64,000 nucleotides of DNA from Adineta vaga (taxonomy: Eukaryota > Animalia > Rotifera), in NCBI GenBank assembly GCA_021613535.1, contig CP075495.1, positions 11,780,001 through 11,844,000 of the forward strand, read 5' to 3'. A program made the position numbers and the translations under genes. The notes beneath the pieces were generated by a model. That model worked only from the letters and a program-made list of their open reading frames with translations. It was not told the DNA's origin and ran no database searches. This document shows positions 1 to 64,000 of the stretch, piece after piece. How positions within the stretch are numbered: the first letter of the stretch is position 1; each line of letters begins with the position of its first letter.

Positions 1-625
1 GTGGCTATCTAATATTACCATTGACACGGCTTCTTCTCCTTTGATTCATTATTTTCATAGAAAGCGAGATGCTCTAGAAAATTCTCGTTCAGTGTCATGA
101 TGATTCATTGGTAATTTTGCAACTAGGAGAATTAGTCATCGGAAAATTTAATATATAATGATATTCTATATCTTCGTTCATTCTATATGTGCACGAATAT
201 TCTCGTAAAATATGACTTATTTTTATTTATTAGAAAAAAAATGTGACGTCATTTAACGAATGTTGAATAAGACCAAATAAATATTCTTACATTCGATGAT
301 GACGATATTGCAAGTATAGCTAATTCTTTCGCCGACGCTTTATACAACTATTGTAGAGAGGCACAAAAACATTCTTTTCCTTTTTCTTCATCTATACGAA
401 GAAGAAAAAAGTCGGTTCTCCCCCTCATTCTTTTCGTCGTTTTCTTCTCTTCGCCATTTTTTTTCTCTTCCTTTTTCTTTTTCCCATATTTTTCACTGTC
501 TTATTTTTCTTTCTTTTCTTCCTCATACACGTTATGTCATAAGTACGCGATGACCATAGTTAAAGGTTATATTATGATTTTTCCTCCTTCATCGATAAGA
601 TACATTTCAGTTTATTTGTTAATTC

Positions 626-3600
626 ATGAAAGATATTTTCCTATACGGTGACGTACGAATGGATTTCCTCGAAGTTCCTCGTAAGGCCGATCATCATACA
701 TTCTATTTAAGTTCATGTGAGTCAGCCGCTGGTATTGATACACATGATTCAAATATTTCCTCAAGATGTTCGTCTCTATCATCGACTTCATCCTTAAATG
801 TCGAACTACCTACACCGATTTCTCCCGTGCATACGAACAGTTTTTTAAATGTTCTAAAACGATTACATTGTTTAACACTTCGTCGAAAGAAACATGGTCG
901 ATATCGTTCATTATCAACATCGTTACATCTTTTCTTCAAGAAACATCCACAATCATCCATTGATATTAGTCAATCAACAATCGAATTTTGTAAATCACCA
1001 TCTAGTCCACAATTTCCAACAATCAATACAGATAATACAATCCAATTAACTCGATCAAAAGGAAGTAGTGCTAGTTGTCAACAGATCTCTCTCCCCGGTG
1101 CAAACAAAGATATATATTCTAATAGTAAATCTCACAATTTTCAATCGCGAAGATCGTTATTAAGACGTTTAAGATCTTCGCACAAGACAGTTAGTGAAGA
1201 TAATAATACCAATACATTAAGTTCAGTCGAATTAGCTCTCACATCACAAATTCTTCCAACTCTATTCATTACAGAATCAACTTCACTAGTAACACCTGTT
1301 CAACAATTAACATCTTTTGATTATATACGTGTAAGTGATCATACGTTTTCTTTTCTTGTGATCCTATTCAGTATTTCGGGATTGTGATGAATTATCAAAT
1401 AATAATATTTATCTTCTCTAGACATTCATGAAATATCATGACTTTTCTTTTTCGTCTCCTTACAATTGAATATTGAAATAATATCATTCCTTCACATTGA
1501 TGATTATTTCTTATTTCCTTCCTTTGCTAAAGATTCTTTTGCTGTCTTTATTTATCTAGATATTACTAGTATTAATCTTCTATGTGATGAAACATGTCAT
1601 TGTTGATTAAAAAAGATAGAAGAGAGAAATTTCTCTATTTGTGTTTCCTCAGAAGAGGAGTATCAACACACAAGGCATATATTTGACGTAATTTCAGTTT
1701 CATATTCTCGTCTTTCCTAAATTCCTATTTTTAAATCAAATGATAAGAAACTACATTTACATACAATCATCTTTATGACCTTTCTCCAATCATTCTTCTT
1801 GCTTTCAATAGTACCTATAGTTTTTATCGATCTCTACCGATCCTTGTATAATATTACATATTAATTTGACTAGTTTTGTCATGTGTTGTGTGGATGATTA
1901 ATAAGATAGAAAAGACACAAATACGCTTGCGTAGGATGATGAGATAGAATGACATGTTTTTTCTTTGAATATATATATACTTGACAAAGGACGGAGGTAT
2001 TCTTTGAAATAAAACCCCCAAACTATACTACTATACCCTATGTAATTATGAACATTTAAATGACAAACAATGATAGGCAGTTGTTTTCCGTATTACATTC
2101 TTTGCGTTCCTTCTCCTTCTTCTTCTGCTTCTTTCTGTTTTTTTTCTGTTTCTGTTGTTTCTAGTTATATTAGATGGCAACCAGTGTCGACCTTGTGTAA
2201 CTCGTAATGTTGTTGTGATGTTGTGATGTTATTTCACCTTGGAAATGTGCACCAATGTACACATATACATAGTCAAATGAAAACATCGAAATACATAACA
2301 ACAAAAAATATGCCATATGTTATTTGAAAATAAAGCAAAGAGGAAACAATGTTATGATATTTCTAAAGAGAATATCAGCTGCTTTCTCCGCCTCTTAATC
2401 ATTAAAATATCTCCGGAATAATAATTGTAACCTTGCCATATGACATTCTAGATAAATATCAAATAGAGAATTGAACAGATTATCGTCGTGAAGAAGAATC
2501 TTGCTATCTTTGTTTGAGTTTAGGTCCTAACATATCATATTATTGACACGAAAATTAACCTTGTCATATTGTAGTCAGTTTTATAATTGTCATTGCCATG
2601 ATCGCAAACCTTTCGTGATGTTGATTAGAGATTAGACAGACAGAGACGATAAGCTTACAATAGAAAAAAGAATAACTAATAGAAATAAAAAAAAAGAAAG
2701 CGAAGATTCGGCGTTCTTTTTTTTCTCTCTCGTCCTTTGAATACACATCACCGAAAAACGACAACGTTTTCGTTTTTTACTCGTGTAACAAGATGGTTTG
2801 ATAGTGAGCATATACATATGCAAGATAAAATGCATCTCAAAACTCAGGTATGCACTACCTGTTTTTTTGTCGTTTATTCAACCGATTGATTTGATAATTG
2901 AAGTCGGAATTGGAGTTACCTTTCTCCTATTATTATATCTTATGAATACTTCTTTTTCAATATTGATCTCTTACCATAGATTCAACTCCAGACCATTATT
3001 AGAAACTAGATTACTTAAAACAAAGTGTTATGATAAAAATATTTGTTTCTTTTGCGCCGAGTATGTCTAATGGAAATAAGAATGATAAACAATCATCGAA
3101 TTTGAATGTATGCTTAAAATAAACTTTGCCACAATTTACATAATAATAACAATCGATGAATAGAATATTGATATATTAAAAAAAAGAATATTTTATCTCA
3201 TTTTGTTTTGCTTTTTATATTTAGGATGAACATAATAGTAATGAACATGAGATTGAAATTACCAACGTTACAAGAGAAGGATGTGAACGAGCTGATTCCT
3301 CACATTTTGAACTTTTACAAACATTGGGTGCTGGTTCATTCGGAAAAGTAAGAATGATGTGATCTGAAAATTGTAATATTATGTTTGATCTTCTTTGCTA
3401 GGTTTTTCTTGTTAGAAAAATTATTGGTCCTGATTCAGGTTGTCTCTTTGCGATGAAAGTATTGACCAAAGCCAGTCTTAAAGGTGAGCATACATTTCGC
3501 ATCAATTGTTTATTGATTTCTTTTTCTTTTTTGTATTATTATTAGTTCGCGATCGTCAACGAACGAAAATGGAACGAGATATACTTGCCCAAATTTCTCA

Positions 3601-5876
3601 TCCATTTATTGTTAAACTTCATTATGCTTTTCAAACTGAAGGCAAAGTTTATTTGGTGCTTGATTTTTTACGTGGAGGAGATCTATTTACACGTCTATCT
3701 AAAGAAGGTAGAATATTCTTTGTTTTTCTATGTATTTCTAAGTAAATTTGAATTTTTATTGTTCGTAGTCATGTTTACTGAATGTGATGTTCAGTTCTAT
3801 TTGGCTGAATTAGCTTTAGCACTTGATCATTTACATTCACTTGGTATTGTGTATCGTGATTTAAAACCAGAAAATATACTTCTTGATACGGATGGTCATA
3901 TTGCATTAACTGATTTTGGTTTATCAAAAGAATCAATACCAACACAAGATTCAAAAACATTTTCGTTTTGTGGTACTGTTGAATATATGTCACCCGAAGT
4001 TGTTTCACGTAAAGGACATTCACATGTCGCTGATTGGTGGTCATTCGGTGTCTTAGCATTTGAAATGATTACAGGTCATTTACCATTTCATGGAAGTAAT
4101 CGTAAAGAAACAATGAGTATGATATTAAAAGCCAAATTAGCCATGCCAACTTATCCATCATTAGAAGCACAAAGTTTATTACGTATGTTATTCAAACGTA
4201 ATCCAGCGAATCGATTAGGAGCTGGACCTGATGGATTTCGAAATATTCAAAATCATCCATTCTTTGCTTCAATTGATTGGAATAAATTATATAAAAAACA
4301 AGTTGAACCACCATTTATACCTCCTATTCATTCCGATTTTGCACATTATTTTGATAAAGAATTCACTTGTAAAACACCTACAGGTTAGAAAAGAAAAAAA
4401 CTATATGAATAATATTCAACTAATTTATTGAATCATTCTTCTAGATTCACCGGGTATTCCACCAAGTGCTGATGCTCATGATTCATTCCATGGTTTCAGT
4501 TACATTGCACCAGAATTAATAAGTGCCCGTCAAAATGATCCAACATATTCAAATAATATTGAAAGACGTTTACGATCGATTATTGGAGTTAAATTAACAC
4601 CATTTCAAGATGAATATGATTTAAAAGAAACTTTAGGACGTGGTAAAACATCTACATGTTATCGATGTATACATCGACAAACACGACAAGAATACGCTGT
4701 TAAAGTTATTAAAGATGTTAATATCAATGATCCATCTGATGAAATTGAATTGCTGTTTCGTTATAATCAATTAACACATATTATTCGAGTATGTCAAGAA
4801 GAAAATATTCGAAAATGAAGTGAAATCTGAATTCGTTTTCGTTTAATTTAGATGCGTGATGCATTTTATAATTCACCCAAAGTTTTCATTGTGACTGAAC
4901 TAATGCGTGGTGGAGAATTATTCGATAAAATTCGTCAAGAAAAATCTTTATCCGAACGTGAAAGTGCAAAAATCATGCATGTAATTATAAAAACTATCGA
5001 ACAATTACATCGAAATTCAATAGGTAATACAAAGTTTGTTTTTAATTATTTATAAAAAAAATATATATTCATATTTAGTACATCGTGACCTTCAACCTCG
5101 TAATATAATGTATGTCGATGAAAATCGTCAACCGTCATCCTTACGTATTGTGGATTTGGGTTTTGCTAAACAACAACGAGCTGAGAATGGCTTATTGATG
5201 ACGCCTTGTTTTACAAAAGAATATGCTGCACCTGAAGTTCTATCGAGAAAAAAATACGACGAATCTTGTGATATCTGTATGTGTTACTTACAAAAAACAC
5301 AATGAATTAAAAATTGATCTTTTTCAGGGAGTCTCGGAATTCTTCTTTATACTCTACTAGCTGGCAACACACCATTTGCACTTGATCGAAACGATTCTCA
5401 TGAATTGATACTTGCACGAACAGCTGTAAAATTAACATTTACTGGACCAACTTGGGATCGCGTGACAGAAAATGCTAAAGTAATTTGAATATTTTCAAAT
5501 CTGATCAGAATATATTTTCTTTCGATTACATTCAAGGCTCTTGTTAGTGCAATGTTGGATGTTGATCCAAAGAAAAGACCAACAGCTTTAGAACTGTGTA
5601 AACATCCTTGGTTTTCAAATATGGATAGTCTTCCGAATACGAAATTAAGTAATATTCAAGACCATAATCTTGTTCGAGTAAGGATTTTGTTTTTGAGTTT
5701 TTAAAAAAAGACAAAAATAAATTATTATTATTTAGCATAATCTCGATGCAACGTTTAATGCGATCAATGCTAATCCAAGTAAAAGTTTAACCCTTGGTCC
5801 AATTGGTGATTCAAATCTATTTAAACGACGTAATGAACGAACTAATCATCAACAGCAAACCGAAAAAGTGAAATAA
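626..5876 (+). CDS. RPS6KA: p90 ribosomal S6 kinase (RSK), two kinase domains, multi-exon, alternative first exons (626/659-1330 or 3063-3107, both phase 0 into 3225)
   Basis: Spliced translation: [34 protein letters not shown]; YRDLKPEN; DFGLSKE; TFSFCGT (activation loop); TPTDSP and FHGFSYI (turn and hydrophobic motifs); second kinase with LLMTPCFT; C-terminal NLFKRR ERK-docking-like motif; stop 5874-5876. Confidence 0.95.
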
Positions 5877-6756
5877 AGAAAAGTTTTACGTACCATTTTG
5901 TTTATTTATTCCTTCTCAAACAACTGATATGTTTGTGTCTGTTTTTTTTTAACCGTTTTGTTTCTTTTCTCTCTCATTGTTCTTCTGTCTCGGTGGTTTG
6001 TATATCTCTGTCATATTTTCTGTTTTCTTCTGTTCAAGACTTGTATAACCTGAACAGTATCTATATTTTTGTTCTATCTCTCTCTCTCTCTCTCTTTCTT
6101 CTTCTTGTTGTTGTTATTTCTATGATTACATTTGTTGCTGTTGTTCGTTTTGTTCGAAAGTTTTTCAAACGCTAGTACGATGCAAATGTACACAAGAAAA
6201 ACATAGACACACAAACAGTATTCATAGTTTTGTTTTTCGTACATTTGCTAGTTACCTTTAGTCAAGAGAAAAAAGACAACGAAGGAAAAACTTGCATGAA
6301 AATTTTTTCATTGAAATCAAGTTTTTCTTTTACTCAAGTGAACAGTTGTTTGTTTCGGTTATTTACTTCGTTCTGTTTTTGTTTATTGTTTATCTATGAG
6401 ACAAAACTTTGTATTACACACTAACTGTTTGAAAAAAAATGAGACAACAGTGAGAAATAAAAGAAAAAACTCTAAATGTTTTGATCAATAGAACTCTTTG
6501 AAATAATGTTCGAAGAAGAAAAAAAAACGGACTGGACATTTTCATTCTAATCTAAACCTCAAGATCTTTTTTCTGTCTGTTGAAAGTCGAGTAATAATGA
6601 AATATTGACGTTATCTATTTTCATTCTCATATCTTTTTTTATTTGATATTGACTTCAAATATATATATATATATATAAATTTTAACATAGATAGTTATAT
6701 TATCAGTCGGTTTTTTCTTTCTATTGTGTGGATATTTTGTGATTATTATTCGGAGC

Positions 6757-8480
6757 ATGGTGAGGTTACTGGTTGTATCGATTATCATATCCATTTTATT
6801 TGGAATTTTTGTTTCAAATGTTGATGCTTATAAATCGTATTCGAAACATCAATTATGGCGTATATATGTTCGAAATAATGAACAAGTAGCTCGTATGTTA
6901 GAATTTAGTCGTATTGCACATTTGCATGGTATCAATTTCTGGTCCGAAGAATTTCGTATGAATATTCCAGTAAGTTCTTCCGTTTTTCATGAATTTTTCG
7001 AATATATCAATATATATATATATATTTGTTAATCTAATTAGATAATTGCTAGTGTTCCACCTGAATTTGTTGATGATTTTGCAGAATATCTATCATCATT
7101 TGATAATAAGATTCAATATGATATTATGATGAAAGATATCGGTGCAGTTATTGATCAACAAAAAATATTACATAAAGTACGTCCATCAACGGTTAATGCT
7201 GATGATTTTGCTTATGATAAATATCATACAATTGATGAAATTCATGGATGGATCGATAAAATGGTTCAAACATATCCTACGTTAGCATCAACATTTACCG
7301 TTGGTCAATCATATGAAAAACGTGATATGAAAGGTTTGAAAATTTCGTCAAGTAAATTAGCTAAGAAGCTAGATGGAACTCCAGTAAATCAGAAAAAAGC
7401 TGTTTGGTGGGATGGAGGTACGTTTCATTATTGTTACTTTTACTGGTAAATGAATGAATTCATGTTATTTATTTAAAGGTATTCATGCTCGAGAATGGAT
7501 TAGTCCAGCAACGAATATTTATATTGCTCATGCACTCTTATCAAATTATAGTAAAGATCCAACTATTACACACATAGTTGATCAATTCGATTATTATATA
7601 TTACCGGTTTTTAATGTTGATGGATATGCTTATACATGGACTAAAGGTAGAATATTCTGTGAACTAAATTAAGTTTATTTCTATTTAATTAGATCGTTTA
7701 TGGCGTAAGACTCGAAGTAAAACTATCATTCCACTTTGTTATGGTGCTGATCCAAATCGTAATTGGGATTATAAATGGTGTGAAGGTAATCCTTTATTGA
7801 CATTAATTCTAAAAGAAAATCGTTGTATTCTATTAGGTGGTGCTTCACGTGATCCATGTTCTGATACATATTGTGGCCATAAAGCATTTTCAGAAGTTGA
7901 AACAGTACAAGTTTCTCAATTTATTGGTGCTCATAATGATACCATTGTACATTATATCAATTTTCATTCCTTTTCACAATTATGGATGACACCATGGGGT
8001 AATAATTTTACAAAAAAAATGTATGATTTAATTTTTATATGTTTCTTCGTTGTCTTTTTCATAGGATATACAACTAAAAAGCCGGATCAATTTAAATTAC
8101 AAGATGATGGCTCAGCAGCAGCTGTCGATGCGCTTGCAGCTGTCTATGGTTTGTGTTGCATAACAAATATTTCTTCCTATTTTTCGACTATTTTAGGTAC
8201 TAAATATGTACATGGCAATATTGGTGCAACTATCTATGTTGCATCAGGTAATACAGTCGATTGGACATCTGGTACAGCTAATGTAACATTCAGTTATGCT
8301 GTTGAACTTCGTGATACTGGTAAATAAACTCTTTTGAAAGAAGAATTCTTTTCGATGCCTTTCGTTTTAGGTGAATATGGATTTTTATTACCAGAAGATC
8401 AAATTATTCCAACTGGTCAAGAAACATTAGCTGGTGAACTAGCTTTGTTAAAATATATTGAAGGACATGTTTATGGATAA
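6757..8480 (+). CDS. Secreted zinc carboxypeptidase, M14A (CPA/CPB-like) with signal peptide and prodomain
   Basis: Signal peptide MVRLLVVSIIISILFGIFVSNVDA; prodomain with INFWSE; motifs DGGIHAREWISPA, PVFNVDGY, WRKTR, GADPNRNW, HSFSQ, SGNTVDW, VELRD, YGFLLP. Val at the S1' position (Asp in CPB) suggests CPA-like hydrophobic specificity. Confidence 0.93.
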
Positions 8481-9100
8481 GATGGAAGATACCATTACAT
8501 CCAAATCGAACTAGTTTTCTAATTCTTTTCTTCTTTTACTTAGTATTTTCGAGTACGAATGTACGTTCTAAAAAAAATCAACACTTTAGAATTTGAACTT
8601 TAACTTCTTCTTTTTTGTACGCGATTTTTTCAAACTCGATTAGTTTTTCTTGCCATAACTAAATTGTCTTTCAATTTTTGACAAAAAATGAATAAAATTC
8701 CAACCACTCTTATTTCACTACTCATATGTCAATATCATGCGAACAAGAAAAACAAAACAGTATATGTAGTCAAAAATAATTACTTGAATGAATTTTGATC
8801 TTTGACTTATTATAAAGTTAAACTTTTTTTTGTATCGATGAGAAGAAAACCTAATAAGTAAATGAGTAATCGATGAAAACGGTGTCTGGAGAGGTTATAA
8901 TCAGTATACACTGTTGACGTGCAAAAGTCAATATAGATCTGCGATCGATCGTGTTTACTTGTTATCGTTGAAAAAAGAAAGATTGTTTTTCAATAGTAAA
9001 CAAGACGAATCTAACGCATTTACTCGCGTTGATCCGTCGTTGTATGTTTTCTTTCATTTAAATCAAATATATAATGGGCGTTATTTTATGTATCTATATA

Positions 9101-9124
9101 ATATATATATATATATATATATAT
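9101..9124. repeat. (AT)12 microsatellite
   Basis: Direct reading of the sequence. Confidence 0.9.
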
Positions 9125-9275
9125 CGATTCATATCCCTTGTAAACTTTCTATTATTCTTGTCGTTCGTGAATAGCATTGTAATACGTTAAAAGAAAAGAA
9201 AAGCAAACATCTGTTTTCAATACGTCTATTACAAAAAGAACTTTATCCTGAATTCAATCTATTTAAAGAATAGAA

Positions 9276-10347
9276 ATGGTTGCGATAAAAAAACAATTGA
9301 TTCCTAAATCATGGTAAGTCATATAAGGGTTACTTATCAATATCAATACAATTTCTTGCAATATATGACGGTATTGAGTAAATACTTACATTTCGAAGTT
9401 TAAGATCTTTTTGCCTTTTCTTATCATTCACAAATGTCTCCTTGAAATAAAAAGTTTTCTTTCATTATTTGACTGAAGACATTTTCTTCTTCGCATCTTT
9501 TTATCATCAACATTATTATTTTTTCTTCTTTTCGTTGCTAGGATGACGTCTAATGAAACAACAGCTATCAAACCACTTATATTCGATGAATATCTCACAC
9601 ATTTAAAACCTATTGATGAACAATATGAACTTGCAAACAAACGACTCTTACAAGAACAACCAAAACTTCGTAGTTCATCTCTTTTTCCACCAATTGCACG
9701 TAATGTACCATCAAAATCAATGGTAACCAATCGTAATATGGAATCACCACCGTCATCAATTGTAAATGGTTTGACAACTCGTGAAAATTATCTACGTTCT
9801 GTTTCTCGCAATAATGTGTCATCAATTACTTCTGGTTCACCACGATTACAGACGGGAAATACTATTCGTCCAAAACGAACATCTTTATATGACAATATTG
9901 GACCAAAAATTAATACAGGTTTAATGCCACGTTCAGAAAGTATAGCTCGAGCTGAGAATGATACTCATCGATTAGGACCAATTCGTTCAATCAATTGGCG
10001 TTTACTAAGACAAGAATTAGAACGTGATTTAGAAATACGTGCACAGACGAAAAGATTACAATTTAATTCTGGTATTACATATACACAACAATTAATAACA
10101 TTAGGAGATCTTGTTCGATCAAAAGTTAAATCTCATGTTTTAGCTATGATGGGTCATGTTGAAGAACGTTATAAAATTGTCGCACATCTTACTGTTTTTC
10201 AAACAAATACAGCTGGATTATATGTTACATCGAGATGTTTATGGAATCCATATAACAGATAATTCGATAACAATTAAAATGCACGGTGTAGATTGTGATA
10301 TTCTTATTGTAATATTTTTATGTTATACAGAATTGGGAAATAACTAA
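9276..10347 (+). CDS. Tctex1-domain (dynein light chain-type, TCTEX1D-like) protein; +1 frameshift at about 10254
   Basis: Exon 1 9276-9313 joins acceptor 9541 in frame. The C-terminal domain reads ERYKIVAHLTV...SRCLWNPY and continues TDNSITIKM...LIVIFLCYTE in the +1 frame, matching the Tctex-1 pattern RYK.....SRCLWD..TDN...VFG.Y.E. Confidence 0.8.
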
Positions 10348-10916
10348 GATTATTTTTTTTACATTACGTTCTGTTCAATTTTGAAGATCAAATAAATGAA
10401 ACTCTTGTGAAAATCTTCAAATAGATATAAGCTAGTTGACAATTATTTTGGGTTTATACACAGCACATAAAACTATCTAAGAAGTACTTTTGACACTCTT
10501 CTTCCGTAACATTATCAGCTTGAATAAATGACAGACTGTTACCGAAACAGACATAAGAGAAAAGGTTAATAAAGAAAAGATCTGCGTAGTTCTGAAAAAT
10601 ATATACATAACGATATTTTGTTGCTAATCGTTCTTTCGGTTCTTTAATCGAATACGATATCTCTACTCTTTATTACATATTGCCACATATTTCCTGGTGT
10701 CTAACTTGTGGTTCTGTTGTTTTTTTTTGACTTATATTGCACCAACACTGCTACCAATTGACAGTAATCAGGCTAAACAAAACCAAAACAAGTTATTTAT
10801 ACTTGTTCTTTTTTTCATCGCATATCCAGACATTGTATTACTCTACGATAAGTATCAATTGAAATATACGACGCATTTTATCCCACATAGTTATGTTAAA
10901 ATCGATTTATATTTCA

Positions 10917-12339
10917 TCAAATTCTATCTTTTTCCGAGTGAGTACAAGAATTATGTTCATTCGAATATCTTCCATCAAAGTGATTCATTAGTTGATAACA
11001 ATGATTCATTTCAAATTGAAATTGTCCATTGCATATACATTGAGTTGGCTTATCATGTTGTTTAGAACGATCAAATTTGATTGCAAAGTGACAATGAATA
11101 TCTTTGCCATGAGAAATGATGTAGAATGAGAGAGAAATTATTTGTTGTATTCTACCTGATTTGCAGAAAGATTTGAGATAAATCGATTGTTTACTAAATA
11201 AACCATTTGAATACGAAGATGAAATATTTAATATTGGTTCCTTTATCGGAAGAAATCTATCAAATTTTGTGAGAAGTTTAAAAAAACAAGATCATACTTT
11301 ATAACACGAACATTGTCGATTGAATTGAATTGAACAAAATCGTGGTGTAACAAGAAAAAAATCTTTTCCATCATCAACATAACCTTTTGATGATGACATA
11401 ATCGTTTCATTTTGATTATTTCCATGATCAAGACCAAAAACATGTCCAAGTTCATGTAAATAAGCACCAATCAAATAAAACAAAGAATTCACACTAATAA
11501 GAAAAGCAACGTATAATAAGTAATCAAATAGAATGCATTACTTTTGAGTCATGAGATTTTCATAGAATTCATCGAATGAACTTGGTAAATGACGAAAATG
11601 TTCTGGTAAATTTAAAACAATCAAATTTTTAAATGCTATAAATACACAAAAGAAAGAGAGGAAAATCCTTTTTCAAATCTCATAGAAAATATGAACGAAC
11701 TAGAAGCGAATGCTAATGATGGTGAAATAGATGAATTAATGACTAGTTTAATGGATAGATCTTGAGCAAAATCCATAGTATATATCTGCCGATAAATTTC
11801 TTTAAAAATATCATTATCTGTTAATTTCTCTTGAAAATCTTTTCTTAACATTGAAACATGATGAATTTGTTTCTCAATTTGAAATAATAATGAACGTTGA
11901 AAGTCTGTTTGTTTGGAAAGAATTTCATCTAATGTACATCGAACAAGTTTTGTTAAGAAGAAAAATTGTTTACAAAACTGTTCTATATTATTATTTGTAT
12001 CATCACAAAAGGAAATGTAAACAAGTCGAAGACTGATATTGTTATTTGTTTTTGTTGGATAATAGAATAATACAAATGTTAATTCTGATATTGTTGTAGA
12101 TAGATGTATTTGATTTTCACCAGGAATAAGTTCAATATAGATCTTAGAATATAGGGTAAGAATTAATAATGAAAAATAATATGTTTAATTTTCACTTTAA
12201 AGAGTCCTTGAGTAATTGGCCATTGATATTTTTGATTAACTTGAATGAATTCATGATAGATACTATCATATCCAAATAATTGAATAATTGATTGATAAAC
12301 AGTTTGTCCTGCTTGATAGTTTATAATCCAAAGACACAT
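10917..12339 (-). CDS. Putative zinc metalloprotease, YIL108W/Metallopep-like
   Basis: Spliced minus-strand translation starts MCLWIINYQAGQTVYQSIIQLFG, includes WPITQGLFKIYIELIPGENQIHL (typical family N-terminal pattern) and GAYLHELGHVFGLDH...TIMS (HExxHxxGxxH plus Met-turn-like). 3' end uncertain. Confidence 0.7.
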
Positions 12340-13344
12340 TGAAAATCTAGAGTAAAAAAGACATTTTTCCTATTTTTAAACAATAATACAAATTAATATT
12401 TCTATTCTAAACATTGCCAGATTTTCTTTTTGAATGATAAACGACATATATGAGTGCACAGTAGGCGTGTTCGTAAATAGTTCGATAGAAAAAACAAAAA
12501 CAAAAAAATTATCATCATCCAGCTGAGTTCGATTCATTCGACATTTTCACCTTTGACATAATAAATAACATCGATTTGATCGATATGTTTTATTCTAATT
12601 GAAACCACGCCTTAGAAAATATTCTCTCGTCTATTTTTCTTTGACACTCCTACGTATTCTCTATTGATCAATTATCTTCTATAGGTCTTTACAGAGACCT
12701 ATTGATCATCATTTGAAGAATGTCAAAAGAAAACCTATAGTTATATGTGTTACGCTTAACTTCCTTAGTCAAGTGTTAGCGAAGTCAACATAATATATAA
12801 TGTTATTTTCTTTTCTTTTTTATCTATTTCTTTATCGTTGATGCTATCTGAAAGAAATAGCTCGTTGCTGTTTGATAAGCACGAATATGTACAGTGCAGA
12901 GCAAATGAAATCACGACACCAACACCAACAACAACAACACTAATAAAACTATCAACACAATAGTAGACAATCAACAACTACCGTATAAAAAAAGGAACGA
13001 AGTCGGTAAACAGTTAGACAGGCAAAAGCATAGAATGATAGTACCAGATGAGAAAAATGTCATCCATCATGTCAATCAGCCGATCCCAAGTGGAAATTGA
13101 GATGGGCAAAAGAGAAGAAAAAGGGAAAAAGAAGGAAAGAAGAGACCTTGCTAGACGATGCAAGATATACCTCCAATATTCTCGTTATTCTCTTCTGTAA
13201 GAGAAAGACAATTTCTGTAATCATCTTCGTAATATCATCGTTGTCGTTCGTCGTCGCTTTTTCTTTTATCTCTCATTTGTCTGCTTTCATCTCAACTGCA
13301 CTTTTCTTATTCACTCATATAATCTTTTGTGTGAATTTATATTA

Positions 13345-13689
13345 ATGGCATCAGCAGGTATAACAACTGATGTCACATCGAATGCTGCCCGAATTGATGT
13401 TGTGTCATTGATTGTTCTTGTATCTTATCCCAAACATTATCGTATATTTGCCGAGAAAGAACTTGTTCATGAAATTCTTCCCAATGCAGCTGATTCAGCA
13501 TTTGTTTGGTTTGGCAATTATTCAGCCGAAAAAGACGAACATCCACTTGTCTATATGGACGTTATTAGCAAAATGATTCGTTTAGGTTATCAAATATCTG
13601 CATCAACTGGTGGTGGTGGAAATCCAGCAATTGGAGATAATATGTCCACTCATACATCACATTATATTTTAATTCGCAAACGAGAATAA
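13345..13689 (+). CDS. Single-exon 114-aa protein resembling the KCTD1/15 C-terminal (GFRP-like) domain, no BTB domain
   Basis: Clean ORF with coding-like composition; DVISKMIRLGYQISASTGGGG...SHYILIRK resembles the KCTD1/15 CTD pattern (VLERL..RG..V.ASCGGG...FSEYVL.R). Confidence 0.7.
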   Translation: MASAGITTDVTSNAARIDVVSLIVLVSYPKHYRIFAEKELVHEILPNAADSAFVWFGNYSAEKDEHPLVYMDVISKMIRLGYQISASTGGGGNPAIGDNMSTHTSHYILIRKRE

Positions 13690-16600
13690 CTGATTATTGA
13701 TAAAAACAAAATGGTGTTTGATTAATAGAAACATTTCTTTTTTTTTCCTAGAATGTATTCGTTTTTCTTTAACTCATCTTCTGCATCTTATTTTTCTTAT
13801 TTCAATTAAAAGATTTTTCTAGTATATCCATAATATCTTCACTATTATTAATTTATTTCTCATATCTTTTCTTCTACGAATATGTCTTAACACTCGGCTA
13901 TATTCATTTGTCATTTTTCTATTTGTTATGTGAGGAAAAAAAGAAAAATGAGAGACCATATGATACTCATCAAACTATTCGAGCAACATCTGTGTGATAT
14001 GGAGATAGTGAGAAGAACTTACACAACAGGAATAAGATAATAGACAACCTTGGATGATTGGAAGAGATCATAGTGATCAAAAATAAAATCGATAATGAAC
14101 TTGGAAATAATCCATTCAAGCTATTTATTGATCAAAAATTAAGCTCTACACTTGCTGTGAACTAATTGATGTATATATATATTAGAATCAGTATGCGTGT
14201 AATTTACGATTAATTAATAAAATATTTCTATTGATAGTCTTACGTAAAACTATAGGTCTTCTTTTATCGAGATATTTCTAAGAAATATGAGCACTTAATG
14301 AATGTGTATATACTGTACTATCTTTAAGAAACGCCTTTCATTGATTATTCTGTTCTGTGCTACTTAACACAATTATGACAACTCGAAGATGTGTACTTTA
14401 CTTTTAACTATGTAAGGAAAATATATACTGTCAGAATCTTCAATAGTATAATATTACCTTCTGATACTTGAAAGTATTCAACTAATTAACTTATTTCATA
14501 AAATTTAACTATAATCATATCATATTGCCGTACGTGTATCGTTTGATGATTCATAGTACTTATCTATTCCATTATGTGAAATATAAATATATCTGTTATT
14601 CGCTAACGTTACACTCAAGTCCAATGTAATTTTCTACATTTCTTCTGATAGATGGTGACTGTTATTTGATACGGAAATTTTCGATTGATAATGTTAGATG
14701 ACAGTAGTTATCAGAACGAAACATTTCTTGATTAGAAAAATTTTGACAAACTATATAAACATGTCAATTGATATCTGACAATTTCTATAATGTTATCAGA
14801 TAATGATATGTTAACGCAAGAAAACAATATCATCAAGATACTGGACTATTCAAATCAATAGCATCGATGGTTTTTCTATACTAAATCATGAGATTTTTAG
14901 TAATAAATATCGGTAAAATTCTACAATGTTGTTTGTATTATTAATTGAGAAGAAAAAACAAAGACAATTTATATTTAGAATTATTGGATTTGTGCTTAAA
15001 ATAAACGGATTGAATTCTATCCTACACGCGAGCGTGGGAGATACAAAATACAATCTAATGGCATCAAAATAGTCGATCTTGGTTCGTGAATATTTATTTT
15101 ATTACTACAATTAGATTTCATATGAACTTGTATACCCATTGAGATAGAAAAACATTGTCGTTTTGCGATAAATTGCACATCGAATACAAAGATCATTATT
15201 AGGCAAATGTTTATCGAAATTCTTAACATATAATCTTTTAGAAATAAATGGTTTAGACTATTGTATATGATCACAACAGACAGTTGTCGTTCATTATAAC
15301 AAACTTTGACATCTAATTGATACTTTTTGAGAAGATGTAATTGTTTCTTTATTATACTCAGTTTTAATGGAAATATCTTCATCTACTTTTTTCTTTCGTA
15401 CTCGACGAACATGAAATAAAAGTAATAAATTATTTTTCTTGTGAAATCTAACCTAATGATACTCTTCTTTCAGAAAAAACGTTTCAATGCACTCTTTATT
15501 GAATGACTATAGGCAAATATCTTGTTGATGGTCGTAGCCGTTTGTTGAATCATTCTCTTTTTTTTCTTCTGTTGGTTGTTTTTAGTCAATTGATTCTTGT
15601 AGAAATCTCTTCTTCTTATTCAATCTTCGATAGATAATCAGATATTAATTATTGATAAGTTTGAATATAAATCGTAATGTTTCCGATTTCTACTATAGAA
15701 AATATTATTAAATATTCACTAATGTATGTAATTGAATTTCTTCTTTTTCATTTATACTTATGATTCTTCACATTTAATTTCAATGGTTCGAAAAGGAAAA
15801 GGATTTTTTTTCTTTTATATTTTATTCATTGTCTATAATGACATGCTGATATTATTAGGATAATTTGACTTGATAGTTTTTTGCATAGAGAAAAAATCTT
15901 CACCGAATCTTACAAATGATTACTGAGTAAGCAAGAGAGTACTGTCGACACAGACAAAGTAAACACACTACACGAATTGACATGTTCATTAGATACAACA
16001 GAATGATAGTCCGTAGAGAAATGTTCATCCCATGAAAATAGATCATTAGTTAGATAAATATATCGATAGATTTATGTAGTGCAATAAACGCTGAATAGAA
16101 TCTTAATTTTTTGTGAACTAAAAGTTATATTGATTATATTCGAAATTGATTTATTGAAACTATCGAATGACTGCTCAAGGTTAAATGAACAAAATCATTA
16201 TTCATTATTGTATAAAAAATGAGAACTAAGTTTTTTTTATTAATATCATAGTAAAATCAGTTCTTACGTAGTAATCATATGTATATATCTGCATAGCATT
16301 GTAACAGAAATAGATATTTTCATAAGTCGATTCTTAAGTAAGATTATTTTGAATAAATAAGCACGCATATTCTTGATTGTCTGATAGATGAAACTTAGTT
16401 TTCTAAGTACGTAGAGATTCATATTTGAATATCATTAATTATGCCCGACATAATGACCTTTCGTACGAGTTGTTTTCCGAACTCTTGAATGAAAATTTAT
16501 TTGATTAGACATATATAAATATATGTCTACGAACAAGATTTTGTTTGTTTTTTTTTCTTCCCCGATATTTTCGTTTGAAAAAGAGTAATGTTGGTGATTT

Positions 16601-17421
16601 GAGTCAGTTAAGATGATGATAAATGAATATTATTATATTTCCTGTTTCTGTCGTTATTCTATGAAAAGAAAGCTAACTGATCAAAATAAACAAAAAAAAC
16701 GACGTAGTTTAAAGAACATCGAATGAATCCGCTACAAATTTTCTTTCTTCAGATAAGAGAAATAGAGCGAGCGAATGAAAGATTCTAAGATAGTCGTTCT
16801 CTCTCTCTCACCAAAGACATTCATCCTATCTCGTTCATTTCTGCACGCAATTAGATGAAAAACTCAATTGTGTTTGTCTATGATGTTCAAATGTGAAAAA
16901 TGATGGATACATGAATAAAAAAAAGCGAAAGAACATGAGACAATGACATTCAGCTTCGTTGACAATCACGATGAAAGAAAGAAAGAGACGAGAAAGAGAA
17001 GACCACAGGCGAATAGACTAAGAAATTCTAACAAAATTAATATATATATATATACTCATAAGACAATGAGAGTATACATCGAAGAAAGCGAGGAAAAGAA
17101 TACAAAGTGCGCAACGAGAAAACAAAATGTTTCCGACTTGCGTGTTCTCACTAGTTTATTTAAATAAAATATAAATTTACTTCAAATAACGAAACAATTT
17201 TGTTTACATTTTAGTTCAATTGTTCATTGGAGAAAAATATTCAACTAAGTTTGTAAAATTTGTCTTTTTCTTCTTAATTTTTTCTACCATCGATTGTAGT
17301 TTTTCACTTCCATCTATATAATTGTTGATTTAGAATCGTTACTCAACGCCATTGAATCATTTTAGATTTGATAACATTTTATTTGCCCATATTTTAACTT
17401 CCGTATTTCTCCAGCATAGAC

Positions 17422-17814
17422 ATGAAACCGGTGCTGTCGGTCTTATTTATCTTTTTACTTATCATTGGTAAGTTTTCGTAATACATAACATTATTCAATT
17501 TGAATCTGTTATATGAGTTTTCTGGATGATTAAATTTCTTATCGTTTTACACTATTTACTTATTAGTTGTAGTTCATCATGCCGAAGCATCCATCAATCA
17601 TTTGAATAAACGTTATTATGATACATGGAATTCGAATGACAATGATTTGAACAACAATAGATATGATGATTCAATGAAAATCTTTCCTTTCCGTGCAAAA
17701 AGTACCAAAAAAGAAGATCCATGTGCCAATAAACCTTTGTGGTATTTAAAATATCAAGCACGTCTTGGTAAATTATCACCATTCTATGATTGTCTTAGTA
17801 TACATGGTTTATAA
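17422..17814 (+). CDS. Secreted prepropeptide (about 97 aa), candidate neuropeptide/hormone precursor, 2 exons
   Basis: Exon 1 17422-17467 (GTAAGT donor), exon 2 from 17567. Product MKPVLSVLFIFLLIIVVVHHAEA-SINHLN-KR-YYDTW...KSTKK-EDPCANKPLWYLKYQARLGKLSPFYDCLSIHGL: hydrophobic signal with AEA site, dibasic sites, two Cys. Confidence 0.75.
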
Positions 17815-18179
17815 AATCCTGAACTTGACAATAGCATGAAAAAGAGACAAATTGTATTATTTATTTTTCTTTCTTTTTTTTCGACTTAAAAACTAATACA
17901 CGCAAAAAAAAAGAGAAGAAGATAATGATGATATCCGAAAAAAGAAGATATGCATTCTTCAAATAAATATTCGTTAAACAAGAAAGAAAAGAGCATAAAA
18001 ATAGATATAGATTTATTCTTCTGTTATATATCCCTTGAAATAAAAATAGAATCAAATCAAAATACATCACAACTATAGAACAAAAACACATTAAGACATC
18101 TGTAAATCACCAGAATCACTGTTTAATTAAGTTGTGCTATCACAGAACTATCATACATTGAGAGATACTTTTATAACAA

Positions 18180-21100
18180 CTAACTTGTAACACGCATATC
18201 GAGTAATTGTTCACGAATGCGTATACTATCTGCATTAGTTGCTTGCCAGATAGTTTCAAGATCAATTTCAAGTTTTCTATAGTGAGAAAAAAACAAAAAA
18301 ATTGAAAGATCATTAAATTAATGACTAAAAGGTTCATTTTAACTAACCGTTTTTCAGAATGTAGATCATCAACAAGTGCTTGCTTTTCATTTAATAAACT
18401 AGCAAGTTGTTGAATACGTTGTTCATGTTCCAAACAACGTAATTTCAAATTATCATGTTGCTGTTTTAATCTAATTGAAAAACAAAAGAAAGGTTTTTAT
18501 ATGATTCTCTTCATCTAATTGAAATTTTCTTCTCCTTCTTACTGTTCGTGAACTTCATTTGTACGTTCTTTAGTTTTACTCTTATAATTCTCAAGACGTT
18601 CTTCAAGATGAGTTAGTTTATCTCCTTCGTTGTTTAATCGCATTTGAGTTTTATTTAATTCATCTTCTTTTACTTTGGCCTATAAATAGAAATAACGTTA
18701 TGCTTGATTTACAAAAAGAAAAAGACGGAAATCTTCAAAAATACCAATGTTAAATAAGTATCACGTTCAATTCTTGTTTGTTCTAAATCTTCAGCTGTTT
18801 TTTCTAATATTGTTGTTATTCGTTGCTCTTTTACTTGTTCTAAGTCAAGTTTTTTCTCATATGTTTGTACACGTAATTGTAATTTTTTATTTAATTTTTT
18901 CAGGATTTTTATTTCACCTTTTAATCGTTCAACATCACTACGATTTTCTGTCAATTTTAAATGAGAAACTCGTTTTGCTGCTTCAGCATCCTACGAATGA
19001 AATTGTCAGATTCACTTGAATAACTTAAATATACATACTTGAACTCGACGAAGAAGTAATTGCATTTCCTGAGCATGTTTTTCACTTAATTCATCTAAAA
19101 TTATGATAAAACTTTGTCTTAAATGAAGTGAGGAAAAGGAAGCCATCCATACAGTACCTGTCAGTCGCTTCATTTCGCTAATTTCTTGCATATGTTCTTG
19201 AACATGAATACGATGAGTATTATCAAGCATTAATTGATCATATTTTCGTCTTAAATCTTCATTTCGTAAACGAATTGTTTCAAGTATTTGATCACTTTCC
19301 GTTTTTTCACTTTCAACCATTAATAGACGTCGTGTTAAATTTGATACTAAATTTACATAAAACTTTTGCTTTTCGTAGTTCTAAATAACGAAATGAATAC
19401 CTTCTTGAATTTGCGTTTTTTGTACATCAGTTAAACGATTTGTTTGTAAATTAAGTTGTTCTTGAAGGACTTTATTTTCTTCTAAGACAAGATATGCTTG
19501 TCGTTTGATATGTTCACTAAGATTGATAAGAGCAAATGTCATGAAATTTAAACAAGTAGAAGATATATTTACATATCGGATAGTTGGTTATCATTATTTC
19601 CAGGTGTTATTGATGATCGAGAAAGTCGTTCATGTAATGAAAGATTTTCATTGGATATTAATTTTACTTGCTCATGAAGTTCATTCAATTGAGTCTGTCA
19701 AAAAACGAAACATAAATAATAACAGAAATTTTTGAAAAAATGAATCGATTACTTGAAATTTTTTGATCAATTCATCTTTTTGAAAAAGTTTTTCATCATA
19801 ACAAACAAAAAGTGGTGCGAGAAATTTTTGATTGAGCTAGAACAAAAGAAAACAAAAAATTGTATAGAAGAATAAATACGACATTAGGGATATTCTTACA
19901 AGCCAAATCGGTGATGGTCCTTTCATTGGCAAACCTTGCACTTCATGTTGTCGCTAATAACATAAGAAAATAATTGACAATAATAAAACTTTCAAAGGAC
20001 AGGAATGAGATGCAAATTGAATATTAACGTTCGCAAAATTCGATTATGTAAATAACACTGTCTGCTAAGTGAAAAGGATGAACGAGACTTTGGTTCAATT
20101 CGAAAGGTGGTAGTAACTGTTCAAAACGACAGTTTGTATACAATGAACGATTTTATAAACTTCAAGTCGTATCAAAGATTCACTATCGTTTTCTTTTAGT
20201 TCAAAAGTAAATTTCAATGATGTAATCTTTAGAAAGAAACGAAGGTATTGAATCATTTCTATTCTTTTACTCTCGTAATCAAATATATCTCGTTGGTGAA
20301 GAATGATTTTTATTCTGTCAATATTCTATGTATAATACATACATGCATTTCTTTCTTTAATGATTTTGGTGGATGTGTTGCTTGATAATCACTTGCAGCA
20401 GAAGTTAATCGATGTACATAATCTTTAAGAAAATGATTTTCATTTTTTAATTCTCGTAAATTGGATTGATTTTGACCTAGATGAAAATGTTACCTATGAT
20501 CTTTTCTTTTCTTTTGTTAAAGACAAACTTTGTGTATAACGATCTTTCATTACACTCAATTCATTTTGTAATTGATCGCAGCGATGTTGTAATGTGCTAT
20601 TTAAATCTTCTAAACCTTTTGTTTGATCTATATAAGGAAAGAAAAAATAAATTTGAAATGAAAAAGAAAAACATTTTACCACGTCCAGATTGTTTTAATA
20701 TATCGGCTATTTCTTGCTGTGAAAGTTTTTGAGATGTTTGTAATCGTTCAAGTAATTCTTCATATTGTCTTTGAAGATTCTAGATTGATTTGATTCGATT
20801 AAACAAATGTAATTCAAAAGAAATGTTCGATTTACTTGATTATTTGAACGAAGTTGTTGAACTTCATTGTTTAATAAATGATTACGACTCTCAAGGTCAT
20901 TTAAATTTTGTTGATAGTCTTCTGAAGAGGGAAGAACTATTGAATTAAGAAAACAAAAAAGAAAAATAGCGACCGTATTCAAGGTAGAAATTAAAATTTT
21001 ACCTATTTGATTTAATATTGGTTTTTTGATTGCATCAAGTACAGTTGTCGAATCTTCAGATTCTGATGATCTTGATACATCATACTTTTCATGAACAACT

Positions 21101-22194
21101 GGTTCTTTAAATGACACTGATCTTGCACTACCTGCAACTGTAGTTGCATCATTAAGAGATGAATGTGCAGTTGTTGTCGATTTTGATTCACCACCAAAAC
21201 CCTTAGGAAAGATTAGTAAATTAGTAAAAGGATATCGTGTATGTGTATTTTCTGATGTTATTTACTTCAGGTCTTGTATCACTTCTGCCTGATGTTGGAC
21301 CTGCTTGACTTTGAACAGGATTAAAAACTAACGGAGAAACTCGTTGACGTGGAGAAGGAACTGTTGTTCGTTTAGACGATTTTTCCTAGTTGGAGATGAA
21401 AAGTTAAGTTTTTGGTTAAGGCTATCTTAAAAGAAAAACATACATCAATCGATCGCGATAATTCAGCAGTAAGAGCTTGTTTAGGATCTAAATATTCTGT
21501 AGAATCTGAAGCTATATAAGAGAAAGAAGAAAATTTTTCTTTATAAACTTTTATTTCAAGGACATTACTTTCATTGTCAACAGGACGATTAGTAAGTCGT
21601 TTTTCAGTATTCGATAATGCTGGTGATTGCGATGTAATCTAGAACATGCAACTTCTCATAAAATATCTTTTTACAAATCTAACTGTTGTTTCATACATTG
21701 TTCTTAACAGATTGACGTGAGGATTCACGGTGTCTTCGTCGTTGTTCTTCGTCTTCATCACTATTTAAAAAGAAAAATTTCTAATTATATCAACCGAAAA
21801 AAAGAATGAATATAAATACCTATCTTCTTCATCTGAACTAGGATCCATTCGTCCGACACTTGATTTTTGTATAGAACGTGCAGAATCATCATGTTGCTGA
21901 GAATTCAGATTTGGTAATGATAATGATTTCGGAAAAAGTAATTGATCAGTAGAAGAAGCACGTAAAAGACTCGGAACCATAGGACCCCATTCTTCATTTG
22001 CACGAACTTTTTGTCGAGGAAACTTTTGTGCAATAGATGGTACAGCAACAATACTTGCCGAGGGTATGATTGCCGAAGCAATAAGACTATATAGTTGCTA
22101 TGAATAAGATTTCAAGAAAAATTCTTTTCAATCGAATTTCGAAGTATTTACTAATACTTACGGGCCTTGTCTTCTTACTACCTTTTGTTTTCAT
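18180..22194 (-). CDS. CEP89: Centrosomal protein 89 (distal appendage coiled-coil protein), multi-exon
   Basis: Spliced translation contains PIWLLNQKFLAPLFVCYDE, RQAYLVLEENKVLQEQL, EVSNLTRRLLMVE, RIHVQEH and C-terminal LEIDLETIWQATNADSIRIREQL, collinear with recalled CEP89 motifs (PPWLLD.KYLSPLLLAYED; QAKLVLEENKLL; EGELEVVWES..REN.RIRE). Confidence 0.8.
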
Positions 22195-22898
22195 ATTTAA
22201 TTTTAAGTGATTTGATAACAGAGAAGAAGAAGAAGAAGAAGAAACGAGAAAAGAAAAATACTTTCTTTTCTTTGATAATGAAATATATAAACGACTCAGG
22301 CAATAGACATCACATCAGTCAGAAGAAATTTTCTTTTTGACGGTTCAACCATGTTCTTTACTGTTGCTAGTAGTAATTAATATGTTGATGGATGGTAAAC
22401 AAAAAGAAATCGAATGATAATTTGTATTTTCACAATAAAAATTACTAAATAACATATATAGAATCGAAATTTTTAGAAAAAAAGAACTTCGCTAATTTGT
22501 AGAGGTCGTTCGTAGCCATTGTAATAGTTACCAATACGTTATATAAAATAGATTTGATTTGAGTATCAGTTGCTGTAACTAACTATGAACGTCATTTGAG
22601 AAAAACAATAGATATTTATTACAGTACAAACTAATCATTTATAATATTAATATTTGAAACTAGCACACGAAATTTGATACATATTTCATGCATTGTATGA
22701 TCGTTTGTCAGTTAAGAGGTACAAATCGTTTCATTATACTTTGTCATTTGCTTATTGTTAACAATATCATTTGATCGTCATGATCATTCACGTACATTTT
22801 AGTTCCAAGGAATGCTAGTTATATATATGCACTTAGTAATAATTTCAAATGAAGATTCAATCTGATGTGTAGTTCCATACGCATGAATTATATGTATA

Positions 22899-23137
22899 TA
22901 GTGGTGGCGCGAGTCAACGAGTATTGAGGGGGGGGGGTGTAGTGAATTTTTTTTGAAAAATATGCGATTTCTTTTGAACAATTTGTGATTTTTTTGGGGG
23001 TGTAACATAGTTTTTGGTGTCAAATGGAAGAAGATTTCTCAATTTTGAGTTTGATCAGCAAAAAAAATAAATTTTTTAAAAATGGGGGGGGGGTCGGAGG
23101 TGTCACACCCCGACACTCCCTGGTCGCGTCACCAGTG
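22899..23137. mobile_element. MITE-like non-autonomous DNA transposon (about 240 bp)
   Basis: Imperfect terminal inverted repeats: TAGTGGTGGCGCGA at left, TCGCGTCACCAGTG at right (reverse complement CACTGGTGACGCGA). Two G10 tracts, GC-rich ends in very AT-rich flanks. No clean TSD. Confidence 0.65.
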
Positions 23138-25087
23138 TATTATGTATTCTTCTACGATAAGTAGATATGTGTTGATATAGCGAGTTATACTAGGTACATG
23201 ATTGTAATCTAACAAGATCAGCTATCCTCCAGTGAAATAATTGGATACAATGTTCTTATATCAGTACATTAACGTAAAAATGTACTTAAATGCCATTTGA
23301 AATGCAAAAGGACATGTTTTTTATGTCAACAATTTCGTATTTCTACTCGATCAAAGTGTGACAAAAGAAAAAGCATTTTTCACATCTAGATTTCTTTCTT
23401 TGTATGTATAAACTTTGCGTTAAAACGATTTTTGTTTTTTTCTTTTTAATATGATAGGAAAAAAAAGAGAATTCTTGTCATTTTTGTTCTTATTAAATTC
23501 TCGTTATTACATACTCGAAAATGGTTTAATAGATTGATAGATTCACATTCTTTCTTTGAACTCATGAGAAAGAAAACGTACCGAAATGTTTTCTTTGCGA
23601 TACCGGTTTATTTGAAGACTCGAACAGGTTACTTTGTAAACAAAACTAATGAAGATATTTTATGTCTTTACTTCTAGATTGTTGCTGGTTGATAGCAAGT
23701 CAAAGAGTGAATATCACATCCTCTACCATCCTATTTTTCGTAGTTCAAATTAGATTTTTTAGCTTTGCGAATTTAATTGCGAGTTTATCTCGATCGGTAA
23801 ATCGACGGATATCAAATGTATCTTGTTCAGTTCAATGATTTTTCTAGTGATCTATTTTTGAGAAAATCAATAGAATGATGATGCAATTCTTTGTCAGTTT
23901 GTTACAGACATCGATTTTTTGGATTCCTTTATTATTTTTATTTTTGTCATTATTACTAGCATGAAGCCGTTCATGTGAGGGGTGATTATTCATTCAATTT
24001 TTAATTCTGATGATAACGAACTCCAGTATGATTGAAAATCAATCAAATATAATTATTCATAGAAAATTCTATGGCGGGATTTTTATCGCACAGTAAAACT
24101 GGAAAATTATCTACTTTGTTACGAAATATTATTATTATTAAATCCCATTATGAAAAGCGAAGAAATGAAAGTTTTTCTGTAAGAACATTTCAATCACATG
24201 ACTCTTTAAAGATTTTTTTTGTTATTTTTCGTTTTAAAAAAAGTACATTCGACCTTTAACGTAAAATTTGATTATACTTATATGTCAAATACAAAAATAA
24301 ACATTGTACAAACATGAGTTCACCGTTGTGAGTCTCTTTTTTGTTGATATAATCTAATAAAATTGGAAAAGTCTTTCAACTGCAATATTTGATCATACTC
24401 ATAATATTCTTTTTCCTCTAAGATTTCGCCCATAGAGAAAAAGTTAATATTCACTTGATATATAAACAATCAAGGAATCGAATATTTACTTTCTTTCGAG
24501 AATGAAAGTCGGAAAGAGAATTTTCTGGAGCTGATTATTATTTCAATAATCATTCGAACATAATAAATTCATCTACAGTTTCTTAAGTCAATATAAATGA
24601 CGAGTACCTATAGTATTTCATTGGAATTTAAATAAATATTTTGAGAACCAAATATCAATGCACTTTTACGTTCTAAAAGTTGACCTCTATATTCCAGTAG
24701 CACCCATAGAACATGTTCGAATGCTTGACAACAAAAATAATAATGTGAATATTTATATTTCGAACGCAATTATTCTATGTATTCTTATTTTTTTTATATA
24801 TATCTGAAGATTTTTTAATCAAACACCTCGTAGAAAAAAAAACAGGGTAATGCTTTTCGATTCATATTTTTGAACATTGATTATTGTCTAAAAAAACAAA
24901 ATAAAAAAATTTCATGACATAAAAGTGTATTTTAATGAAAAATAAGTTAATAACGAATTTTTTTAAATAGATGAAGAGAGAGAGAGAAAGAAAAAATAGA
25001 AAAAAAAACAATTGCAGTATATAAATTGAAGTGAATTTCTTTATAAATTCGTTAAAACAGCGAAACTCAAAAACATTACCTTTCGTA

Positions 25088-28000
25088 ATGTTACAAGGGA
25101 AAAGTTTTATTACAGCAGTTATTCTGCTAGTACTGGTAGCAGAATTCGGAAGTAAGTTATAATTTAATTGATTATCTAGTTTTATATCATATTTATTTAT
25201 AGACAGTCAATCATGTTCATACATGTGGGATCCTGTGTTCGAAACGGACTCGGTCAATCTTCCAACAATGTGTCCTGGTAAGTGTATTGTTCAATTCGTT
25301 CACGATAATCATATTTTTATTCATTAGTGAACACGGCCAGTGGTTCAGCATGTATCTTTCCATTCAATTATAACGGCGTAAGTTACACAGATTGTATAGA
25401 TTCTAATTAGAAGATGAACTTCAACAGAAAAAGCGTTTTCTCTGTAGTATTCGTTAAACTCTTTAATGAATTTAACCAAACAGAGTACAGCAAAATAGAT
25501 TCGAGGAATTCATTAGAGTTTCATTCTTAAGAATCAATTTGAATCATATATGTATCTCCTAAACAACTATGTTTTCAGTAGGTACTGTGAATAAAACTAA
25601 TTCTACCTATGCGTAAAGTGCATTTCTCATAATTTATTTCCTCTATAGATAGATTGTATTGAATATATATGTATATATTATAGAAAACTTACAAGACATG
25701 TACTGTCCAAGGTCCAAACAATGGCAACTATCGACCACAATGTGCTGTTACAGTTGATTCTAACAATACTGCAGTCACATGGTCCACTTGTGTTGGTAAT
25801 ATCATAGATCTATAAAATGAACTGCTCTTTGCTTATACATATGCAATATATTCATTTTTAGTACCTAATGATGCTGTTGTATATTATACAACTATTCGCA
25901 AAGCTGGTTGGTGGGCACAGAATGGTGGTAGTACACAAGGTGGTACTTTAATCTGGATCTATGGTAATCGATTTGCACAGAACAGTTTCAATTCAGTTCC
26001 ATCATCATCAAGTGCCAACACCGTTCAATTAGTCGATGGTTATGCAGTCTATGATTGTGAAATGCATAATGATAAAACAACAAGCACACAAATAACATGC
26101 TATGCACCAGCATTACCAGAAAGTGTCTATCAAATTCGAGTTTATGTCAATGGTAATCTAATTCCACTCTATCAATACAGTGACCCAAATCATGCAGTTT
26201 TTGCATCACTGCCAAGTCAAACTCCATCTATCACTGGTATTACACCTCAATCTGGTACACCTCAATCATTAATTACATTATCTGGTTCATTTAAAACATC
26301 ATGTTATTCACGTGATGTTGATGGTTGTGCTCAAGATAATAATCCACTTATTTCTCGGTAAATTTGTTTTTTCTTCTCTCTCTTATTAACTTATCAATTC
26401 TTTTGATTTTCGCTAGTATCTACGTTGGTGGTCATCTCTGTAATGTAATTAATCAAACAAGTGGTGTAGTGTAAGTAATTTTATTTTTTCAAATAGCTTT
26501 TGATTAAGATTTTGTTTAACTTAATTTTAGTTATGCAGACGTTAATGATACACAGTTGACATGTAATTTTGAAGATCGAGAAGTTGGTATGTAATCAATT
26601 GTTTCGTTTAGTTGCATTGATGAATTCTCACTATTGAATTCGTTTAGGTATTTTCAATATCAGTATGCTCGTAACAAATGAATATGGTCGATCATTAACT
26701 AGCTCAAACTTATATCGTGTCTCTGCTGATGAAAGTTTATATAATTTTCAAAGCTATGCTGGTTCGTTTCATTTTTCTTTTTCTATCGATATTTCAATGA
26801 ATAAAAAACTTTTTATTCAGTTGTTTCAAGTGTTTCACCCAGTTCTGGTAGTACAGCTGGTGGTACAACATTAACTATCAATGGTAATTATTTTAGTAAT
26901 AGTGCAAACTATCCTTTGGTAGTTACTGTTGGTGGACAGCCATGTACAATTCTCAGTTCAACAACAACTACAATTAAATGTCAAACATCAGTAGCACCAT
27001 CAGGCAGTCAAACTCGATTCGAAGGTACGAATCAATTTTCATATAAAAAAACAGTAATATTCATTGATATTTTTAAAAATTTATACAGGTGGTCGTGGTT
27101 TACAACTCTATGTCACATCAGCTTCCAATACACAGGTAAAAATTTATATATTTCATTCTATAGTTCTAATTTAATTTATATATAATAAATATATTCTAGG
27201 CAACATTATCAAGTGCAAGTCCACCAACACCCAGTGGTAGTGCATCATGGACTGATGATGCTTTATATATTTCAACTTCAGCATCAGCAGAAACAGCTTG
27301 GCTCGTTGGTTATATTCGTGTAGCTAAAACAGCTACATACACATTTATTTTGGATACAAATGGTGCAGCTGCTTTATTTCTCAGTTCAGATGATGATCCA
27401 GCCAATAAAGCACGTATTGCTGACGCAACAAGTCCACAATCATCATCAGTTCAATTGAATAATAATACAAAGTTAGCTCTCTTTTTGAAGACATAATGAA
27501 TCAGAAAAAATTGATTTTTCTACAATTTTCTTTTCAGTTATTATTTATTTGCTGTTGGTTCTCGAGCAAGTGGATATTTACGCGTAGGTGTTCAAGCACG
27601 AATGCATCAAACAAAATTAACAGCATCAACATCAAGTTTAGTCTTGAATGAAATTCAACGTATTACAGTTAATTCTGGTGCAACATCCGAAAAACAAGTA
27701 TAAAGAAAAATGCGTTGTCTTTTTCATAAAATATATGGCTTTTCTAATAATTTAGAGTATTACTTATACAAATAATCCAACAAATGGAACATCAGAAGTC
27801 CAATCAGTTCAAGTTGATATTTCAACATTTCAAATTGGTTTTCGTGGTGTTTATACAGGTATAACTTTATTTTCTGTAGAATGATTTAATTTCATGAACA
27901 TCTTCTAGCAATCCAAAACGGTCGACCATTAACTTCAATTATTCAAGCAGCACTCAATGATTTACCAACCATCTATCCATTGAAAGTAACAGTCACCGCA

Positions 28001-31000
28001 ACAAGTACACTTTATTTAATTACATTTCCAGTTGAAATGGGTGATGTTCCTCTTCTCACCTGTATCTCATCATCAGTGAATACACCAAATGTTACTGAAG
28101 TAGTTCAAGGCGTCGAATCTGGTTCTAAAATTGCCTTTGAATTAGATGGTCAATTAACAAGCTATGTTGATTATACTAATCCAAATCTTACCCAAGCAAC
28201 TATCAAAAATACAATAAATAATCTATTTAGTATTCAATGCCCACCATCAATCAGTAGTGCTACAGCATCACCATCTGTTGTCTACTTAAAAGATTTTGAA
28301 ACAAATTGTGTCTACGATGAAACATCAATTACAACAAATGCATTCTGTGGACAATGTTCACAAAATGGTAATTCATTACTCAGTGGAAACAGTTTGTCCG
28401 GAAATTATTTATGTTTTGCATATCGTTTACTCAATAAATATGTTATATCAATTGGTCTCGGTATTCAAATAAATGGTGATATAACAACATTATCATGGGT
28501 ATCAATCCCATTTTCACCAATCGCTGATAAACTTTGGCATTACACATGTGTTGATGTTGGTGCACAACTTATTTCACAAGGTTCAATCGATTCATCATCT
28601 TCATTTGTTATTGTTTATGCGTGGCTTGATAAAAATATCCGAAAAGGAATCTTTCTCGATGTTGTATCTTTACGTACAGCATTACCAGATGGTTATGAAA
28701 GTTCAAGTTCATATCCGATTGATCAATCAGCCAGTTCATCATGTGTCTTTCCGTTTACCTATAACGGAAAACAATATTCAGCATGCACATTAGATAACAA
28801 TAACATTCCGGTTTGTGCTGATAGTAATAATGTAATATATCGATGTCAAAGTTCATCAATTGAAGGTGTTCGAAGATTGTATCCAAAACATCAACTCGTT
28901 TATAATACATTACAAGTAACATTTACACCTGGTAGTTCACAAATTACGACAGCTTTTCGATATACTAGTTGCGAAAAACCATCACTACTTGGAGCATCGC
29001 CATCAGCAGTAAGTTAATTCTTGTTTCTTGATCTTTTCTAAAAAAATTCAACTAATTCCGATATAGAGCGCAACAGTCGCACGTCAAGCTACAGCATCTG
29101 CTGCAGCAAATGGTACATTCGATCTTGTCTTCAATGGACAAACCTATGCATCAATACCAGTCAACATTTTACCATCAGATTTAGCGAATCGTTTACAATC
29201 ATCAGCTGATTTTGGATTTCTGAATATTCAACGTATAAACGATTGTACAGGTTATTCGTTTTTAATCGAATGGATTGCTAATGGTGGACAAAAATCGGCT
29301 ATTACCATCGCTAGTGCTGGTTCAGTGACACCAGCTGGCACAACAGTAACAGCATCCGTTGTACAGTCCGGTGGTGTTCTTTTCAATCCATTAACAGGAG
29401 ATTTAACACGAACTTATCATACAAATCCACAAGTAAAATAAAAACTTACTTTTTTTTAAAATAATCTTTATTGTCTACTCTGATTTTTCCAGATCGAAGT
29501 TTCCGTTGGTGGTTCTATTTCAAAATGTGATGGTACAACCACTTGTGATTATCAATGGTCACCGAGTCAAACTCCAACTGTATCATCAGTTGTACAAAGT
29601 GGTATGACATTAACTATTACAGGTACTGGATTTAGCACAATACCAAGTGCAAATCAAGTTATTATCGGTACATCTGGCTCATGCACAGTTACGGCTGCTA
29701 CCGTAACATCCCTTACATGTGCAATATCAGCTGCTCCAGCAGGCACCTATGGAATTCAAGTTAATGTTGCTGACAAAGGTTTAGCAACTGGTACAGCAAG
29801 TTCTGCAGTTACTGTTTCACTTCAAGTTACATCCATCTCACCAGTTCAAGGAGGAGCAGGTTAGTGCATAAATCGTAGAAGAAATAAAATGTGAAATAGA
29901 AATTTTGATTAACTTGTAGGTGGTGGTTATTCAATAAACGTCACTGGAACAGGCTTCTCATCAAATGCAGCAGTTACCATTGGCGGTAGTGCATGTATGA
30001 ATCCAACAGTGACTGACTTTTCATTAATAACATGTACTGTACCACCAACAACAGCTATCGTCAATACTCAAGCAGCGGTCGTTGTTACTTCTGGTTCATC
30101 TACAGCAACATCACCAACTCAATTTACTTATGATGTCACTAACACACCCTCAATTACATTAGCAAGTCCTAATGTTGTCAATATGGCAGGTGGACAATTG
30201 ACTATTACTGGTACTAATTTCGGTACTAGTTCTGTATCTGTTTTTGTTGGTTCAACAAAAGCAGACATTAAATCATTAACATCCAACCAAATCATTGCTG
30301 TTCTACCATCATTGGCACCAGGTCTCTATCCAGTTAAAGTTTCAACCGCTAATGGATATGCACGTCCAGCTGTTCAAATTGAATATCGTTTCTATGTTCA
30401 ATCAGTTTCACCACACGTCGGTTCATTATATGGTGGCAGTGATGTTTATGTACAAGGTGAAGGTTTCGATAGTTCAACAACCGTTGCATTCACTGATGGT
30501 ACTAATGATGTTACATGTGATGTTCAATCAGTTCAGCCAAATCAAATTCATTGTCAAACACAATCTGCTGCACCTCGTGTCATTGTCTCAGCCAATGGTG
30601 TTGATCCAACATATGGTAATGGATTTGCATGGTCACCACAATATGCAACTGTTCAACAAGGTGCTGTCGTTGAATGGCAATGGGGTTCATCAGCACTTTT
30701 ATCCTCATTAAATTATAAAGTTGTACAAGTCTCAAATGGTTATACAACAGTAGCATTATCAGGTGGCTTCGATTCTGGCAATACATCGGCATCAGGTACA
30801 GAAGGATATTTTGAATACAATAGTACTAGTTTACAACTATATTTTATCCTAGGATCATTTTCATATCAATTTCAAACTGTTGGAACATACTATTATTATA
30901 CTCCACCTGTTGATCAAGCTGGTTTAGTTTCAATGCGTGGTGTTGTCAATGTTGTCGCTGCTGAACCACGAACATTATCTGCCAAAGTATCATCAACGTC

Positions 31001-34000
31001 CTTTGCCGGTAATTATCGTTTTTTTCTCTAATCAACTATTGTATATAACAGAATTTTATTGATGAAAACGCTTTATTTTACAGCTCAATCATGTGCATTT
31101 CCATTCACATTCAATTCAGTTGCTTATACAGCATGTACTACAGCTAATGACACTCAATCATGGTGTTCACCAACAGCCATTTATACTGGTCAACGTCTCT
31201 ATTGCACACCAACAGGTATATATTTATTCATTTAATTCGAACCTATCCTATTTTTATCGAATATTTAGCTTCGGTACCTGCGCCATCATGTGGTTCAAGT
31301 TCATTGATTAATCCAAGTTCATGTACACAAACAGTTCCAACCAATGCTCTAGATCTTTTATTTACACCATGTACTATGGGTACTGTAACATCAATTTCGC
31401 CAGCCCAAGGTTCAGCAGGAACATCAATTACAATCACTGGAACAGGCTTCAGTTCAACAGTATGTGCTAATACTGTTCGTATCGGATCATCCTATCAATG
31501 TCCAATATCAAGTGCAACAACCACACAAATCGTTTGTCAAATTGCTTCAAATTCATTATTGAATGCAAAATCAATTCAAAATCTCTATGTTGCACAAGTT
31601 CGTCAAGGTTTCTTAAGTAATGATGGTCTTTTACAATTTCAATTTCAAGCGAAAATTACTAATATATCACCAACACAAGGTTCATATTTTTTATTGAAAA
31701 AAACATTACTTGTAATCTGTAATTTTGTTCTTGTTTAGGATCTGTTTCTGGAGGTACTCTTGTAACAATAACTGGTGATGGTTTCACACCTGCAGATACT
31801 CGAGTTATTGTTGGAAGTATTGAATATACATCATCAGCCACAATTACTTATACACAAATTCAATTCGTAACTGATGTACCACCAGCAGCTTACATTGATC
31901 AAGCCATTCCAGTTACTATCTTGATTGGTTCAAATCAAGCTGTATGTTCATTAGGATCATGTTCGTATAAATGGGCACGAGGTGCAACACCATCTCTTAC
32001 ATCAGTTAATCCAACATCAATCACTGGTCCACAAACATTAACATTGACTGGTCAAAATTTTCAAGCTGCTGGTTCACTCTCAGCAGCAAATGTTCATGTC
32101 ACTGTTAATGATGAACAATGCAACGTAACATCAGCCAATAATTCAACAATTATATGTAATATCGGTAGTATACAAGCTGGTAGCTATTCAATTGCTGTGT
32201 CAATTGATGGTATGAATAATACGAATGATAGTTCTAAAATGAGAAAAGAAAAACTCTTATTTATTTTTTACAGGTGTCGGAAACGTCGTTTCATCAGCAT
32301 CACTCACATCAACTGCAACTCTTTCAAGTGTCTCACCAGCATCGGGTAGTACATACGGTGGTGTTCTTCTTCAAATCAATGGAAATGGATTTGCTGGTTC
32401 AGAAAATAATACTCGAGTAACTATTGGTTCCGGTGTATGTACAATCGTTCAAATAACACCAGGTCAAATTCAATGTACAGTTCCAGCTCAAGGCTCCAGT
32501 GCATCAGTAGCAACAATTAATATTGTTTCAAATGGTGTCACTTTTCCAACATCACAATCATTTACTTATAGTGCAGCTGCAACACCAACGATTTCATCCA
32601 TTAGTCCATCATCAGGAACTGCTGGTCAAACATTAACTATTTCGGGTTCAAACTTTGTTAGTGGTCAAACAACTATTTCAATTGGTGGTACACCATGTGC
32701 AATCACTAGTATTTCATCATCATCCATTGTTTGTACAGTTGGTTCTAGTCCAGCTGGAAATCAACCAGTTATTGCTTCAATCGTCTCAACTGGTCGATCA
32801 GCTTCAACTACTCAATTCCAATATAATTTACAAGTTACCAGTGCATCACCATCACAAGGTGGTTTCGGTGGTGGTCAAACAGTAACTGTCAACGGTGATG
32901 GATTCAATGCTTCAAGTGTTGCTGTCACCATCTGTAATACTGCTTGTCAATCTGTGTCTATTCTATCCAATACACAATTAACATGTGTAACACCAACAGC
33001 AACATATCAAGCTGCAGATAAATCATGTAGTTTAACAGTAACAATTGGCGGTTTAGCACAAAGTGTATCCTATGTTTATAAAGCAAGTTTAACAGCTACT
33101 GTTTCATCCGCTAGTCCAGCACGAGGTGGAACTGGTGGTGGTACAACATTAACAATTACGGGTACAAACTTTCCGTAAGATATTTTGAAAACTTTCTCAA
33201 AAATGAAAAGCAAGCTGTTTATTTTGATTTTTAGAGCATTAGTTAATGCAGTAACAGTCAGCATTGCTGGTTCACCATGTTCTGTACAAACAATTTCAGC
33301 GACAACAATTACTTGTTTAACAGGTAGTTATGCGCAAACAACAGTTCAAGCGCCAGTCATTGTCAATCTTGTCAATGGTGGTAATGCTATTGGTTCAGCA
33401 CAGTTTCAATATATCGATCTTTGGTCAAGTCCATGGACATGGGGAGGTGATTCACCACCTGAAGAAGGTACCATTGTGTCAATCGATAGTGGTAAAACAG
33501 TCTATTTTGATACAACAACACCAATTCTTAAAGCTGTTATTGTTGATAATGCATCATTGATCTTCGATGATAATCAAGACGTCGCTTTGAATGTTGAATA
33601 TATCTTAGTCGTTAATGGTGGTCGTTTACAGATTGGTACAGAATCGAATCCATTCCAACATAAAGCAGTTATCACAATGTATGGTCATTTACGTTCAATT
33701 GAATTACCAATATGTAAGACATAAGTTTTTTTTTTCTGTCAAAAGAAATCTATAGAATCTTTTTCATTATAGTTGGAGCTAAAGTTTTAGCTTTACGCGA
33801 AGGTATTGTTGATATGCATGGTGCACAAGTCGTTCAAACATGGACACGTTTAGCGTCAACAGCTACTGCTGGAGCAACACAAATCACTCTTCGTCAATCG
33901 GTTAATTGGCCAGTTGGTAGTACAATCGTTATTGCAACAACCGGTGATCATAATAGTCAAGGAGAAACTGAAACACGTACTATTACAGCTATATCAGCAA

Positions 34001-37000
34001 ATGGACTTACGCTCACATTGAATGCACCATTAACGTATAGTCATTTGGGTGTAACAAAAAATCTCGGTTCAGCATCCGTTGATGCTCGTGCTGAAGTTGG
34101 TCTTTTATCACATAACGTTATCTTCCGAGGTTCATTGAAAGATATTTTTGTAAAAGAATTCTTTTATAAAATTTTCTTTTATACATTTAGGTTCAACTAC
34201 CGAATCATGGAATACAACAATTGAAGCTTGTCCAACTGGTTTCAATCCAGGTAAATATTGTCTTAAAATTTTATAGCAAAATTTGCATATACAATCGAAT
34301 AGGTGAATTTGCTGTTCAAACATGTTTTCTCGGTCGATATGGACAAGAAATTGGTTCAGATCAATTTGGTGCAACAATTATGGCTAGTGCTAGTGATGCT
34401 AGTTCCACTGGAGTACAAAAAGTCATTCTTCGTTTATCAAATATCGAAGTAAAGCATTTCAATTCATTTTTTTTATTCCTCATTGATTATCTTTCTCAAT
34501 TGATTGATTAGGTATTTAATGCTGGTCAAGCTTTCCGTCTTGGTCGTTATCCAGTCCACTTCCATATGAATGGAAATATGAGTTTATCCTACATTAAATC
34601 ATCATCTATTCATCAAACATTCAATCGAGCTGTGAATATTCATGCCAGTCATTATTTAACTGTTGAAAACAATGTTATCTACAATATCATGTAAATAAAA
34701 CACGATTTTTGTTCAAATATATATATATATATATACATTTCTTCTTCATCATATATATTTTCAGGGGTGGTGCTATGTTTTTAGAAGATGGTGTTGAAAC
34801 TGGTAATGCTTTACGTGGTAATTTAGCTGTCTTTGTTCGAACAAGTTCCAGTCTACTCAATGAGGATGTTACACCAGCTGCTTTCTGGGTATATTTTTCA
34901 AACAAAAAAAAAAGAAGAAAACTTATCATTTAAATATTGCTGTTTTTTCTCGCTTAGGTTACTAATCCAAACAATATTGTTGAAAATAATGCTGTTGCTG
35001 GTGGTACACATTTTGGTTACTGGTATCGAATGCTTGAAACACCAGATGGACCATCATTTGCCATGTATCCAAATCAATGTCCATATCGTCAACAATTTGG
35101 TCGCTTCTTTAACAATAGTGTTCATAGTACTGGTCGCTTCGGTGTCTGGATCTTTCCAGAATATTCACCAACTGTTGCTGGTAGTTGCTACAATGATACA
35201 CCATATCAAGCCGTATTCGATGGATTAGTGTCATGGAAAAATAATCGTGGTTTTGAATGGGTTATGTCGAGTAGTGTTCAAATTCGAAATGCTATCGTCT
35301 TCGATAATGCTGATACTGGTCTTCGATGTGTTACAGCTATTAATCATCAATCAACTAGTCTTCCAAATCTTCGTGCTACATTCTATAATGAAAATACTGG
35401 TTCATCAGTTATCAATTCCATTGTTGTTGGTGATTCACAAGTATCATCAACTCCAGTCGTTCCAACAGAAGGTGGTCTTGTTGGTAAGTTGTGTTAAAAT
35501 ATTGAATGAAAAAGAAAATTGTTTTACGATTACGTTTCCCTTACTAATTATAGTTATGTGGGATCGTGGTTTACGTGTACGCAATGTCTCATTTATTAAC
35601 TTTCCAAGTTCGAACACACAAGCTATTTTTGGTCCAGTCATTGCTGGTCGTTGTCTTATCTACTGCGGAGGTATGATAAAAACAAAAACAAATAATTGAT
35701 TTATATTTTATTGAAAAATAGGTTGGTTAACAAAATTCTCTCAATTATCATTCACAAATGTAGCAGTTCGTGGTAATTTTCGTTGGCCATACGATGGTCT
35801 CTATCAAGATGAAGATGGTACATTAGCCAACGCTGCAGGTAGTGTTATTCTTTCACCCGATGGTCTTTGGAATACATCTAATGCATGTACACCGACACCT
35901 AATTTTCTTAATGCTGTCACTTGTCCATCATCATTGGGTAATTGGATTCGATTTGCTTTCAATAATGCTAATCTCGGTAAAAATGCTGAAGTTTTAAATA
36001 TCTATGATAATGCAAATCATCATACTGTCGTACTCAATCTTAAAAAACGATTAACACATACAAATGGTTATATGATGAATTTATTAGCTAAAAAATCTTA
36101 TCTATTTCAATTCCAAAATGCTAATGTAAAGTTTTATTTTTATTCAATCATATGTCTAATATGTATTTGTGATCATTTTTTATTCATAGAGCTCAGTCAA
36201 TTTATCATATACTGGTGTCGCTTACAGTTTAACTCCTGGTGATTATATTATTGTTCGTCATAATGTTGATTATATACCTGATCGTGTTTCCATCTTATCA
36301 AGTACACCAGTTAGTGGATCAAGTTCACCACTTACATCTGCAAGTAACAATGGTGATTGGTATTATGATAATAGTACACATGAGTTTTCATATATTGGTA
36401 AGTATTCTTCTAACAACGATATTTTCATCGAATAATTTTATTTGTTATAATTCAGTTAAAAATCCATCAACAAATACTGTTCAAACTGATGTTACGATTT
36501 TATTGAATGTTGTTAAATGTCGATATCCAAATTGTGAACTACCAGCTCAACCAGGTCTTGAATTACCAGCTACAGTTCGACCAACAAATGCTTTATATTG
36601 GTCCAATGATTCCGATTGGGCTTTTGCCTTACCAGGCTTTGGTGGATATGGTAAAAGAATTTAATCATCTAAACACATATATTTATGAACGATTATTGTT
36701 CGATATTTTTTAGGAAGTGTTAAACCAGGTGATGATACAAATATTTATATTCCTCGTGGCATCTGGCTTGTTGCTAACCATCCTTTACCACGCGTTCGTT
36801 CATTACGTGTCGATGGTGTTCTTGAATTCGAACAAGTAAAGATTCGAGATTCTATTCAAGTGAATTCATCGTTTTTCATGTGCATCTTTTTTTCCAGGGT
36901 ATTAATAATGTTCTCAATGTCGAAAGTATTCTCATCAATGGTGGTCAATTAATTGTTGGTATGTATCTTAATTTATTTATCGGAACTATTTTCACAATAT

Positions 37001-40000
37001 ATAATTGCTCATAGGTTGGCCCAATAATCCACTTACATCCAATGTTGATATTGTCATTACTGGTTCATCTTCAGTCAACGTTTTATTACCAAATGATGGT
37101 GGATCACTTGGACCTCGTGTAATCGGTGTTTTAGGTGGTCTTGATCTTCATGGTATTTCACGAAATGTTTCATGGACACGTCTTGCTACAACAGCATCTG
37201 CAGGTCAAACTTCAATTACATTAAGTGAACCAGTCGATTGGGTTGCTGGTGATGAAATTATTCTTACAACAACTGATACTCGAATTGAACATATAGAACG
37301 AAATACTGTCGTCAGTGTTAGTGGTGCAGTAGTAACATTGAAGAATGCTCTTGCTTATACACATATTGTCATCGATAATGTATTTCCAAATGGTCAAATC
37401 TATCATGTTGCTGGTGCTGTAGGTTTGTTAACAAGAAATGTTCGTGTCATCAATCGAAGTCCAGCATCAGAAAAAATGGGTTTCCGTGTACTTGTGACAG
37501 ATTATGCTACCGACGTTTACAATGAAGCAGGAAATGAGTATATCTATACATATTATAAAGGTTATGCACGTTTGTCCAACGCACAATTTATTGGTTTCGG
37601 TCAATTTGTTGATGCTCCCAATGAAGATAAACGTGAAGCTATTCATATATATAATCTTGGTGATTGGAATGCATCACGACCAACCTATATCGATTCATGT
37701 TCATTTGATACTGGTTATTATTCAGCGTACGTATCTATGAGAAAGATTTTGATTTACTTATGTTCGTTTTCTCTTCATATAGAATTGGTGTATGGGATTC
37801 CAATGGTGTTCCAGTTACAAATAATGTTATTTATCGAACATATGAATCAGCTATTGTTGTTACAGGAAAGAATAATATTATTCAGAAAAATCTTGTTACA
37901 AATGTCTATTGGTCTGGTGAAGCACAACCAGAATATGCTGCATTTAATATCAACAATGATGGTGCTATTATGTCACGAGATGCAACTAGTGTTATTATGA
38001 GAGTAAATTGATTGAGTTCATATAAATCGAACAATTCACTAATCAATTTATTTTAGGATAATTTGGTATCTGGTGCACAACGTCAAGCTTATCGTATTCA
38101 AGGAAATGCATGTCCAGGAGTAGTTTTACCAAATGATACTGTCAACGATTATGACAATAATGAAGCTCATTCAGTTATGGCTGGTGTTAACATGTGGCCA
38201 AATGATAAAGGTTTCGATTATGATACAGGTAAGTGACGAAATGAAAGATGATATTCATTGTAATATGAAATAAAAATTCTTCCTTTTTAGATTGTGTATT
38301 AGTCAAAGGTTTCAAGTAAGTTAAAAAATATTTTCTTTTCAATTGTTTACAATAAATGTTATTCTTTTAATAGTACTTACAAAGCTTGGTACTATGGTTT
38401 ATATCTCAATACTAAACATAATATTATTGTTGATTCATGTAAAATAGCCGATAGTAGTGTTGGTATTTTCACACTTGTTCTTGGTCCTGCATGTAATTAT
38501 CTTTGATAATAAAAAAATGAATGCAATTATGTCATTATTACTTGTTTTGTCTTTTTTCTTTTCTAGCAACATCACATGTATTCAAAAACAGTTCAGTCAT
38601 CATCCGTAATTCAATAGTTATCGGTGCTATTACACCAAACGATTGTAGCGATACTCCAGATCGTGATACATTGAGCGCAGCCAACAGTAATACAGCAGTT
38701 CCCCGTGTATCAGCGTCATCATCGGAAGGTAGTCCAGGTGGACGAACAGGCATATCATTTCCATACTTCACACGTGACAATATGATTCCACGTCATCCAT
38801 ATACAAGTATTGGTGCTTATCCATGCAGTAAGTTATTAAATCGAATAATCATCATTTTCAAGCATACAATTTCTATTTGTAGTTGGTGGTTTAATGACCG
38901 TGACTAATGTCACGTTTGGTTATTTCAATGATGTATGTTCACGTCGTGATATTGCTATTCAAGTTTCACAAAATAATGATGATGGTCAACATCCAGTTAC
39001 AACCAATCGATTATCAGTTTATAATACACCATCATCAAATTTAGTTTTTAATGGACGACCAAATCTTGATCTTGTCAATCCAAGTGATTGTGTTGGTAAG
39101 AAATCAACGATTTCTAATAATATGCATTGTTTTATTTAATGCTTACTCATTTGAATTCGATTCTTTTTAGATATGGATTGTGATGGTTTGAAAAAGAGTT
39201 TACTTATTGATACTGACGGTAGCTTCTTCGGTCAACCATCAACTGTCTTCTCTCAATCTGAATATCTATGGGGTAATTTCTTTAATGTTGTGTACCGGTA
39301 TATATTCCTATATCTTCCTCATCCTATTCAGGTAATCAAGCTCATGGCATTGGTGACTATCGTATTCCAAAAGTAGCCTTGTCGAATCTTACCGGACAAA
39401 TGATCAATATCAATGTTCAATATCCAAATCGTGGTATTGGTCATACACCATCATGTACTTACCAATCATCATATCAAATGTATTTATGTCCAAATATTGT
39501 CAATTATCGCATGTTAAATATTGAAAGTATGGATGCTGATACAGAAACACGACGACTTTCACCAGTGGCTGTGTTTTCTGATACTGGTTATATTGATCTT
39601 ATCAATGGTCCACAAGATCATGGTTGGTGCAATGGTTATACATGTCAAAAACGTGTTTCAACATTTATGTCAATTGTTCAAGGAGGACATCATTATGATA
39701 TTTATCTATCAAGTACAACACCAGATCATATGCGTTTCCGTTTACTTAATGCTGACTCAACAATCCTTACATCATTAGCTCTCTATTATGATTCATTACA
39801 ACAAGTTGATGTTTATGCAAATGACATTTATGTTTCACCAACAAATCGTGATAATAGTTATCAATATCTGATGTTAAAAGATCAACCATCCGGCATTACT
39901 TTTTCGTCTGCATCTGGTACAAATTATTTCAATAGGTAAAGAGATTTGTAGTTTTGTTTTCTATATACATTGCTTTCTTTTCAAAAATTTAGAACAACAC

Positions 40001-42155
40001 AAATGGCATCATTTCTAATCGATGGCATCACTGTTATCGATTTGAAGATTTCTGAACTCATCATTCTTACATTTGGTTTACCAGCTACTACACCATCAGC
40101 ATTCTTTACTACAAATTTAGTCGCCAATTTAGCTAGTTTACTCCGTCTCTGTTGATAAGATTCGACGTGTTAATATCATCTCAGCAAATAATGATACGTA
40201 CGTATTTGAAACATATTATTTTGAGAGTTTTCATGAAAATTTTCTCATATATTTTTTGTAGTCGTGTTCGTCGTCAAGCAGTGAATGTTGCAACAATTAT
40301 GTTACGCGTTGAAATACGTAATGATCCACCTCAAAGTCTATCTGCTGGAAATCAAGTATCATCTGATGAAATTGCCAATATAACTTCCGCTATTATCAAT
40401 GGATTTCAATCAAATGAAACACAACAAGTATGGCAAAATAATCCTTCAACAGGTGGTGTTTTTCCTGTCAGTTTAACTGTCCAAGAACCAAATAGTCGAG
40501 ATGCCGTAGCATTGAGTGTCATTAGTCGTTTAGTATTAATTACTCCACCATCATCATGTCGTTTACAATCTGCATGTGATGTTCAACCAAAACTTGTTGC
40601 TTATGATGCATCAGGAAATGTAATTGATAAATTAGGTTCAATAGATCAACCATGGCAAGTCATTGGCGTTGTTGTTGGTCAATCGGGTATTAATCTTATT
40701 GGTCCAATTGCTAATTATTCTAGTGGACAAACACAATATACAAATTTTGGTATCACAGCAACTGGTTCATATCGTATTGAATTTCGATTCCTTACACCAA
40801 ATGGTGTTAGCAAGTAAGCATCTATTTTGAAAGACACGTTACATGATGATTCGAAAATGATTTCCTTTTCTTTTAGTGCATTTGTTGCTAGTGCTAATCT
40901 TATTGTAACTTCATCATCAGTATCAGTTGGTAACGCAATCTTAGCTGCTAAACAATGTGACGATGTCACTGTCGTTTCTATCAATGAAACATTCAATATT
41001 TCGACTATTATTGTTGATAAAATCTCGAAAATTAAAATCGGAAATATTCAATGGAGTACCTTTGTGTGGTCAGCTACTGTTTCACTCTATACTTCATTAC
41101 AACATAAATGTAATGGAACATTAATTCGAACAGCATCATCAAGAATTATTGTCGATACAACAGCTGGTACAATAACAGCAACAGATCTAGCAATCGATGC
41201 TGTTGGAATGTATATCATCACAGTTGAATTAAGATCATCCGATAATCAATATTTTATTACAATGACATCAAATGGTATACTCGTGAAAAAGACATCGAGT
41301 AAGTGATAAATTATATTTGTTTTGATATGTACAAAATACATTTGTTATTTCAATAGCTGTTCTAAATGTGTATGACGGTTATCCACCATCGAATGTAACA
41401 TTTAAAGGTGATTATGACGCATTGGTAAGCAGCGATCGTCTTGAAATTACACGTGCAGCGATTTATAATTATCTTAAATACAAACTTCGTATACCAATAA
41501 ATAGTGACGTCGTTTTACGAAAAGGTTCGTTAATAAAGAAAAATGCTGTTTCTTTTCGTACGTGATATGCTCTTATTTATTTATAGGCAGTATCATCGCA
41601 GGTTTCAGTTCAAGTGCTCCAAATATCGATGATGCTGTTAATATTCAAGCAGCTGTTCAAAGTTTAACAGGCAGTGGGACAGGAGCTATCGAATCTCTCG
41701 AAGTACAATCAGTAAATATCGAAGGCAAATCGTCTGAAGTTGCATCTACGACAGAGTCGGATAACTCTAAAATTGGAATGATCATTGGTATTGTTGTTGG
41801 CGTTGTTGGTGCTCTCGCTGTTGCAGTTGGTTCAGCATTTGGTATTCACAAATATCACGCAAACAAGAAGGGTCAACGTCTTGTGAATGTGAATGATGAA
41901 GAAGCTTCATTATCAAATAATTCACCAGTACAAAACAATGCTAATACAACTCAACCAAACAATAGCCAGTCAAATGTAACACGTCGTACATCTGTTACAC
42001 CAACCGATGTACCAAAACCAAGTAGTAATGGTCCTCAACCATCATCTGGAAATGGACAACGAGTTCCATCTGCTGCACTTAGTGTTACAACAATTGGATT
42101 AGAAAATAATGCAGCTTCACTAATGCCACCCGTTGAACTCATCAGTTTCAATTAA
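25088..42155 (+). CDS. PKHD1L1: Fibrocystin-L (PKHD1L1-like) giant type I membrane protein, about 49 exons; one frameshift at about 40144
   Basis: Signal peptide; many IPT/TIG repeats; PA14-like domain; cupredoxin-like domain; two G8 domains (WSSPWTWGGDSPPEEG...); beta-helix repeats; family motifs CPTGFNPGEFAVQTCFLGRYGQEIGSDQFG, AGQAFRLGRYPVHFH, VNPSDCVDMDCDGLKK, GPQDHGWCNGYTCQKRVSTF; furin-like RVRR; TM helix at 41772-41846. Confidence 0.93.
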
Positions 42156-42458
42156 ATTCAACATAACTGAGTTTTTGTTTTCAAGTGAACAATATATCCA
42201 TTTATATACTTTCTTCTCTTCATACTTAGCGTTCTCTCTCTCATACACACACAGTAGTTCTTCAATTTCAGTTTCTCTTAATCATTTCTCTTTCTCAATT
42301 TAATTTCCTAATAAATTCGTACTTAGAAAAACTGTTGTACACCAACCAGAAATTCGAAAGAAAGGAAGAATTGTTTGATTAAAATATCGACTTTATAAAG
42401 ATATCATTTACAATCTTAATCAGAATATTTCAACAAAACATGGAAACGATTATTCAAA

Positions 42459-45007
42459 TTAATGTTTTGATAAATCAGTTCGATTAATCATCGTTCGTCG
42501 GAGACAATTCATAAACTTTTTCAAATATCCTCGTTTCTGAAGTTGTGAAGATGCATTCATTGTTTTGTAATTATTTAGATTATCTTGTTTCTGTTGTAAG
42601 AATTGAACTAAAGATAATGAAGCATTACTTTCACATGTTGCGCTTGTACTTTGTTGTTTTTGTGTATTTATTGAAAGTAGATAAGGTTTTGATAGAGAGT
42701 TCTCATCATTGTTCGAAATATTCAGTATTTTCTTTTCTCCTTCTTCACTCTTTGGTCCTTCGATGACTTTCAAAGATAAAATATGATCTAAATGAATCAG
42801 AAACAAAAAAAGAATACATTGATTATTGATATACAATCAAAGTACCATTTGGTTTAGTCTGGATACTTATTGAAGGCGAAATTTCATGTTCAGAATAATT
42901 AGAGGAATAAAAATCATTGATACTTTCATTAGATGAATGTTGTTGACTCGATATAGGACGAATGATATTCGACTTGAGAGGAATATTTTCAACAAGTTGT
43001 GATGATGTTACGGATGAAGGTGACGTTAAACGTTGTATCCAAGTGTTTTTTAAAAGACTTTCATTGTCGAGAAAATTCTTAGTCGATTTAGATGTTATCG
43101 AAGAATCATTAAAATCAGTCTAAAATATTGACATCAATAAATATTTAATGGAGATTAAAAAATAGATTGTGATAATTTCAATAGTTTGCTCACATTTATT
43201 TGATTCAGATATTCTTCATCATACTGACGTATAGTGTTTGACGTAGTTTCTGTTTCTTTGACGTTGTTAACTGCTGAATTCTTTTTTGATAAAACTATTT
43301 CTCGCGAACGATGAGAATTTATTGATTTGTTCGAAACCGGTGACAAGCTTTGAGAAGATAGAGGTGATGATAGTGCAAGTTTACTATCATCCCTATGAAT
43401 ATTGGAACGTTGTCGATCAGGATGAGAAGATGTACGACGTAATTTATGATGATCTGAAAATATTGATATCTGTTCACTGCTATTCGATCTGATTGAGTTA
43501 TCTATTGCAAATAAAATAGAATAAGAATTGATGGAAAGATCTGAAAATAATATTGCATATTTACCATGGATAGAATCGAACTGAAAAGATTGTTGTGGTG
43601 ACAGGATATGGCTACTGTTCGTAAGCTTTCGTTGATTAGAAAAGATAGAATTAGTTGATCGTTTTTTCTTTTTCTTTCTAGTTGCTAGAGAAAATAATAG
43701 ATATAGAAGTATATATTATCAATTAAATTTTAAGAAAAAGAATTACTTCCTAGTTTTCCTTTTATTGAAATAGATGATGATTGTCGAGATATGGATATTT
43801 GATCATTTGGAGAATCTATATGCCATTGAAGATTGTTATCGTCATTTATTTGTTTTTTACGCATAGAACTGTTCCGATATTTCTGTTTCGATTTGTTACG
43901 AGATATTTGTTTTGTTCTACTCAAACTTGTATCTTTACTAATACCATATCCTAACTTTCGGCGAATATTTCGATCTTTAATACCATATACCAAACCAAAG
44001 ACATGATTATTTTCATCTGAAGTTTCTATTTGTTTTACAATTGACCACGGAACAGACATACTATAGTCATTACATGCAACGTTACATGCAATCGAAGTAT
44101 CGAATTATCGACAAGATTTGGTGAGTTTATACATGGGTTTGTAACAGGTATTGTTGATTGAAGAGGCTGAAATTATTGAAATGATTCTTTCAAAAGAGAT
44201 TACATGTATTATCTGATTGCTAACCTACTTGAGGATTGCTACATTTATTGACGCAATCCATACAAGATTGAATAATCCTCTCTAAACGCTCTAATAATTG
44301 TGAAAACACCATATTCTGTGGCGAATCAATGAGTGTTTCTTCTCGTTGTTCTTTGTTTAAACAATGAATAACTAAAGCAAGTTTTCGAAGAATCGAGGAA
44401 ATAGATGAGATGTCAAATGTAATCGAATTTATCATATTTCCATAAACATTATCAATGTGTGTTAGTAATACAAAACGAAATTCATAGATACGTTCAGCAA
44501 TATCTTTCATTTTTTTTAATTGAACATATGATTGAAATTGTTCACTTGTCACTATTGAAGAAAGATAAAGTAAAAATTCATCGAGGAAATGAATTAATTT
44601 TTTGATAATATCTATGATGGATTGTTGTTCTTGAAAATAACATACATCATTCGATGTTGAACTATACAATAAACGAGTGCTATAATCATCAGTTTGACAT
44701 GATATGTTATCAAATGTATTCTGAGTATAAGGTTGATCATTTGCAATTGATCTAAAGAATAGTTAATTCATCGTAATTGACTTTTTCATATAAAATAAAT
44801 GTACAACTTATTATCTATGTCTACAGTTTTATTGATGCAATTAAGTCCGGTTAATAATGAACCAAATGCTGTGTTATATGTATATTGGGGAAAACAATCA
44901 TAATGTTTATTAATTTTCATTCGATCGAGATGAAGTTTCATTTGCCAATTATTCAAATCTTGTTCAGATTGATTCGAACAATTGAAAGATATATCTTTTG
45001 AAAACAT
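42459..45007 (-). CDS. Uncharacterised multi-exon protein; helical N-terminal part, Ser/Asn-rich low-complexity C-terminal part
   Basis: ORF segments 44786-45007, 44220-44669, 43730-44059, 43155-43346 and 42459-42836 join through GT-AG introns in consistent phase. Basic cluster RKKKKRS. No family recognised. Confidence 0.65.
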
Positions 45008-47676
45008 TCTATTCGATTTTTGATATCATATATTTCTTGAATTACCATTCATTTCTTATATTTTGAAGTTGACTCGTTAGTTTTATACAACTAATTTGTT
45101 TTATGAAAAAAAAAAACATTATCTTGTAAAAATAGAATCAAATAAACGATAAGAAAAAAGCATTTGTAACTATGGGTACACTCATGAAATGATTTGTCTC
45201 ATTATTTATCTAATTATTGCAAAAACAGCTGCATAGATTAATTAAATTCACTTAAGAAATAATTTTGTAGCAGACGGTTGAAGTATTCAGCAAACAGATC
45301 ACGTCAAAAGCCAGTAAGTTATCAACATCCGTTTCGGAAAAGAACACGTTAATCATTGCAGAGACTGGATACTTATACGATTTTATTTTCTTCTTGACTA
45401 TTCTCATTTAAAAAAATATATTCTTTGTTAGACACACGTATATTATACGAGTAGGATATTCATAGAATCATAGTATTTATCTGTTTATCAACAATAACGA
45501 CTTCTCATCTGACTGTAGTCTCTAATTCTTTAATTGTGTTAAACGTTGTGTTACTTTGTTTCGGTCTATCTTAATGAGATCTATTCAAAGTTCTTTTTGT
45601 GTACGCAAAACTGTTCTTTTATTCTTATTCTTGCTGAGTACATTCGATAAATGACACGAACTTCATTAGTGTCGAATAAAAAGTCGTCAAATGACAGAGA
45701 ACTTAGTAAGATCATTTTTTGTTATGTCAATTTTATCGTTTGATGATGAGCAGGCAAATTTTCTAGATCACATCATAAATGTTTGTTCGTAATTGAAATA
45801 TATCGGCAAATCACCATTGAGTTGACGATGTATTATTTTGACGTTCATCCCCTTATCTCTTTTTAATTTACTATCACAATAATTGAACTGCTGATCAATA
45901 GAGAAGATACAGGAGAAGTATCGAATGTGTTTCGAGAAAAATACTTTTTCCTTAAACAATGCATTTTTTCATAACAGTTGAATCCGTAGAAAATAGTGGA
46001 GTTGTTTTTTTTCAATGTAAAATATTAGAAGTAAGTACTTTTTCTAGACGTATAATATTAAGAGCATTATTTTTTCTACTGAAATATTTAATATATGAAT
46101 ACAACTCTAATAGACTACCGTCGAGAACAATAAGTTTTTATATCGTTCACTATTTAGTTATAGCATTGTCAAATAAGTTTTCTCAAATAGAATTTCTAGA
46201 AAATGTCAGTCTATCATTAGAAAATCTATTGAAACATAAAAAGTCAATAGATACTTTTACAATGGAATAGTATATCTACAGAATTAGTTTTTAAAATATC
46301 AAGTATGCGTGTCTAGAACATGTCTGCAATCGTTTATTTAGTTTTCAGATCATTATGCTCGATTTTATATTGTTCTAAATACAAACAGAAATATCTACAA
46401 GGAATTACATTATTACTCGAAGATATTGTCGAACAGAAAGTATTTTACTGAAAGCATAAGAGAAAAAGAAAGACATATGCTTTAGTTGATTGCACATGCA
46501 TACCGGAGATTCGAGGTTTTATTCAAATGATAGATGGTTTAGACACGTGGCATCATCGTTAGATTATTCTTATATTTATTTAAAATTCATTCGAAGTACT
46601 AAACGTCAATAATATCAAGTAAGAATTTTCCTATAAGATAAAAAGCGAACGAATATTCAGTTAACCTCGAAATCCTATACCGTTCGATTTAGTTTATCGT
46701 CGCAGAAATATATCTATGTGCGCAGTTTTCTGTCAGTATTCAACCGAAAGTAAACATTGTAATGAATAAGTTAGACATCAAATTTCCTCTCTCATGTTTC
46801 GTGCGTATTTATTAACTCTTCGATGATTTCTATTACTTATGTTTTGCGGGGAAAAGACTTCCAACCTGCGTTATCACTGACTATGTCCGATAATGTAAAA
46901 ACTCAGGATTAGTTATAACGATTAAAACTTGACGAAGACAAATATCATTTGTAGGTGATCTATACTTATTATTTTTAACTAACTTATAATATCTGAATAG
47001 ATGATAATAATTAAAATTATTTTAAAAGGTATAATAACATAAGTTCGAGTGTATTTTTTTCAAATTCATTCGTTCATTACCTGAATAATTACTATCCTTT
47101 AATTTATATCTTAGATTGTTAATAAATACGTAAAAAAAGTTCACATTCTTTCATGTAGTTCAGTTTTAAAATATATATGTGACTAAAATGTAAGAGAACG
47201 AAAATAGGTTCATTAGTTTGCTTCAATTAACATTCATCATTATTTTTCTGTAACTTTTTCTGAATGAATAAATCAACAGATCATCTCGTCTTTTGATAAT
47301 TTTTTGACAAAAATCATATTATAGTTCATTGAATCTCTTTTTTTTCCATCTCAACTTCCGAAAGATTCTCTTCAGATTATTCGATCTATCGAATAGATAT
47401 TTTGCATTATATACATTTGCAGATATATGATAGTCTTCCCGAGATTTTCTTTTTTCTCTCACCGATCTGTTTGTTAATAATAATGTTTATTAGAATAGCG
47501 ATCGATGGATTTTCATAACATTGATGTTTTCTGACATAACATGGAAAGTTTCTTTTTTTTCCCTATTTATCTTGTTAACAAATGTCAATCTTCATTCTAT
47601 ATAGATCTATATCGATGTTTTTGCTTTATAGATTATTCTTTTATTGTTATAGAACATAGACTTTTTCAAAAAGCAT

Positions 47677-48786
47677 ATGGATAGAAACAGTTCAACTGAT
47701 TCTACATTATCTTGTTCATTTAATGTTCCATTATTTCTTCGTTATGTAGGCACATTTGTTGTTATATTTGGTTTTCTTGGAAATTTTCTTTCAATATTAG
47801 TCTTTAGTAGAAAAACGTTACGTTCTCGTTCATGTTCAATTTATTTTTTGGCATTAAGTGTTAGTGATGTACATGTTCTTCTTGGTTATACAATTGAAAG
47901 TCTTCTTTTTCATGGTTATAATATTCAATTATTATCAAATTCATTGATGTGTAAATTAATTATTTTTCTAATTTATGCATCAACAGATATATCAAATTAT
48001 CTTTTAACATTCGCCGCTCTCGATCGTTGTATTCTAATTTCAAATTATCCCATGCGTTTTCGTTTTTGTCGAAAATCGACTGCAAAATTAATAATTCTAT
48101 GTGTTATTATTCTATTTAGTTTAATCAATAGTCATTTACTTCTCGGTTTTCATGTTGATGAATCTGGTGCATGTTTACCAATGAATACAGTATACAATTA
48201 TTTTTATACTAATTATTATGATTCCTATATTGATATCATTAAAACCGTTCTTTTACCATTTATTATTATATTTATATGTAATATATTTATTATTTTTAAA
48301 TATACACGACGAACACATTCATTAGTATTCAAAAGTTCGTTGAAAAGAAAGAGTCGTCGACGTCGTGAAAAAGATCGTCAGTTAACATGGTTTCTATTAT
48401 CAACATCAATATTATTTATACTTTTATCATTACCATCGGAAATCAATGATTTCATTCGTTCGTATATGAGTAAAAATTTTGAAAAAATTTATAGTTGTCA
48501 AATGTGGACATGTACAACAATACTCATACTTATCCATCAAATAAATCATGCATCACATTTCTATGTTTATACATTAACTGGACCCATATTTCGAAAAGAA
48601 TTTCAAAAATTAATCTTTTTCTTTCGAAAACAAAGAACAAAAAAACAATCTTTAACCCATTCGAAACAACCATCAATATCATTGAATGTTAATCCACAAG
48701 ATGATGGAGATAGTCAACAAATAAGTAATAATATTATTAATCAAGATGACTCCTCAATTCGTGTAAGTTTTCAACGTAATGTTTAA
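47677..48786 (+). CDS. Class A (rhodopsin-like) GPCR, peptide-receptor-like, single exon
   Basis: Seven hydrophobic segments; GN in TM1, LSVSD in TM2, DRC (DRY equivalent), ECL2 Cys, LP in TM6, HFYVY followed by FRKE helix 8. Confidence 0.92.
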   Translation: MDRNSSTDSTLSCSFNVPLFLRYVGTFVVIFGFLGNFLSILVFSRKTLRSRSCSIYFLALSVSDVHVLLGYTIESLLFHGYNIQLLSNSLMCKLIIFLIYASTDISNYLLTFAALDRCILISNYPMRFRFCRKSTAKLIILCVIILFSLINSHLLLGFHVDESGACLPMNTVYNYFYTNYYDSYIDIIKTVLLPFIIIFICNIFIIFKYTRRTHSLVFKSSLKRKSRRRREKDRQLTWFLLSTSILFILLSLPSEINDFIRSYMSKNFEKIYSCQMWTCTTILILIHQINHASHFYVYTLTGPIFRKEFQKLIFFFRKQRTKKQSLTHSKQPSISLNVNPQDDGDSQQISNNIINQDDSSIRVSFQRNV

Positions 48787-49662
48787 AGAAAAATAAATAA
48801 ATAAATATATGATGATAAATATTGAAGAGATTGTCATCGTTCAACGGCCACTTAGAAGAGAATGAACATATTCAAATAGATTTTGTTTCCAAGTTCGATT
48901 CTCTTCAAGAGTGGTTATCGAAACGATGTCTATGTTAATATTGATCACGAAGAAAATATCATCATCCTACTCTTAACCTGTTCGATCATTGAAATGTTTC
49001 ACATTTGCTTTTTCGTCTTCTTCTTCTTCTTTTTCTCTTCTTTCTTTTCGATTCAACAAATTCACTGAAGCATAACCAATTGACGAAACGAATATAGATG
49101 ATCAACACATAGTAGAAATATGACAAGCGTGTAGACATTTATTTGAAAATGAGAGTCGAATATGATAGATGTATAGATGTGCACTCAACGAAACGATTTA
49201 ATGGTTAAATGAAAAATAAATTATAGGATGACAATAGACAGATATCTAATGATAGATAGAGAAAACGAAAAAGCATGACATGCTGTCAACATCATCAAAA
49301 ATTGTTCTTATAATTAACATTCCTTTTATTTTCGTTCGTATTGAAAATAAAATGCGATTTGTTCTTTTTTTGCAGCATTGAACCAAAGATAAATCTCATG
49401 TAACAAATCAACTGTTTATGATCGATAATAAAATAGAAAAAAAAGTCTTTATATCTGAAGAAGATTTTTATAACTTTTATTTGATCTAATTATCACCATT
49501 GTACTTTATTTACATCGAACAAATACATAACATCATGTTTTGCTTGAAGAAATAATCTCTTTATTAGAAAATTTCTTCAACTCAATTTTTTACACAAGAT
49601 CTCAGATCAAATTCATTACTATTGAACCAAAAAATAAATCTTGATTTCAATTTTTATTTCTT

Positions 49663-52600
49663 TCAACCTATAGAACAACAATTTAATAGTTTAACAAAAT
49701 CATCATGAACTAAAACAAGATTATCGAGTGATAATGGATATAACTTGTCATCCATTGGTTGAAAAAATATCGGTGTCTCATCGAATATATTTAAATGTTC
49801 GGATAATTGATATGCATATGCTCGACGAATATATGAAAGTATTTCAGTTAAATTTAGATTGGATGTTTCACCTAAAAATACATATCTTAATCGAAATGAG
49901 ACTATATACATAAATTTTCATCTTACCAAAATGTAATTGATCAGGATATTTGAATTCTTCTATTGTAAAAGTTTTCAATTGATTTTCAATATGAAATGTT
50001 AAGATGTGAACAATCGCTTCAATGATTGGTCCAATTAATTTGACGAAAAATGTCAATTGAAAGTGATTTTCTTGAAAATGAATCTAAAAATTTCATCAAG
50101 TAAAATCATTCTTTCATCACTTTACTTACTCGATAGATTGGTTTGATTGTTTCAGAAACTTGATTCGAGACATCACTAATCATAATATCATCTTGATCGT
50201 CATCATATTCAACAAATTCGTCTCCCATCAAATCATCATCTTCATCATCGTCACTCCATTCATGATCTGATAGAATAGTATCACGAAAATGCATCGCTTT
50301 TTGAGGAATAAAATCCTAAGAAACAAGTAGTTTTCTTCTGTGGATATATCATTCACGTAGAACAAAGTCAATGCTTACTGTTTGAATATAATTTCTTGTT
50401 TGACAAAGTTGAATTGTTTGTCGAATTATTTGAGATAGATTTAAACATGGACGAATATTTAAATTTTGTTTAGTACCAAATGTAAATAGAAGAAATTTCA
50501 TTTGATTAAACATTTCAAATTCAAAAACATGTGATCTAGTACCAACATGTTGTACTTTGGATACAATTGATAAAGCTGATTAAAAGGAAGAAATAGACAT
50601 CTTTATTGATTTTGATTAAGGATTGAATTACCTGCTAAAATGTCAAGAAAATATTCTTTTCGTATGATTGAGATTAATTGAGATTTAGAATTCTTTTTCA
50701 ATTGATACTGTTGAATATCGTTTAGAGTTATTTCAGCCCATGAATGATTATCAGTAGTAATAAATGGACATGATTTCAACACCATTTGAAGTGTATCGAA
50801 TATCAGATCGATTGATGATAAGGATGACTATCAATACAAAAAATATATGAATGTGCATAGTTCATTATAGAAAGAATAGATATACAAGATTTCTTGGTAT
50901 TTGACATAGTTCAATACAAGCAATGACCGATTGAAAATCAATCTTTGTCTTCACCAACTGATTTGCATCTAAAGAAAAGAATATATATATATATATATAT
51001 ATATATTCATATTCTTTGAAGTGATAGTTTTGATAACTAGAAGCTCTCTTTTATATTATTACTTTTTTTGAAACATGTATTCTATAATATATAGTTTACA
51101 TACCATATACTAGATGTAAAAAGATGCAATCGACAAATCGAAAAACAATATTTTCTTCTTCTTGAGATTTGATTATTTCACATAATTGTTTTTGAATCTT
51201 CATCTTTCTTATGAAGGAGTCAACAAGTTCCTATTCGTTCAATTGAAAAATGGAGAGAAATCTTGTTGAAGTAAAAAACTTAATCTTACTTTGAATAGAA
51301 ATGGTTGACTAAAAGTTAAATATGATTTATATAAACATGTTGGAATGATTAGAATATCTGGTATTGATAAATCTAAAATAACTCAATTAAAATAAAAATT
51401 TCGTAGACTAAAAGAATAGTAAATTACCAAAACGAATTAAATCACATAGAAAAGACATTAAATAGAGATCGGAAGATTTTGGTTGAAAACTTATTGAATA
51501 ATCAAATAGAAAAATCATCGGTCCATTTCGATGGCATGTTTTTAAACATCGATAAATATACTAATATGAAAGAATATTAAAACTATTCATTAAAAATCTT
51601 TGCTTACACAGAAGAGATCTTTTCGATTCATATCTAATTCGGATAAATCAATGAAACCTAGACAATTGAGCATTATTCGTTCAAATATTGAACTCGTTTG
51701 AAATGAACGATTTGAAAAGATTTTCGTTGTTAATGGCCAATTAAAGATGGTTATTAAATGACGAAACATCCAAAATATTTCACGAAAATTCTTCTCTTCA
51801 TCGATAAAACATACGAAAATTGGAGCAATAGTATTTGTCTGAAAAAAAACGAAGATTTGATTTTGATTCGAAAACTCATTCGATTACTTGAAACAAATAT
51901 CGAAATGTTTTCATCGGTTGATTATGAACTTGAATTGGTAATGAAAGACTTCGTAGTTTTCGATAAGTATAATACATTTGAAATCTTAAATAAATATCTT
52001 TATTTCGAATATTTACAATCAATTCTTACCTTAGAATCAGATGATAAAGAAAATTCGGAAAAATTGATTTCCAAAAAGATTTTTTTATTAACATATTTTC
52101 ATCCATATGTGATAGTAATGAAATGGAGATGTCTTCGGAAAAACTCGAACATGTTTATTATACTTTGAATGATTCTCATACCTGCATTATTTTGTTTACT
52201 AAAATATAAATCTATGTCATGTCAATATTATTCTTCTCTTCACTTACAAATCAGATAATTGACCACGTTCATCACATTGTTTACTTAACGTTTTGTTCCA
52301 ATAATAAACTAATGGAGAAACCGCTTGTCTAAATATAACCATTTACACACATCACTGAGAAATCAAGCTTATTACCCAGATAAACGAAAATCAAATAGAC
52401 TTTTATCTCCTGATATATATGTATCAATCCATCGATAGATTGTCTAGAAACTTTTTGAATGAGAATAGATGTTCAAGACAAAAATCTCTCTTACATAACT
52501 TTTGACTGTACATATTTGACAACAACGAAAATTTGTCGATAAACGTTGAGCATACCGATGAAGATCCTGTTCAATCATATCATTTTTATAGATATTTACC

Positions 52601-52758
52601 AATCGACAAATACGCTAATGAAAATAAAAATTCAATTTAATTCTCTTTTGCTTTTATTAAATGTATAGATTATTCACTTCCGTTGAAACACTAGTATCAC
52701 TAGGTCGTATCATCTGAGATTCATTATACAATTGACGCCAATTAATCATTTCTTTCAT
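49663..52758 (-). CDS. Mitochondrial glycerol-3-phosphate acyltransferase (GPAM/GPAT1-2/Minotaur)-like protein with degenerate catalytic motifs, multi-exon
   Basis: Spliced translation has collinear GPAM-like landmarks: RCCQICT, IQVHNQPM, RKDL, IPDILIIP, RPCLNLSQII, and acidic WSDDDEDDD followed by LTFFVKLIGPIIEA. HxxxxD and FxEGTRS are absent at the expected positions. Confidence 0.72.
50981..51006. repeat. (AT)13 microsatellite inside an intron of the GPAM-like gene
   Basis: Direct reading of the sequence. Confidence 0.9.
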
Positions 52759-53187
52759 CTTTGAATATATTCAAAACAATAAGAAAAAGTTTAGTTTTCC
52801 TTCGATTTATCATTCATAATGATGAATAGAATGTATTTTCATTAAATAGATAAAGAGAACGAAAGGGGATTATTAAAAATCTTCCCCAACTCTCTTCTCA
52901 TATGACTCATTGCAATGCAATTCTTCTACATTTCAAATAAACCAATCATCGTTCACGCTGAATTATTTGGAGGCCGCTATAATCGACGATGTTGTTGTGC
53001 CTCTCAGAAATCCACATTTATGTGTAATTTTTCTTAGTACATCATTTCTAGTTTCTTCCGGGTTTACAATTTAGTCGACTGATGAAAAGAATTTCAGGAT
53101 GATGCAATGCATTAGTTCTATATTTATACACATACGTTAAATCATTTCGAACAGATATTTTAATCATTCTTTTTCTCTTATCACTAG
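52759..53187. promoter_or_regulatory. Probable bidirectional promoter between the GPAM-like gene (-) and NARS1 (+)
   Basis: Head-to-head start codons about 430 bp apart, with a slightly more GC-rich core around 52950-53010. Confidence 0.5.
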
Positions 53188-55686
53188 ATGGCTACTCCAG
53201 TAGACGCAACAACAGAAAAACTTGATGAATGTTCCATTAGTAAATAAAATTTGAAATTAGTTTGTATATATTTGTGTTCATTGAATTTAGAAGGGACAAT
53301 TGTTTATACATCGGAAAAAAATGGTAGCGATGAAAATGGTGACGGATCAGAAAGTAAACCATTTAAAACGCCCTTACAAGTTTGTTTTTGAATAGAAAAA
53401 TAGCAGACATTTTAGTTCATAATTTTTAGGCATATCGTCAACATGGTGATAATGTAACAGTTTATGTTGATGGTAAAGATGAAACACAAGTATGAATAAT
53501 TTATTATTATTATTATTATTAGATTAACTAGATATATATGATAAATCTAGGGCAAATGGGAATTATTATCGAAAGCTCAATCGAAAAAAGTGAAAACTCG
53601 TTATGAAGAAGAAAAGAAAAAAGAAAAAAATAAAGCAGAACAAGAAGTAAGCTTTATCAACAGTGAACTGATAATATTATTTTGATTTATTTATAGGAAA
53701 AAGATCGAGTACAACGAGAAGCCAATCTCGCAAAAGCTCGAGAAATAACCATCACTGAAGATTCATCATTACCTAAACCGAAATTGGTATGTTCGAAAGT
53801 AATCATTCAACAGGAATAATATTTCGAAATTCTATCTAGGTTAAAATTAAAGCATTGAAAAGTCAACATAATGAACGCGTAAAAGTTTTCGGTTGGGTTC
53901 ATCGTATTCGACGACAAGGTTGGTTGTCGGAATAATAAACATTATTTTTACAGACTGCTAATTTTTCTCTTTAGGCAAAAATTTGATGTTCGTTATTTTA
54001 CGAGACGGTACTGGTTTCTTACAATGTGTTCTGTCTGACAAATTAGTAAGAAAATAAATCTATCCATTTTCATAAACGATCTTATTTTGAAATAGTGTCA
54101 AACCTACGATTCAGTTTGTTTATCAACTGAAGCAACTATTTCTGTTACTGGTGTTGTACGTCCTGTACTTGAAGGTCAAACTGCACCAGATAACCAAGAA
54201 CTTACAGCTGATTATTTTGAAGTTATTGGACATTCACCACCAGGTGGTGCTGATACATTAATTAACGAAGTTTGTTAAGATAATTAGAAAAATAGTTCAA
54301 TTATTAAATCTTGTTTTCTAATGTATTAGGAATCTCATCCTGATGTTCAATTAGATAACCGACATATGTTGATTCGAGGAGAAAACGTATGTTAATGGAT
54401 TTGCTTTGTTTTCTAATGAAATCACAATGAAAAGAAATCATTTTATTTAGACATCGAAAATTTTACGTCTTCGTTCCATTGTTACTCAATGTTTTCGTGA
54501 TCATTACTTTGATCGAGGTTATTATGAAGTAAGATATCATGTAAAGATTTTGTTTTATTAATTGATTGTCTTTTTCGTTTTTCTTAGACATTTCCACCAA
54601 CTCTTGTTCAAACTCAAGTTGAAGGTGGTTCCACTCTGTTTGGTCTTAATTATTTTGGAGAAGCAGCATATTTAACGCAATCATCACAACTTTATCTTGA
54701 AACAGCATGTCCAGCATTAGGTGATGTTTTCTGTATTGCTCAATCCTATCGAGCTGAACAATCCCGTACTCGTCGTCATTTAGCTGAGTAAGAAGAAAAC
54801 ATATTAGAGAATCTATTTTAAGTAGAAACGTTTTTTGTAGATATACACACGTAGAAGCCGAATGTCCATTTATTTCTTTTGATGATCTATTAGATCGAAT
54901 TGAAGATCTTGTTGTTGATGTTGTTGATCGTGTATTGAAACATCCGGAAGCTCATCTCTTGTTTGAAGTTCACCCAGTATGAAAAACAAAAATTCTTGAA
55001 AATAAAATTTATCGAAAAAAAACCATGTTCTACTTTTTCTACTTGCAGGGATTCAAAGCACCAAAAAAACCATTCAGACGTATGAATTATAGTGATGGTA
55101 TTGAATGGTTAAAAGAAAATGGCATTAAAAACGAAGATACTGGTAAATTTTATGAATTCGGTGAAGATATACCTGAAATGCCTGAAAGAAAAATGACCGA
55201 TGCAATCAATGAACCTATTTTATTCTGTCGATTTCCAGCAGAAATCAAATCATTTTATATGCAACGTGATGCAAAAGATGCACGTTTGACAGAATCAGTA
55301 AATATTCATATTTTTTTCTGTTTCTATTATCTGTATTATCGCGTGATTTTTGTCAGGTTGATGTTTTAATGCCCGGTGTTGGTGAAATTGTTGGTGGAAG
55401 TATGAGGATGACAAGCTTTGAAGATTTATCTGAAAGTTTTCGAAAGAATGGTCTTAAAACGGAACCATACTATTGGTATTTAGATCAAGTAAGTTCTCCT
55501 GTTTTCGATTGATTTTCAAGATGAATACTAAATGACATATTTTTCTTCATTTAGCGTAAATATGGAACATTTCCTCATGGCGGTTATGGTCTTGGTCTTG
55601 ATCGTTTCATGACATGGCTAACAAACCGTCATCATATTCGTGATGTTTGTTTCTATCCACGATTTATTGGTCGATGTAGACCATAA
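53188..55686 (+). CDS. NARS1: Cytoplasmic asparaginyl-tRNA synthetase, multi-exon
   Basis: N-terminal [16 protein letters not shown]; [30 protein letters not shown]; QVEGGSTLF; [21 protein letters not shown]; [12 protein letters not shown]; [10 protein letters not shown] stop. Confidence 0.97.
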
Positions 55687-55897
55687 AAACAAACCATCAT
55701 TAAGCATTCATGGAAAGAATATAATAAGAACATTGTTTCGTTTTCTTGATTTTACGTTGTTTTCTTTTTTTTCTTTTTGTTTTGTGAAAAAACTCGAAGA
55801 AAACATTTATTTATAAGAATTTATTTAATCCAAGGGATCAATACTTTTTATGTCTATCAAAGAAAAAAAAATTGAAAAACTCACATCATTACTTTAG

Positions 55898-58800
55898 ATG
55901 GAATCTACTATTAATAATAGTGATGATAGTCCATCGAAAAAAGATGAATCATCAACGACTTTACAAATTAATCCGCCTTCGATTATGACATCTATTACTT
56001 CATTTATACCTGTTGATGATAATGAAGAAAATAAACTTGAAACAACAAACCTCCAGAAAATGCAACTACAATCAACCGATAATTACGCATCACGATCAGA
56101 CAACTCTGATCATATTAATATACCGAAGTGTTCATTAAATGTACATATGGATGAGCGTTCAGTTGCCGCATGGGTACAATCGACGACAACAGAACTAGTA
56201 TCATCTCCTATTGAACGTTCACCATCTTTACCTGCAACAATTCTGGAACAGATAACTACACGTAGTCGACGAAATTCTACTGTTTCAACATTATGTGATC
56301 AAACACAATCACAACAACCACAAACGTCCGTTTTTTCAGATACGATGTCATCGACTATCTCACAAAATCTATCAAATACAACGGATATTCAACGAAGTTT
56401 TTCATTTCCAACTGTTGATCACCATCAGCATGATAACATCAATGAAGAAGAAGATCAATTTATGCCCGAAGAAAATGAAGATGATATGTCAACACAATTT
56501 CTACCTGTTCCCGACTCTGAAGATTCTGAAATTGATAAAACAATTGAAAAAGCATCTGTGTCAGCAGATGCATCTCCATTTAAAACTCGTTCTTCTAATG
56601 ATGAAACAAGCAAATTATCATCGAATGTTTCTTTTCATGCTTCTGTTTCATTCGATCCTCATCGTAAATTATTACCTACTCAACGACGTCGACATAATTC
56701 TTGGAATACAAATAAAAATAAATCTGCCAACTATCGACGGTCAGTATCATATAAACCAACATTATTACATTCTCAAATTATTCAAAAGAAGTATCATACT
56801 TGTTCTTCAATGCCATCTGGAATTCAATCGTATCCAAGTCATAGAACAAATCAATCATCGAGTTATTCTGATAATGTTTTTCTCTCAACATCAGCAACCA
56901 ATTCTCCTTTATCATCTTATCATGCAAATTCAACACATCATATTCCAATAGATTCACGATTTTTACCAATTCCCTCGTCAGCATCAATGATTTCAACGGA
57001 TCGATTAACATCCAATATATCCGATGCATCTGGTCAAAGTGGTATTGAATCATCCAATTTACGAACAAGTGCATCTGAACCACCGCATACCGCAAGTATC
57101 AACGAAGAAGAAGAAGGAGAGCAACAACAACATAATGTTGAAACCAAAGGCGAGAAAAAACTATTTTATTTACAGCCAATACGTCCAAATTCAGTTTCAT
57201 CGAGATCATCAACAACGGCAAGTACAGAAAGTTTACCAACTTCGTCAAATGAAGATGAAGCAAATAATATGCATAAAAAGATGGATGTATTAAATAAACT
57301 TGGGAAAAAACCACGCACACCCTATGATCAAAGATTAGATGTATTAAGACAATTAGTTTGGTTATTAGAAAAACGACCAGCAATTTGTCCTCGATTAAAT
57401 CTTGGACGACGAAAACCAACTCAAGCAACAACATCAGTATGTATGCATAAAAATTATGTTCAGTTATATATAAGAAAGGCTGATATAATAACTTGTGTTT
57501 TTTTCTTCATTAGGTTCGTTCATCGGCTCGATTGAATAATACGACAACAATTACTCCACATGCAGAATCTGACTTAACTCTGACTTCTAAAGTCTCTCCA
57601 CAATTATTTTCAAGTTCACACGAAAATTCTAATCAAGTACATTCATTACCTATCAATACATTTCGTCCTCAATCACCTTCATCATCACAAGCATTCACAT
57701 CGTGTATCGATCCTCTCAGTCAAAGTTATACTTCTGTTCGTAGTATTCATTCAGATTCTAGTCTCAATACATCTTTGATCAATACGAAAGCAGTACCAGC
57801 TAATTCAACTACTGGTACAATATCCTTGACATCTTCACTTCATTTACAACGTAATACACCATCAACTACGAATCAATCTCAACGAAGACGAGGACTTCAA
57901 CATCGTCGTAATTTGAGTGGTCTAGCTGCTGTTCATCGAGATCGTAAGAATTCATTTACAAAATCGAATACAACTAAAATGGATGAACAACAAACAACTT
58001 CTCAAATATCTCAACAACAGACAGGTACATTAGTTCGTGATATAAAAGCAATTCTTAATGAACATATAACGATGATTAATGATTTACTCTTAAAACATTC
58101 ATGTAATGCAAGTATACAATATCCATCACAAAATTCTTCAATACGTGATTATCTCTATACACGTTTAAGTGAATTATCATTACGAAATCCAATGAATCAA
58201 CGTTGTTCACGAATTGAAACAAAAGCATTTATTGATTCGATAACAACTTATCAAATGAATCGATCACATCATTATAGTTTTTTAATTCAAAGTGTTCGAG
58301 ATCTATTGAAATCTAATATTGATCCTGTACGTTTATCAACTTGTTCAAGTGAAACGGAAGAAGACATTACAAAAATGACTACGAACAAAACCGATAATGG
58401 TTTATTAAATTCATCTATATCATCATTATCTCGTTTAAAATTAACTGAAACAAATCATGATTTAAAATCTTTCAAAGATCATCCATTACGTTTCTTTCGT
58501 ACATTATCTGATGATTATATTCGAGATTGTGAACAAACAGAAAAAGATTTAACACAAAAATTATTTGATATTGCCGATAAACAATATATACTCTATTGTT
58601 TAAAACATGTGGATAGCGGTCATACAAATGATTTACTTTCAGTTTTTCATAGACGACTTGATGCGATGTTTGTTTGGTATAATTTATATTATGAATTAAC
58701 GATATCTGTTAAGAAACTAAGTGGTCTATTACGTTGTGATGATTGTGATGATTGGCCAAAATTACATTTTCGTTCATTAGCAACAGATCGTGAACGAAAA

Positions 58801-61800
58801 GCTAAACGAGCAGATGAAAGTGATGATTATAGTACAAGTGAAGATGATAGTGGTGAAGCAGATAATAATGAGGTTAAAACAACAGAAGAAAGTGAAATCG
58901 AAAATGAATCTGAACAGATCGAAAGTGGGATTGGTAAAACAGAAAGTGGAGATGAACTTGATGAGATACCAAAAGTAAATCGAACATTTCTTGTTTCAAT
59001 GAGTAGAAAAATCTATTTGATGATTTTTTTTGCATTAGAATTGTTGGTCTGATGAACCATATGAACAATTTTCAAGTCTTAAAAGTAAATCAATAAAAAT
59101 TATTTAGCAAAAGAAATTCTTGAATTTTCACTTTGTATTCATAGCTGATGAATCACCTCAATCTACAACAGATGGTACTTCAAAAAAAATCGATCGAACA
59201 AAATGTTATCGGTAAAATAAAAACATATGTTTCTAAATTGATTAAATCAACGTTTTCGTTTTTCAGAAATTTTGTTTATTATATGGATAAACGTTCCTAT
59301 CAAGTGAAATATGATGGTTTAGCTCGAACATTAATTGAACGTATTGCACCTGTTTTGGTTAAAACTCGTCTCGCACTTTTACAAACAAATCATCGACGTG
59401 ATATTAAAATTGAACATGTTCTTGCTGGCTTATCTCTATCGGATTTTCAATTATCCGATATTAATCAAACGAATTCAAAAATCAATTCTAATAATGATGA
59501 TATTGATGATAAACTAGTTGATACAGATAATCCAGTTAAAGATGATAGTACGACAAATTTAAATATTGGAGAATTAACTATTGAAAAATGGTTACATCAT
59601 GTTTTAAAATCATGTTCAACAATAAAAACGATATGTTCACATACAGATGATATATTAAAACATAATTGGCTAGAATTACATGAACAAATCGGTTTACCAT
59701 CACTATTACCATTATATTTCTTTATTATTAATGTTTTACTTGATGTGATGAATGAATGTTTAAGTCTTTATATGAAACCATACATGAATAATGATATTGT
59801 AGAAGTTGATGCACTTTGTCGACAACAAGTAAAGAAATAAAACATCGTTTTTAGATATCTTTTTTTCTTTCTTTCTAGCTCGTTCGTGAAGCTAAATTGG
59901 TTTTAAGGTAAATTGAATAGAAGAAAAAATATCGATTTGAGCATTTTCTTATGTTTTTGAATAGAGATGCATTGGCAACTCGTTTGTATAGTGTTCGTAT
60001 GATGGAACAATTTATTTCTAATCGTAAAATTGCATATGAATTAGCTGATTTCGATGAAAAAATTGTGAATCTCTATATGGTTATTCGTTTATTTCTTGTT
60101 ATTCATCCTTTCAATCTATTTTTGTATTTTAGCATTATAAACAATTTCTAAGTACAGTATCAATTAATCGAACGTATGATATTCATGATGATAGTCATCC
60201 AGTATCAATCAATGAAACAGATCGTGAATATTATTATTATGTCGATGAAGAAACATCCGAATTGATTAAAGAATATTATTTTGCACGAGATTTAACATTA
60301 ACATTAGGAAATCGAGATTTAATTCATGCGTTGGGAGTTCAATTTAAGTATGTAAATTGGAATTATTCATAAGCTTTTTTTTTAATAAAAATCGTCTTTG
60401 TGTGTGTGTATTTCTAGTGATTTGGTAAGAGGAATCTTAGCACAATTAAAAGAAGAATTATATGAGACAACAGAAACATATTATCAAGTATTTGCAGCTG
60501 ATACAACAAATGCATCGAGTACAAGTGATGGAATTTATTCAGCAGAGTATGTTATCAAAACTATAATCTCAGTTTTTTTTCTACAGAAGACACATCTACA
60601 CTGATATTGTATCTCTTTTTTAGAGTAATACCTGAATCCACAAGACCACCTTATTATCATACATCTGCTAGTGTACCACCAGATTTTGCTCTTTCAGAAT
60701 TATCCATATGTGATGCATCTGCATCTTTCTCTGAACAGAAAAAGTAATCGAACAAGAAAGAAATGTTCTATTATGATAAAAAAATTATTTGATTTTTTCT
60801 ATAGATGTGAAATCATTTATAGTACACGAGAATTTCGTCGTAGTTTCGATACAATTAAACAACGAACAATTCGAATATGTTCATTAGCTAAAACTCTTAT
60901 CAATGTAAGCTTTCATATAGAATTATTTCGAATCGATATTTTTGACTTCTCTCTCTTAGGATTTTTCAATTGCAGCTGAATTTAAATGCCATAGTTACAT
61001 CGATCTCTGGCATGATCTCGGAAAAAATAACTATTCTCAAGTAAAACTTCATTTAGATTCTAGTGTAAGTTAAATAATTTCATTTTCTATTGAAAAGCTC
61101 TTCTATTCTTCTTCTTCTTATAGAACTCGAATGATTTCGATAGTTTCTATCTATTCGTTCCTCTCTGGTTATCAACCGATAAAACTCAAGTTGAAAAATT
61201 ACTAAATATTATCTGCAGTCATCAATTATCCATAGATGAAATGAAAGCATCGAACAGTAATTCAAATCCATCATTTATGATATTTGTACCAAAAAAGAAT
61301 TTTCATTCACAAAATTTGTCATGGACCGGTGATATTGTTCTCATTCGTGCTAGTGAAAGTACTCAATTAGCATTGAATTCAACTGAATTAACATGTCTTC
61401 ATTTGGTTGTTATACGAGCAGATCATTGGAAACAATCCATTGATTTATTTCTACAACATACAGGATCAAATAATAATATTCAATTAGTTAAAAAATTAGC
61501 ACGAGATGAAGATATACGTTTAACATTCGATCAATTACCTGTATGGCTCTTTGTTTTGTTTTGTTTTCTTATGAAAATGATTTTTATTAATCTACTAGGA
61601 ATATATTGATCAATTAAGTAATCAATTCACATATCTTGTTCGAATATTAAATACAATATGGGATCAAGATTCCATCAAGATTTTTCTTACTGATATTGTC
61701 AAATTTGATGAACGACAATTACGTACAATTGAATCGAAATTACTTGATCTTGTTCTCTATGTTTATAATTCTGGTTTTGAATTATTTTGTCTTCTTTACG

Positions 61801-64000
61801 AACTTCTACCATCTGTTACAATTAATGATGATAAAATTTTAAAGAAATTTGTTAGTACAATGAATGATTTCTTTTGTGAATGGTGTAAATGTGTAACAAA
61901 GAAATTTAAACATACATCCACTCAACAAACAAGAATAGCAAAATATAAAGTTTTAAGGTAGAAAATTTAAGAAATATTGGAAAAGAAAACTTCTCATTTC
62001 GTTCATTTGATAGGCCAAGATGGTTTTCACCGGGAATGATATTTTTAAGATTTCTAGCAAAGTCACCACATTTAAAATTGTTAACAGAAGATGAATATGG
62101 AAAATTAATGACTGTAATGCCTGTCGCATTGAAAGCATTACGTGGAAATACATTAGATAATCGTGAATTACCGTTAATAAAAGGTAAATTGAAATTTATT
62201 AGAAAGATTTTATATATCAGAAAACTAGAAATCAATTAATTACTCTATATTATTCTCTCTTGAAACAGATGTTAGGTTTGTAATTGATCACTTGGATCGA
62301 ACTTTCAGTATTGGTAAGAAAGAGATTATCGATATAATATTGTTTGTTTTAATATAACATTTCGAATGAAATATCAAGTTTCAGATGTAAATGAGAATAT
62401 GTTGAGATCTACAGAGTTCATGTACTTTACTTGTATAAAAACACTAACAACTGAATCTTGATATTTCTTAAATGTAATTGGTATTGTTTCTATTGATGAT
62501 CTGTGACTGGGCTGTGATTATTCTTTCATATTTCCTTACTATTATAATATCATTTCATTCTTTTTCTTTAGCACGTTCAAATAGTGTCTCATCAACATCA
62601 GCAATATCTACTCGTCAACGTAATCGATCTAGTACAAGTTCGTCGATTGTCTTGTTTTTTCTTTTATAATTTAATCATCATTGCTTTCTTTGAATCTATC
62701 AAGGTGGACATCGACGCATTGATAGTGGTGGTGGTATGAATGAAATATTTCCATTAACATCAATAACTCCTCTTGAACGTATTCAAAATACTATAAAAAA
62801 TCGTGAGAATGAACTTGAACAAAAACTTCGTGAACGAAAACAAATTGGTCAAATTTTTGATATTAATAATACAACTACAGCTAGCTCAACATTGGATCCT
62901 GGTATATCATTGAAAACACGTAATATTGCTTTTCCATGGCGCCGTGGTACACGTATCGGACAAGGTGGTGCTGGTGTCGCATTTCGTGCCATCAATAGTT
63001 CCAATGGTTCTATTGTTTGTATGAAAGAAATTCAATTATCATCGATCGCATCTCGTTCATTACCAAGTACATATCCAGAAAAATTACGACGTATAGCTGA
63101 AGAAATTGATATGATTATGTCTATAAATCATCCAAATATTGTTCGATATTTTGGTATTGAAAAATATAAGGTAGAAAGGAGATGTTTATTCTTCATTATT
63201 TGTCTGAGAAAGAAAATGATCTTGATGTTATTTAGAGAACAATTTATATTTGTATGGAATATTGCTTATCAACTGTAAATGAATTTTTAAATGATATACG
63301 AGCATTTCAAAATCGTGCTCATAGTCGAAAATCAAATAGTAGTATATGGACAGATTCAAGTGATCAAGATGATGAAATCAATATGGATAATGTTCATATA
63401 GCACCTTCTTTAAATGTTTATGAACTTGTTCGAGGTTTTGTCAAACAACTTTTGCAAGCATTATTAGTTTTACATGAACATTGTATAATTCATTGTGATG
63501 TTAAAGGTGATAATATATTTATTGCAAATGAAAATGGACATTATATTGTGAAATTAGGTGTAAGTTCAATTGAAGATAAAATTAGAAAAGAGTATTGCAA
63601 AAGGTATTTTTGTATATTTAGGATTTTAACTTATCTCATCGATTAGAATTAGAATCACCTTCTGCAGATGCAAGTGATTCTCGAAGTACACAATTTGGAA
63701 CATTATGTAAGATCTATTCATCATTGAACTTTAGAAAAATGTAGTCTTATTTTATAAAAAATGCGAGAGATCAATAACATCAACAATAGAAATTCACTAT
63801 CGAATTTTGAATGTATTTTTCATGACATATCGAGAAGGAAATATTGATTTTTCTATTATACAGTCCCGTTTCATTAGAATAGTATAGTTTAATCTTTTCT
63901 TTCATATTGATTTGATAATTTTACTGTTTCCATAAATTTGCTAGATTTCAAACCACCAGAACCAGAATATGTCTATCAATCTGATATTTGGGCACTTGGT
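55898..64000 (+). CDS. MAP3K4: MAP3K4/MEKK4-like kinase; long N-terminal region and C-terminal kinase, truncated by window end
   Basis: Helical region with DFSIAAEF...LFVP and RPRW (MEKK4-like); kinase starts FPWRRGTRIGQGGAG...CMKEI, then HPNIVRYFGIE, MEYC, HCDVKGDNIF, KLGDFN, SDIWALG. Confidence 0.8.

Follow-up and report, generated by a model that had tools for sequence, protein, structure and literature searches.

The locus examined here raises the question of what is encoded by a gene in which sequence landmarks of GPAM occur in order while the catalytic motifs of an acyltransferase are gone. It lies in a window (the whole stretch of Adineta vaga DNA that was analysed) of 64,000 nt, and a first-pass annotation had read it as a catalytically dead GPAM-like paralog, kept as a candidate dedicated scaffold of the piRNA pathway. 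The evidence given below favours, with a probability of about 0.7, a functional single-copy gene for a GPAT-fold pseudoenzyme of approximately 720 residues belonging to the GPAT1/2 lineage.

The minus strand of 49663..52758 contained an intact multi-exon frame of 17 exons and 722 codons. Recurrent stop-free segments of 69-97 codons could be detected on this strand, for which the random expectation at 27% GC is a stop at approximately 8% of codons, and codon-usage scores were positive for most of the segments later assigned to exons. The introns were of the GT-AG type and 45-63 nt long, with a single one of 136 nt, and most of them had GTAAG-type donors and T-rich ...AG acceptors. The A. vaga database protein I4U23_009449, annotated as "hypothetical", mapped exactly onto the exons of the locus. 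The NCBI model omits exon 6 (52030..52132) and lengthens exon 7 to 52024 instead; exon 6 was corrected against the orthologs. The stop-free segments, GT-AG introns, database protein and ortholog exon patterns agreed with one another, which confirmed the intact frame that had been claimed from the sequence. The gene model was as follows.

49663..52758, minus strand: complete gene, start codon ATG at 52758, stop at 49665-49663
52678..52758, minus strand: exon 1, 81 nt, MKEMINWRQLYNESQ..., N-terminus kept in every full-length ortholog
52495..52614, minus strand: exon 2, 120 nt, conserved cysteine motif RCCQxCTxKSY
52376..52443, minus strand: exon 3, 68 nt, ortholog-supported model
52248..52328, minus strand: exon 4, 81 nt, GTAAGT donor at 52247
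52182..52198, minus strand: exon 5, 17-nt micro-exon, found also in the A. steineri and Rotaria models
52030..52132, minus strand: exon 6, 103 nt, ISISLLSHMDENMLIKKSFWKSIFPNFLYHLILR, kept in orthologs
51888..51984, minus strand: exon 7, 97 nt, FQMYYTYRK...
51608..51838, minus strand: exon 8, 231 nt, codes for the first half of the pseudo-acyltransferase core
51428..51560, minus strand: exon 9, 133 nt, codes for helix YIYRCLKTCHRNG and the strand of ex-motif III
51290..51372, minus strand: exon 10, 83 nt, ex-motif IV strand, then FSQPFLFK
51104..51230, minus strand: exon 11, 127 nt, contains ELVDS, the continuation of FSQPFLFK
50886..50968, minus strand: exon 12, 83 nt, ortholog-supported model
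50632..50827, minus strand: exon 13, 196 nt, translation and ortholog-supported model
50379..50575, minus strand: exon 14, 197 nt, translation and ortholog-supported model
50130..50315, minus strand: exon 15, 186 nt, conserved acidic tract SDHEWSDD, about 50264-50187
49927..50083, minus strand: exon 16, 157 nt, helix FFVKLIGPIIEAIVHIL, about 50050-50000
49666..49871, minus strand: exon 17, 206 nt, last residues ...FVKLLNCCSIG, stop codon next (49665-49663)

In exon 8, strand 1 with ex-motif I is followed by the invariant FRHLITIFNWPLTTKIF and then by ex-motif II. A profile of the family matched no other locus in the A. vaga genome than this one. A candidate degenerate ohnolog on C5 was dismissed as noise. 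A Kyte-Doolittle scan (19-residue window) revealed no conserved transmembrane segment above 1.6 in all three orthologs scanned. This outcome is uninformative on membrane localisation because GPAT1 is itself a monotopic membrane protein.

The motifs were compared with those of human GPAT1, the sequence of which has VHRSHIDY, GGFFIRR, FLEGTRS and IPDILIIP.

51779..51808, minus strand: ex-motif I, FIDEEKNFRE, human equivalent VHRSHID
51644..51661, minus strand: ex-motif II, LGFIDL, human LGGFFIRR; Gly, Phe and Ile retained, both Arg gone
51489..51512, minus strand: ex-motif III, FLFDYSIS, human FLEGTRSR; E, G, T and R all substituted
51341..51364, minus strand: motif IV strand, IPDILIIP, identical to that of human GPAT1
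51290..51313, minus strand: FSQPFLFK, resembling human FAQPFSLKE, approximately 39 residues nearer motif IV than in GPAT1

Counting along the translation placed the first four of these strings where the first-pass annotation had reported them. With FVCFIDEEKNF aligned to LPVHRSHIDY of human GPAT1, a Phe codon (51808-51806) occupies the position of the catalytic His and a Lys codon (51793-51791) that of the Asp. The ex-motif I stretch was variable among the orthologs, none of which had HX4D. LGFIDLS, which lacks Arg, and IFLFDYS, which lacks E, G, T and R, were maintained across the orthologs, with ex-motif III reading FD(Y/N/H/E)ST. The orthologs carried IPDxxxIP at motif IV, and the ISYD that comes next in GPAT1 was missing. 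The family alignments thus bore out the loss of the catalytic motifs asserted for this gene, as HX4D, FxxR and EGTR were absent from every ortholog. Since the His and Asp of HX4D, the Arg of motif II and EGTR are replaced in all of them, canonical acyl transfer by the bdelloid protein is very unlikely, judging from its sequence.

When an ungapped register was laid from the shared TN, IFL (93-95) and IPDILIIP (125-132) occurred at identical offsets in the A. vaga protein and human GPAT1, as did F..F.H.I. The islands LG.F.I, RKD and F(A/S)QPF..KE were collinear with human GPAT1, and motifs I and IV were 121 residues apart as in GPAT1, against 118 in the A. vaga GNPAT.

The gene was kept in all bdelloid rotifers sampled, with orthologs in Adineta, Rotaria and one bdelloid-like contig. 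Eight database orthologs from Adineta and Rotaria, accompanied by fragments, were 63-69% identical to the A. vaga protein when compared in the family alignment, and 59-65% identical by BLASTP. A pattern of 16-17 exons and the exon lengths were common to the orthologs in five other assemblies, the frame was intact in at least seven assemblies, and the synteny was constant, with the gene lying between AsnRS and a 7TM GPCR gene. A dN/dS below 1, which had been proposed at the outset as a check on the gene, was obtained in every ortholog pair and in all four protein regions (NG86, 0.22-0.46); the gene is under purifying selection. The tblastx-based dN/dS values were inflated by intron read-through and served only as a rough comparison with neighbouring genes. 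A word search using the family profile revealed no relatives outside the bdelloids.

Sequence searches were conducted with single exons or database proteins of the family and with the family profile. Neither the exons nor the full-length orthologs matched PF01553 at E ≤ 10, and the locus was not among the genome-wide PF01553 matches; PF19277 (GPAT_C) had no match in the exons, the full-length orthologs or the locus. No GPAT family was returned by Pfam for 10 stop-to-stop pieces and the ortholog proteins. Searches of the PDB by phmmer and hmmsearch (single exons, database proteins, residues 165-335 and the family profile) did not return a GPAT and gave only faint SYF1 and chance matches. The ESM Atlas feature search gave no lead; its matches were all unrelated scaffold proteins of helical type, none of which reached 0.85. 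Comparison with the GNPAT family by hhalign produced collinear but non-significant pairings (best P 0.04-0.24), in which the C-terminal helix FFVKLIGPIIEAIVHIL was the sole segment paired with the collinear GNPAT C-terminal helix (P = 0.18, non-significant). The stretch IPDILIIPT..YKSY was placed on GNPAT motif IV and slightly better on GNPAT motif I, so the sequence islands are ambiguous. The GPAM landmarks that had been pointed out are therefore real as strings, but no significant GPAT match could be obtained by sequence-only searches and their weight rests on structure.

An AlphaFold model of the domain spanning residues 136-359 (224 residues; pLDDT 56, pTM 0.56) consisted of alternating strands and helices. 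The structure models are of low confidence because the alignment contains just 8-10 sequences. In an exhaustive VIA-align comparison against 48,161 chains, human GPAT1 (8e50_A) ranked first with Z 7.4 and 198 aligned residues, and squash GPAT (1iuq_A) ranked second with Z 6.6 and 185 aligned residues, followed by the next chain at Z 5.7. When the Foldseek top 1000 were re-aligned, human GPAT1 (8e4y) reached Z 8.6 with an rmsd of 4.5, 194/224 residues aligned and 16% identity, and the runner-up reached Z 5.8; on the alignment tool's own scale, Z 7-8.6 is a "middling" range. The full-length model placed 8e4y at Foldseek rank 3 (probability 0.99, 18% identity), and the ESM Atlas shape search gave PF01553 clusters as its highest-TM rows (TM 0.52-0.55). 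No GPAT was present among the Foldseek top 50 for the domain model. The comparison of an AlphaFold model with GPAT1, which the first-pass annotation had suggested, accordingly yielded GPAT1 as the best solved match, and these predicted structures support a GPAT acyltransferase fold for the central domain. The core, about residues 170-320, would retain the alternating strand-helix GPAT fold, closest to human mitochondrial GPAT1.

The best-placed alternative, itself unlikely, is that the protein is not derived from a GPAT, being instead a bdelloid orphan with a generic three-layer alpha/beta domain whose GPAT resemblance, IPDILIIP included, is coincidental. Such an origin would fit the negative outcome of every sequence search, the low-scoring helical scaffolds of the ESM feature search, the P-loop-like folds that head the Foldseek list for the domain model, and the slight hhalign preference for GNPAT motif I; best Z values of 7-8 are also common, according to the alignment tool, for models lacking true relatives. 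However, coincidence would have to account for GPATs at both leading ranks among all the chains compared, with the longest aligned spans, for a lead of 2.8 Z units of GPAT1 over the next row at 16% identity, and for an independent library (ESM Atlas) in which PF01553 clusters had the highest TM values. It would also have to explain an exact 8-mer and IFL at GPAT1-identical spacing from TN, and the collinearity of all islands.

The first-pass annotation had further regarded the gene as a paralog existing in addition to an active GPAM. This part found no support, as the genome search yielded only GNPAT, GPAT3/4-type and AGPAT-type genes. No active GPAM-type gene was found in the A. vaga genome among PF19277, GNPAT-profile and PF01553 loci. 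PF19277 and the GNPAT profile matched the GNPAT locus only, which is orthologous to animal DHAPAT. Those of the other PF01553 loci that showed a motif I read NH(R/Q/K)xxxD, of the AGPAT/LPGAT type, and HRS[HY]xD occurred in none; a GPAT3/4-type gene at C6:9.65 Mb had NHT and the motif III FPEGT. The set detected in A. vaga thus comprised GNPAT, one GPAT3/4-type gene and several AGPAT-type genes, all intact. Because no active GPAM-type gene was detected, the gene is probably the sole descendant of the GPAT1/2 lineage, and a sole, converted gene of this lineage is more likely than an extra paralog. The most likely course of events is that a GPAT1/2 (GPAM/Minotaur) lineage gene turned non-catalytic before the sampled bdelloid lineages diverged.

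The A. vaga GNPAT/DHAPAT gene (C2:13682068-13684306) is the only other gene of the GPAT/GNPAT/PlsB subfamily in the genome; a distance of 1.85 Mb separates it from the locus on the chromosome that they share. It has intact HRSYMDF, GAFFIRR and FIEGTRS, strong PF01553 and PF19277 matches, and few exons, one of 1.5 kb, whereas the locus has 17. Similarity between the two could not be detected by tblastn or hhalign, and tblastn of this GNPAT on the window gave at most chance-level matches at the locus. IPDILIIP, FxQPFxxKE and the 121-residue spacing match GPAT1 and not the A. vaga GNPAT, although these are short islands only. To our knowledge, no solved GNPAT structure exists for comparison. The GPAM identity given to the gene was hence sustained in part, GPAT1 being the best solved structure, while the preference for GPAM over GNPAT depends on short islands and has no statistical confirmation.

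Human GPAT1/GPAM (8E4Y, 8E50) and the bdelloid protein are alike in how the four strands that bear the motifs are ordered and spaced, in the identical IPDILIIP, in the shared IFL, TN and FxQPFxxKE islands, and in overall length (approximately 830 and approximately 720 residues, respectively). They differ in the approximately 39 residues after motif IV, including ISYD, that the bdelloid protein lacks, and in its want of a PF01553 or PF19277 match and of significant HMMER or hhalign similarity. Minotaur (CG5508) and mouse GPAT2 still have recognisable acyltransferase and GPAT_C domains, unlike the bdelloid protein, which would by analogy be a natural 'active-site-free' counterpart of them. Zebrafish GPAT2 shows that a member of the GPAT1/2 family can be naturally devoid of catalysis and still be kept by selection; it represents a point change in a canonical GPAT, whereas in the bdelloid protein all four motifs are degenerate and the family models are blind to it.

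A dedicated piRNA-pathway scaffold, Minotaur/GPAT2-like and confined to a non-enzymatic role on the mitochondrial or ER surface, was the function first put forward, and we consider it quite unlikely. Zucchini is the partner of Minotaur. What had been stated about Minotaur proved correct: this member of the GPAT1/2 lineage still sustains piRNA biogenesis when its active site is mutated. The piRNA function of GPAT2/Minotaur is independent of the active site, and zebrafish GPAT2 has a natural His-to-Arg change in motif I (PMC3708527). These precedents, a GPAT1-like fold without catalytic residues and a gene under constraint all speak for the proposal, the argument for which is purely one of analogy. 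It is weakened by a 2025 survey, which reported that A. vaga has no counterpart of Zucchini and that its piRNAs lack a ping-pong signature (PMC12256650). The two best PLDc_2 loci inspected in A. vaga were likewise PLD1/2-like and not Zucchini-like, no membrane anchor was common to the three orthologs scanned, and the divergence from GPAT1/2 is so large that the Minotaur/GPAT2 surfaces may be lost. A Minotaur/GPAT2-like role in small-RNA biogenesis, again by analogy, may be kept as one doubtful candidate function. It would also be a long shot that bdelloids dropped mitochondrial-type GPAT catalysis and kept their only GPAT1/2-lineage gene for a non-enzymatic job, such as small-RNA biogenesis or an organelle-surface scaffold.

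The most invariant stretch of the protein was LFWxFRHLITxFNWPxTTKIF...FER...LGFxDLS. It is predicted to line the former substrate pocket, suggesting a retained ligand- or partner-binding surface, and the protein would probably act by binding instead of catalysis. A re-tooled enzyme, in which the GPAT fold carries new catalytic residues for a different reaction, has a slim chance; many invariant polar residues are clustered in the core, among them the candidates H195, D232, D265, S267 and R194 (A. vaga numbering), and constraint is uniform along the protein, but the invariant residues fit binding equally well and we know of no precedent for catalysis without HX4D in a GPAT fold. It is barely credible that the gene is a pseudogene in decay, or that it diverged from a copy of the splicing factor SYF1/XAB2 (HAT repeats): one exon with faint matches (Pfam PF23231, E 0.17; PDB 5mqf_M, E 0.43-1.3) and a true SYF1 gene on this chromosome at a distance of approximately 270 kb are contradicted by the frame intact in orthologs of at least seven assemblies and dN/dS well below 1, by a match that spans 40 residues only with no tandem HAT repeats (PF23231/PF23233) across the protein, by tblastn with the genome's own SYF1, which was blank at that exon and gave a few chance matches elsewhere in the locus (E 4.5-9), and by the matched stretch being predicted as strand-helix-strand and not all-helical.

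The family is uncharacterised and domain-less in the databases, and a GPAT1-fold pseudoenzyme would be its first annotation. If bdelloids lack an active GPAM-type enzyme, as this reading implies, the initiation of glycerolipid synthesis would fall to the intact GPAT3/4-type and GNPAT enzymes. The activity-independent role of GPAT1/2 in piRNA biogenesis is poorly understood. If the reading of a GPAT1/2-lineage pseudoenzyme is true, a non-catalytic shell that survives under selection would provide a clean system in which to ask what role the shell has. Were the gene moreover kept solely for a non-enzymatic job, it would amount to a natural separation-of-function allele, with which GPAT1/2 moonlighting could be studied without the background of lipid synthesis. 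The control of transposons in bdelloids is a subject of wide interest.

The A. vaga genome assembly comprised 100.8 Mb in six contigs, with 25–30% G+C around the region of interest; the window spans C2:11780001–11844000. Between 52.8 and 49.6 kb, the minus strand held many stop-free segments of 47–97 codons, far above expectation at that composition. Most of the segments later assigned to exons had positive codon-usage log-odds, for which two confident A. vaga genes served as the training set. Introns were GT-AG and 45–63 nt long, the majority with a GTAAG-type donor and a T-rich ...AG acceptor. Homology searches were conducted using single exons or database proteins as queries. The exon 51838–51608 alone, against 1.8 billion representative proteins, retrieved a 663-aa Rotaria protein (71% identity) and two fragments. 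A word search from this protein revealed eight full-length or near-full-length bdelloid proteins, including A. vaga I4U23_009449 (P0131, 701 aa), which was placed exactly on the window; all eight were labelled 'uncharacterized' and none carried a Pfam domain. The exon pattern 81/120/68/81/17/106/97/228/133/83/124/83/~200/197/~186/157/206 was common to the orthologs of A. steineri, A. ricciae (two copies), R. sordida, and R. socialis. The NCBI model of I4U23_009449 omits a 103-nt exon (52132–52030, minus strand) and draws exon 7 up to 52024 instead. Since the translation of this exon was kept in all other bdelloid orthologs, the model was judged to skip a real exon, and the true A. vaga protein is likely to have 722 residues, not 701. 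The intact multi-exon frame described in the first-pass annotation was borne out, with exactly its bounds.

The gene and its surroundings:
47677–48786, plus strand, single-exon 7TM receptor
52758 (ATG) to 49665–49663 (stop), minus strand, the gene; 17 exons and 722 codons, 103-nt exon included
about 53250–55400, plus strand, asparaginyl-tRNA synthetase (AsnRS)
62700 onward, plus strand, large protein kinase

Intron 11 (~50969–51103; 136 nt) was unusually long for this gene and held a (TA)n-like microsatellite, reading YIYIYIYI in one frame. The longest ATG ORF of the region (136 codons; 51758–52168, plus strand) lay antisense to exons 6–8, had a codon score near zero and no homolog, and probably just reflects the composition of the coding strand. 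Separately from the GPAT-fold gene, successive long ORFs at 37005–42155 (plus strand) resemble a large glycoprotein, secreted or membrane-bound, with repeats of beta-helix type, a stalk rich in Ser/Thr, and a single hydrophobic anchor.

Structure predictions were template-free. The full-length AlphaFold2 model was poor (pLDDT 38); in its Foldseek list the human GPAT1 structure 8e4y ranked third, with the highest probability (0.99), lowest rmsd, and highest identity. The model of residues 136–359, built from 10 sequences (pLDDT 56, pTM 0.56), displayed a strand-helix alternation matching the GPAT core element by element. Foldseek with this model listed generic alpha/beta folds only, with no GPAT in its top 50. 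Re-alignment of the Foldseek top 1000 gave 8e4y a Z of 8.6 (rmsd 4.5, 194/224 aligned, 16% identity), followed by a runner-up at Z 5.8 with 132 aligned; PatA, also of acyltransferase fold, was present among them. When the core model was compared exhaustively, and independently of Foldseek, with 48,161 PDB representatives, the top rank went to human GPAT1 (Z 7.4, 198 aligned) and the next to squash plastid GPAT (Z 6.6, 185 aligned), ahead of unrelated folds at Z ≤ 5.7 that covered shorter spans with one exception. In the ESM Atlas, PF01553 clusters were the highest-TM rows (0.52–0.55). As GPATs are very unlikely to occupy ranks 1 and 2 of 48,161 chains by chance, the predicted core was taken to have an acyltransferase fold (probability roughly 0.8). 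Descent from GPAT1/2 is likely, at somewhat lower confidence.

Pfam detected neither PF01553 nor PF19277 in exons or full-length orthologs, and the complete set of PDB sequences, human GPAT1 included, yielded no match to GPAT at E ≤ 10 with either phmmer or profile hmmsearch. An ESM feature search gave no lead. With hhalign against an 18-sequence GNPAT alignment, only local, non-significant pairings were obtained, which were collinear: IPDILIIPTCLY fell on GNPAT motif IV, FSQPFLFKELV on GNPAT FSEPIYVHDAY, and the helix FFVKLIGPIIEAIV on its counterpart near the GNPAT C-terminus. The GPAT assignment made in the first-pass annotation was supported, as to fold, by structure, with 8e4y as top match, and not by sequence profile.

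The four motif strings quoted previously all lay at the coordinates given for them (translations):
51808–51779, minus strand, FIDEEKNFRE
51661–51644, minus strand, LGFIDL
51512–51489, minus strand, FLFDYSIS
51364–51341, minus strand, IPDILIIP

Residues 159–347 of the 8e4y chain were compared by eye, counting from the 'TN' preceding motif I.

Residues shared by the rotifer protein and human GPAT1, ungapped, by position from TN:
1–2, TN
22, 25, 27, 29, F, F, H, I
93–95, IFL
106, S
125–132, IPDILIIP

With small shifts allowed, LG.F.I, RKD(V/L), and F(A/S)QPF..KE were present in both by eye, the last about 39 residues nearer motif IV in the rotifer protein. In the TN register, likewise by eye, the human catalytic His corresponded to Phe and the HX4D Asp to Lys, while GGFFIRR read LGFIDLS and FLEGTRS read FLFDYS. 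HX4D is invariant in active GPATs (PMC3708527). None of the orthologs aligned had a His at the motif I position, and the motif II arginines and motif III EGTR were missing in every one. Within the core, variation was greatest in the motif I stretch (IDEEKNF, VNEDNSF, IYNENSF, IHEDNNL, ANRNCSV). The flanking segment LFWxFRHLITxFNWPxTTKIF...FER...LGFxDLS hardly varied, a pattern suggestive of a binding surface conserved where the pocket used to be.

PF19277 matched one gene genome-wide, at C2:13.68 Mb, the GNPAT/DHAPAT ortholog, in which HRSYMDF, GAFFIRR, and FIEGTRS are all intact and which is 98% identical to I4U23_010014 [Adineta vaga]; a genome-wide GNPAT profile found nothing besides this locus. 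Of the 15 other PF01553 loci, 14 were inspected (all but C3:6861971). Those showing motif I had the AGPAT/LPGAT type NH(R/Q/K)xxxD, and a GPAT3/4-type gene had NHT and FPEGT as motifs I and III. An active GPAM-type gene was therefore not found in these searches, an absence that is strong, not absolute, as small exons could escape six-frame searches. Instead of a paralog accompanying a functional GPAM, as had been proposed, the gene is therefore probably the single GPAT1/2-type gene that the lineage has.

A Minotaur-like role in the piRNA pathway, the function first put forward, is an unlikely, minority candidate. The precedent is real, as piRNA biogenesis is rescued by Minotaur mutated at its catalytic site and a natural His-to-Arg change is present in zebrafish GPAT2 (PMC3708527); however, A. 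vaga is reported to have no Zucchini counterpart and piRNAs without ping-pong signature (PMC12256650). The two best PLDc_2 loci of the genome (C4:14.36 Mb and C6:8.84 Mb) were PLD1/2-like HKD exons, and no Zucchini-like gene was found among these two. Weaker, single-exon matches occurred at C2:1022922–1023308 and C6:13341579–13341977, in open frames of 422–437 codons.

Conservation of the GPAT-like gene was evident in sequence and position. Exon-by-exon Nei-Gojobori analysis, a check proposed earlier across rotifers, gave dN/dS of 0.22–0.46 in all 15 pairs, with similar values from the N-terminus through core and middle to the C-terminus, and a pseudogene was excluded. Non-synonymous divergence was, by a rough method, about twice that of AsnRS and about equal to that of the receptor gene. 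A. ricciae had two copies on two contigs with the same neighbours (dS 0.20, dN 0.043, omega 0.22). In A. vaga the family profile matched this locus alone, with no second copy on another chromosome of the haploid assembly; a candidate ohnolog on C5 was rejected as noise. At every ortholog locus fetched, including a bdelloid-like contig (49% GC, ENA assembly) whose copy was only ~35–50% identical, AsnRS lay upstream and divergent and the 7TM receptor downstream and convergent, except in R. sordida, where the contig stops upstream of the gene. The order receptor, gene, AsnRS, kinase was kept in Adineta and R. socialis, and partly on the bdelloid-like contig. No transmembrane segment was conserved across the scanned orthologs.

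Identity with SYF1 HAT repeats, raised by faint matches of one exon over 40 residues only, was rejected: tblastn with the genome's own SYF1 failed to reproduce the match, which also conflicts with the predicted strand-helix-strand structure of that stretch. The true SYF1/XAB2 gene (C2:11556794–11559198; 11.556 Mb) and the genuine GNPAT/DHAPAT (C2:13682068–13684306) share the chromosome of the GPAT-like gene, at distances of 0.27 and 1.85 Mb, which was treated as coincidence.

The earlier reading of a dead GPAT-like protein under selection thus held, with catalytic motifs absent everywhere, while its 'paralog' part did not. The product is predicted to derive from a GPAT1-like ancestor and to act by binding or as a scaffold, not by catalysis. 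The gene, left unannotated in public databases at present, can be described as encoding a strongly diverged GPAT-family pseudoenzyme, new in itself but of a kind already known.
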